The notes below the pieces were generated by a model. The model ran no database searches. It was not told the DNA's origin and was given only the letters and a program-made list of their open reading frames with translations. From positions 7,316,001-7,380,000 of the forward strand of contig NC_073382.1 of assembly GCF_028641065.1 (NCBI RefSeq): a stretch of DNA of 64,000 nt. Direction: 5' to 3'. This document shows positions 1-64,000 of the stretch, piece after piece (the stretch's first letter is position 1; each line of letters begins with the position of its first letter). This DNA comes from Leucoraja erinacea. Lineage: Eukaryota. Both the position numbers and the translations under genes were made by a program.

Positions 1-250
1 TCATAGCCTCAGAATTAAAGGACCCGTTCTTTTAGGAAGGAGATGAGAAGGAATTTCTTCACACAGGGTGGTGAATCTGGAATTCTTTGCCACAGAAGGC
101 TGTGGAGGCAAAGTTCGTGGATATATTTGTGGCAGAGATAGATAGATTCTTGATTAGTGCAGGTGTCAGAGGTTATGGGGAGAAAACAGGAGAATGGGGT
201 AGACTTGATGGGCCAAACGGCCTAATACTACTCCTAACACATGATATGAT
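1..250 (+). mobile_element. CR1 LINE 3' fragment
   Basis: Diverged ORF2 C-terminus (FRKEMRRNFFTQ..VNL..SLPQKAVEA) followed by the CR1 3' UTR (gggccaaacggccta..ctcct). Confidence 0.85.
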
Positions 251-271
251 AATTTGTGATGCTCACATATA

Positions 272-490
272 AAAACCATATAACAATTACAGCACGGAAA
301 CAGGCCATCTCGGCCCTACAAGTCCGTGTCGAACAAATTTTTTTTCCCCTTAGTCCCACCTGCCTGCACTCATACCATAACCCTCCATTCCCTTCTCATC
401 CATATGCCTATCCAATTTATTTTTAAATGATACCAATGAACCTGCCTCCACCACTTCCACTGGAAGCTGATTCCACACCGCTACCACTAT
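272..490 (-). mobile_element. CR1 LINE 3' fragment
   Basis: Reverse complement of the same subfamily as 2868-3147 (tail gttatatggtt). Confidence 0.85.
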
Positions 491-2125
491 AACCTTTCCA
501 TTACTCCATCAAATAAATTAACTGAATTGTGCTGAATGTCCATTTTTTCCAGTTAAATCTATCCCTAATTATTGTTTGAGATTATTCTCGCCACCATACA
601 GGTCCTTCCTGGGATATGAGGACATCAGTTTCAGTTAGACTTGTCATTCCTCTGTTCTAGGTCTCCATCTCTGGTTTCTATCTGTGGGTGTTTGTCTTGC
701 TCTGTCTCTACATTCCCAGATTCTCCATGCCCGTTCCAGGTTTGGTTAGCACTTAAATTGTGTTTCCAAGGCTCATCTTTGTCCAATTCCTTTTCTCCTC
801 CAATGAGAGAGTAACTCATTGATCCATTCTGTCCATCTTGGTCCGTTTGCAGCTGGAGTTTTGGTTGCTGTAGTATTGCCTCCTTTATCTAATTAAATTG
901 TGTAGCAACCAACTTATAGGTGCTGAGCCAGTCGGGTACAAAATTGATCTCTCCTGACTTATGCAAAGACATAATTCTCTGCCTGGGTCTCATACCTAGG
1001 TTTACTCACTTGAGCATTTCCCTGTTTTTAATCCAAGTCTCAAATTATCCCTTAGAATAAACCCACTGTTGCCTATTTCAAGGCAACCAGATGGCCTGTC
1101 TTTTACATTTATTTTGCCTCTGAGACCTTGGCTAAAATGGGAACCATTTTATCAATATATGAAACCTGCTTATTGCGGTTGAGTGTGTCATATTGGGATA
1201 GCTCATGCTGGACTAGTTACAACCTGCAGTTGCGTTTATTTCAGAGTCTTAACTGCTACTATTGCTCAAAAAAATTGTCGTCGTGCACTGGAGTTTTGTG
1301 CAAAAACTTTAAAGTACATTGCCAAACTTGTCATTTTCTTGCCCTTTCTACCGCAATTCTATATTTTGAGGCTAAACAGTAAAATACAAAGTAAAATACA
1401 ACAAAAGTAAATCAAATGAATGACTCTGCTAATCATTGCATGAAGTGCCAATCTTCAGAGGATGTTGCACTAATCAGCCTACGTCTGATGAAACCAAAAC
1501 TGCAGATGCTGGCTAAAACACAAGGGCCGCAAGTGCTAGAGTAACTCAGCAGGTCAGGCAGTCACTCTGGTGAACATGAACAGGAAGAAGGTACTCGATC
1601 CTTAACGCACCTAGCCATGTCCTCCAGGGATGCTTCCTGACCTGCTGAGTTACTCTAGCACTTTGTATCCTGTTGAGCCCACATCTGTACTGCTTTAATA
1701 TCTCAACGTAAATAAATTCATCATGACTTTTCATATTTTTTTGCATAACAATTGATTTTCATTGTGTCATTTTGTTAAAAACAATGTATTGGCAATACAA
1801 GGACTTTCTAAATAGCCAAGCCTGGGCTCTCGGCTATTACTTAAACTGACATCACTCAATGTTAAATGTCAAAAGGGCAATGCAATTGGTTCACTTTGTT
1901 CTGAGTATTCTGATGGTGGTTCATCAGGTTCAACAGAACTTTCAGGAGACCTTAGAAATGTTTGCTGATTGCATAAGCATGTCAGATAAACAAGGCTACT
2001 GTACATTCTTCTCAAATGCAGACCTACGTCACTTCACTATTTTAGTTTTCAGATCTGTAACATCCTAGATTCCATGGGTATATAGGTGAGAATTGTTGCC
2101 AAATGTTGCCATTTCTCTGGCTATA

Positions 2126-2368
2126 GGGCGGCAGTGGTAGAGCTACTGTCTAACGGCACCCGGGTTCGATCCTGAATACGGGAAGCAGAATGTACGGAGT
2201 TTGTATGTTCTCCCCATGTTCTGCACGAGTTCTTCTCTGAGATCTTCGGTTTCATCCCACATTCCATAGATGTACAGTTTGTAGGTTAATTGGCTTGATA
2301 TAAAATGTAAAATTGTCCCTGGTCGGTGCTGATTGGTGGGCCAAAGTGTCTGTATCAATAAACTAAAC
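2126..2368 (+). mobile_element. tRNA-derived SINE (V-SINE/HE1-like)
   Basis: B-box ccgggttcgatcc; central gtacggagtttgtatgttctcccc; tail taaactaaac. Confidence 0.85.
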
Positions 2369-2867
2369 AGTCGAGTATTTATAATCTTCCAAAATATTCT
2401 TGACTGGGCATACTGTAAATTGGAAAAATGTGCAGAACTGGTCTTGAACCTGATTCTTTTTATTTGAAGAAGTGACTTAAGTGATGGCAGGGACTGTTTA
2501 TGGGTATTATTAACAAACTTTTTGATACCATTTGTTAAAATCCTTCTTTATATACTGTAATTAAAAGATGTAGGTCTTGCATTTGGAGACAATTTATTAG
2601 GAAATTGGTGAGCAGGGGAAATTGGCAATACAACTAATGGATGGCTTTTCAAATTTCCTGGATGTGGCTTGCATTGCTTTACAGGGTTCAATGATGGAAC
2701 TTAAGTTCTCTATTGACACATTATCAATGGAGTTGATGACACTATATTCAAGTTTGCTGATCATACGTGGTATTATGTTTAATTACCTGTAATACATAAA
2801 GAATAACAAGTGATTTGTTATTGGTGACAAGTGACAGGTTAAATGGAGAAATTATTTCTGGTGGTGA

Positions 2868-3147
2868 CTTGAGAATTAAGGGACAGAAGTTTAGGGGTAA
2901 CATGAGGGGGAACTTCTTTACTCAGAGAGTGGTGGCTGTGTGGAATGAGCTTCCAGTGAAGGTGGTGGAGGCAGGTTCGTTTTTATCATTTAAAAATAAA
3001 TTGGATAGTTATATGGATGGGAAAGGAATGGAGGGTTATGGTCTGAACGCAGGTGTATGGGACTAGGGGAGAATACGTGTTCGGCACGGACTAGAAGGGT
3101 CAAGATGGCCTGTTTCCATGCTGTAATTGTTATATGGTTATATGGTT
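2868..3147 (+). mobile_element. CR1 LINE 3' fragment
   Basis: FRGNMRGNFFTQRVVAVWNELPVKVVEAGS; tail ttgttatatggttatatggtt. Confidence 0.9.
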
Positions 3148-3369
3148 GGAAACCACTTAAGAGAACTGTTTAAAAATTAGATTCCAATCTTTGAGAAATG
3201 CAGCATGTGCTGATAGCTGGAACATTCTTCCAATTAATGATAGGATAGATCAGAGATTTTTATTAACTCAAGGTATTAAGAATTACTACAAGAAGCAGAA
3301 GTAGGTTATTCACATTTAGTCAAGAGTCAAATCAAGGGTGTTTAAATTGTCATATTCACTGAAATACTG

Positions 3370-3645
3370 AAATTCTTATCTCTACTCATCCACGCCGATC
3401 AAAATGCCCCATCACGTGTAGTCCCACATGCCTGTATTTGTCCCATATCCCTCTAAACCTGTCCTATCAATGTACCTGTCCAAGCATCTTTTAAATGATG
3501 TTATAGTATCTGGCTCAATTGCCACCTCTAGCAGCTTGTTCCATATACCCACCACCCTCTGAATGAAAACATTGCTTCTTGGGTTTGCATTGAATCATGC
3601 CTCTTTCACCTTAAACATATATACTCTTGTTCTTGATTCCCCTAA
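3370..3645 (-). mobile_element. Old CR1 LINE 3' fragment
   Basis: Diverged match to the other CR1 3' ends (tcccatatccctctaaacc.., cttgttccatatacccaccaccctctg). Confidence 0.75.
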
Positions 3646-5776
3646 GCTGTGTAATTTGCTTATAGATACAGGTTCCAGAGGGATTACACAGAAGGTAGGA
3701 AGGAAACCAGAAAGCAAAGTACAGCTACAACATTTAAAATTTCAGAGCATTTGACAGAACTGTAAATAATAGTAAAATCAGAGGAGCATGCTAAGAGTTG
3801 CACAAGTTAAACCTACAAGTAACAAAAATGATAGGGCATAAATATTGTACAGTTTATTTTGCCTCTAGCAGTAGAAATTGCAAGATGGGTATGATGTCTA
3901 CCAGGGAGATTTCAGAGTGAAGAGGTAATTGGAAATCACTTGAATGTATAACGAAGGATGTGTAAGGCAAAAGGCTAACTGGTCGATGGTCACCCAGAGT
4001 AGTTCAGTTCTTAAAATGTGCCCAAAATACATGTACACATAGGGAATATTTCCACATTTGGCACTTAATCTCAGCCATTTCGTGACAGGGTGTGATGCCA
4101 TAGCAGGAATAAATGAAAAATGTTGACTTGGCATGGGGTGTGTCTCTCAGGTAATTATATCTACCATTAGCAATCGTGCAGGTGATTTCATCTGGGCTTT
4201 GTTGTACATTCTGTACGCTGCGTTACTAAATTATCTGGGTGCTGGTGGCGTGGTGTCATCTTCGGCATGGGAATGTGTGGGCCTGTCCTCTGCATTCCTT
4301 GGTGTCAGTTTCAAGTTCCTCTTACAGCAGCAGTCAGGTGATGATACCTGACCACCTGATTGGAACGTGATTGTAGTGGGGAATCGGTATTTCTTTGGAA
4401 ATTGGCCTCGGGATTGCCTTGGTGCCATGGTCATATAAGTCTGGTGTAGGGAAGTAAAAGATCAATGAGGGACTTCCCCTGGGATTGGTGTCTTCCGGTA
4501 TGGGTGTCAAGTCTCATTGTGGTTTGGTGCCTGGATGTGATGGTCTATGAGAAATTACTATACTTGAAATGTGCGGTGTGAATCACTGACATCAAGTAGT
4601 TGACATCACCTCTATGGTATCTTTGAAAAACTGGTTCTGATTAGTTATGTAATAAAGGGTGTGGTCCGGTTCAATTGTATTTTGGTTTTTAATTTGAGCT
4701 CGTATCTACCACAGAGGTAGTAGATGCATCCGATTTCCTGGAGTTTTAAAACAGAGTTTGTTAATTGCACCATTGCGATACCCATTTTATATTCTACAAA
4801 TGGTGAATTGATCCAGAAATACTCTGTCATATCAGGTTGTGTAAAGTAAATGTAATTTTGTAGCTCTGTAATTAAGTGTAATAGTTTTTAAAGAGAATTG
4901 TGGCTCTTTTCACAGGGAATTTAAGGTAAATAAAATATTAAAGTATAGTCATTTTGTGTAGGAAAGAACTGCAGATGCTAGTTTGAACCCGAAGATAGAC
5001 ACAAAACACTGAAGCAACAGCAGATCAGACTGTGTCTGAAGAAAAGGAATAGTTGTTGTTTTGGGTTGAGACCCTTCTTCAGACTCTTAGTAATTCTGAC
5101 TGAAGAAGGGTCTCGAAATGTAATTTGATGCTTTATTTAAAAATATTTCAAGTATTGTTGTGAGTTTTGAAATATTTTACATTGAAAGAATTGTAAAGTA
5201 TCCTGCACCTTCTCAGCAGGCTGGCGGCTATTTCGAGAGCCTAGCCAAATCACAATAGCTACTAAATTAGTCATCCGGAGGCTGTCAAGTAAAGTTATTG
5301 TTGACTGTTGAAAAGTGGCAAACGCTGATTGGCTGTTTCAGATGGGATGTTCCACCAGTTGTAATCTTGTATGTGGATACACCTTGCTACAAAAGGAGAA
5401 ATATTTCGACTATTACAATTATAGTGCAAGAAAAATATGATAATTGATGACAAGTAATACGCCACAAGGCAGTAATTTAATCATGGTTTTGTTGGTATTC
5501 TAGATTTTGTGAACTTTGGTCCTGTGGTTTGTGTCTGTCACATTGAATACTTTTATAGTTCTTTGTAACCTGTGACATTTTGGAATTGGGTTTTAATTTA
5601 TGGGGCCAACATTGTTTTCAATGTCGTTTGTAAATATTCCCTGCACTTTGAAGTACACAGTATTTGGAGTTAGCTAGCAAGTCCATGTAGCTGGGCCTTA
5701 CAAACTGAATAGATTCCTTTTATAGTTTTTGTTGTCTGGAAGAAGGTAGGAGCCTGGGAGTTGACATTCGTGTCTT

Positions 5777-6197
5777 ATAGAAACATAGAAAATAGGTGCA
5801 GGAGTAGGCCATTCGGCCCAGCGAGCCTGCACCGCCATTCAATATGATCATGGCTGATCATCCAACTCAGTATCCTGCACCTGCCTTCTCTCCATACCCC
5901 CCGATCCCTTTAGCCACAAGGGCCACATCTAACTCCCTCTTAAATATAGCCAATGAACTGGCCTCAACTACCTTCTGTGGCAGAGAATTCCACAGATTCA
6001 CCACTCTCTGTGTGAAAAATGTTTTCCTCATCTCGGTCCTAAAAGATTTCCCCCTTATCTGTAAACTGTGACCCCTTGTTCTGGACTTCCCCAACATCGG
6101 GAACAATCTTCCTGCATCTAACCTGTCCAACCCCTTAAGAATTTTGTAAGTTTCTATAAGATCCCCCCTCAATCTTCTAAATTATTCTAAATTCTAG
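5777..6197 (-). mobile_element. Young CR1 LINE 3' fragment
   Basis: Open 101-aa frame RGDLIETYKILKGLDRLDAGRLFPMLGKSRTRGHSL..VVNLWNSLP; tail tttctatgtttctat. Confidence 0.93.
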
Positions 6198-6374
6198 CGA
6201 GGTGAATGCCCATCGTATATGGGGACAACCTGTTCTACCAAAGATGATGTCACCTTTTTCAGGGGGTATCTGCAATTACCTCTGCCATCTGTAGCTAAGC
6301 TCCAATGAATAATAGTTGCATATCACTGTCCCAGAAAGCATTACATACCAGTTTATCATATATGAAGAAAGATG

Positions 6375-6708
6375 CACAAGATATTTTGAGAGGACTAGAT
6401 GGGGTAGATGCACAGATTCTCTTGCCCAGAGTAAGGGAATTGAGGATGAGAAGACATAGGTTTAAGGTGAAGGGGAAAAGATTTAATAGGAATCTGAGGG
6501 GTAACTTTTTCACACAAGGTGGTGGGTGTATGGAACAAGCTGCCAGAGGAGGTAGTTGAGGCTGGGACTATCCCAACTTTTAAGAAACAGTTAAGACTTG
6601 TTTGGAGAGATATAGACCAAGTGCAGGCAGGTGGGACTAGTGTAGCAGGGATATGTTGGCTGGTGTGAACAAGTTGGGCCGAAGGGCCTGTTTCCACACT
6701 GTACCACT
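6375..6708 (+). mobile_element. CR1 LINE 3' fragment
   Basis: ILRGLDGVDAQILLPRV..RHRFKVKGKRFNRNLRGNFFTQ. Confidence 0.9.
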
Positions 6709-8182
6709 ATATTTTTGAGGTGTTTTCATTGAACCATGCTTTTGGGGAGACCCCTTTTGGAGAGTTAGCTTCACTTTTTGTACCTGCATTCAATGGCCTG
6801 GCCTTTTTGACTGCTTAGAGTCTTTTAGGTTGTTTTATGTGTTGTGCATAGATTGGCTTTAAAAAGTAGCACCTCTCACATCAGTGTATTTATTTTAATG
6901 AACTAGTTTCTCAACAGGTGAGGTTGGAAGTTTCAAATTGCAAAAATCCAAATGGAGCTGCGCAGTTAAAAATCAGGATAACTAAGAATAGAGCAATTTT
7001 ATGCACATTCCTGGGAGCTTGGCATCTGTCAGGAAACTTGTTACATTTTGTTGAGATTGTTTGAGATATTTTATGTTTTTTGACATACAACTTGCCCAGA
7101 GGTCTGCAATACTTGTGCAACCTGCAATTCTTTCTGCATCTCATTATTCTGAAAGATGATTGTTCTTATTTACTCTTGGAACATATTTTACTTATCCCAT
7201 TTTCCTTGCAGCTGTGCTGTTTAAAGCACTAATACTCTATTCTTGGTGCTCTCAAATCTGACTTGTGAGCCCAAATGAAATCCCAGCTGTGCCTCGTGTA
7301 TTTTGCCTCTGAGGTCAGGGTCATTGTCACTCTCGGCTTCTGAGCCTCTGGGTCATTTATGACTGCTGCTCTGACATCTCACTGTTTCCTAGGTAGTTCA
7401 CCAAACTCTATTTAAAGAGTGAAGACATTTCTCCAGCTCACTGGAGCAGCAAAATGGATGTGCAGGCCTCCCACATTGCAAACATGTAGAAGCTCACATA
7501 TCGTTCTGGAGGCTTCCTTGGCAATTTTTTGCCAGGAATGCCTTGCTGAAGAGTTTCCTTGGTTTCCTAAATGCAGTCGGCAAAGGTTATCCCTCTTGTA
7601 CACACTGTTTTTCAACAGCCTGCCAGGTTGCCTTGACCTCCGAGGTGCATCCCTCCTTTGCCCTTTCACCCTCGGCATTCATTCTTTGGCAACACTGCCT
7701 GGGCTTGTATTTGTCTCTTAATGACTAACTGGAAAGATTTGCTCCTGTTGTGCTAACAGTGGCAACGTTGAAAATTTGCAAACATTGCACCATGATGAAT
7801 CTGACAATCAGTGTGTGACAAATAAGGACATTTATCACTATTAAATTTACAGTGGTAATTGTTTCTCTCTCTAATGCTGTTTATGAAAGTTGTCTAGTGT
7901 GGCCATAATTATTTTTTTAATGGCAAACTAGGCACAAATCAATTTAAGGGGCATCAAATGCAAATCAATTTCTTTATTTTAATTGGGATTCTCTCCACAA
8001 CGTCATTCCATCCTGGTATTCACTGCTACCAGTTAATTCAAATCGGGTTTATTTCCTACTTCTATTTTGTAGGTATAATCAACACCATTCTAGAACTAGT
8101 GCCATAAATTGATCTTCATGTAGTCTGGAAATAGACTTACTTGAAAAAGTTAATATTTCAGTTTAACAAATCTAGAATCTAC

Positions 8183-8393
8183 GTGTGGGAAGGAAATGCA
8201 GATGCTGGTTTAAGCCGAAGATAGACACAAATAGCTGAAATGACTCTGCGGGTCACACAGCATCTCTGGAGAAAAGGAATAGGTGCAGTTTCGGGTCAAG
8301 CCTGAAGAAGGGTCTCGACTGGACACGTCACCGATTCCTTTTCTCCAGTGATGCTGTCTAGCCCGCTGAGTAACTCCCGCTTTATGCGTAAAG
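8183..8393. mobile_element. Palindromic Penelope-related short element
   Basis: Inverted dimer of the same unit, flanked by ctagaatctacgt / ctagaacctatgt. Confidence 0.8.
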
Positions 8394-11300
8394 CTAGAAC
8401 CTATGTATGTTTTGTGAAATGGTCGAGAGGATAGAAGGGACTTGTTGGTCTATTAGACAGCGAGGAAGAAACCTTTGGACAGGAAGTGGAAAATAAAACG
8501 GGTCTTCTACGCAGTATTTTGTTAGCGACTAATGATGTGGTCTAATGAAACTCCCTGCATGTACGTACATTAATTAGGTCATCAAGACCCTAACTTTGAA
8601 ATTCCAACCTCCTGTGATTATTCTCCTCGAAGACTGCTTAAAACCTCTAGCCAAGCACTTGATTGCCTATGCAATTGTCTTATTCACCAACTTCCTAGTC
8701 GTTTTTTTTTCTCTGTTGTTTATAATGCCTTGGCACACTTCTAAATATTCTATGTTAGTTCAAATTGCTGTGATGTCTCATCAGCTTAAATACATTTACA
8801 TTTTTATTTGCACCTGATGATTGCTCAAGGCAGGCCATGATGTAGTGCAGCAAAGCATAACTTTACCTGTAAGTTTTTGTGGGAAATCAAAGCCCAAATA
8901 GATGAATTAAAATAAATGGATGTCATCTTGGGCAAGTTGCAGATTTATTAAATAAGATACAGGGTGAATCAGGAATTTTAATTATAGCTCTGATATTAGA
9001 CACTGGTTTTTATGGTTTGCACTTTACCTGGTGAATCATGGTGTGGTTATGATAATGCTCGACAAACATTCATACGGTTGTTTAGTCATAAGAAACACGA
9101 GACAAGGAATTATAAAAATGATTGTAATCTGCAGATGGTTTTTGATCCACTTTCAATTTTTGTCAACATACATTCATAAAATTACTTAACTTACCATTCC
9201 TTGTGGGGATTTTCCCATAACAGCAATTTTCCTCTGAATTCAGTATAGTAGGTGATTTCTTCATCTCCTAACGTGTATTGTTTTTTTTTAAATTTCCTGA
9301 GAATTTGTAAATGACCAAAATAGGCGTCTGGTGATTGCTTTTTAATTAGAATGTTGGCTCCTTAAATCGCTCCCAGAAAAGCCTCTTTAGGCTGTGAATT
9401 ATTTGACCTTGATGTGAAACTTCAAAACAGTTTGATAAATGATTGAAGAGAAAACAACATTTTTCTTTATTAGATTGATGCAGATGATAGGGCTAATTGA
9501 ATATCTTTCACTACATTGAGAATCATTGTTATGGGCTGAATAATGATCTGCGCTATATAATGATCAAAGTGATTTTTTTTTTTTAGAGCAAATTATGCTT
9601 AATTCAATTATAAATTTATAAATATACTAGATTTAATCATGTGATAGTTTGGACAATGTTGGTGATCATCTTAAAGTGTAGCTTCCTTGAAATTCTTGTA
9701 AATATCTTTTAATCCAGTTATCACTGGGATAAATTTAGAAATTTCAGTAAAAACTAATGGGAAGCAATTTTTAAAAGCAATATTAACATTTCCTGGCACA
9801 GTTTGAATTTGTGTAAAGTTAGTAAGCATCAGATGCCTATTAATTAAGCAAGGGCTTATTGGATCAGTGATGCTGTTTTGTGTTCTGCTTTTGTTCACCA
9901 TTTTACATGTTTTATTGTGTTATATGACAAGCTTTCCCAAAAAATGCATCTTGTATAATATTGGAAGGTGGAGAATAGTTGGTGTATTAGAGCAGTTTGA
10001 ATTGCAGATGTGTTTGAAGATTCAAGAGCTTATTGTCATGTGTCCCAGACAGGACAATGAAATCCTTGCTTTGCTTCAGCACAACAGAATATAGTAGACA
10101 TGAATACAGAATGAGAAGATATTCTTATTGAAGATATTCTTGGGTTTCGAAATTCTTTTGATACTAGTTTGCGTAGTTGGTGAAAATAAGGGTCCTACAG
10201 CGCGCACCTGTTTTGTGCACTTTGATAAATAGAAACTAATGAAAGTTGCTTTTTAATTGAACTGAAAGTTTCAAATTATTTATGCTTGTAGCTTTTAGGC
10301 ATCACTTAAGTTGCAGGTGTCCTTTTCGGGAAGTGGTGAAAGTTTGAATACGTATTGCATGTACTGAAAATAATTCAATATTTTGTTTAGCCATTGAGTA
10401 GTAACAATGCACTTAGAGTTGATGGAAATTTGATGTGTATGGTGGATATGTTAAAATTACAATTTGATACCAAGAGATAGTAACTGCTGCAGACAAATCT
10501 TCTACTACATATTAAATTAATTTAAATTTTAATGCATATCTTAAAACATACTATCACCTCCACCAAGCCTCAATAAACAGCAGAAACGCAAACACCTGCC
10601 ACTGATTCTGTCCTTTTGACTTTGTGATTTCTCTCCCCCCCACCCCATTAAAAGTTGTTCTAAAATGCAAATGTTCTGTAGTTCCCCCTTTCGTAACTGG
10701 CTGAGGGCCTACAACATGCTCTCTTGACCTTCTCATCATCCTACTTCTCCATCTTAATTGCTTCTCAGTTCATTTACAGTTAGAGTTCTCTTTTCACCAC
10801 AATAAAGGCAACTTTTCAAAGTCGTATGTTCTGTAATGTATCTCATCACCTTGCAGCCTCGTAATAATTGTCCAAACCATCCACCTGTAAGCTCCCTTTG
10901 GATTTTAAGTTGAGTGGGACCATTACCTGGATTCCATTCATCCCTTCGAGCATTTATCAAGTTTTACTCAGTTTGTGCGGCTCGATCATGTTGTAATATG
11001 ACCTCCCAACTTCTACACTCAATGCTGACTGCTGAAGATCCAGTGTGCCGAAAGCCATTTTGACCACCTTGTCTACCTGTGATGCCACTTTCAAGGAACT
11101 ATTTACCTGCACTCCATAATGAGTGGCGATATTTTAGCAGTTTTGTGAAGCATTTTGATTTCTGAAACTGACTGTAATTTACTGTGCTCTCCTGCTCTTC
11201 TCAGTTCTATTTTTAATTTGTTTTTCTAGCAGATTCTATTTGCACAAAGCAAGTTATGTTTTAAAAAAAAAAGTTAAATACAATTAAATGTGCCCAAACA

Positions 11301-12151
11301 AGTAATACTGCTTTTTTACAAAGTCCTATTGAAATCCTACTTTGCTCTGAGCAATTGAGTGTCTTACATTTCAGAATCCTTACTTTGCATAAATTATCCC
11401 ATACATTTTAAAACATTCTTTAAATTAGTAATAATATGTTTCATTGTATTCATTAATGACTTCTTACAATATTAATTATTAGTTTGATTATATATATATA
11501 TATTATTTTGATTACTGGATCAATTAAAGAATTGTAGCAATATGACATGGGTTGCTATGGGAAATGGAGAAACCAGCTTACTGACAGCAAAAGAAGCCTT
11601 GCAAAACCTGGGGACCTCTGGTGATTCTATGGTATGAGGTCAGAATCAAACCCTGGGTTTCTGGTGCTGTGAGGTAATGGCCCTAAGTTTGTGTATGACA
11701 TTTCAAGAGTAAATACTTCTGCACTCAAGAAATGGTAGAAGTTTAGAGTCTCCTTTCACAAATCAGTGATTAATTTTAATTCTTCACAAACAGCAACTCA
11801 GCATTTAAACCAAGGTTTCATCCAATTGTCAAGTAGAATGCTAAAGATTGTTTTAACAAACTTTTTTGGCCCCCAGCTCCTTTTCATTCTTCCCCCAATC
11901 ATTATTACAAATGCCGATTAACCTGTCAATTAATTTACTGCTTGTTTCTGATCCATCAGCTGTGGTGTTGCTCCCCTACTGCCTCAATTTTTTAAATTGT
12001 TATGTTAATGGTGTGAAATGTTTCCGAATGCTTTGATAAAGCACCTTGATCATGTTTTCCAAAGTTATACTGTCTCAAGTCCCATTACAGTTTGCATTCT
12101 GAAGTTTTGTTTAGATGAATGTAGTTATTTTCCAGCATTTGATACAGATAA

Positions 12152-12570
12152 GTTAGTCATACAGCAGGTAACAAGCCCTTCGGCCCAATTTGCCCGTACC
12201 GACCAAGATACCTCATCTTCACTAGTCCCACCTGCCTGCATTTGGCCCATATCCCTCTAAACTTTCTTATCCATGTACCTATCCAAATGTCTTGTAAATG
12301 TTGTTATTGCACCTGCCTCAACTGCCCACTTTGACAGCTCATTCCTGCGGTCCATGTGAAAAGGTTGTCCCTCCGGTCCACATTAAATCATTCCCCTCTC
12401 AACTTTAGCTAATGTCCTCTGGTTCTTAATTCCCCTGCTCTGGGTAAAATAAACTCTGCATCCACCCTATCTATTTCCCTCATGATCTTATAAACCTTTA
12501 AAAGATCTCCCCTCATCTTCCTGCACAACTAGGAATAGTCCTAGCTTACCTATAGCTCAGGCCCTCAAGA
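12152..12570 (-). mobile_element. CR1 LINE 3' fragment
   Basis: Same subfamily as 48967-49440, more diverged. Confidence 0.8.
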
Positions 12571-12599
12571 CCGGAGGACCAGACCATTTCCATTTTCCT

Positions 12600-13205
12600 G
12601 ACCACCACAATTTATTTTATCGTCAAATCTTCCTTACACCCAACTGCCTTGACCTTCACTCTTTAACAAGAACATGCATACCCCAAACTCTTGTCATCAC
12701 ACTTTTAAAAGCATCCCACTTTCTCGACATTCCTGTGCCCGCAGCCAACTTGCTCCAATGAACTTGAGCATGTTCCTGTTTAATACTGTTTTACGGTTAC
12801 CTTTCCCCAATTCAGAATTTTAACTTGCATGTTTGCTGTATTTTTATCCATAACTATCTTAAAGCCAATAGATCCAAAACAGTGGCTGCTGGTCCCAAAT
12901 GGTTCGGCCACAAGCACATCAACCACTTGCCCGTCCCAATTTCCTAAAAGTAGATCGAGCTTTGCCTGTTCTTGTGTCGGGCCCTCTAAGTATTGCCAGA
13001 GGAAACTTTCCTGAACACATTTGACAAATTCCATCCCATTAAAGTCATTTGCACTTTGAGAGTCTCAGCCTATTTTGGGAAAGTTGAAAATCCCCATCTA
13101 AAACAACATTATTAGTCTTGCAGCTGCCTGCAGTCTCCTGGCATATTTGCTCTTCTAACTCCCATTGACTATTTGGGGGCCTGTAGTATACTCCCAGCAA
13201 GGTGA
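12600..13205 (-). mobile_element. CR1 LINE ORF2 endonuclease region (second part)
   Basis: LLGVYYRPPNSQ..VVLDGDF and FVKCVQESFLWQYLEGPTQEQAKLDLLLGN. Confidence 0.88.
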
Positions 13206-14570
13206 GCTGTATTGTCCAGGATGCTCCGCAGTTTGAGGAGCATCCTCCCCTCCAAGACCTCCTAGCATGAATCCAATTCTGCCCCCAGGAAGCAGCCAGC
13301 CTTCCTGATGAGTTTGTTGATCCTATTGGCATCCACAGCCGTCGCCCTGTTGCCCCAGCACACGGCAGCGAAGAAGATGGCACTGGCTACCACCGATTGG
13401 TAGAACATCTGCAGCATCTTACTGCAAACGTTGAAGGAGTGGAGCCTTCTCTTAAAGTACAGCCGGCTCTGTCCCTCAACAAAGTCGTTGACTACACCTC
13501 TGTATTCAGCTTCCCTCCCCTCACTGATGCAGCCCACAATTGCAGAATCATCTGAAAACTTCAGCAGGTGGCAGGGCCTTGGTGAAACCACACCTGGAGT
13601 ATTGTGTGCAGTTGTGGTCTCCTCATATAAGGAAGGACTTTCTTGGTATTGGGGGGGTGCAGCATAAATTCACCAGGTTAATTCCCGGGATGGCGGGACT
13701 GACATATGATGAAAGAATGGGTCGACTTGTCTTGTAATCACTGGAATTTAGAAGGATGAGAGGGTATCTTATAGAAACACATAAAATTCTTATGGGATTG
13801 GACAGGCTAGATGAAGAAAAAAATGTTCACGATGTTGGGGGAGTCCAGAACCAGGAGCCACAGTTTAAGAATAAAGGGGAGGCCATTTAGGACTGAGTTG
13901 AGGAAAAACGTTTTCACCCAGAGAGTTGTGAATCTGTGGAATTCTCTGCAACAGAAGGCAGTGGAGGCCAATTCACTGGATGTTTTCAAGGGAGAGTTAG
14001 ATTTGGCTACAGAATCAAGGGATATGGGGGGGTGGGGGGAAGGCAGGAAGGGGGTACTGATTTTGGATGGTCAGCCATGATCATATTGAATGGAGGTGCT
14101 GGCTCGAAGGGCCGAATGGCCTACTCGTGCACCTATTTTCTATTGTCAGAGATGTCGATGGTAAACGGGAAGGGAGAGAGGGCTGTCTCCTGTGGGGCAG
14201 CTGTGTTGCTCACTACCATGTCCGAGACCTAGTTCTGAAGCTTGACATATTGTGGTCATCCATTCAGGTAGTTGGTGATCCAGGACACCAATGGAGCATC
14301 CACCCGCATCGTCATCAGTTTGCTCCCTAGTAGTGCAGGCCGGATGGTGTTAAAAGCACCGGAGAAGTAAAAAAACATGGCTATCACAATGCTTCCCGGC
14401 TTATCCAGGTGAGCATTGGAACGATGGAGCAGGTGGATGATGGCGTCCTCAGCCCCCATCTTTGTTTGGTGAGCGAACTGCACCGGGTCCAGCTAGGGTT
14501 TAACCAAGGGTCGCAGGTGAGTGAGCATCAGCCTCTTCATGATGTGTGAAGTCAGCACCACCACTAGAGC
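13206..14570 (-). mobile_element. Rex1/Babar-type LINE reverse transcriptase fragment, split by a CR1 insertion
   Basis: QFAHQTKMGAEDAII..FSGAFNTIRPALL..WITNYL; HLLKFSDDSAIVGCI; SRLYFKRRLHSFNVCSKMLQMFYQSVVASAIFFAAVCWG. Confidence 0.88.
13573..14145 (+). mobile_element. CR1 LINE 3' fragment inserted in the Rex1 element
   Basis: ALVKPHLEYCVQLWSP..SRTRSHSLRIKGRPFRTELRKNVFTQRVVNLWNSL plus 3' UTR. Confidence 0.92.
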
Positions 14571-14574
14571 AAAA

Positions 14575-14735
14575 CCCCTCTCCTTTTTTACTGCCTGCTC
14601 TATCTCTCCTGGTGCACCTGTGCCCTGGAATATTAAGTTGCCAGTCCTGTCCTTCTCTTAGCCAAGTTTCTGTAATGGTTACAACATTCCATGGGTTGCA
14701 CATACCATCATTGTCCTGAGTTTAGCTGCCTTACC
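14575..14735 (-). mobile_element. CR1 LINE ORF2 endonuclease N-terminal part
   Basis: VVTITETWLREGQDWQLNIPGHRCTRRDRAGSKKGEG. Confidence 0.85.
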
Positions 14736-15022
14736 AGTGGGCACAGTTTGAGGACATGGGGTAGGTTATTTAGGACAGAGGTGAGGAGAAATGTCTTCAC
14801 TTGGTGACAAACCTTGAGTATTATGTACTCTGAACTATTCTCGGCTATTCTGTAAGCTGTGAAAGCTTGCGCATTGTGTGCATTCACAACACTGATTAAT
14901 AGACATAAGAGTTAAAGGACTCGAGTGTTGTGGGTGTAGTGCTGGAAAATAGCAACAAGGTACAAGATGAATCATGAAAGTTATGTAAAGTGGATCAAGC
15001 TTGAAGGGTGAAGTTTGTCTAG

Positions 15023-15116
15023 GTAGACAAAAGTGCTGGAGAAACTCAGTGGGTGCAGCAGCATCTGTGGAGCGAAGGAAATAGGCAACGTTTCGGGCCC
15101 AAACCCTTCTTCAGAC
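15023..15116 (-). mobile_element. ~95-bp Penelope-related short retroposon with hammerhead core
   Basis: TSD TGAAGTTTGTCTAG (15009-15022) / TGAAATTTGTCTAG (15117-15130); minus strand begins GTCTGAAGAAGGGTTTGGGCCCGAAACGTTGCC. Confidence 0.85.
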
Positions 15117-15835
15117 TGAAATTTGTCTAGTCTAGCTGAACCCATGGTCTATTTTATTTTTAATTGGATAAGCATTTACGGGGCACAGATTTCTTATAAT
15201 TGGTTTATGTTTTAATTAGTTGGGTATTGAATTTAATCCTGCACATGGATCTGTTCAAGATTAAAATGTTTTTAGCACATTTTTAACAGTATGGATGTTC
15301 TAAAATTGATATAGCATAACCTGGTTAGGTCCAGACAATTATAGTTCCAATAAAATTGATTTGCCTGGGTTATGTCATTTTGCGTTAAATAGATAGTATT
15401 ATAGTAAAAAATGAATTAGTTTAAATGTTAGGGGATACGGAGTAATTTATCATGTAAGATTTTATTTTCTATTGCCCATTCTGTGATAAAAATATTGAGA
15501 ATATAAAAGTGTGAAAATAGATCATTTTATCATAACATTTTGGTTAGATTTAATATATTTTACCCATGCTGACTCAAAAGAGATTTTTTATTTATTTCTA
15601 GGGAAGAGGTTCATATATAGAATGCAAATAGCAATTTAAGATTTGTGTAACCTTGAATACTAGACGCAGACATAGTCAAATACTTAAGTCTGTTCAAAAT
15701 AAGAAGAAAAAAATCTGTTTACTACACTGGTTTTATTGATTACTTTCTCAAACTAATTTCTTATTAATGGACCCATCATTTTTGTAGGGTTAGCTGATGT
15801 TTCAAGTAAGATTGCTGGCTGAGAATTTCTATTTT

Positions 15836-16137
15836 AGTTTATTTAGTTTAGATTAGAGATACTGCACGGAAACAGCTTCGGCCCACTGAGACTGCATCGA
15901 CCAGTGATCCCGGCACATTAACACTATCCTACACACACTAGGGGCAATTTACATTTATACCAAGCCAATTAACCTACACACCTGTACGTCTTTGGAGTGT
16001 GGGGGGAAACCAAAGATCTTGGAGAAAACTCGTACAGGTCACGGGGAGAACGTACAAACCCTGTACAGACTGCACCCATAGTCAGGATCAACGTCTCAGG
16101 CGCTGTAAGGCAACTTCTCTACAGCTGCGCCACTGTG
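15836..16137 (-). mobile_element. tRNA-derived SINE (V-SINE/HE1-like)
   Basis: Reverse complement of the same family, full length, (TTTAG)n tail. Confidence 0.9.
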
Positions 16138-17499
16138 CTTAATGTCAGAAAGATGCAGCTTTTTAGAATTTGAAGAGGAACCAACTCTTATCTTAACCCA
16201 AGTGTCCTCTTTGACTTCTGGATTATCCATTTCTCAGAAATGTGAAAGATAATCATCTTGGGTTTAAATGCATGATAAGTCTGAAACAGAAGCGATTTGT
16301 TTTTTTTCTAGGTCTCCAGTCTCGCCTGAGGTTGTTGGCTCAGAGTTGTGTACTTTCTGCTAGATGGGCAGGCCTGAAAGAGTTTGTAAAGCCCCTTGTA
16401 TTAATGTGCAAATCGTCTAGTGGTGGAAATGGAAGTAACTGCTCCCCCTTTCTACCTTTTGGGGGAAAGTGGACTCAAATGTATGCCTTGGTTGATCTGT
16501 TGTTTTGATGGAAATTGCTTAATGGAGGATTTTCTGAAGAGTGAAATCAAAATTTCCTTCAAGTAATTGGAGCACAGCTATCCTTAATTTTCACTAGATG
16601 TGGCATTAAAGAGCTTAGATTCTCATATTTTCTATTGATATTGATATCAGTATTGAACTGATCAACAGTACTGAAATTATCAATTTGATTAGTACGGGTG
16701 TCGAGGGTTATGGTGAGAAGGCAGGAGAATGGGGTTAGGAGGGAGAGATAGATCAGCCATGATTGAATGGCGGAGTAGACTTGATGGGTTGAATGGCCTA
16801 ATTCTGCTCCTGTCACTTAAGACCTTATGAATACTGATTGTAAGAAAGGGTTAAAATAAATTGAGATATGAAATTTTCCACTTGGAGTTTGATAAATTAT
16901 GTAACTACAGGGTGGCAAAAAAGATGTATTTTCAGAAGATGGGGAATGAGTGGATGGTGAAGGGTGTTTAAGGTGGAGTGGAGTAGGATCTTGAAAATAA
17001 ACAACTTGCTCTGAGTTAATTGCAAGTATCAAAGACAGAAGGGAAAATGTATTCTGTCACCCATGTAAATGATTTAACTATCCATAAAAGACATAAAGGA
17101 TGGATTGTTTTTCAAAAAATTATTATTTTCACTTTATCAGGCTGTTCAGGCAAGAAATCACCCATATGCCATTGCAAGCGTTCTTTTTCATTTTACACTA
17201 CTCATGACTGTTTACATCGACACACTAATTTCTGCAAAAAATGATTTTCATGGTTACTTCTAGAAAGCTGAAATCACTGAATATGAATGAGCCTTTAATC
17301 TGGAGATCACTGCTGTACTTTTTTTTAAAAAGAGCATGCGTGATTTGTCATTAGTTTAGGAAAAAATGTCCAAACCTAATTGACAATTACAGTACTTTAT
17401 AACAATGTTAATAAATGTGATCTATCTGAACACTATTCATAGAATTCATATTGTTCCCATGTTTTAGCAACATTCATATTGTTCACATGTTGCAACAGA

Positions 17500-18690
17500 A
17501 TCCCACCACAAGCCAAATCGCCCCGCAACGTGCCTTTCCACCTTCTTCAGGGTTCACTCACTACAAGCCTCTGTAATCTGCTCATCACATCCCCTGGCAC
17601 TTTTCCCTGTAACCACGGGAAGTGCAATATTTGTTTCTACACCTTCTCCCTCACAACCTTCCAGCTGAGCCATAGATTTGCATGCACATCTTTTAACCTC
17701 GTCCACTGCATTTAGTTTAGAGATACAGTGTGGAAACCTGCCCCTCAACCCACCAAGTCCGCGCCAAACACCAATCACCCAATACACCAGTTCTGTTCTA
17801 CATACCATGAACAATTTGCAGAAGCTGCAATGTGAAATTGCAGCTACATGGAAATTGGAGCAGAAAACAAACATCCTCCTTTTACATTTAACCAAACCTT
17901 TATAGCTTGCATATGAGGACGCCATCCCTTTCTCTTTTTTTCCTCTTCCTTTCTGCTACGTCTACTCTCAAGATAAGGCCTTCTATTTCAGGGCCATCCT
18001 AATGCAGCCAAAAGTACCCCCCCCCTTCCTTTGATCCATCTCGGATCCTGCCAATTTTGCCCCTTTTTTTTTCTTTTTCTTTTTTCCTTCTCCTTTTCTT
18101 CTTTTTTTCTTCCTTTTTTTTTCTTTTCCCTTTTTTCACTTGTTCCTCTTTTTCCTCTTTTCTTTTTTTTTTTCTGTTTTTTTTTTTCTGTTTTTCCCCC
18201 TTCCCCCCTTCCCCTTCCCCTGGGGGTTCCATCCACCTACTGACCATATTACACCCAGCAGATTCCACACCCAACCTGATTCCATCTGCCCATTTTTCCC
18301 TTAACAGTTCCCATTGTTGTCATCTTTATATATCAGATTACAGCACTAGTGACCTCTGTGCCCATATTTATCATTCACCAGCAGCTGTCACTACCTTCAC
18401 TCTCGCCTCCCCCACCTCGATTCATCTGCATTTCTTTGTTTCCACCTATGATCCATCTGCCTGTCTCCCAACTCTACCCCTCCCCAACCTGGCTCCTTCT
18501 GTCTCATTCTTTCTTGATTCCTGCTTGGCCCACCTATCACTTACTGACCCCCTGTCTCATTCCTTTTGTTTATATATTGGCTGACTTCCCCGTCCCCTTT
18601 CAGTTCTGGCACAGGCTCTGAGCCCAAAGTCAACAGTTCCATTTCCCCACAGATGCTGAGTTTGTTCAGTTTGTTTAGTGCTCCAGAGTT
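17500..18690 (+). mobile_element. Penelope-like retroelement remnant (Zn linker / GIY-YIG region and pyrimidine-rich 3' part), interrupted by a SINE fragment at ~17711-17820
   Basis: SPGTFPCNHGKCNICFYTFSLTTFQ..HRFACTSFNLVHCI and EIAATWKLEQKTNILL resemble the PLE PGTFPCxxxxCxxC..FTCTSxNLVYCI and RKLEEQHLIF motifs; degenerate 3' terminal motif at ~18610-18690. Confidence 0.75.
18060..18220 (+). repeat. Polypyrimidine (T/C) low-complexity tract
   Basis: Almost pure T/C; produces the spurious F/S-rich and K/R-rich ORFs. Confidence 0.9.
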
Positions 18691-18964
18691 TTTTGCGCCT
18701 CCTTTCTTCGCTCTTCCATCACATGGCTTACATTTTGCTATTTTTGTTTATCCCAGTAATGTGCCTCTGGACATGAAATGCAAGTACAAATGTGTTTCTA
18801 TAGCAGAGATGATTTTCCAAAGTATTATTTGTACTTTCAACCTACAATAACGTGGAAGGCCATCAGTCCCAATATCCCCTAAATTCCCTGTACTCTAGCT
18901 TCTCGCCATCAACAGCCTTTGATTTCTTTTTTTCGCAATGTAACAACAGAGTAATTTACAGTAG

Positions 18965-19058
18965 GTACACAAAAAAATGCTGGAGAATGTCAGCGGGTGC
19001 AGCAGCATCTATGGAGCGAAGGAAATAGGCAACGTTTCGGGCCGAAACCCTTCTTCAG
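18965..19058 (-). mobile_element. ~95-bp Penelope-related short retroposon with hammerhead core
   Basis: TSD ACAGTAG (18958-18964 / 19059-19065); minus strand CTGAAGAAGGGTTTCGGCCCGAAACGTTGCC. Confidence 0.85.
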
Positions 19059-19626
19059 ACAGTAGCCATTTAATCTACCAACATTAATATTTGTGTAGGA
19101 AAGAACTGCAGATGGTGGTTTAAATTGAAGATAGACACAAAATGCTGGAGTAACTCAGCGGGTTCAGGCAGCATCTCTGGAGAAAAGGAATGGGTGACAT
19201 TTTGGCTGGAGACCCTTCTTCAGACTGACTTTAGTATGTGTGTTTTCTTTCCACATCCCAGCCAGAAACCCATGTAGCCATTGGAAGAACATGCAAACTC
19301 CCCACAGATCTCATTCAAGTTTAAAACTGAACCTGGTTCCATGGAGCCGAAGCATATTTAGTTTTGCTTACATCATCATTAAGAAGGGGAATGTTTATGG
19401 GTGTCTTTGTTTTGCAAGGAAGAATAGTGTTGGGGTCACATGGCAGGCCAAACCAGTTAAACTTGTTCTACAAGACTCTGCAACAATAACTGATGTGTAA
19501 CCTGGGTGCTAATTGTATCAGAAAAAAAGCTAAGGATAGGAAATGCGGTATTTTCAGCGCCAGTACAGACATGCATGTTACCATGTTGTTGCTGCTGCTC
19601 CTACAGAAGCTTTTTCTCTTTTGCAG

Positions 19627-19695
19627 TGCCTCCATTCATCGGCGCAATTGCAGACCTATCCGGTTTGAGCCACCAATGTTGGATTTCCACGAACA
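19627..19695 (+). CDS. TMEM131: TMEM131 coding exon (69 nt; approx. human exon 4), ..ASIHRRNCRPIRFEPPMLDFHEQ
   Basis: Acceptor ttttctcttttgcag, donor gtaagt; translation matches recalled human NCRPIRFEPPMLDFHEQ; phase 2 end joins the next exon (CA|G). Confidence 0.95.
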
Positions 19696-20278
19696 GTAAG
19701 TTAATCTTTTTTTGGTAATATTTACCATTTTGTTTTCAAGATCAGGCATGGGTGGAATGTGTGGTAAATCTGATGCGTTTGAGAAGCCAACTGCTGTATT
19801 TACTTTTCAAAATGAGGTCCAGTGCAAATTTCAGTTTCTTTGACTGGCCATTTGAACAAAGATGCAATAGTTTGTGCATCCTAAGGCAATTTATAATTTT
19901 CAGAACTGCAGTGTATCAAGGAAATTAGATACTTGAAACACAAAAAGGATCAATAGGATTAAAGCAAGAAAAGTAATGGTTATGAATGGTTTTGGTTCAT
20001 TAATGTGTGTGTGTGTGGGGGATTTTACACTTTCTTGACAGAGTCTTGCATGTTGTTGGAAGTATGTAATGCAAAGAGTTGGAGTTCTCAAATTGATTAT
20101 AGATTATGGCAAAAATCTGTTTGTAAGAATTCAGCACTTGCAGTTCTTGACTAGAGCTGCATCAGAGGCACAGTATTAACAGCGTGATGGTTTGACCCTA
20201 AACCTTCCACTTAATGTGCATAACAATAATTCTCAATCTGCAAACAAGTCACAATGATAGACTGCAATGTAGATATGG

Positions 20279-20580
20279 AGTTTAGTTTAGAGATACAGCG
20301 CGGAAACGGGCCCTTTGGCCCAGCGATTCCGCGCTAACCACTGATCCCCGGACACTAACCCTATCCTACACACTAGCGACAATTTACAATTTTACCAAGC
20401 CTATTATCCTACAAACCTGTACGTCTTTGGAATGTGGGAGGAAACCAGAGCTCCCGGGGCGAAGCCAACACAGGGGAGAATGTACAAACTCCGTACATAA
20501 GCACTCGTAGTCAGGGTTGAAGTCGGATCTCTGGTGCTGCAAATCTGCAAATCAGCAACTCAACCACTGCCCCACCGTGT
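20279..20580 (-). mobile_element. tRNA-derived SINE (V-SINE/HE1-like)
   Basis: gtttagtttagagatacagcgcggaaac..cctgtacgtctttggaatgtgggagg..caccgtg. Confidence 0.9.
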
Positions 20581-21158
20581 TAGTGTTCCATCGGATATGT
20601 ACTTCCAGTTTTATTACTGGAGGTCATGCACTTTGTTTTAATGTGTCTTTGAACATGTAAATTAAGGCTTAAACTTTAATGTAATACAGAGGGAGTATTG
20701 ACATTATCAAAGATGTTCACATTAAAGGACCCAGAAAGACCTATATTTGTATAGAGCCATCAATGTCTTTATAACATGTTGCAATTACTTAATCTATGAA
20801 ATGCTTGAATTTTTGATATTGTGGGAAACATAACATGGCTATAAAAAGTGCATTTTAGCAAGAAGTAAGGTATGTGTAGCCTGCATCCTCGATATCATGT
20901 TTTTAAAATGTGCAATTATTGCTAAATGTGTACAGTTGTTACTTCAGTTCCCACTTGTAACAGTGATTATGCTGCAGAGCATTTTGACTGGAAGGTGTTT
21001 TGAGACCTCTGGAGTTTATAAAAGATGCTTCATAAATGCAAGCCGTTGTATTAAATTAGCAAGCTACTGTTTTTCATGTGATAAAATTCATTTTCAAATT
21101 TGTAGATGCAGTCTTCTCGGTATTCCAATAAAATTAATTGGTGCGTATAGCAAGACTT

Positions 21159-21251
21159 TTATTATCTCCGGGAACCGCACAGAAACCTTGGGTGGGGTGC
21201 AAAGTCTCCAGAGGTTTCCGTTCAGGTTTCCTAAGTGGGACAGGGGCATTA
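21159..21251. mobile_element. Solo terminal fragment of a Harbinger-like MITE
   Basis: Ends AAGTGGGACAGGGGCA-TTA, the reverse complement of a TGTCCCACTT terminus like that at 27957. Confidence 0.5.
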
Positions 21252-22084
21252 TCATCAGTATGTGCTGTTCATGCTATAAAATTTGTTGTTTTTTCCCCTG
21301 TCCCGAATTAGGTATCCGCATTAAAAAAAAAAAAAAATTTAATTCACTGAAAATACAATTATGTATAGACGCAGCATAGCTTTTGTATTGAATGCAATAG
21401 AGCATCTGCATTGAACTTGTAACATTGTGTCCCCAACTCCTATTCATGGCTCCTTGTTGAGATGATTCAAATTTAGCATGCGTTTTTTTTCCTTTGTCGT
21501 TTTCACAATTTTCTATCAGATGCAACCACACTTTGGAACAGCACAGTTGGCTTCTAGAAGCTGTTTTCTTGATTTTGGAAGCAACCTGTGACTGATCCTA
21601 GGGAAAACCTCAGTCATGTGGAACACTTAAAATAAAATGCGAATAAGGTATTTTTTTTTCCCCCAACTATACCAATTATGTTTTATATTCCAGATATGAT
21701 TTTTATCATTGGCACCAATTCTTCCAGTAAGTTTGGAATGACTGGATTTGTGTGCATCTGGTTTTGCTTTTCTGCTTTTATTGCCAGAATTAATGAAATG
21801 ATAGTTGGAAAATGGCATTACAGAAAAAGCTGTGTTGGTAATTTTTAAATCTGCTGGATTTACATGATACTGTGAGAGGACTGGAAGTGGATGCTGAAAA
21901 TATGTTGCAGAAATTGAGCTGTGGTTGGTGTTGGTAAATTATAAATTGGTCGGTACAGTTTGAGAACAAATGTAGAGTTCATGTTGTCAGCAACTGTGTA
22001 AATGAGCCCAAGTTTACTTCTTTCTAATTGGGTAAAGTGAGTAATTCTGTGACTGTGACCACACCATTAGTCTGCTACCTCGGA

Positions 22085-22810
22085 GGGAGGGGGTAACTTT
22101 TAAATCTCTCCCTGCACGGGAGACCCGACCTTTTCTTTGTCGGGTATCCGTTGTCGTTGGGGCTGCAACGAGGAGCAGCCTCCAACAGGAGAAGACCGGG
22201 GGCTCTGGTGCCGACTACTCACCTCACCGTCGTGGAGCTGGCCGAGTCCGGAGCGGGTGGAGCGGTGGTGGAGCGCTGCTGCGGCCCAACCTCCGGAGAT
22301 TCGGAGGCTGCAACTGCGGGTCTGGCGGACGGCGGCACCGCGAGCCCGTGGGTCCCTGGAGGGAGACCGCTTTTCAGGGCTCCCGCAACGGCGACTTCTC
22401 CCGCCCGAGTTGCGGGGTTGAAGAGCTCCTGGAGCGGGGCCTTACAGCATCGCCCCGCGCGGCTTGGAATGGCTGGGGGACTCTGCGAGCGCACGCCGGG
22501 GGCTCTAACATCAAGAACCCGGTGTGCGACCTTGCATCACCCGGCGTGGCTTTAATGGCCGCGGGACAATCGCCATCGCCAGCCGGGGGCTTTGACTTTG
22601 ACTCTGACATCGGAGGGGGGGGGGGGGGGGGAGTGCAGTGGAGAGATAAGTTTTTTTGGCCTTCCATCACAGCAATGTGATGGATGTTTATGTAAATTAT
22701 GTTGTGTCTTGGGTCTATTTGTTTGTAATGTATGGCTGCAGAAACGTCATTTCGTTTGGACCTCAAGGGGTCCAAATGACAAATAAATTGTATCTTGTAC
22801 CTTGATCTTG
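22085..22810 (+). mobile_element. GC/CpG-rich retroposon with LINE-type 3' stem-loop and (TATCTTG)-like tail
   Basis: Abrupt CpG-rich block; 3' hairpin TTTGGACC-TCAAGG-GGTCCAAA, then AATAAA and short tandem tail. Confidence 0.7.
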
Positions 22811-23654
22811 TGCTGGTTGCAGATGCAAATAGCCTTAACAATGTTGGCCTCCCTGCATGTTTTGTCTTCACATCTAAGTCAAGTTTGCACATTAAGGTCT
22901 ATTTAAATACAGATCTAGCAGTTTGAAACTGGGCATTGACAATAAACAACAGGTGCAGGAGTAGGCCGTTCGGCCCTTCGAGCCAGCACTGCCATTCAAT
23001 GTGTTCATGGCTGATCACATTGGCCAGTACACTATTGTAGACTGATTGAGGCCAGTAGACTATCAGCCGTAGCAGAACTGTGTAGTTTGTCAAATCCCTC
23101 ACTTTATCACCACTATCAAATTGAACGTAAAGAGCCAGGGATAGGAGATGGTCCCTTTACCCTGCATTGCCGTTCCACTTTCTTCTTGTTTAAATGCAAG
23201 CCTATTTCTACTTTAAATATACTCAATGACCCCAGCTTTAAGGCCCTCTGGCATGGAGAACTTCAAAGGTTCATGACCCTCTGAAAGACGAACTTCCTCT
23301 ACTCTTTCCAAAATGGGCAACCAACTAGTCTGAAGTTATACTCCCTTATTTGGAAGTGAAACATCGTCTCAACAACCACCTTGTCAATCCTCTTAAGAAT
23401 TTTGTTTCACTAAGTTCACCCTCTCATTTTCACATCCTCTATTGAGCATAGGCCCCACCTATAAGTGAATTCCTTCACCCCACACATCAACCCAGTGAAC
23501 CTAACAATACTGTCTCCAATACAAAAGTATCCTTCCGAAGTGAGTTATCCTACACTTTTCTACATTATACTGTCTGACAAAAAGGGAAATTGTCCACTGA
23601 TGTCTTTTTTGCAATCTCAGCACAAATCCAATCTGGCCACCTAATATATGAATA

Positions 23655-24160
23655 GCCAAGTCAAGAGTGTTTTATTGGCATATGTTCTGGATGGAACAAC
23701 TAAATTCTTACTTGCTGCAGCGCAACAGAATATGTGAATATGCAAACATAGTAAATAATGGGGGAGGAGAAAAAAAAAGTTCAATAAATAACAAATATAG
23801 TGCAATAATAATATAGGCTTTTGCAGTTCAGAGCTCGGAGCTTATTTGTTGTTGTGTTTAATAGCCTGGTGGCTGTAGGGTAGGAGCTGTTCCGGAACCT
23901 GGACATTATAGTTTTCAGGCACCTGTACTTTCTTCCTGATGGCAATGGTGAAATGAGTGTGTGGCCAGGATGGGTCTTTGATTTTGGCTGCCTTTGATTT
24001 CGATTTTGGCTGCCTTTTTGAGGAATCGACTACAATAGATCCCTTCGACGGTGGGGTTGTCAAAGCCGGTGATGGACTGGGCAGTGGTCACAACTTTTTG
24101 TAGTGTTTTCCGCTCCCAGGCGTTCAAGTTGCTGAACTAGGCCACGATGTAACCAGTCTT
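23655..24160 (-). mobile_element. Rex1/Babar-type LINE 3' end
   Basis: NAWERKTLQKVVTTAQSITG..TVEGIYCSRFLKKAAKI..KDPSWPHTHF; 3' UTR ending caataaa. Confidence 0.82.
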
Positions 24161-25178
24161 TCTGCAATATGATGTAAGGTGTTGTCAATGGTGCCAATGT
24201 GTGATATCTAAGTAATTTATTGGCTCGTTAATACTCGTTTCATTTGTGTTGGAACCACAGTTCCAAAGGTCAACAATGATTTATATTCAATCAGATAAGC
24301 ACGATTAATTCTTGAGGGAGGATGAGACACAGGGCAATATTTGACCTAAAGTAGTCCCAGTAAAATTAAAATCGGAGGAGATCTGAGGGAGACACCCCCC
24401 CCCCCCCGCCCCTCCAAAAAAAACCCCAAATAAACCTCAGAGTGGTGCCTAACTGAGGGAGAGTTCGTGAATCTTCTTATTTGGAGGATGTAATTCCAGG
24501 AATTGCTCAGTGGAATTGTTTGCTCCCAATTGTCTTCAATAATTATTCATCCTCCAAACTGGGAATGTTCACCGAGTGCGGTGTTATTTTCTATTTGTAT
24601 TTCTGCTGCAATTAATGCCATTACTGGGGTGTCAGGGTTTATGGGGAGAAGGCAGGAGAATGGGATTAGGAGGGAGAGATAGATCAGCCATGATTGAATG
24701 GCAGAGTGGACTAGACTGGCCAAATGGCCCAATTCTGCTCCTATCACCTATGACCGTATGACTTTCCAAAACTGCTTTGCTCTTCCCAGCCAAATTACTT
24801 TACCATCCAGAATTGTACAGGCAGCTATTGCACAGGGCCACCACCATCTGCAACTTTCCCTTCCTTCCAGCTCTCGTATCACTCTTTTCCATTTGTCTCG
24901 AGTCAAACTCCTGGAGCACTGTACCCAATCATACCTATTGGCATTTTCCCTGCACAGTTATTCCAAAGGTAGCTCACCATTCCCCTCTGAAGAGATAATG
25001 AGAAATAATTAATAGTAGTTGGTAGGTAAATCAAATCTCTTTTCCTTATAGAGGTGGACCAGTGTTATTGAGAGAGTTCTCTATTCATTAATCCCATGTC
25101 ATTAATCTTATTGAGTCCACATCACAAGATTAGAAATTGTTCAGCCAGAGCAGTACACACTTCTCGGCATCTGCAGAC

Positions 25179-25935
25179 AATAATAATAATAATAATAAAT
25201 GTTATTTATGGGCGCCTTTCAAGAATCTCAAGGACACCTTACAAAAATTTAGCAGGTAGAGGAAAAACATGTAAGGGGAATGAAATAAATAGTAGAGACA
25301 TGACTAGTACACAAATTAAATACAGAATTCAATACAAAACACAGTATGAGGCAATTAATGCACAGATGAAAAGGGATGGCACGTGGGGCTAAGGATAGGC
25401 AGAGGTGAAGAGATGGGTCTTGAGGCGGGACTGGAAGATGGTGAGGGACATGGAATTGCGGATCAGTTGGGGGAGGGAGTTCCAGAGCCTGGGAGCTGCC
25501 CTGGAGAAGGCTCTGTCCCCAAAACTGCGGAGGTTGGACGTGGATGGAGAGGAGACCAGCTGATGTGGATCTGAGGGACCGTGAGGGTTGATAGCGGGAG
25601 AGGAGGTCAGTGAGATATGGGGGGGCCAGATGGTGGAGGGCTTTGTAGGTGAGGATCAGGATTTTGTAGGTGATCCGGTGGGAGATGGGAAGCCAGTGAA
25701 GTTGTTTGAGGACTGGAGTGATGTGATGCCAGGATTTGGTATGGGTGATGAGTCGGGCGGCTGCGTTCTGGACCAGTTGGAGTCGGTTGATGTAGGTGGA
25801 GCTGATGCCAAGGCGAAGTGAGTTGCAATAGTCCAGTCTGGAGGAGATGAAGGCATGGATGAGTCTTTCAGCAGCGGGCGGTGTGAGAGACGGTCTGAGT
25901 TTGGCGATGTTGCGGAGATGAAAGAAGGAGGTTTT
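25179..25935 (-). mobile_element. L2 LINE 3' part with (TAA)n tail
   Basis: Minus-strand translation FHLRNIAKLRPSLTPPAAERLIHAFISSRLDYCNSL..LVQNAAARL; tandem TAA at 25179-25197. Confidence 0.9.
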
Positions 25936-26084
25936 AATGAAAATTACGTCTTGTGCTCCTTGTGGTGGTGGAAACAGGGCCGCAAGATGAACGCTCTTTC
26001 CTTGACACTCGTGTCATTATTAAAGAGCATTTTTTATTTTATTTCTGCAAAATACTCTCAATTATCTTATACTGGAGGAATGTC

Positions 26085-27100
26085 ATAAGATCATGAGTGA
26101 TAGGAGTAGAATTGGGCCATTTGGTCCATCAAGTGTACTCTGCCATTCAATCATGGCTGATCTATCTCACCCTCCTAGCCCCATTTTCCTGCCTACCCAT
26201 AACCTCTGACACCCATACTATTCAAGAATTTTTCTAACTGCCTTAAAGATATCCACTGACTTTGTCTCCACAACCTACTGTGGCAAAGAATTCCACTGAT
26301 TCACCACCCGCTGACTAAAGAAATTTCTTCTCATCTCCTTAAAAGAATGTTCTTTAATTCTGAGGCGTTGACCTCGTTCCTGGGCTCATTTTCGTAAACC
26401 TCCTCTGGACCCTTTCCAGAGCCATCATAACCTTCCTCGGATAAGGTGCCCAAAATTGCTCACAATATTCCAAATGCGGCCTGACCTAGCGCCTTATAGG
26501 GCCTCACCATTACATCCCTGTTTTTGTATACAAACCCTCTCGAAATGAATGCTAGCCTAGCATTGTGTTTACTTTAGAAAATTATTTTCTAAATGTTTTA
26601 GAAAATTATTTTCAAAATTATTTCCTACTACTGAAATGCATGACTCCACAATTTGCTACACTATATTCTATCTCCCAACCTATCCAAGTCCTTCTGCAGA
26701 GTCCCTGCTTTCTCTACACTAACTGCTAGTTCCATATCATCCGTAAACGTTGCCATAAAGCCTTCGACCCCCTTCTCCAAATCATTAATTATTTAAGGCC
26801 AGCAGCCCAAGCACCGAGCCCTGTGGAACTCCGATAGTTACTGGCAGCCAACCAGAAAAGGCCCTCTTTTTTGCTGCTCTTTGCCTTCTGCCATCCAGCC
26901 ATCCTGATATCCATGCTAGTATCTGCCCTTTGATATCATGAGCTCACATCTTCCTTAGCAGCCTCCCATGTGGCACCTTATCAAGGGCTTTCTGAAAATC
27001 CAGGTATGCAACATCTACTGACTGTCCTTTGGCTGTGCTGCTATTTACTACTTCAAAGAATTCCAGCACATTTGTTAGGCAAGACCTCCACAAAGCCTTC
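26085..27100 (-). mobile_element. CR1 LINE fragment (RT to 3' end, with deletions)
   Basis: CR1 3' UTR at 26090-26220; LYKALGQAAFGIL-like (LYKALVRPHLEY) at ~26470-26500; DFQKALDKVPHGRLL at ~26960-27000. Confidence 0.85.
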
Positions 27101-27956
27101 CCTTCACAATATTAATTATCAGGTTGCAATTGTGACCACATTTTCATTGTGAAATGTCTTTGTAGAAGTGTATACAATTACAACAAGTTATAGAAATAGC
27201 AGTTCTGTTTTTGGAAAGTGTTGAGAACCTCATTTCCTCTTGAATGATAAAAAGCAGAAATGAAGCTACTTTTACAAATTCTGCTCTAGTTTCTGCAGTG
27301 TGGTCATGTTCTCAAGATCTCAGAAAAATATCAAATGATCTGTAATTTCATGTTTTGATCTTCACAGCATAATATAGTACAGTAAACTTTCGTTATAACA
27401 GGCCATAGGAGGGAGGGAGGGAGAGCAGGAATGGTGTCTCTTATTGCGTTATTGTTGATTTTCCATTGTAACCGAGTAGTTTATTATTATTGAGACTGAA
27501 GAAGGGTCTCTATCCAAAACATCACCCATTTCTTCTCTCCAGAGATGCTGCCTGTCCCGCTGAGTTACTCCAGCATTTTGTGTCTATCGTCGATTCAAAC
27601 CAGCATCTCCAGTTCTTTCCTATATAGATTCTTATTGTATGTAGTTGAAGCAAAGACCTGCAAATTATGGTTAATGCACAAAATAACACAAAGTGCTGGA
27701 GTAATTCAGCGGGCCAGGGCAGCATCACTAGAGAACATGGACAGGTAACGTCAGGACCCTTCAGACTAATGAAATCTGCTGAGTTACTCCAGAAATTTGT
27801 GTCATTAATCCTGAGAAGTGTGAAGAGCTGGAGGCAAGAAAAGATCAGGGCCAGCCACAAATGACCTCAGGCAGGGTATCCCATTGTTGGTTAGGGAAGG
27901 TGTGATCCCGAGAGGAAAACAATGAGGAGAACTGTGAAACTTGTAAAACGACTTAA

Positions 27957-28490
27957 GGGCATGTCCCACTTGGGCGACATTTTGAATTGAATTGAATTTC
28001 CTTTATTGTCATTCAGACCTTACGGTCTGAACGAAATTTTGTGCCTGCAGTCATACATACAATGATACAATAATAAACAACAATAAACACAAATTAACTT
28101 CCACCACAGTGAGTCCTCCAAACACCTCCTCACTGTGGTGGAGGCAAAAATCTTAGGGTTGCAGTCTCTCCCTCTGCTCCCTCTGCGCTGAGGCGATTCC
28201 CCACCGGGCGATGGTATAAACAGTCCCGCAGCTCACCGAACCCCGAGAACGGGCCGGTTCAAACACTGCGGCCCGGGGTGGTCGAAGCCGCCACACCTCC
28301 AATCCAGCACATTTTCGGCGAGAGCCTGAAAAGTGGCTGTCGCGTCGTGGTCGGGTCTTGACGCGGTGTGACGTGCGTTGACTTGACTCCCTGTCGCCTC
28401 TGGATTTTGGAATGTTCAAAATCCAGGGGTGACATCTGGGTGTCTCATCACGTCGTGCGCCCTGTCACACGCTGACGTGTGATGCCCGGT
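27957..28490. mobile_element. PIF/Harbinger-like MITE, left end plus central palindrome, right end missing
   Basis: TAA followed by GGGCATGTCCCACTTGGGCGAC; internal palindrome tgtcgcctctggattttg..caaaatccaggggtgaca (~28392-28434). Confidence 0.6.
27984..28308 (-). mobile_element. Retroposon 3' end related to 22085-22810, inserted in a MITE
   Basis: 7-bp TSD ACATTTT (27977-27983 / 28309-28315); hairpin TTCAGACC-TTAC-GGTCTGAA; (TTGAA)n tail. Confidence 0.78.
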
Positions 28491-28650
28491 TAGGGTTATG
28501 GACCACAGATGGGCTGTAAAAAATGTGTCCTTCAATGCATGGATTTTACACGCTAATATTAAAATTAATACAATAAATCAATTGTGCAAATGAAAAGATG
28601 GCTGAGTCGTTCAGTTTTATTTACAGATTTATTGGTCGGGTTCCAGATCC

Positions 28651-29851
28651 AATCATCGTCTCCAACATTTCACAGGGATGGATTCATTGAGTGTAGACTG
28701 AACTCCCCTCTCCCCCTGCCCCTATCCCTCCTTCTCCACTCCCCCTGCCCCTCCCAGCCCCCCTCTCCCCCCCCCCTTTCCTTCCCCCTCCCCCCCTCCC
28801 CCCCCCCCTCCCCCCTCCCCCCCCCCTTCTTCCCTTCCCCCCCTATTTCCCCCCCCCCCCCCCTCCCCTCTCGTTGCTTCACTCTTCTCCACTCCCTCCC
28901 CCTCCCCTCGCATCCCCTTCTCCCATTCTCCAATGCCCCACACTTTCCCCGACGCCCCCCATTTGTGGACCCTGACAGTGACAGCTAGATCCCACTAATA
29001 GTACTGCACAAAGGCCACATCTGTTTTAGTAACATTGACTATGGCATAAATGCAGACTTTGAGAACAACACCCTCCTAGCTTCAAAAGTGTGTAGTGGGT
29101 ATTTAGACTCAGTGGCCGGAGCAGGTGGGTAGCACTGGTACATTGACAGCATTGCCTGTACCCAGTTGAAAAGCCGCTGCCTCTGGGGGTTGGAGAGACC
29201 ATTGGAAGAGAGATCTGTTTCTGGGGCAACTCGTGGCCAACAGTTTAGTTCCCATGAGGAGCCGGCAGAACATTCGGGGTTCGAGTCCAACCCCTGGGGC
29301 TCCTGTGTCACAATTAGTTCAGAGATACAGTGCCCTTTGGCCCACCGAGTCCGCTCCGATCAGTGACCCCCCCGCACATTATCCCACACACGTTAGGGAC
29401 AATTTATACTTATACCAAGCCTATCAACCTAGGGCTAGGGTTACGGTTAGGGCTCGGGTTAGGCCTAGGGTTAGGGTTAGGGCTACGATTGGGTTGGGGT
29501 TTCCTTAAGTACTTCAAAGGCACACAGGTTTGTATAAATTGTCCCTAGTGTGTGTGTGTGTGGGATAGTGTGCAGGGGATTGCTGGTCGCAGGCTGGGTC
29601 CACAAATGGGGGGCGTCGGGGAAAGTGGGGGGGGGGGGGGGGGGGGAGGTTGGTGAATGGGAGGGGGAGAAGGGGATGTGAGGGGAGGGGGGGGGGGGGA
29701 GTGAGAAAGGAGAGAAGAGTGAAGGGAGGAAGGGTTGGGAAAGGAAGAAGGGAGGGGGGTGGAGAAGGAGGGATGGAGGCAGGAGGGGGTGGAGGGGAGG
29801 TCAGTCTACACTCACGGAATCCATCGCTGTGAAAAGTTAAAGACAGTGATT
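28651..29851. repeat. Long inverted repeat pair with C-rich / G-rich arms
   Basis: 28651-28972 is the reverse complement of 29596-29851 (tttcacag.gatggattc..gagtgtagactga..cactttccccgacgccccccatttgtggaccc). Confidence 0.9.
29429..29499 (+). repeat. Degenerate interstitial telomeric array (TTAGGG/CTAGGG)
   Basis: CTAGGG CTAGGG TTACGG TTAGGG CTCGGG TTAGGC CTAGGG TTAGGG TTAGGG CTACGA TTGGG TTGGGG. Confidence 0.85.
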
Positions 29852-32800
29852 CAGCCAGAGACTGCCTGACCCGCTGAGTTACTCAAGCACTTTGTGTCTA
29901 TCTTGCTGGAGTAACTCAGTGAGTCAGTAGCATGTCCTCCAGGGGTTTGCCTGACCCGCTGACTCCAACGCTTGTCCTTTTTTGTAAGCCAGCACTTGCA
30001 GTTACTTGTTTCAACATTTGGCGGTCGAATTGCTGTTTACAATTAGACTATTTTGCAGAATAAGTAAACTAGGGGTCATTATTCCATGTTTTCCAAGAAT
30101 GATTTTCAAAAAAAACTTATTGATTCAGCTTATTTGGCCCCATGATAGTATTTCTATGCATTGAGAGTTTTAAATGCAAGCGAGTACCTACTACTGAGTG
30201 ACTTTTACTGAGAAATCATGCAGAGAGATTCTGCTTTTTTATAACAAAGTTCTGGAGCTGAGCCACTTGATCCTAATGGGCCTTAACTGTGTGTCTGGTT
30301 TGGATCAGTGTACATTCTTCTAAAACAAGCAGGGGTTTGAGTCGGGCTGTGTTGTGTGTTACGCTAGGCCTGCTCAGCACCTAAAATAGTCCGTTGCAGC
30401 AATCACTCATACACACAGATAGGCATGTAGATACTTGAGTGTGTAATTAATCTGCCTCTCATTTGCAGCCCCCTCCCAACCCCACACGCTTCCTTGGCTT
30501 TTCGAACAGAGCATGTGATAACTTCATCATTACCTTCCTTGCAAAATCTAATCCTTAGCATATCTAAACTTGTATGGAGCAGGTAACTTTAATGATATTC
30601 ACAACATATTTGTGAATATGTTGCACAAGCGGTGCAGGCTCGAAGGGCCGAATGGCCTACTCCTGCACTTAATTTCTATATTTGACATTGGTGTATTAAT
30701 TCCTTTTTCAAATTTTGAGCAAAAAAACAAACTGCTGGTGGAACTCAGTGGGCCAGTCAGCATCTGTGGAGTGAAATAGACAAAGTTTTGAGTCTGGACT
30801 CCAGTCTTTTATTTCAGCATATGCAATCTGTCTTTTTAATCACTTCCATAAAAAAAAACACAAACAAGCAGTTCAACTGGACTCTGAGCAGGAAATATTT
30901 AAATATTAATACATCTCAAAGTACGTTCATTGGCTATGGAGGATGTTGCACCTTACATTTTTGCGTTAGCAGATATGTCAATGTTACATTTACCACAACA
31001 TTTAAATTGAAGATGGATTTTATAATAAAGGTATGACTATGAAGATAAAGCTGATACAAAGCAGCTTGATCTCTTCAGTCATGAAGCTGAGCCAGTCGAT
31101 GACATAAAAATGGACAGAATGTAGTGGCAATTATTTAGTGTTGGTGCAAATCTTATGTATGTGATGAAAGAAAGAAAAGGCAAATAGCAACAAATCTTAG
31201 TGCTGGAATATGTATCTCAGCGATTCAGACATTATCTCTAGAGGACATGGATAGTTGAAGTTTTTCGTCGGAATCCACCTTCAGACTGAAGGGTCCTGAC
31301 CCAAACATATATCCATGTCTTCCAGAGAAGTTACCTGATCCACTGAGTTACTCCAGCACTTTGTGTTTTGCTCAAGATTCCAGCCTTAACATTTGCTTGT
31401 TTCTCCATAAATGTTGAGAACTTGTAACCACTGGAACCTGCTATGCCATTCAGTGATAGTGTTGAAACAGGCCCCTTGCCCACACTGTCCAAAAGGTCCC
31501 AGCTGCACTAGTCCCACTTGCCTGCGCTTGGTCCATATCCCTCCAAACCTGTCCTATACATGTGCGATAATTATTTCAATTTCACTTCTCTCTTTTCTCC
31601 ATTCACCATTAACTCACTTACCATCCAAACATCCGTGTATTACATCCTTGAATATATTCAACACCTCGGTGTCCAGTATAGAGAATTCCAAAGATTCACA
31701 ATCCTTCAAGAGTAAAAACTCCTGTGTAGAAAGGAACTGCAGATGCTGGTTAACACCAAAGATAATCACAAAGTGCTAGAGTAACTCAGTGGGTGAGGCG
31801 GCATCCTCCTGTTGTATCTTAAATGGGGAAACCCCTTATTCATAGTCAGTGACTCTTGTTCTTAAATTGGCATATAAAAGTGATCCAGTGGCACCAGAAT
31901 ACCAGGCCTTAAAGTGAGAAAATAATAAATTGCATGCATATATATATATATATATATATATCGCCTTTAGCCAAGATCAGACTTTTCAGAGACTGAAGTT
32001 GCAAGATGCTGATGAAACATGGCGACTCTAGGCCTGGTGTCCCAGAAGCAGATTTACTTATAATGGTTTCACACTTTCATTTGCGTATGATTATATAACA
32101 TGATTTAACTTTTCACACTATCTCGGTGTATGTGTCAATAATAAACTGAACTAGAATCCCCACCAAATGGAAATGAGCTCTCAGCATGTTGCCTAGATGT
32201 GATGACAATACACTTTACAATGTAGGCTTTAATAATTGCAATGTGATCATTGGAGGTTGTTGTTGCTATATTTAGGTTATAATAACACAATTCATTGTAT
32301 GCATATCTGAAAGCTAACATGCACGTGCAATGGACAAATGGGACTTTAGCATTTTATTACAGGAAGTTTGGATTACACGAGTAAAATAGTCTTGATGGAA
32401 TTATATGGGGTTCCAGTGAGACCACAAATGGAGTATGGAGTTCAATTTTCATCCCCTTTGGTATACAGTTCAGGGACAATCCATCAGAACAGTTTCTGAA
32501 GAGACAATAGGCTAGGTCTGTATACTTTAGAGTTTATAAAAAATAATCGATTACCTTATTAAAGAGTATCAAATTCTTTGAGGTCTTGACAGGATAGAAA
32601 TGGACAGTGTCATTCCTTTGGCTAAGTAGTTTAGATCCAAGGGGTACTTTTAGAAGAAGGGATAGACCTAATCTGTATCCATGCCTTTCAAAGCTACTTT
32701 CTCCTCGGCAGCCACATTTTGTCTTAACCATTGTTTGTGTATTCGGTCATTTGTTTTGCACTGAAGTGAAGTATGGACCATTGGAAATTTACGTTGCATT

Positions 32801-33177
32801 TTGTCTGCAGGTTCTACTTGTTTCTTTGCGACTAATAACTTATGACTGGTTTTCTGTTACAAAATTTGGTTGTGACACTAGTCCAAAGGAAAGTCTCATT
32901 GCATCTACACTATCAATCCCTCCTGTTTGACACAGTAGAATCGTTTCCCATTCTTCCAAATTCCAGGGCAATACACTCACACCTGGAGTCAAGCTGGTGA
33001 AAAGATAATCTTAGTGCAAAATAAGCAAATCTCATTGTAATGAAGTCTCAGAAAATTAAGTTAATCTGACAAAAGTCTCGCCCTTCTCATGATCTCATAA
33101 TTGCTCATGTGCTTGATGACACTTTTTCATTCTCCACTGTTTAGCTTTATGAGATTGCACTGTTTACTTTAGGTCTT

Positions 33178-33274
33178 AGGCACACAAAAATGCTGGAGAA
33201 ACTCAGCGGGTGCAGCAGCATCTAAGGAGCGAAGGAAATAGGCAACGTTTTGGGCCGAAACCTTTCTTCAGACT
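33178..33274 (-). mobile_element. ~95-bp Penelope-related short retroposon (core mutated)
   Basis: TSD TTTAGGTCTT (33168-33177 / 33289-33298) with A-rich filler; GAAA changed to AAAA. Confidence 0.8.
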
Positions 33275-36200
33275 TTAAAAAAAATAGTTTTAGGTCTTTA
33301 TCTATTCAGTTGAACGTACTTGTGTACTTTCACTGCCTTTTATTGCTCCCAGAAAATTGCTTCTAGTGGTCTTTAAGAACCTATCTTGACTTCATCTAAT
33401 CTATCATCTACATTGCAGCCTTGGGCAATATCGGTTGCCCTACCCCACTCTTCCACCCGCTGATGCTGACTGCATCTTGCCTCAAGACGTCTACTGAAAC
33501 CATTGTCTATACTTCTTTTACCACTATAGATGATGCATGCTTACATGTTTCCCATGGTTCACCTTCTATAAGGTTGTGTTCAACCAAATCTTGTCGTTAT
33601 ATCTTAAATTACAATGTTTTGTTCACACATTGCCTTCTCTGCTCATCCCTTGGTTCACTTTTAATCAAAAAGCAGCTTAGTTTAAAGATAAATTCTTCCA
33701 TAGCCTTGACCCACGTATCTTCTGCAGCCCTATGAACCACACCAAGGCTCTGTGCTCTCGTATTCCCTTTTAAGATTCTTAAAATGTACCCGTTTAATTA
33801 AAATGTTGTCCTCTGTATTGTTATCTCCTTTTATGGTATGATATCACATCTAGTTGCTCTTGATTGTTTTCTTTGAAAGGTGCTTTGATAAAACAGATGT
33901 TTCTGCAACAAACAACATGTTAATCTGAATTGAGATTGAGTGCAGTTTGAAGAGTAAAAAATACTCTACATGGTGTATATTTTGTGAGGAAGAATCTCCA
34001 GAAGACATGTTGATATGGCTATCGGTGTGTGCAGTATTTTGTGTGAACCATTGTGCTTGTGTTCAGGGTGAACAACAGAAAAAATATAGCAACTGTTGGT
34101 GTCCACTTTTTCAAAGTCGATTGCAAGCAAACAATTGTGATGTTGTGTTGCTGATTAGTCTTCTGTCTGCCCAAGAATTCTCAAACAGTGTATCTCTTAG
34201 ACACTGGGGATAGAGATGTGGAATAACATGTTTTAACTGATAAACATTTTGCAGGTGATGAAATAAAGATAGAAACTAGAGTATCATGAAAATTTTAAAA
34301 GTAAGACAATTCTATTTTGAAGTGTATATCTGAATTACTATAACCTATTGAAGGCCAGAGAGCTCAGCATGAAGTGTGTGTGGTGGTGGGGGGTGGGGTG
34401 GGGGGAAGAGAATCACCATGCATAATAAAACGTAGCATTTTAACAGTGATCTACAGTGTTGGTTTGTAAATGCTTGAAATTCATCAAAACTGGTTACTTT
34501 GAGTGTAGAAGATAGAAGTCTGGATTGGTGCTAAATTGTTAGCAACTTCAGGATTTCTCAATGTACACATTGCATCACCATGTAATGTTCACAAACACTG
34601 GAGATTATTAGAACAATTAAACAGTCCTTCACCTGACATAATTAGGTGGCAGTCCTGACCAAAGATGTTATAGCGGAGCTCTAAGATCTTTAGTCCTGAC
34701 TCAGTCATGAGCTTCCATTAAGTGTCTACGGTTCACAGTTGCATTTCCTCTCCATAACCTGAGCACAAAACTTTGTGTAGTAGGATTTAATGCTATCAAA
34801 GGAGGAAGTAAATGTAATAGTGAAGCAATCCTTTCGTATCTTGGCAGGAAGCAAAATTTACACCAGGTTTCAAGTATATCACAGAGCATTTCTTCGTTCA
34901 CAAAACCCTTCTTCTGTGTCTTAATTTGAAGAATGCTAACGTTCTTATTACATTGGCAGCAGGGTAAAACTAATCCAAAATTACATCTGCAGGCAGTTTC
35001 CTATTTGATCTAGGGATAAATCTGTTGGAATCTTAGTCAAAATTAGATATAACGTGTATCAGTTTTGATATCATCAGAGTATTTGGAAAAACAAAATGCA
35101 TTTTCTGTATGAAGTGACTAAATGGGATTTAGGAGTGCATTAAACATGTCTATTTGCCCTTTAACTGTATTCAAGTTAACACCTGCTGAAATGATAGTTT
35201 CATTTATTTTGGCAAACTCGATATATTTAAAAAAAAACAAGCAGGAAAAATAACTTCTTCAAACTTAAGTTCTACAGTATTCTAGTGTTGTAGCCTGTGC
35301 CAAAGAACAGTCTGCAGTACGACACCTGGCCTCCAGAATACATGTTCAAGCCAAGAATTTAAAATTTCTTCATGTAGGACAAGCTGGGTCATTTACTGCC
35401 TGCCTGCCAGCCTCAGCTTTGCAGAACTGTATTTGAGGAAGGTATACTGGTACTGATATTTTAAATCGTTTTATAGAAAAGGCTACAATTATTAAATGAG
35501 AGGAGCAAACTTAAGACCTTCCAGCTCTGATTCTAAATGTTGTTTGTATCTGTTTAATTTGAATGAATGTTTGGGTAATTGTCTCACAGTTTAAAATGTA
35601 CTGTGGGTGTTTTACATTCTCCTTTTTCTCTCTTTTCCACTTCTTCAAATATATATATATTAATGTATAACTTTTCAATGGAAAGCAGAACTGATCCTGG
35701 GACTCCTGCCAATGGTGTTTTTTGAGCAAGATGCTGAGAATTGAGCACAGCCTGCCTTAACCTCTCGAGTTTTTTTAAAAATAGAAGCGTGGAAGTTCTC
35801 CATGTATATCAGGCGTACTCCTTGCTTTCACTGCCAATTCCCAACCCCACCCCTAAGATGCTCAGCTCAAATTGGAATCTCTTGCAGGACTACCCAATGA
35901 GTCCTAATTTATGTGATGAACTTGGAGATTGCTGAATTGTAAAGTAGAAGAATATTCATGTACAAATATGTAACTTTCCATTCCGAGGCTGTGGATAATG
36001 GCTAGTTTAAACTAGTCTAACATGATGGTAGACACAAAATGCTGGAGTAACTCAGCGGGACAGGCAGCTTCTTTCAAGAGAAGGAATGGGCTGACATTTC
36101 AGGTCCAGACCTTTCTTCAGACTGCTACTAATGTGATAATGGATATTGTTTGCATATTTAAAGACAATCTAAATTTCTAATTTTATGGCTTGGTTCTCAT

Positions 36201-37366
36201 AGAAAATAAATAATTTTGGTCTGACGAAACTAAAACGGACACATTTTTGTGTGCTATTGTATGCTACAATATTTTGAACAGCATGGTGCATGGAGATCGG
36301 GGAGGTGGGGGGGGGTGTGTACCGTTTATTTTGCAACCAAAACAATGACAGGTTAAAGTTAACATTGAAGTCTTAGCAGCAGTGACATTTCATTTTGAAA
36401 TGCTGTATTTATTGCATTAACCTTTCAGAAGTAAAAAGTGCTCATTGCACTTGGTTAAAAACAATGCCGAATTATACGTTGTAATAGCAAGTGATGGAGG
36501 ATAACTCTGGTTCGAAGCACAGCATATAAGGCAGTGGTTGGATGTGCTTATCACCCAAAGACACCATTTAATTTTTGTTGATTCAGTTTAATTTGGATGT
36601 TTTATAACTCCTGTTAGTTTCACTTTTCATGACCTAATCTAGAAATGATTCAGTTTCCCAAATAATTGAACTTCCCAGTCCTAGTGGTTCTAAAGTTAAC
36701 TATCTGAATTCAGCTAATTTCGGTAAGTGTGTCCTGGATTTGCATGGCAATCCACTGATGAAGTAACATCCAGGGGTGATACAGGAAGGTAAACACAAAA
36801 TGGGACTCAGTGGAACAGGCAGCATCTCTGGAGAGAAGGAAAGGGTGATGTTTCGGGTCGAGACCCTTCTACAGAGGAAGCCCTGTTGATTTGATTAGAA
36901 AGAAAAATGTAGGTTAGGTTAGCTTTTCACATTTTTACTTAATTTTTAATTTTAATGCTTGTTTTTAGTGGGTATTTTTACTCAATGGTTGACTCCACTC
37001 CTGCTGTTCTCTCGTGTCAAAATCTATTTCAGTATTCTGGGGCCGGACTCTGCAATGTTTGCTTAAACCCAGTAGACACTCACACCTTGGTGCATCTCAG
37101 TGCACAACTCTGGGATTGAGATTCCCAGGGCAATTGTACCTCCACATCTGTAGAAGATCAGTGCAACTGTGAGCACGTGAAGGAGTGTGGTGTTACGTTT
37201 GTGGGCTGGGCTGCAGCAAGTACATTTTTGGCCCATTGTGTTGAAAGGCATTAATCATTGGATCAAAACAGTATTTGACTGTCAAGTAAACACAATTTCA
37301 GTCTCTGTCATTTGTATGCTAAAGCAATTGTATAAAATTGCATGCTAATTGCTTCTATTTTCACAG

Positions 37367-37490
37367 GCCTGTGGGAATGCCAAAAATGGAAAAAGTATAC
37401 TTACACAACCCCAGCACAGAAGAAACGATCATATTAGTATCAATATCAGCAACAACATCACACTTTCATGCATCATTTTTTCAAAATAGG
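37367..37490 (+). CDS. TMEM131: TMEM131 coding exon (124 nt), PVGMPKMEKVYLHNPSTEETIILVSISATTSHFHASFFQNR
   Basis: ttttcacag / gtaaga; near identical to recalled human TMEM131. Confidence 0.97.
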
Positions 37491-38223
37491 GTAAGAATTC
37501 TATTTGCAATTATTCAAATGGCTGTAAGATGTCTTCTGTAATATGCACATAGGTGGAAACATTTAGATTTTTGTTTTATGATGGAGTGATGGTCTGCAAG
37601 TAACATGTGTGATGTGAATCATTTGGATTAATGGCAATCAAAATCTGGGGATGGAATCTATCCTTTGTCACAAGCGTTAATTGAGCAGTGTAGTAGAATG
37701 GAACTGAATTGTGGAAATAACGTGCAAAGAGTGGCAGCTATTACATTGATCATGCATCTTAAACTGAAGGAGATAGATTTCTGCTGCTTTTCCACAAGTA
37801 TGGATAATCAATGGTGGATGGATTGCTGTACGTATTGTATCTTAATGTTATGGCACTTAGTATTAAGATCTTAGTATTAGCACTTCAGAATTAAGATCAA
37901 GTATTAAAATTGATTAGAGTTTTGTCTTGGGTCAGCTTGACAAAGTTAGCAATCTGATTCAATATATGAAAATAAAATCAAAACTCAGATGCTGCAATCG
38001 TAAATGAAAATGCTAGAAATATTCAGCAGGTCAGGCTGCATCGTAGGAAGAGAAGCAAGTGAAGATTTTAAAGTTGGAAACCCTTTGTGGGAATTGCAAG
38101 AACTTGAAATGTTGGCTGAGCTCTTCCCACAAATGCAGCATGACTTGTGGAGTATATCCAGTATTTTCTGTTTGTGTGTTGAATGTTGTTATACAAGTTA
38201 TTTTAAAAGAAGGAGTAGTCCAT

Positions 38224-38318
38224 GTTAGACAAAAGTGTTGGAGAAACTCAGTGGGTGCAGCAGCATCTAAGGAGCGAAGGAAATGGGCAACGTTTCAGGC
38301 TGAAACCCTTCTTCAGAC
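38224..38318 (-). mobile_element. ~95-bp Penelope-related short retroposon with hammerhead core
   Basis: TSD TAGTCCAT (38216-38223 / 38319-38326). Confidence 0.85.
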
Positions 38319-40393
38319 TAGTCCATCCCTGGAAATGCTCAGCATGTCAGGCTGTATCTGAGGTAGCAGTTCTGATGAAACGTTATTAGTTGCCACAGAT
38401 CTGTGTAACCTGCTGAACATTTCTAGCATTTCTCGGGTTCAAATTTTGGTTAAATATTGGTTAAATTCTTCCAGCTTCCTGGCCAATTTTTATTTTTATC
38501 GTTTAAATAAATGATTTGATCATTAGTGTGCGTCTATTTGTGTATCCTTGCTGTTTGCAGGATAGGTGGTTAAAGGGGAATGAATTTTATACAGCATGGC
38601 CTACGTTTTAATGCCACTCACATTTTCAATCTTTCCATTGCCAGTGTATCTGTACACTGTGGATGGCTCGATTGTAATCACGTATTGTCCTTCCGCTGGA
38701 TGGATAGCATGCAACAAAAGCTTTTCACTGAACCTCGGAGTGAACTAAACTCAAACTCATTTTGGAGGGCTTCAGTAAAATATGGAGAGCGGGATTAAAG
38801 ATAATGGAATTATCCACATGTGAAGTGAAATGATTTGATGGAATAAATCATTATAAATTTAACATGGGACAACAGAAGGTTAAATAGAGCTTTGCAGATT
38901 AATTTAACATTTTGTGTTGCTTTGTCCCTATAACAATACTTGATCATGATGCAATAAAAGGTCGGCACTACTTTGTTTAAGAATTTTGAATAAACATTAG
39001 AAGAGGCAAATCATCATGGATACGATGCCATTCTGCCATGACCTAACTTGCATCACAACATCTCTATGCCTGCTGGACTACATTTTTTCTTGGTTAAATC
39101 ACCTTTAACTAAAACATTTGCATTGTATGGAGATCCCTCCTTGGCCTCCCTCAACCCCACCCACCCAACCCCATCCCTACACCCTTCAGTGATGTGTTCT
39201 CTAATTCTGGCCTGTAAAGATGTTTGAATATAATCATTTCATTTACAACCATACTTTTAGATTGGAATTCCCTCAATAAAACATCAACATTTCTCCTTAA
39301 ATCCTAACCAAGACCACGATTTTGGACATCTACCCTAATATCACCTTGTGTGTCAACTTTAGTTAACTATTATCCTGGGAATCTTTACACTGCAAAGTGG
39401 TTGTGATGAGTTTTGTGCACATCCAGTGAAGATCATGCATGGTAGAATTACCATTTCTGTGCTGTAATCCATTAAGGCATAATACTTTGAAATTTATAAA
39501 AAAGATTGTTCTGCTTTGAACATTGAGGCAAATGTTTTGGGGCAAATGGGGGAGGAGGGTGTGAGATGGTCTGGTAAATCACATTTTAGATAATATTTTG
39601 CATTAGTGAAGTGTTTGACACTGGCACAAATATTAAATCAATTTTATTTAGAAAGTTATTTCTAAATATATGCAAATTTTTTGAGACTATCAACATTTAC
39701 AGCATTTAATGTTGTTGCACTAGCCTTCAGAATTATGATTTTAAACGTAATGGGCATTTGGAAGTTTTCATGGTACCTCGATTGCCTATAATGTTAAGAT
39801 GACAATATTAATAGGTCAATTGTGAAATTAATTGCTTCCAGTGCAGTTAACACACCATAGAGGTTCTTCAGAATGCATTTAAAATTGGGAGGGGGAGGGA
39901 GGGGGGTGAATTAAATTTCCATAACTTACAGAAACTGCTTGATTTTCATGTTTCATCAGTTTATAATTGCAGACACTTCTCGTGTGTTTCTTGCCAGATC
40001 ATTTTATTCCTCCACCTCCTGACATGATAAGTATTTGTACTTGAAGTTTAGGAATATTACAACAATATTATGCATTCTTGGCTGTTAAGGTTGATATGGC
40101 ATTGTTCTGTATGTGTGTGTGTATGTTGCCATTGCTGATATATTTGAAATAACGAGGGTGCAAAATTGCATTATTTTCAAACTTCCTGCCAGTCATAAAC
40201 TCTTCTCTGCATTGATACTTTCTTTGAAACATAATGCCGAGAGGCCAGACAAAATGGCAAATTCTAATTATAGCTGGATTTGGCCACCACAGGCTTGCCT
40301 GATGCCAAACTGATTATTTGTCCAATCAACTATACCTGCTATTGCTACACAAGATGTAAACTAATTAACATTTTGCTTTTCTTTGCTGCCCAG

Positions 40394-40510
40394 ATAATCC
40401 CACCAGGAGGAAACACATCTTTTGATGTAGTGTTTCTTGCAAGAGTAGTGGGAAACGTAGAAAATACTTTATTTATTAATACATCTCTTCATGGGGTATT
40501 TACGTACCAG
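40394..40510 (+). CDS. TMEM131: TMEM131 coding exon (117 nt), IIPPGGNTSFDVVFLARVVGNVENTLFINTSLHGVFTYQ
   Basis: gcccag / gtaaga; in frame with neighbours. Confidence 0.97.
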
Positions 40511-41110
40511 GTAAGAAAACCCAAAATTCTATTCAATGACCAAAAATATATTGCGAACGAAAATGAGTCTTAACGAAAATACCTTTTTTTACGAATGCTT
40601 AAGGTTGAGAAACCTGTCTCCATGAATTTCTCTTTTTAGGGCAGATTAATCTACATTGCAACTATTATTTGCTGATGCAGGCTATGGATCTCAGTGGTTC
40701 ATGTTTAATTTTCATGGTTCCCTCCAATGTCCCATAGCTCCTTACAAACCCATCAACCCCCATCCACAGACTTCAGAACTCATAACCTGTTCAAATCCCA
40801 CTTGCGCTTTTCTATTCAAACTTGTTGAGTGTCAGCTAGGCACAGCAAAAATAGTTTGACCTTTAGGCAAATTCAGTCATTAACTTCTGGCAGCGCTTGT
40901 AAAGGTTTTATCTTCCCTTGGTGTGCTCTTCAGTGAGTTGAAAGAGGAGGCAGATTTTATTTACCTATCTTCAGAAGTGACAATGTTATTTGTATTAAAA
41001 CTATAGTGTGGTTGAGGTATTTTGTCTAAAGTTAGCACATCTTTATTGACTGTTAAATTTATTGATCTTTGCCATTTTTATGAACTGCATCCTTGTAATT
41101 TCTATTACAG

Positions 41111-41233
41111 GTGTTTGGGGTTGGAATACCTAATCCTTACCGTTTGCGCCCATTTATAGGGGCAAGAGTTCCTGTAAATAGCAGTTTTTCACCTTTAATA
41201 AATATACACAACCCTCACAGTGAACCTTTACAG
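41111..41233 (+). CDS. TMEM131: TMEM131 coding exon (123 nt), VFGVGIPNPYRLRPFIGARVPVNSSFSPLINIHNPHSEPLQ
   Basis: ttacag / gtaagt; translated by hand (not in ORF track). Confidence 0.97.
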
Positions 41234-41782
41234 GTAAGTTACTTTTTAAACTGAAAACCATGTACTAGTACTATTATCCAAATCTGAAGTAACCACTCTG
41301 GAAGACCAGATATTATCAGATTCTCAAGGGGGAAAAAACAATATGGACTGAACTCTCTCTCTCTGCAGCATGAGTGACACCTTCTTAATTAAAAAAGAAA
41401 AGAAAAACAATTAATCTTATCAAAAACTTTCACACAAACTTACGAATTTTATTGTAGTGACTTTATAGGAGAATGATCCAGAAAGGATCTAATTTTAATG
41501 TTGAATTAAAACGGTCACTCTTGTAACCTAAAACAATCCTTTATTTCATTTCATTTTTTAATCCATAAAAATCTAAGCCAAAAATGTATACAATTCAAAG
41601 GTGGCATTTGTTCAGTAATTGAAAGAAGTGTCTTGGTATTTAATAAATCTTGCTATTTGAAGTTGTAAATAGTTGAATTTGCAGTAGTGTAAAATTGCAA
41701 ATATAAACTTTGTAGTTAAAACAAAAAAAAGTAATTTAATTGCAATGATTAGCTAAATGATCCCACTGAACAGCAATACGAG

Positions 41783-42068
41783 GGGTGCAGTCATGCAGCT
41801 AGTAAAGGTGCTCCATCAAAGCTCCAATGATCCAGGTTTAATCCTGAACTCCAGTGCAGAAATTGCACATTCTCCCTGTAACTGTTAGTTAAGTTTCTTT
41901 TGGGTGCTTTGTGTTTTGCCCAAATTCTAAAGACTTGGTTTGGTAAGTTAATTGATCATTGATAGCTGTCCTTAATATATGAGCAATTGTTAGAATCTGG
42001 CAGGAGCTGGAACTAACAAGGGATTAGTATAACTGGGTGCTTCCTGGTTAGTGCAGACCTGGTGGGCA
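41783..42068 (+). mobile_element. Old tRNA-derived SINE
   Basis: Diverged head (ccaggtttaatcctga) and core (ttgcacattctccctgta). Confidence 0.7.
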
Positions 42069-43012
42069 TTGATTAAAGATGTGGATGACTTTGAGCAGTT
42101 GTAATGCATCAACATTTTACATGCCAAAAGTTTGCTATGGCTTTGATTATTTCTAACCTAAGCTAATGAATGCAGAATGATTTTCAGACATATAAAATGC
42201 AGCGAGAGCCTCAAAGAAAATAAGTTTTATGTACTAGAGAAAACAACTTATAAAACAAGGAAGTTTCATTAGTTGTTCACTAAAATATAGAAAACCAAGT
42301 AGTAAATATTATTCAAGAGAAAGGTTGGGAATATTGAGAGATTGCTATGTTTAGAATGAATTATACGCCATTCTTTGTAGAATTGTGCAAATGTAATTCT
42401 GACTGAGGTGGCTTTACCTTGGCAGAATCCTATCAATGAGTTATCTCAAATATTTGGAGCATTTTCATAGAAGCTTTTGAATGTTTATTTCATCTTTGGT
42501 TGTTAAGATGTGTTGAATGTGATTTTATTTCTCACTGGAAATTGTTGACATTTTGATTTTGTAAGCACGATACTTCCTTTATACTCTCCAATATTGCATC
42601 TGACCTTTGATGGGTAAAGGCAACGTTCTAGCTGCACAGTTTTTGAGCAATTGATAGGGTCAGGTCCACTTCTTGATTTCTTTTGCTCGGACTCTCAATG
42701 TTAGTAGCTGAGATAATGCAAGTGTTGGAAACAAAATGCGGTAAATATGCAGGCAGCAACACATCAAGAAAAACCGTTGATGTCTATGCATCAACTGTAC
42801 GCCCACGCACTCTCAGCAGACCTGCTCTTACCATTTCTGTTTTTTACAATAGATGGATTTTGAGTTGGTAGAAACTAATTTTAATAACTCAAACATTTCG
42901 AACTCATTGGTTTTCCTGGAATCTTCCATCATATATTAATATATATTTATTTCAAAATTCATAAGTTGTAGGTCTTGAATTAAAGTTAAAAGAAATTTCT
43001 CTGGGAAGACAT

Positions 43013-43320
43013 GGGCGGCATGGTGGCACAGTGGTAGTGTTGCTGCCTTCTAGCGCCGGAGACCCGGGTTCAATCCCGACTATGGGTGGTGTCTGTATGG
43101 AGCTTGTGCGTTCACCCCATGACCATGGGGATTTTCTCTGTGATTTTCGCTTTCCTCCCACACTCAAGTCGTACAGCATTGAAGGTTAATTGACTTGGTA
43201 TGAATGTAAATTGTCCCTACTGTGTGTAGGATAATGTTAATTTGCGGGGATCATGGGACGATGCAGACTCGGTGGGTCGAAGAACCTGCTTCGGCGCTGT
43301 ATCTTTAAACAAAAGTAAAC
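43013..43320 (+). mobile_element. tRNA-derived SINE (V-SINE/HE1-like)
   Basis: A-box ggtggcacagtggta, B-box ccgggttcaatccc, full body and tail. Confidence 0.92.
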
Positions 43321-44727
43321 ATTTAAGTTGGTTATTTAATGTTTGAGTGTTAAAGTCGGGTTAATTCATTGATATTGGTTGAATTCTTTTATACATAAAA
43401 AAAAAAATTATTTGATAAAGGCTGAGATCAACACTACTTCTGAAGTTGCCCTTTAACTTGACCGCCCACACAAAATAACATAATTTCCCCCAAAACAACC
43501 ACAGATGGTTGTCGGCAGGAGTTTGTTACGACTTATGTAACACTTGCAACTCTGTTATTGCTGAGTTCTACTTACAAAAATTATCAATGTGAATGAATCG
43601 AAGTTCACAAAATGATTAGACAGGGTCTGTTGAGTAAATTAGGGCAATTGTACTTCAATATTTTTGGACGGCATTTAGTATTTTGGGAAAGTGTTGTTTT
43701 CCATTGGATAAATAGTGTGTCGGCATGGTGCAGCTTTGACAAATGAAATCCTGCGCAAAAGTTTTTTTTTAAAAGGCGACGTATCGATTTTCTATCAGTA
43801 TAATTCACTTAAGGAAGTGGAAAGCTGGTCCAAATGAATACATACAACTCCATCAACCTGTGCTAGGAAAATCCTGATGGAGAAGAGAATATAAAAATGG
43901 ATTAGCCTCTTGTATCTCCGCTTGTTGAGTAGTCAGCTTATTATCCATATTCATCTGGAAAGTAGAAGAGACACAGGAGGGCTGCTACTCCCTGTGAAAA
44001 CGTTTCAGCACTGGTTGCCACCTTCAGGAGTGGAGGCACAAAAATGCAAGTACTAAAATGGAAACAGCATGATATGCCTACTATTTGGTTTTGAGTCTGC
44101 CAATGCATTTATCCATTGGTTAACTGTTGATCAACAGCTAATCAATGCACTATTGACATTGTTGGCACCTGTGGATCAAATGCCATTTCTTCTGCCAAGT
44201 AGGGAGATCCCAGTGTATGTGCGGTCTATTCCTAGCAATTTTAATTTAAATACCGAGCAAAAAAACTGCTGCAGGAAAATGGTCGGCCAGGCAGCATCTG
44301 TGGAGGGAAATTACAGCCGATGTTTTTGGTTGGGACATTCCAGAAGAAGGATCAGGACCTAGAAGGATCTGTTTTCCATCACAGATGCTGCCTAACTCAC
44401 TGAGTTCCTCCAGCCTTTAGTTTTTTTACTCAAGGTTTCAGCATCTGCTACTATTTATGCCTCTAAATTTAAATGCTAGTGCCTGTATTATAAAATACTG
44501 AGGTTAATGATGGGTACATTTAATGTATTGAGCCCCCTGAGCAATTTTGAAATCTGATTGAAACCAGTCGTTGCATTCCAAGACTAAAATGGTGTAAGAA
44601 GTTCTGTTTTGGTTTGGGTCCAGCCCAGATTTCCATTACATCATCAGTAATGAAATGGAAACAATCTAAACAAACGTTTGGCAAAGTTTTATTCTTGGGA
44701 GTTAAGAGTTGACTCTTATTTTACCAG

Positions 44728-44808
44728 GTAGTTGAAATGTATTCAAGTGGAGGAGATCTGCATTTAGAACTTCCAACCGGTCAACCAGAAGGTCCTCGAA
44801 AATTATGG
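44728..44808 (+). CDS. TMEM131: TMEM131 coding exon (81 nt), VVEMYSSGGDLHLELPTGQPEGPRKLW
   Basis: ttttaccag / gtgagt; phase 0-0. Confidence 0.96.
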
Positions 44809-45189
44809 GTGAGTTTAATATGTTCAACAAAGACTGGTGAATGTCAAAGAAATGCCATTTCTCTTTCATCACAACAAAGCCATATTGTTTAATTGGCCCA
44901 GACTACTGTGATTGTTTATATAAAATCTGGCATAGGATCTTGCAAGCTGTTAACTTTTTACAGTCAATTTTCTGTGCAAGTTCCAATTTACAACTTTAAT
45001 TTTTATTAAGGCTGGAATATCTGCTGAACAGGATTTATCTGGAGAGTGATTTGTAAATATGAATCGAAGATCACTCATTATGCTCAAGAAAGCAGAATAC
45101 AGCCTGGTCTGTGGAGGGACACCAAATCTTTAGCGGCCATTTGGAGTTTCTGTTTATACCTGAAATTGGTATCTGTTTTATGATGTACC

Positions 45190-45415
45190 ATGTGTAGGAA
45201 GGAACTGCAGATGCTCGTTTAAACTGAAGATGGATAAAAATTCTGGAGGAACTTAGCAGGACAGGTAGCATCTCTAGAGAGAAGGAATGGGTGACATTTT
45301 GGTCGAGACCCATAGACATTCTGAAGAAGGGTCTCGACCCGAAACATCACCCATTCCTTCTCTCTAGAGGTGCTGCCTGTCCTGCTGAGTTACTCCAGCA
45401 TTTTATGTCTATCTC
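45190..45415. mobile_element. Palindromic (inverted dimer) Penelope-related short element
   Basis: Two inverted copies of the ctgaagaagggtctcgacccgaaac..gctgagttactccagca unit; perfect 10-bp TSD ATGATGTACC (45180-45189 / 45416-45425). Confidence 0.85.
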
Positions 45416-46786
45416 ATGATGTACCTCACTGTTTTTCCAGCACTACATCTGCATTCTACTACTGGACTAAATAAATCTGATCTAAATAAACTGTACTGAT
45501 CCAAATAAATGAGTGGGTAGAGGCATGGACGTCTCAGGATCTGCTTCCAGGCAATTTGAAATATTAATCATAAATGAGTGCAATATTAATCATAAATGAG
45601 AGAAACTTTTTGGCAGTTTATTTTTAAAGTTTTACCGGAATCCAGGCAGCCACAGAGCAGAGCCTCTGTTAATGAATTTTCCTCATTATATCATTTTGTC
45701 ATCCATATCTGGGTGATTGAACTTTCTATAATAATTTTAGCAGGTAGAGAAAATGGGAGGAGCTCTTGGATAACCAATGGTGTGATTGTGCAGTCTAATT
45801 TGTTCATTTGTTGAGTTTATTTGGGTTGTATTACATAGAGGGCTAGTGTTTTTCCAACCACAGTGGTGTCTTCAAACGCATACCACAACAGAACATTGAT
45901 ATTTGAATGCCATGGTGGAAATGTCCAAGATTATACCAGCAAAAAATGATCACGAGGTCTTCAGAGTGCTCAGGCACTTTTCACAAGTCAGCTGCTGAAC
46001 TTGACAAATCTAAAATGAGTCTCTAGTTTAGTGTTAGGATTATGTCAATGTGTTTGCATATTGATACATTACAAAACATAAAACATTGAATTTGAATCTC
46101 ATTTTAAAGACTGTCTAAATCTGGTATTTGGTTATCCTATGTATATTTTAAATAGCCCAAAATTGAAAGTCATTTATATGTCAGGAGGAATTGATAGCTG
46201 GAACTTTCCAAGGGATTTTTGCTGATCTTGCTCTGTTCCTGGTTGCTAGATTAAGTAGGCATTTTGAATTGGATTTTGAGTGGAGTAAGGAATGTATTGT
46301 TAACTTGGGCCAGATAGTTAATACTGAATTACATAATTCAAATTATGTTAGCCTGCATGTGTTTAACCACAGTCACTTGGGACATCTGAGAGTAAAAAAC
46401 GGTTCAACAACTCTTTCTCTAGCTAAAACTTAATCAAATTGAATTGAAATTGTTTGTTTAAAATGAATGAAATTACCTTTCCAAAAAACCATTAAAAAAG
46501 CCTGTGTTGTATTTTTGTCTTCAGAAATTATTCGCTTAACTTACAATGACCTTTCATAGTTTTTTCCATTACTACTGTAAAATATTTCACTCCAACTTCT
46601 ATCATTTCAATATTCCAAATAAACATGTGTTGAGGTCCTGAGCATGTAGTTGCTATGAATGCAGGGAGAGTGGGGTGGGGGGGGGGGGGGGGGGGGGGTC
46701 ATCTTCATGAAATATGATTTTAAATTTCTACCTCTTTCTTTGTATATAATTTATTAACCATTTATTATTATTTTTCTTTTTAATAG

Positions 46787-46937
46787 GAGATTCCACCTTA
46801 TGAAACAAAAGCTGTGATGCGAGCCAGTTTTTCTTCAAGAGAAGCAGATAATCACACGGCTTTTATCAGAATAAAAACAAATGCATCAGACAATACAGAG
46901 TTTCTTATTTTACCTGTGGAGGTGGAAGTTACAACAG
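46787..46937 (+). CDS. TMEM131: TMEM131 coding exon (151 nt), EIPPYETKAVMRASFSSREADNHTAFIRIKTNASDNTEFLILPVEVEVTT
   Basis: ttttaatag / gtgaat. Confidence 0.96.
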
Positions 46938-47024
46938 GTGAATCAAATAGATATTTCCTCCCATATTCTTTCAATTTCTAATGTTGAATCTTTTGGATTG
47001 AAATACAATTTATTCTCATTACAG

Positions 47025-47081
47025 CACCTGGAATTTACTCCTCAACAGAAATGTTAGATTTTGGTACATTACGATCACAAG
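47025..47081 (+). CDS. TMEM131: TMEM131 coding exon (57 nt), APGIYSSTEMLDFGTLRSQ
   Basis: ttacag / gtgagc; follows an 87-nt intron. Confidence 0.96.
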
Positions 47082-47584
47082 GTGAGCTTCTACAAGTTTA
47101 TAACATAAATTTATTAACTACTTCAACATTAAATATTGATGATCTGCTCTGTATCCCTGCCACTAACCACATGCTGGACCATATGTCCATGTCCTCACTG
47201 TAAATTTTCAGTGCTTTATCTTTTTAATCTGTAATTTCAATTATTTTACACTTGTGAAGGAAACATTTCTCAAGACCTGTAAACCAACTATGTTGGACTC
47301 CATCAACGTAGCTTTATAAGGGGCATAAAAACTGCACTTGGACAGGCCAGTTTACAACCAGAATATCTCTGGTTGTGTAGTTTGCATTCTTCCAACATTA
47401 TTGTCAGTCTTTTTCTAGTTTGAAGTATGGTTTTTCACTCTTTATGTACTGTTTCTGTAGAGCTGCTCTGTTAAAGTAAAATTGAAATCACAGTATATTC
47501 AGCAAAGTTCTGCCTCTCAATGGATAATGCTGGGTGTTGGGAGGGAATTTCAGTGTCCGCCATACTAATTTTATTGTTTGAGCA

Positions 47585-47980
47585 GTACAAGGGAAATAGT
47601 CGTACAACATGGAAGCAGTCCCTTTGGCCCAATTTGCCCATGCTAACCAACATACCCCATCTACACATCCCACCAGCCTGCCATTGGCCCATATCCTTTT
47701 AAACATTTCCTATCCATGTACCTGTCCAAATGTCTTTTAAAAGTTGTGATAATACCTGCCTCAACTACCTCTGGCAGTTTGTTCCATATACCCACCACCC
47801 TATGTGGAAAAGTAGCCCATCAGGTTCCTTTTAAATCTTTCCCCTCTCACCTTAACCTATGTCACCTGGTTCTTTATTCCCTTGCCCTTGGGGAAAAGCC
47901 TCTGTGCATTTACCCTATCTATTCCTTTATTATTTTGTTTTGTCAGGTGTATAAGATCATCAGGGGAATAGATAATGCTC
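47585..47980 (-). mobile_element. CR1 LINE 3' fragment
   Basis: Reverse complement of CR1 ORF2 end plus UTR. Confidence 0.82.
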
Positions 47981-48134
47981 GCAGATTGTTTTGTCTTCTG
48001 GTGAGCATTGGATGCAGCATGCTCTCCATTTGGATTGGGGAAGAGAAATATTGCTTTATTTGTTCATTTTTTAATTAGCGTTCCGCTAGTATGTGTGGAG
48101 CAGCAAAATATCTAATTATGTTGTTTCTCCGCAG

Positions 48135-48196
48135 ATCTTCCAAAAGTTTTAAACCTTCATTTATTAAATTCAGGAGCAAAAGATGTACCAATAACA
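48135..48196 (+). CDS. TMEM131: TMEM131 coding exon (62 nt), DLPKVLNLHLLNSGAKDVPIT
   Basis: ttctccgcag / gtaagc. Confidence 0.96.
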
Positions 48197-48290
48197 GTAA
48201 GCTCTTATTTTGCCATGACTTCAGACTCAAATTATGCATTCATTTGTATATTTTTGCTTTGTGACTAATGTATATTGGTTTGGTTTTTAG

Positions 48291-48399
48291 AGTATTAAAC
48301 CATCTTCACCAAATGAAGCTGTTACGGTAGACTTTAAACCAATTACACTGAAGGCATCAGAAACAAAATATACCAAAGTCGCAAGTATTATATTTGATG
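48291..48399 (+). CDS. TMEM131: TMEM131 coding exon (109 nt), SIKPSSPNEAVTVDFKPITLKASETKYTKVASIIFD
   Basis: ggtttttag / gtaagt; follows a 94-nt intron. Confidence 0.95.
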
Positions 48400-48507
48400 G
48401 TAAGTAAATTCAGTAATATTTTAACCAAACCTGTTCAAGTGTTGAACGTGCATATTGCCACGCAGGATCATCTGAACTGTGTAATAATCTATATAACATT
48501 TTATATG

Positions 48508-48939
48508 ACAATGAAGATGTGGATCACAGAAATGACCAGGACACTACATCTAGAAAAAATAAGGCTTGTCTTGACTGACAAACCAGATCAATTTTCCAAA
48601 ATATGGTCTCCTTTTATTGAATTTCTTCAACAACATAATGGTTGAACACAAACTCAAAACTGACCCTAGGGTCGGGTGAGCGGGCGTATGGAAGGGCAGT
48701 GGGATATATCTCCGCGTCTTTCACATCTTTGTTAGGTTTTTTTTTTCATGTCTTTCTCGAATTTCTTTCTTTTTTTTTCTTTTCTTCTCTTTCCCTTTTT
48801 TCCTTTTTCTTTTTTTCCGATTTAGTTATTAGTTTCTAAAATGTTAAATCTGAAGCAGTATGAAAATTGTATAATTGTTATGTCGATTATTTTCTCTTTG
48901 TACAATTGCTTCTAATAAAAATAAAATTAGAAAAAAAAA
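48508..48939 (+). mobile_element. 5'-truncated L1 (LINE-1) 3' end with poly(A) tail
   Basis: ORF2 C-terminal-like peptide MWITEMTRTLHLEKIRLVLTDKPDQFSKIWSPFIEFL; T-rich UTR; AATAAA at 48914-48919; A-tail; 13-bp TSD AACATTTTATATG (48495-48507 / 48940-48952). Confidence 0.88.
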
Positions 48940-48966
48940 AACATTTTATATGTACAGATGAAGGCT

Positions 48967-49440
48967 TAGAGTCATTGAGTGATGCAGTGTGGAAACAGGC
49001 CCTTTGGCCCAACTCGCCCACACCGGCCAGCAATGTCCCAGCTACCCTAGTCCTACCTGTCTGTGCTTGGTCCATAACCGTCCAAACCTGTACTATCCAT
49101 GTACCTGTCCGACTGTTTCTTAAACGATGGGATAGTCCCAGCCTCAACTACCTCCTCTGGCAGCTTGTTCCATGCACCCATCACCCTCTGTGTGAAAAAG
49201 TTACCCCTCGGATTCCTATTAAATATTTTCCCCTTCACCTTGAACCTATGTCCACTGGTCTTCGATTCCTCTACTCTGGGTAAAAGGCTCTGTGCACCTA
49301 CCCGATCTATTCCTCTCATGATTTTATATACCTCTATATAAGATCTCCCCTCATCCTCCTACGTTCCAGAGAATAGAGACCCAGCTTACTTAACCTCTCC
49401 CGATAGCTCACACCTTCTAGTCCTGGCAACATCCTTGTAA
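48967..49440 (-). mobile_element. CR1 LINE 3' fragment
   Basis: MRGIDRVGAQSLLPRVEESKTSGHRFKVKGKIFNRNPRGNFFTQRVMGAWNKLPEEVVEAG. Confidence 0.92.
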
Positions 49441-50262
49441 AATATCATCAGAGTCAAGAATGCGAGCAAGAGTAACTCAATAGTAACTCAGCAGGTCAGA
49501 CAGCATCACTGGAGGCTACCAATCAGTTTGAAGAAGGGTCCAAACTCTAAACGTCACCTGTTCATATCTTCAAGAGATGCTGTCTGATGCTCTGAGTTAC
49601 TCCACAACTTTTCCCTTTTATTGTAAACCAGTATCTGCAGTTTCTTGTCTACTGAATTACACAGCATGGAAATTGACTATTTGGAAAATTGTGTTTAGAG
49701 TTGGCACTTTTAAAGGAAATGACTTCCTTGCCCAATCCCCCCAAATGCTTTTCCATGTATGTGTATAGTTCCTCTTTGAAAACCCCCTTTCATTCTGCTT
49801 GTATTTTTTTCATGAAGTATATACCTAAATATCATGTTATGCTCAAAATCTATCTTTGCTGTACACAAAACTATGGTTTAAACATAACACCAGTAGGAAT
49901 TGTTCTCCCACTCATCTTTCACACTTGACGTGTTTTAGAACTCTACTAAATATCTAATCCATCCCCTTTCTGTTTTTCCTTCTCTGCTTGGAGAGAAATT
50001 TCAGGCACATACATTTTTGAAAACGGTAATTAAATTGGAGGTTGAAGGTTTTGATCATTAAACCGAGTCACATTTAGAATTTGAAGAATTTTATGAAGGT
50101 AGTGTGGTTGATTTGTGTCAAATGTGTCAGGTTTTCGAAATGAACAAATCAAATTCACAAATTGAATTAAGTGGTTTATATCCTGCAAACTAAGGGATAC
50201 GGGAAATGTGCTAACAAAAAGTCTGATTATAATTTAAAAAGTTGCTTTGTATTTAATTTCAG

Positions 50263-50371
50263 CTTCAAAAGCAAAAAGAACATTGCAATTTTCTGGGAAA
50301 ATAACTGTGAAAGCGAAAGAGAAAACTTATTCAAAACTTGAAATTCCATATCAGGCTGAGGTGTTAGAAGG
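50263..50371 (+). CDS. TMEM131: TMEM131 coding exon (109 nt), ASKAKRTLQFSGKITVKAKEKTYSKLEIPYQAEVLEG
   Basis: atttcag / gtaagt. Confidence 0.96.
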
Positions 50372-50479
50372 GTAAGTCTGAATCTTTCAGACTTGTTAGT
50401 GATTGATGTTGTTCAAAAGAGCAGTAAAAATTGATTTTTTTCCCCCACTTCAAACAGAAATCACCAATAATTGGAGCAA

Positions 50480-51365
50480 AAAAAAATGCTGCCCATGCTG
50501 GAAATGTCAAATAAAGCACTGGATGCACTAATTATTTGAGACATCAGACCTGGAAAAGGGAGTTAGCATGCAGATTTTAAACTACAGAGGGAGAGAGAAG
50601 AGAGGTGAAAGGTTGCTGACCAAAGTTGTCATGGTAGCAATTGCTTAAAAACTGGATGTTGGAGATGAGAGAAAAATGAGATCAATTATAGCTCTCGGGG
50701 CTAACGGAATCAGGAACGGGGTACTGATTCTTGGGGAGAAAGCAGGAAAGGGGTACTGATTCTAAATGATCAGCCATGATCATATTGAATGGCGGTGCTG
50801 GCTCGAACGGTGGAATGATCTACTCCTACACTTATTTTCTATTTTTCTAATTGAAAGGACCATTCCCGTCCATGAAGTTGTCCTCAGACTGAAGACGAGG
50901 TGCTACTCTTTGGGCTTGCAGCAATCGTTGTTGGTGTAGTGTAGGAGGCCAAAGATACAGTGGTGAGAATGTGAATGGGATAGAGAACTGGGGGCTCAGC
51001 ATCATACTGGCAGACTGAATCAGAATCAGATTTTATTCGCCAAGTATGTTTCCAAAGCAGTCAACCTACATTTGGCTTCTCCACTGTAGAAGAGGCCATA
51101 TTGTGAGTATTGAACAAATACACTAAACTAGTAGAAAGGCTGAATAGGTCCCTGGATGCTGGAAGGGAAGAAATGAAAAGGACAAGCATCTCCCTGTGGT
51201 TTCAAGGGAAGGTGATGCGAGGGGGGGTTGTAAAGGTGATCCAGGGTTTCAAGGAGGTCATGGTCCCTTTGGAAAGGGGGGGGGGGATTGTGATGGGCAC
51301 AAGTGTCAGGTGGTGGAGTATGATTGAAAGCAGCAGAAATTGTGAAGGATTATCTGTTGAATGTA
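50480..51365 (-). mobile_element. Penelope-like retroelement remnant with a short CR1 tail inserted at ~50700-50830
   Basis: Minus-strand translation FVQYSQYGLFYSGEAKCRL at ~51060-51120 resembles the GIY-YIG CxxCGLLYIGETKRRL motif. Confidence 0.6.
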
Positions 51366-52424
51366 AATCATAAGACATACGACACAGAGAAGTTTTTTTA
51401 CTCCTGTATCCTTGCCGGCCCCATAGCTAATCTTGATTAAGAAAAGAAGAAGGGTTAATTCGGGGTACATTTACCTTGAACTTGAATGCCCTCTGACCCT
51501 GGAATTATCTTCTATGTCCTCATGAATGAGTCCCATTAATCTGGTATTCCCTATACATGCTTTCTTTAGTGCCTTGATGGTAATTTGTCTTTTAGTCATT
51601 TAAAGGCATTGAATCATCTTGTCTTCCAAGAAAATATTAATTCAGCTTATGGCTCTTCACCATTCCACTGCCAGTTGTGTTTCCATCTGTCTGGTTTACT
51701 TTCTTACTTTGACCTAACACACCACCTTCCAGATGCACTTTCACACCTACCCCTGAACACGGTTTTGGTCAGCCATCTTTTTATTCCACTTTCAGTTGTG
51801 TCCATTTCTGTATGATTGGCTTTCTGCAAAGTGTCTTGAGATTTTACTATGGGAAATATGAATGTAGTCATAGAGCCCTTGAGTCAAAGAATAAAATGTT
51901 CCAATGACCTCATGTCCAATCTTCTCTTGTTTTCTCCTGGGTGTGTGTAAATTTGAACTGGGGGTGAAGGCATCTTTTTGTGCAGCAAGTGTTATGTGAA
52001 GGACTAAAGTTTAGCTTGTTTTTAAAGATGGATGTAGTTTATTGAGGTGCTAATGTAATGAAATCAAGACAGAACTGTTCACAACTATGCATTGCATTTA
52101 CAGTATTTAAAATGCATGTGAAAGGTAACTCCTGCCAGAAATCTAACAATCCAGGAGTTATTTGAGTGCTTTTTGCAGAAACTAGAAATGCCCAATGGAT
52201 CTGCATTAGTAACCAGAATGTGGATTTCAATCTGGCACCATGTCATCAACTTACAGTACTTATTGCTAATCTATAGGATGTTTTTTTGTTTTTTTAAATT
52301 TGGGTCTTTCCCAATACAGTAAGAATCTCTTCCAAGATGCTGCTCGCATTAAAATCAAAATAACAAATTAAAGTAACGAATATTGCCTTGAGATTATATA
52401 AAAAGCTTTTTATGTGATTCGCAG

Positions 52425-52578
52425 GTACTTGGGATATGATCATGCAGCAACACTCTTTCATATCAGGGACAGTCCCACAGATCCAGTGGAGAGGCCAATA
52501 TATCTAACAAATACATTCAGCTTTCCAATTATTATACACAATGTTTCTTTACCGGAGGATGCAAAGACGATGTTCAAG
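52425..52578 (+). CDS. TMEM131: TMEM131 coding exon (154 nt), YLGYDHAATLFHIRDSPTDPVERPIYLTNTFSFPIIIHNVSLPEDAKTMFK
   Basis: ttcgcag / gtaaca; lies within ORF 52414..52689. Confidence 0.96.
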
Positions 52579-52639
52579 GTAACAACGATTATCTTAATCA
52601 TGCTGTCAAGTATTTTTGTAGTGTATTGCATTATAATTA

Positions 52640-53315
52640 ATTTATTAGCCAAGTATGTAAAAACATACAAAGAATTTGATTTGTCATAAAGTCACACCAA
52701 TAAAGCAACAAGGCACACAACATAAAAAATTAACATAAACATCCACCATAGCGCACTGTGATTATCTTCTTTCCTCCTTTTCCCCCGCGGTCAGGGTAGT
52801 CGAACCATCCGCAGTTGGGGGCGATCGAAGCTCCCGCAACCGGCGATCAAAGCTCCCGCATCAGGGCAATCGAAGCTCCCCCAATCGGGGTGGTCGAAGC
52901 TCCTGCCGTTGGAGCTCCCGAAGTTGATCTTTGACCAAGGGGCCATGAGCTTCATGATATTAAGTCCCCAGGCTCCCACGGGTTGTAGCTCCCGAAGTTG
53001 GTCCCTGACAAAGGGAATACAAGCTCCACGATATTAAGTCCGCAGGCTCCCACGGTGGGAGCTTCCGAAGTCGATCCCCAGCAAAGGGACCGCCAGCTGC
53101 ACGATGTTAGGCCGCAGTGCGGACGGAGATATGATACGGAAAAAGTCGCATCTCCGTTGAGGAAAAGAGAAAAAAAAGTTTCCCGCACCCCCCACATAAT
53201 ACAAAACTAAAGATACACTAAACCATACATTTAACAACAGACTAAAAACAATAAAAGAAGAAAAGGACAAGACAGACTGTTACCGAGGCTGCCATCTTAT
53301 GGCGCCACCCGGTGG
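52640..53315 (-). mobile_element. GC-rich retroposon with internal tandem repeats
   Basis: 3' part resembles 27984-28150 (aattaac..ccaccac/atag); ~22-bp and ~74-bp tandem units inside. Confidence 0.6.
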
Positions 53316-53698
53316 TACGATGTTTGCATGTGTTCGTTATCTGGGTTGTTTTTCGAGCAATGAATTCCAGATGTAATTAGAGTCTTGATCCAGGTATAGT
53401 TGAGAACTGAATGGGAGGAGTAAGAGAAGACCATCATCATATTTAAAAATGTAGTATCAATGAACTTGCAATAAAATGTTAATTGGCATAAAGGAAGAGG
53501 GTTGTTACCAAGACATCCGCGAATCGGACAGTTGCTCCAGGACCTCCTTGGGGCTTTGTTCTAGATCTATCTTCCTATCTTGAGTTGCTGCCTTTATAAT
53601 GTTTGCTGATTGCACATATTAAATCTTTTCCAAAAATTGAACGTATCAGGTAGCTTTTGCACGGTAATGTTCAAAAACTTGTATGAAAGTAACATGAA

Positions 53699-54022
53699 AC
53701 TTTAGAGATACAGCGCAGAAACAGGCCCTCAACCCACCGAGTCAGCGGTGAACAGTGATTCTTTCCCTCCCCCCCCCCCCCCCCCCCCGGAACACTAACG
53801 CTATCCTACACACTAGGGACAATTTTCTATTTTACAGAAGTCAATTATCCGACTAACCTGTATGTCTCCGGAATGTGGGAGGCAATCAGACCACACAGAG
53901 AAAATCCATGTGGTCACAGGGAGAACGTACAAAATCCGTACAGATAGCACCCATAGTCGGGATCAAACCCGGGTCTTTGGCGCTGTAAGGCAGCAGCTCT
54001 GCCGTTATCCCTCTGTGCCGTC
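53699..54022 (-). mobile_element. tRNA-derived SINE (V-SINE/HE1-like)
   Basis: Reverse complement of the same family. Confidence 0.9.
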
Positions 54023-54392
54023 TTAAGAAACACTAAAGCACACCAATGCAGGCAATGATTTGCTCCAAGAAGAAAATTGAATCATACCCCTTTGATTTTG
54101 GTGATAATATTATCACTCAATCCCTCAGTAAAAACCTCCTGCGTAGTTGCTGTTGTAAGCTGTATATACACTTTAGCTGCTTGGTATGGTCATAGGATTC
54201 TCTGTTGAGTCATTCGTCTAATTACTGAAAATCTTCCTGTCATCTACACAACAAAAGTTAGGAGTGCGACCTGGATGACGACAACTCTATTAACTTTTAA
54301 GATATTTGGCATTCAAAGTAGCTCACTCGATTGCCATATCCCTCCAACTCCGATTTTGGGAGTTACTTCAATATATGCACTGCAGTGATATA

Positions 54393-56003
54393 CAGTGCCC
54401 TCTATAATGTTTGGGACAAAGACCCATCAATTATTTATTTGCCTCCGTACTCCACAATTTGAGATTTGTAATACAAAAAATCACATGTGGTTAAAGTGCA
54501 CATTGTCAGATTTTATTAAAGGCCATTTTTATACATTTTGGTTTCACCATTAGAAATTACAGCTGTGTTTATAGATACTCCCCCCATTTCAGGGCACCAT
54601 AATGTTTGGGACACATGGCTTCATTTGTAATTGCTCAGGTGTGTTTAATTGCTTCCTTAATGCAGGTATGAGATAGCTCTCAGCACCTAGTCTTTCCTCC
54701 AGTCTTTCCATCACCTTTGGAAACCTTTATTGCTGTTTATCAACATGAGGACCAAAGTTGTGCCAATGAAAGTCAAAGAAGCCATTATGAGACTGAGAAA
54801 ACAAGAATAAAACTGTTGGAGACATCAGCCAAACCCTAATCTTACCAAAATCAACTGGTGAGCTCACTAATCGCAAAGGGACTGGCAGGCCAAGGAAGAC
54901 CTCCACAGCTGATGACAGAAGAATTCTCTCTATAATAAAGAAAAATCCCCAAACATCTGTCCGACAGATCAGAAACACTCTTCAGAAGTCAGGAGTGGAT
55001 TTGTCAATGACCACGGTCCGCAGAAGACTGCATGAACAGAAATACAGAGGCTACACTGCAAGATGCAAACCACTGGTTAGCCGGATAAAAAAGGGTGGCC
55101 AGATTACAGTTTGCCAAGAAGTACTTAAAAGAGCAACCACAGTTCTGGAAAAAGGTCTTGTGGACAGATGTAATGAAGATTAATGAAGATTAACTTATAT
55201 CAGAGTGATGGCAAGAGCAAAGTATGGAGGAGAGAAGGAACTGCCCAAAATCCAAAGCATACCATCTCATCTGTGAAACACAGTGGTGGGGGTGTTATGG
55301 CCTGGGCTGCTGAAGGTACTGGCTCACCTATTGTCATTGATGATATAACTGCTGACGGTGGTAGCATAATGAATTCTGAAGTGTAAATCTGCTCCTATCT
55401 GCTCAAGTTCAAACAAATGCCTCAAAACCCATTGGCTGGCGGTTCATTCTACAGCAAGACAATGATCACAAACATACTGCTAAAGCAACAAAGGAGTTTT
55501 TCAAAGCTAAAAAAATGGTCAATTCTTGAGTGGCCAAGTCAATCACCCGATTTGAACCCAATTGAGTATGCTTTTTATATGCTGAAGAGAAAATCGAAGG
55601 GGACTCGCCCCCAAAACAAGCATAAGCTGAAGATGGCTGCAATCCAGGCCTGGCAGAGCATCACCAGAGAAGACACCCAGCAACTGGTGATGTCCATGAA
55701 TCGCAGACTTCAAGCAGTCATTGCATGCAAAGGATACGCAACAACATACTAAACATGACCACATTTATTTACATGACATTGCTGTATCCCAAACATTATG
55801 GTGTCCTGAAATGGGGGGACTGTATAAACACTGCTGTAATTTCTACATGGTGAAACCAAATTGTATAAAAATGGCCTTGATTAAAATCTGGCAATGTGCA
55901 CTTTAACCACATGTGATATTTTGTATTACAAATCTGAAATTGTGGAGTACAGAGGCAAATAAATAAATGATGGGTCTTGTCCCAAACATCATGGAGGGCA
56001 TTG
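54393..56003 (+). mobile_element. Full-length (1611 bp) decayed Tc1-family DNA transposon, IR/DR type, DD34E
   Basis: TA at 54391-54392 and 56004-56005; ~220-bp TIRs (CAGTGCCCTC.. / ..GAGGGCATTG), each with the internal repeat ATAATGTTTGGGACA; frameshifted transposase motifs KVLWTD, QQDNDHKHT, WPSQSPDLNPIE; 34 residues between D and E after correcting a 1-nt insertion. Confidence 0.95.
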
Positions 56004-56129
56004 TAAGCGTCGGACCAGCACTTCCAGTGGGACAATTAAGGATAGCCAATGTGTTGCCAGTAATGTGTCATTCAAGAGCATCTATTTTCTGCAAAGATTA
56101 AACTGTGACCTATTTTCCCTTTCTTGCAG

Positions 56130-56300
56130 ATTAAAAATTTCAGCACACCAGTTTCTGTTCCGCCACACAAAGCACTCTATATATTCTCTCTCCTTTTCAC
56201 GGCGACCACTTCCTCCATTCATATAGACAGCAACATCCTGCTCATTACAAATGCATCAAAATTCCATTTGCCTGTTCGAGCCTACACGGGGTTTTTAGAT
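56130..56300 (+). CDS. TMEM131: TMEM131 coding exon (171 nt), IKNFSTPVSVPPHKALYIFSLLFTATTSSIHIDSNILLITNASKFHLPVRAYTGFLD
   Basis: ttcttgcag / gtaagt. Confidence 0.96.
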
Positions 56301-57168
56301 GTAAGTATACAAGTGGAAACAAATTGTGTGAAAACGTGGATGATGACATTTCTAATGAAGTTCAGTTGACTGAAAACAAGGTATATTTATGTACTACTAA
56401 GTGGGTTTTAGGTTACATCAATTATGTTTTCTATTCTGCACAATTTAAGAACAGTATTCAAACTAACAAATATTTTTTTTGTGATTTTGTTTTGCATATT
56501 TTAAAGATGTCTTTGAAAGTTGATGTTTCAATTTTGCTTCTATTTGATTTTGTTAAAAAAAAAAAGAGCCTTGGAGCTCACCCCTTGGAGCTCACCCCTT
56601 ATGCTAATAGTTAATGGTCTTACATTTTCAGTTGGGCTATATTTTACTGTTACTGCAGTGTTAATTTGCTTAGTCTATCATTATGCCACATGTATAATCT
56701 GTGTTTTGCATTTTTTTTTTTTTGAGCACACACAATGTTTTTAGCAGGGTGATGACTAGCCATTCTAGATGTCATGGGGAATTGACTGTTGGAGAAAGGG
56801 AAATAATGGCTGGTTTGGAGAATTGCGAATTGGTGAGGGTCTTGAAGGATTCTCAAGGTGGAAGGATACCTAAATAATTGGATAAAGCATGGGCTGACAC
56901 TGGACATGGTTAAGGAAAAACCCAAAACATGCTAGCATATAGTGAGTAAAAAGATAACCAGAGAATGAATAAGGCCTATCAGGAACCTAAGTAGCGTGCA
57001 TGGACGATATCTGTGAGGTATGAAATGAATATTTCTCACCTGTGTTCATTGTGGAGGATAACATTGAAGTTGGAAAATTTAGGATGAGGCTAGTGGAATT
57101 CTGAATCAAATTACCATCGACAACTGTTAAATGTCTTAGCAGACTTAAAGGCAGATAAAGCCCTAGAG

Positions 57169-57382
57169 CAGGGGGTTCGCAACCTTTTTTGTCCTGTTTA
57201 CCCCTGAAAACTTGAATAGCACATAATAATGTCATTTCACTTATTTATGAAGAACTAATGATGAACAGATACCCATATACCAGAACCAAACAGTGTCAGT
57301 CAAAGAGTCAAAATATGTACAAATCCAGAATCAGCAAATTTACCCCCTGGGGATAAATTTACCCCAGGTTGGGAACCCTTTG
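57169..57382. mobile_element. Non-autonomous hAT (Charlie-type) MITE, 214 bp
   Basis: TIRs CAGGGGGTTCGCAACCT / AGGTTGGGAACCCTTTG; 8-bp TSD CCCTAGAG (57161-57168) / CCCTAGAA (57383-57390). Confidence 0.88.
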
Positions 57383-57809
57383 CCCTAGAATCTGATGAGA
57401 TATATTCAAGGTTGCGATGGAAGGTCAAGAAAAGACTAGTTGGGATCTGACCTATTTTCATACTACCTTTGGCCACCAAAGAGGTGCCAGAAAGCTGAAG
57501 GAGAGTCAAAGTGGTACCTTTATTCAAGAAGAGCAGCTGGGGATAAGACAGGTGATTGCTGACCTTTGAATAAGAAGTCAGTGGTTGGGAAATTATTGGA
57601 AAAAATCAGATTAGAATAGAAAAATCTCATCAAATTAAATGCGATTAGATTGACAAAATTAATCTGCATATGGAGAGGCAGGGATTAATCAGAAAATCAA
57701 CACTTCTTTAAAGGCAAGTCCTATTTGACTCGTCTGATTGAAATTGATGTGTCAAGGAGGATTGGTTGGTTGATGTAGTCCACATAGTGTTCATTAATCT
57801 CTGAATCGC

Positions 57810-58016
57810 TGGAACTCTCTGCCACAGAAGGTAGTTGAGGCCAGTTCATTGGCTATATTTAAGAGGGAGTTAGATGTGGCCCTTGTGGCTAAAGGGATCA
57901 GGGGGTATGGAGAGAAGGCAGGTACAAGATACTGAGTTGGACGATCAGCCATGATCATATTGAATGGCTCAAAGGGCCGAATGGCCTACTCCTGCACCTA
58001 TTTTCTATGTTTCTAT
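57810..58016 (+). mobile_element. Young CR1 3' end
   Basis: Near identical to the 5777 and 62350 copies, opposite orientation. Confidence 0.9.
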
Positions 58017-59172
58017 TAACACCCCACTTAGTGAACTGATCCAAAAGTTATAAACCAAGACACAACCTGGCAAATTGGATTTAAAGTTGGCTTGATGACG
58101 AAACCAGAGAGTGATTGTTGAATGTTTTGTGAAATTGAAAACTTTGCTGGGACCCTTACTTTAGGCATTCATAATCTAAATGTAGGAGATATGATGATTA
58201 AATTCAGATAATTCTAGTGATGTCCATGATCTTGAGGAGAATCGTCCTGGTTGCAGAATGATGATCAGTTGGTAGAATGGGCAGTGAAATGCCAAGTGGC
58301 ATTTAATGCTGGAAAAAAAAGTAGTAGATTAAAAAAAAATTAACCTAATATTAGATAAGGTGCTTAAGATGATATATGGGTTACTTACCATTCATCAACG
58401 GGAGATAGAATGAGAAAGGGAGGTGGGTTATGGTAAAACTATTGTTTGTTAATCCTCTGCTGGAGTCCGATGTGCAGTTCTTGTTGCCACACAATAGGAA
58501 AGATGTGATTACTTTGGAAGGGGTGATACTGACATTCACTGTTGCGTGTGTGTGTGTGTGTGTGTGTGTTTTAGCTATGAGGAGATGCATGATAGTCTGG
58601 ATTTGTTTTCTTTGGAACATTGAAGGCTGAGGGTATGATCAAAATAAGTTGTGTGCAGTTATGAGAAGCTTGGGTAAATAATGAGAAACTCGGGAGATTT
58701 TGGAAATAATTAGATGAGCATCATGCCGCAGAAGGCTGCAGGCAGGAGCAAGCGGTGGGAAAGGGGAGTAACAGAGAGGTATTTTGTGGCCTGCATGGGA
58801 ATGGTGGGCCAAAGGACCTGTTTTTATATGCTATATGATTCTAATTCTAAATACATTAGTACATCTAGTAATGTAAAGTTTATTTTTAAACACATTCATG
58901 GTGCACCTATAACACTAGTTTTGCCTTTACATGAATCCAAAGCAGTTGCAATTACCATCGTACTGCCATGTTACAGTAGTGACTATATTCTGTTTTGAAG
59001 TGTGCTTTAGAATCCACTTCAAATAATGCTTGGAGATGTTTGTACTGGTATGTTTGGTTTGTGTTTCTTAAAGATATAATTCATGAATCTAGATTTGAAA
59101 TAGAATGGAATCTCACTTTATTTTTTTTATGGGTATTATAACTCTAAAGGAATAATTTTGTTATATTTGCAG

Positions 59173-59283
59173 TACTTTGTACTTCCTCCAAGTTTAGAGG
59201 ACCGCATCATAGATTTTGGTGTTCTGAGTGCCACGGAAGAGGGCAATATTATTTTTATCATAAGGAACAGCAATCCGATTGAG
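59173..59283 (+). CDS. TMEM131: TMEM131 coding exon (111 nt), YFVLPPSLEDRIIDFGVLSATEEGNIIFIIRNSNPIE
   Basis: tttgcag / gtaatg; phase 0-0. Confidence 0.95.
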
Positions 59284-59393
59284 GTAATGTACCCCTTTTA
59301 CAACAATTTTTAATTCCTACGAAAGTTGTGATACAATATTTCATTATTTATTGAGTGATTTTTCTTTTAATTTATTTTTTCCCCTCCGTTTAG

Positions 59394-59528
59394 CTGGCAG
59401 TGAAAGCCTGGTATGTAGTAGGCGATGGCCTCAGCATAGAGCTGCTGATTGTAGAAAAAGGCAACAAAACAACAATAATTTCCAGCCTAGCTGATTTAGA
59501 AAAGTTATCTTCGACAGAACAGTCTTCT
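59394..59528 (+). CDS. TMEM131: TMEM131 coding exon (135 nt), LAVKAWYVVGDGLSIELLIVEKGNKTTIISSLADLEKLSSTEQSS
   Basis: ccgtttag / gtaagt; phase 0-0. Confidence 0.95.
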
Positions 59529-60279
59529 GTAAGTTATTTTTGATCCTACATGCCAGTTTCGTAAACGTTAATGGTTTATTTTGGCTGAATTTCCTTACAG
59601 TATATAGGCCGAGATGGCCTGTTTCCGTGCTGTAATTGTTATATGGTTATATGTATAGTTCTGGTAGGATTGCAAGCTTACAATTCTGTTTTCTCCCAAA
59701 TGGATTTAACATTTAATTTTACGCATTTCAAAAAATATTTATAAATTATTTCAAATGCCTGCCCACCCATTATATTCTTATCCCAGTATCTCCTGCAATG
59801 GTACTTTTTCCATCATCGTATCCAGTACTGGCAACCAAAGTTTAAGTATACCATGTCTGAAAATGGTTACTTTTTTCCTGCGCCCTATAAATATCTTAGC
59901 CCTAACATCAGCAGACACCCTTTTAAATAAGGTGGACTTCTTTTAAACAAACCCTGTATCAAAAATTGTCATATTGTAAAAATCTTATTTTGACAGAATC
60001 CTTATTCCATTCCCACAGTAAATCTTAATATTTGCTTATGTTAACCTAATTTAACCTAATTAATTTGGATTAATTTGATACTGTCAGTGAATAGTGAAAA
60101 GGGCATTTGATGTACTTGCCTACATTGGCTGAGGCACGTATAAGAGTTGGGACATAATCTTGCAGTTATATGAAACATTGGTTGGACCACACTAGAGGAT
60201 TGTGCACAGTTCTGATTGCCACACCATTGGAAGGATATGGTAGCAATAGAAGAAGTGCACGACAGGTACACCTGGATGT

Positions 60280-60815
60280 TTTGGTCTGAAGAAGGCCCCA
60301 ATCAGAAATGTCACCTATCCATGTTCTCCAGAGATGCTGCCTGGCCTGCTGAGTTACTTCAGCACTTCAGTGTCTTTTTCATAAACCAGCACCTGCAGAT
60401 CCTTGTATCTCTCTACCACACCAGGATGTTAGCTGGAATGGAGAGATTTTGTAGGCTAAATGCTAGAGTAACTCAGCAGGTCAGGCAGCATCTCTGGAGA
60501 AAATGAATAGGTGACATTTTGGTTTGGGACCCTGCTTCAGACTAATTGTTTGGGGGGGGGGGGGGTGGGGGAAAGAGACATATCACAAGAAAAGACCAGG
60601 ACGAATCTGTGCTGGCAACAGATGACCTCGGGCAGGTTGATTCCCCGATAGGCCAGTTGTCTGGTATTTTGCTTTCAGTTCCTCCTTTCCTTTTCCCTCC
60701 CTGCCCCCTCTCTACCATCCGTCTGAAGAACGGTCCCAACCCGAAATATCACCTATCTATATTCTTCTGAGTTGCCACATGACCGGCACAGTTTCTCCAG
60801 CATTTTGTGCCCCTC
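60280..60815. mobile_element. Cluster of alternating-orientation Penelope-related terminal units
   Basis: Units at ~60283 (+), ~60460-60543 (-) and ~60720 (+). Confidence 0.75.
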
Positions 60816-61565
60816 TTGTTTTTGTTCATGGAAAGCTTAGTAATGTTAAATTCAGTGAAGTGTGCAGTTTGATATGTATACACTTAATCAGTTAAAAGCT
60901 TTACAGGTTGAACATTCAGTTTTTAAAATGATAGGGCTTAAAGAGTTGTGGATTCACTGATGGGATTTGTAGTAAAAATGAAATCTTCTTTAGAATCCCA
61001 GTTGAATCGTTCTTCAGACCAATGGTGGAGACTTCCTTTAGCAATTAGATGGTTCAACATGGAAACATTATTGACTTCTGTTTAATGTATCTTTGCCTGC
61101 AATGAGTGGATCAAAACAGGAATATTACAGTGCGGCTGAAATGTTTTTTTTGTATTTTGTATCCTTTTAAATGACTAACCGTAAAGGAGAATAATTAAAG
61201 CTTGAAAGTAGATTTTGAAGTGTAATTAATGTCTAAAGAAAAAGTAGGAATTTTTTCGTCAAAATTTAAAAAAACTGGAGGCACTGTAAATTTGAAATAG
61301 AAAATGCTGGAAATATTAAACAACAAGGTGGTGTTATTGGAGGAAGAAAAACAGTTAATGTTTCGATGTGAAGAGTATTCTTCAGGACTGGAAAAGTGAG
61401 TTGGCAATTTAGTTAAGTTGCAAAGATGATGAAATGGGGGGGCTGATAGGATGAAGGGAATGCCTTTGAAAGGAGGAGGAGATGAGTCGTTCTGATGATG
61501 TGCTTATGGAGTATACTCTTTATAACCCATTATTAGCATAGAATGTAGAATTATTGAAGACCATA

Positions 61566-62255
61566 TTAATAATAATAATAATAATAAACTTTATTGCGGA
61601 TTCAAGGTCCAGACAAGGGGCAACATTACATTAAAAATGCATTGCATATCAAATATCATAAATATATATAAAATCATGGTATATCACATAAAAACATCAT
61701 AATTTATATTTAATAAAAACCCACAATACTTAAGTTTAAAAATCCAGATTAAAAGATGATCAATGTCCTACAACGAGACAACGATACCAGTGTCTCCACA
61801 GCTGGGATTCGTAGCATGTAGTGCTAACCCTTATGTTTGTCAAGGCCACAATAAGCACATTTTTAGAGTCATTTATCCTGCAAATGAATTTATACATGTC
61901 TTAGGATAGCTTCTAAAGTACTGACTCCTGCAGCCACAAACATATTACTGGCACTACACCATCTAGATTGCCTTAGTAGTGTTCTCATGGCATCGTTATA
62001 TGCCACCTTTAGTCTCTGCATACTTGTCTTTAAATAGTTCGACCACAGGTGCGCAGTGTAGAGGGGTGTGCAATATGATCTAAATAGCGACATCTTCACC
62101 ACATCTGCACACGCACCAAATTTACGCAAGAGGATATTTGCCTGTACATACAGCATGCGTCGTTGCCTATAAATATCCTCATCATCTGTCATTTGTTCTG
62201 TAATAATATGCCCTAGATATTTTATCTTATTACAGACACTAAGATTGTTGTCAGA
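61566..62255 (-). mobile_element. RTE-X/RTEX-like LINE 3' part with (TAA)n tail
   Basis: Uninterrupted LSVCNKIKYLGHIITEQMTDDEDIYRQRRMLYVQANILLRKFGAC..LFRSYCTPLYTAHLW; AATAAA and TAA repeats at the 3' end. Clade assignment is from recalled similarity. Confidence 0.75.
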
Positions 62256-62349
62256 CAATGTCAGACATATTGAACCTCGAATCAACAAATGCAACAAATT
62301 GTTGTTGAAAGGGTCAAAATTGCAGCAAGTCTCCACCCTGTTAAAACAT

Positions 62350-62698
62350 TCATAGAAACATAGAAAATAGGTGCAGGAGTAGGCCATTCGGCCCTTCGAG
62401 CCTGCACCGCCATTCAATATGATCATGGCTGATTTTCCAACTCGGTATTCTGTACCTGCCTTCTCTCCATACCCTTTAGCCACAAGGACCACATCTAACT
62501 CCCTCTTAAATATAGCCGATGAACTGGCCTCAACTACCTTCTGTGGCAGGGAATTCCAGAGATTCACCACTCTCTGTGTGAAAAATGTTTTCCTCATCTC
62601 GGTCCTAAAAGATTTCCCCCTTATCCTTAAACTGTGACCCCTTGTTCTGGACTTCCCCAACATCGGGAACAATCTTCTTGCATCTAGCCTGTCCAACC
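62350..62698 (-). mobile_element. Young CR1 3' end
   Basis: DRLDARRLFPMLGKSRTRGHSLRIRGKSFRTEMRKTFFTQRVVNLWNSLPQ. Confidence 0.92.
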
Positions 62699-62831
62699 TG
62701 TACTGTTGACTTGGTTTGTATTTGATTGTTTATTTGGTTGCTATTCTTTCCGGATTAAGATATTGGGAATTATATCAAGCATATGAAATCTATGATATGT
62801 ACTCGAACACAATCTTGTGCATTCTTTGCAG

Positions 62832-62936
62832 GTGATACTAGCTTTGGGTTATTATGCAGTGTTCAGAATGAAATTGACTGCAAAGGAACTTGAAGATCAA
62901 TATGATGGAGCTGTACAGATTACAACAGATTATGAG
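62832..62936 (+). CDS. TMEM131: TMEM131 coding exon (105 nt), VILALGYYAVFRMKLTAKELEDQYDGAVQITTDYE
   Basis: ctttgcag / gtaggg; last exon visible in the window. Confidence 0.95.
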
Positions 62937-63294
62937 GTAGGGTATATAATAGCACAGATAATGTAAAATTAGTATTTAAAAGCTTTAAACACTTTACAAG
63001 GGTTATTAAGTTTTAAATTGTGTGCATACTCAATCAAGCTGATTGTCACTCAAGTAGATAAATTGATCTATTCAGCTGAATCAAATCTTGATTTTAAATG
63101 AGTATAGAAAATTTCAAGTGATGCTCTTTTTTTGCCTATATCTTCTAATGGGCCGCTAATTGACTTTAAACTGTGTGCTATAAGGCCACATACATGGTAA
63201 GTACAAGCAGGAATACATTTGGTGAAGATGTAGTTCAGGTTCCATCTTATTCACGGATATGAATACAATATCTAAGCAGCTGAGAAACTCCATG

Positions 63295-63617
63295 TATGGA
63301 ATGGAATACTTTATTGTCACACATGACTAGGCACAGTGAAATTATTTACTTGCATACCCAATATATACAAATAGCAGCCATCTACGGTGCTGAAAAAGTT
63401 ACAAAGCACGCCGGTTCCTCCTTTTGTTTTCTCTTTCCCCCCCCCCCCACCGACAGTGGTTCCCCCATGTCGAGTCCCCATTCTCCTTTGTTCTCCCACC
63501 CTCCCCAATTATCCATTGTTCTCCCCCACCTCCCTCTCACGGTGGCCCCGCAAACCCCCCCCCCCCCCCACACACACACACGCCAGGTCCTCCATTGTTC
63601 TTCCCCTCTCTCCTCAT

Positions 63618-63654
<37 letters not shown>

Positions 63655-63900
63655 ACCCCCATGCCGTGTCTTCTATTGTTCCTCCCCTCCCCTTCACGGT
63701 GGTCCTCCACACTTTCATCGACCCACGAGGCCCCATCGTCACGATGCTTCACCGCTGTCGCCACCCGGACCCACTCCGTGGTGCCGACCTGGCCCTCCCC
63801 GCCCTGGGCTCAGTCGGCCGCTCCACCGACCCGGACTCTGATCCGTGACATCCGTCCCCTCTGTCTGACCCACGAGGCATCAAGACCGTGTAGGCTCCAT
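63295..63900 (-). mobile_element. GC-rich retroposon 3' end with C-rich low-complexity body
   Basis: (ATGGA)n tail, ctttattgtcac..cagtgaaatt 3' motif, poly-C tracts. Confidence 0.6.
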
Positions 63901-64000
63901 GTGTCAAGGTGAAGCCTAATTCTGTACTCGCCTGCCATCAAGTTGAATCTTCAAATCTAGGTTATAGACAAAAATGAAAATAGGTTGAGAATCAAATTTG

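Follow-up and report, generated by a model that had tools for sequence, protein, structure and literature searches.

The 64,000-nucleotide stretch of Leucoraja erinacea DNA analysed here (the window) contains, on its minus strand, a 96-base insert with a minimal hammerhead ribozyme motif, which raises the question of which element produced the insert and whether ribozyme cleavage set its ends. The insert is the hammerhead-bearing leader of an autonomous Penelope-like element (PLE), and we consider it likely to be a copy made by the element's reverse transcriptase (RT) from an uncleaved transcript, with synthesis beginning within the leader and running off at the 5' end.

The hammerhead motif

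Every box of the hammerhead core that the first-pass annotation had placed at 19028-19060 (-) was found in the minus-strand letters as described, and the following parts were read from the sequence:

19059..19060, minus strand: stem I, 5' arm (G2.2, U2.1)
19051..19058, minus strand: CUGAAGA core box (19058-52) and an extra A (19051) ahead of stem II
19039..19050, minus strand: stem II, 4 bp with a 4-nt loop (GGGU-UUCG-GCCC)
19031..19038, minus strand: GAAA box (19038-35), then the palindromic ACGU replacing helix III and U16.1-H17 (C-G-U-U, 19034-31)
19029..19030, minus strand: stem I, 3' arm (G1.1, C1.2; GCC = 19030-28)

Besides the CUGANGA and GAAA boxes, the motif possessed G10.1-C11.1, an extra nucleotide (A) after A9, U16.1-H17 and, at 15.2-16.2, a palindromic ACGU that stands for helix III and would allow a dimeric one, which bears out its earlier description as a Penelope-type minimal type I hammerhead; stem I indeed comprised 2 bp only. 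The UUCG loop was closed by U-G and not by C-G, the closing pair of the extra-stable form. PMC4209133 counts the extra nucleotide among the traits of PLE minimal hammerheads. Judged by its letters, the motif fits the sequence definition of a PLE minimal hammerhead, its cleavage activity being putative. With +1 taken as the A of TCAGTCTGAAGA, the predicted cut would fall after +31, between 19031 and 19030.

The hammerhead pattern matched twice in the window (19035-19058 and 15091-15114), a count reached by none of 100 shuffles (mean 0.00). A hammerhead descriptor asked for both boxes, G10.1-C11.1, UH and a stem II no shorter than 3 bp. It matched at 49 distinct places in a 1.064-Mb sample made up of the window and 100 stretches of 10 kb, 20 of which adjoin the window; 48 of these places belonged to the Penelope leader family, against 0-1 matches per shuffle in five shuffles. 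The hammerhead core at 19028-19060 is therefore real and far above chance. An Rfam scan of the window returned no hammerhead at E<=1; a minimal motif without helix III may escape Rfam models.

Copies of the repeat in the window and genome

The repeat had 28 HMM matches in the window and 403 in the 1.064-Mb sample. No tandem array of the repeat unit was present in the 64-kb window. The copies and flanks discussed below were:

18965..19060, minus strand: short Penelope leader/pseudo-LTR (pLTR) copy, +2 to about +97, young subfamily A (HMM match 19061-18965)
19060..19065, minus strand: upstream copy of the likely target-site duplication CTACTG, its G doubling as the element's first base (sequence)
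18959..18964, minus strand: downstream copy of the likely target-site duplication, marking the first 3' end site at about +97 (sequence)
19093..19226, minus strand: subfamily-B copy with a ~35-nt tail, ending at about +133; core broken, G12 lost (sequence and HMM)
15020..15117, minus strand: subfamily-A copy, core intact, loop UUUG, 9 exact nt of flank duplicated (pattern search and flank comparison)
38223..38319, minus strand: subfamily-A copy with G10.1-U11.1, not intact, duplicated flank ATGGACTA (sequence)
36024..36124, minus strand: subfamily-B copy with A10.1-U11.1 and U15.2 (sequence and HMM)
33177..33274, minus strand: subfamily-A copy with A10.1, G12 lost (sequence and HMM)

The copy at 18965..19060 was 95-98% identical to genome-wide copies, several of which run upstream into a GIY-YIG ORF; its CTACTG duplication, being 6 nt long, by itself falls inside the chance range of the control. 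Further intact cores had been reported at 15084-15117 and 38286-38319. The former does have an intact core, with UUUG instead of UUCG as its loop, but in the latter G10.1-U11.1 replaces the conserved G-C, and the copy fails the hammerhead descriptor. At 36091-36123 the reported change in stem III was present, together with a second departure, A10.1-U11.1.

The broken-core copy at 19093-19226 and the intact copy share a strand, the former lying 27 nt upstream of the latter's duplicated flank; speculatively, the AUGU of the broken-core copy could pair with ACGU in a read-through RNA and offer the intact core a cut site. Head-to-head pairs at 8217-8389, 27493-27766, 31199-31371, 44260-44426 and 45227-45415 make long hairpins, two of which gave chance miRNA-like Rfam matches, and such hairpins are possible sources of double-stranded RNA inside host transcripts. 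A degenerate telomere-like (C/T)TAGGG repeat of 9.5 copies was also seen at 29429-29485.

The 403 matches formed 310 clusters, and 291 of the matches lay in 0.8 Mb away from the window. Extrapolation to the 2.19-Gb assembly carrying the window gave a genome load of 0.6-0.8 million copies, with about 100,000 intact (descriptor-passing) motifs. At >=80% identity, mean cover was 100 over +1..+100 and 0-9 over the ORF. The 188 copies anchored at the core (215 of the 403 matches were left out for truncation, excessive divergence or closeness to the end of a stretch) comprised 86 with unique flanks, 57 with an inverted partner, 36 extending upstream and nine direct repeats, and the 93 adjacent pairs among the 403 matches were mostly head-to-head (70 vs 19 direct). 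Head-to-tail hammerhead units, the layout of retrozymes, were thus confined to these 19 direct pairs and to nine of the 188 anchored copies. Each of the three youngest clusters held copies with endonuclease sequence upstream (7, 7 and 4), and in the three oldest (79 copies) no member had detectable endonuclease sequence upstream.

The parent Penelope-like element

Many of the 30 best genomic matches ran upstream via a pyrimidine tract into an ORF ending in a GIY-YIG domain, and the upstream translations matched Pfam PF01541 (GIY-YIG; E 8e-5). A search with an RT piece gave 14,906 candidate places, with open frames of up to 906 aa among the 150 scored, and near-identical PLE copies with frames of up to 1193 aa were present in the genome. 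The L062 copy had the order 1.2-kb direct pLTR, hammerhead, ATG at +168, ORF and, 115 nt past the stop, the hammerhead again; its direct pLTR was 98.9% identical to the 3' end, and the unit measured 3933 nt. A link of the repeat to full-length Penelope termini, which had been set beforehand as a test, is thereby present, the hammerhead lying in the pLTR of L062. In full partial-tandem copies, the segment sat between two units, ~115 nt past the first one's stop codon and 167 nt ahead of the second one's ATG. The 1193-aa frame of L260, whose first residues came from an inverted piece, possessed a C-X4-C-X2-C linker, an RVT_1 domain (E 3e-6, under the curated cut-off) and a weak GIY-YIG match, and several of 20 long copies had inverted 5' partners. 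The nearest named protein relatives were from sharks and rays (65-73% identity); a PDB search gave 0 matches.

On this sequence evidence, the ~95-nt repeat is the leader/pLTR end of an autonomous PLE and not a separate retrozyme. The earlier reading of the repeat as a retrozyme-like non-autonomous element is not supported, as the copies are single or head-to-head, consist of PLE terminal sequence and end away from the ribozyme cut. The hallmarks of EN+ PLEs were all found, namely a single ORF with RT and, at the C-terminus, a GIY-YIG domain, partial tandem pLTRs, inverted 5' copies and an optional 30-40-bp tail. The CX2-5CxxC linker between RT and EN, which marks Neptune/Nematis in the relevant parts of PMC8557442, appeared in the translations as C-X4-C-X2-C. 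By linker motif and layout, the element bears the hallmarks of an EN+ PLE of the Neptune/Nematis type. The window itself contains a decayed piece of PLE ORF from the Cys linker region at 17557-17712 (+; 41% identity, E 8e-8).

Ends of the copies

Among the 90 exact-match loci listed (the first 30 per search, all on C1), 77 had their 3' ends at two sites, 50 at +92..+103 and 27 at +128..+139, and the unbiased sample showed the same two peaks. At the 5' side, 72 of the 90 loci listed stopped within -9..+1 and 18 extended by at least 49 nt, with none between. Of 46 young matches (>=88% identity), 23 began at -3..+4 and six further upstream; five began in a second cluster at +14 that arose from fold-back inversion. 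The main 5' cluster, at -9..+4 and immediately ahead of the core, is about 13 nt wide, and microhomology and filler bases blur it. Weighted by genome-wide word counts, about 55% of young exact-match copies were short. Target-site duplications of at least 7 nt flanked 27 of the 86 unique-flank copies, compared with 9.2% of mismatched controls; a looser search, run with no control, found duplications in 39 of 59 young short copies. Contigs of three other organisms (runs X15, X19 and X20) showed the same drop in cover at +1, with loose ends at +1/+2 in X15.

TCAGT or CCAGT was kept in all subfamilies, with a variable tract upstream and a C-rich tract from about -4. The exact 30-base word (+1..+30) occurred 14,855 times genome-wide, with C in 12,494 cases, A/T in 1,610 and G in 751. 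A cap-templated extra G is faint at best, as G made up 31.8% of non-C bases at -1 against a background of 27.2%, in a confounded comparison. In L303, L304 and L307, leader position +2 was joined to the ORF end or to +165 via GT microhomology, and these joins are likely template switches at the RNA 5' end.

Ends were distributed differently in copies bearing the ORF. Of 96 ORF-start copies, 94 were mapped; 10 of the 44 reaching +7 stopped at -8..+7 (an L296 artefact being reassigned by eye), and about 50 of the 94 had 5' ends scattered over +8..+206, a spread that a single start site does not explain. Stopping at +1 was commoner in short copies (23/29) than in ORF-bearing copies (10/44; p 7e-6, computed with 22/28), the two sets differing in age and some long loci being duplicated or near-identical and not independent. 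The lower frequency of such stops in ORF-bearing copies argues against a pure RT road-block.

No 5' pile-up was found at the predicted cut, where two of the 46 young matches began (+34/35) and one of the 94 ORF-bearing copies (+32). The latter, L195 (G000:C12:56126430-56129780), is a young copy (99%) that starts exactly at the predicted cleavage product and is a candidate insertion from cleaved RNA, within chance as one of 94. The cleavage site was rejected as an insertion boundary, one such copy in 94 being expected by chance at the local end density. RNA reads (runs X22-X24) had no start or end peak anywhere; since 64-94% of the aligned reads entered unlike sequence, they reflect dispersed copies and not the transcript of the element itself, and the libraries were fragmented, which makes them an insensitive test for cleavage ends.

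Predicted fold and conservation of the ribozyme

According to ViennaRNA, which ignores tertiary contacts, the hammerhead fold came at a cost of 5.2-13.1 kcal/mol when forced on five leaders linked to the ORF, and of 7.5 kcal/mol when forced on the window copy. In the monomer, stem II had a predicted pairing probability of at most 0.02, because the core purine run is engaged by +37..+42 or by the loop together with GAAA. A competing hairpin (GAAGGG with UUCCUU) was favoured, and a stable hairpin was predicted over about +6..+45. The hammerhead fold is thus disfavoured in the predicted monomer, in agreement with the doubt previously expressed about monomer activity. A two-copy fold in ViennaRNA did not recover the ACGU dimer; Lunse et al. 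2016 reportedly dealt with dimer cleavage of PLE hammerheads. By analogy with PAc, the Poseidon element of Anolis carolinensis, cleavage would need protein, or a partner through ACGU. An extended stem I (-4..-1 with +53..+56) was visible by eye in some subfamilies but not all, is absent from copies starting at +1, and was discarded.

The motif was intact in 62 of the 188 anchored copies. Pair 2.1-1.1 was U-A in 107/188 and U-G in 47/188, pair 2.2-1.2 was G-C in 135/188, and pair 10.4-11.4 was U-A in 120/188 and U-G in 38/188. H17 was C in 137/188 and U in 43/188; 15.2-16.2 was C-G in 99/188, the remainder being mostly CpG decay, and G12, in a CpG, was kept in 69%. After insertion the core decays at a flank-like rate, and anchoring on +2..+13 inflates the apparent conservation of the first box. 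With subfamilies clustered on +32..+95 only, the differences between them inside the motif (+16, +17, +20, +31, +32) concerned only loop II, the pairs 10.4-11.4 and 2.1-1.1 (U-G/U-A) and H17 (U/C), all permitted by the hammerhead model, and the only core difference was CpG decay of G12 in the oldest clusters. The core differed at 1/13 positions and the flanks at 19-20/64, which was not significant (p 0.16 and 0.10). All covarying changes were one-sided, with no two-sided change at the lineage level.

Proposed mechanism and alternative explanations

By analogy with the Anolis Poseidon element (PMC11167929), the PLE protein would bind the leader RNA, nick the target DNA and prime cDNA at two internal sites, which would account for the optional ~35-nt tail. 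Internal initiation has been demonstrated for a Poseidon element only, and not in this clade. The genomic 3' sites (about +97 and +133) would then be the RT starts, and the genomic 5' cluster would mark where the RNA begins, probably by Pol II initiation at TCAGT, which is initiator-like by the initiator consensus. PLE promoters with Inr-like sequence are described in parts of PMC2377424 and PMC3846280. RNAs starting at or near TCAGT would yield run-off cDNAs of 95-135 nt and, from these, SINE-like, probably dead-end insertions, and starts in the downstream unit of tandem transcripts would yield long copies. The short copies would probably be unable to propagate, as they end before the sequence downstream of the RT starts. 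In the folding model the ribozyme would mostly be kept off by the competing hairpin, cutting only with protein help or as an ACGU dimer, and its cut would not set the ends of most insertions.

Several other processes could leave short copies with discrete ends. An independent, hammerhead-processed retrozyme or SINE-like family mobilised in trans by the PLE would account for a copy number far above that of the ORF (cover 100 vs 0-9), for discrete ends with target-site duplications and for the oldest clusters without detectable long partners, and vertebrate retrozymes are related to pLTRs in the portion of 10.64898/2026.07.22.740005 available; however, the ends miss the cut site, head-to-head pairs outnumber direct ones (70 vs 19), the three youngest clusters include members with upstream endonuclease (7, 7 and 4), and the short copies lack the region downstream of the RT starts that PAc required in vitro, so that we regard such a family as improbable overall, though the three oldest clusters may represent a non-autonomous lineage. 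Slightly less improbable, yet still unlikely, is that the 5' pile-up marks a barrier, be it a road-block to RT or second-strand synthesis at the C-rich tract or leader hairpin, or a stop of 5'-3' decay at a protein-bound leader, with the copies as hot-spot truncations. The C-rich tract from about -4, the stable hairpin over about +6..+45, the fold-back cluster at +14 (5/46) and the many ends of ORF-bearing copies throughout the leader would all suit a barrier. A fixed one would not, however, stop 23/29 short copies and only 10/44 ORF-bearing copies at +1 (counts with which a decay stop is compatible); moreover, no ends occurred from -10 to -48 among the 90 loci listed, and TCAGT/CCAGT is kept across subfamilies though the upstream tract differs.

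Splicing was also considered, with the pyrimidine tract and CAG/T as an acceptor and the short copies derived from spliced RNA. Acceptor-like sequence is present at +2/+3 and donor-like AAG/GTATG at the start codon of most subfamilies, Penelope of D. virilis offers a precedent in an intron ending at helix I, and the L309 locus is consistent with an exact join of +165 to +3 across about 16 nt. Against this, the junction patterns had 5 + 5 matches genome-wide compared with 14,855 for the plain word, the joins of L303, L304 and L307 keep G+2 and look like template switches, the short copies share no upstream exon, and no such joint was among the best 15 of 116 joints in raw RNA reads. Splicing was rejected as the main route to the 5' end, given the scarcity of junction matches and the joins keeping G+2, and we hold it to be highly improbable. 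The donor-like AAG/GTATG overlaps the start codon (L206-L300) in subfamilies whose protein identity ranges from 55% to 97%, and the youngest have lost it. A further alternative, compatible with the run-off model, concerns the ribozyme alone: the hammerhead likeness may be a non-functional relic whose sequence is kept only as a promoter or protein-binding site. The 5.2-13.1 kcal/mol penalty on the monomer fold, the absence of two-sided covariation, the non-significant core test and the failure of 8/9 Xenopus retrozyme dimers to cleave (as given in part of 10.64898/2026.07.22.740005) point in that direction; on the other side, all subfamily changes in the motif are hammerhead-allowed, the sole core change is G12 CpG decay in the oldest clusters, and the homologous motif of PAc cleaves in the presence of protein, with C3/G8 rescue (PMC11167929). 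We judge a relic doubtful, if the most plausible of these alternatives.

Run-off from internal starts on uncleaved RNA is thus the reading that we prefer for the insert. To a wider claim we give an even chance: PLEs that begin reverse transcription close to the 5' end of their own uncleaved mRNA would mass-produce sterile, SINE-like leader copies of fixed length, and this one by-product would account for the thousands of minimal hammerheads scattered through vertebrate genomes, place the transcription start at the ribozyme's first base and demonstrate on a genome-wide scale that a competing hairpin keeps the ribozyme off while transposition proceeds.

Relation to known elements

Published work already covers PLE-terminal hammerheads, single motifs scattered by truncated PLEs, the tail and also internal initiation. 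In the literature searched, no paper was found on this family or on short PLE copies with a fixed 5' end; Lunse 2016, Repbase/Dfam and some supplements and figures may already list the motif. The motif resembles the PLE pLTR hammerheads covered in parts of Cervera and de la Pena 2014 (PMC4209133) in its core boxes, extra nucleotide after A9, G10.1-C11.1 and palindromic 15.2-16.2, and in its setting, since those also lie in PLE termini and are mostly dispersed singles, ascribed there to truncated PLEs. Stem II (4 bp) and stem I (2 bp) are shorter here than in S. mansoni (7-8 and 4-5 bp), and stem I of D. virilis also has 2 bp; coelacanth has ~4,000 motifs and X. tropicalis ~9,000, compared with the ~100,000 intact motifs extrapolated here. 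Cartilaginous fish are not mentioned in those parts of the paper, nor is a fixed 5' end.

The element shares with PAc (Frangieh et al. 2024, PMC11167929) the placement of the hammerhead where pLTR meets ORF, a pair of 3' end sites separated by about 35 nt and ending in AC-rich sequence (the tail), the probable use of uncleaved RNA as template, and the absence of RNA ends at the cut. In Anolis Poseidon the two 3' end sites were shown to be internal RT starts, and PAc ribozyme mutants left insertion unchanged, with no RNA-seq ends found at the cut (PMC11167929). In PAc, however, the start codon lies inside stem II and the RT starts inside the ORF, whereas here both lie in the 167-nt leader, and the Neptune/Nematis Cys linker of this element sets it apart from Poseidon PAc. 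Mass short run-off copies are absent from the main text of PMC11167929; its Fig. S2 maps genomic ends and may bear on the point. In L181, L237 and L296, a conserved leader stem over +52..+118 (AGAUGCUG with CAGCAUCU) encloses the first 3' site; it lies ~15 nt before the second, a plan that resembles the AC-rich stem-loop of PAc.

Non-LTR retrozymes, as presented in sections of PMC7229834 and 10.64898/2026.07.22.740005, share with this repeat a type I hammerhead, short non-coding copies and kinship to pLTRs. Those retrozymes are head-to-tail arrays, the ones in PMC7229834 having canonical ribozymes that give circular RNA; by contrast, the copies here are dispersed and minimal, frequently stand head-to-head, and do not have their boundaries at the cut.

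The role of the hammerhead in Penelope elements is an open question (PMC8557442, PMC11167929), to which this genome brings a young family whose full-length copies are near-identical and whose insertion records number several hundred thousand. These records point to uncleaved RNA as the usual template, and indicate that initiation at two internal sites, as seen in one Poseidon element, also fits an element with a Neptune-type linker; they supply exact coordinates, with a proposed start near +1, a predicted cut at +31 and proposed RT starts near +97 and +133. For annotation, such repeats should be classed as PLE termini and not as SINEs or retrozymes. If the run-off reading is true, a by-product would have seeded about 100,000 intact hammerhead motifs here and, more speculatively, transcripts could be affected were even a small share of the intact motifs to cut inside host introns, whether as dimers or with protein.

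Within EN+ PLEs, the single ORF, RT, CX4CX2C linker and C-terminal GIY-YIG domain, together with partial tandems, inverted 5' copies and a 30-40-bp tail, agree with Neptune/Nematis as characterised in portions of Craig et al. 2021 (PMC8557442), from which the element differs in its long ORF (about 1200 aa) with a Pro-rich low-complexity N-terminal part. In L260:1476-2880, L061 and L062, the N-terminal helical part of the ORF is separated from RT by a long low-complexity insert, rich in Pro and Ala, that carries short tandem peptide repeats.
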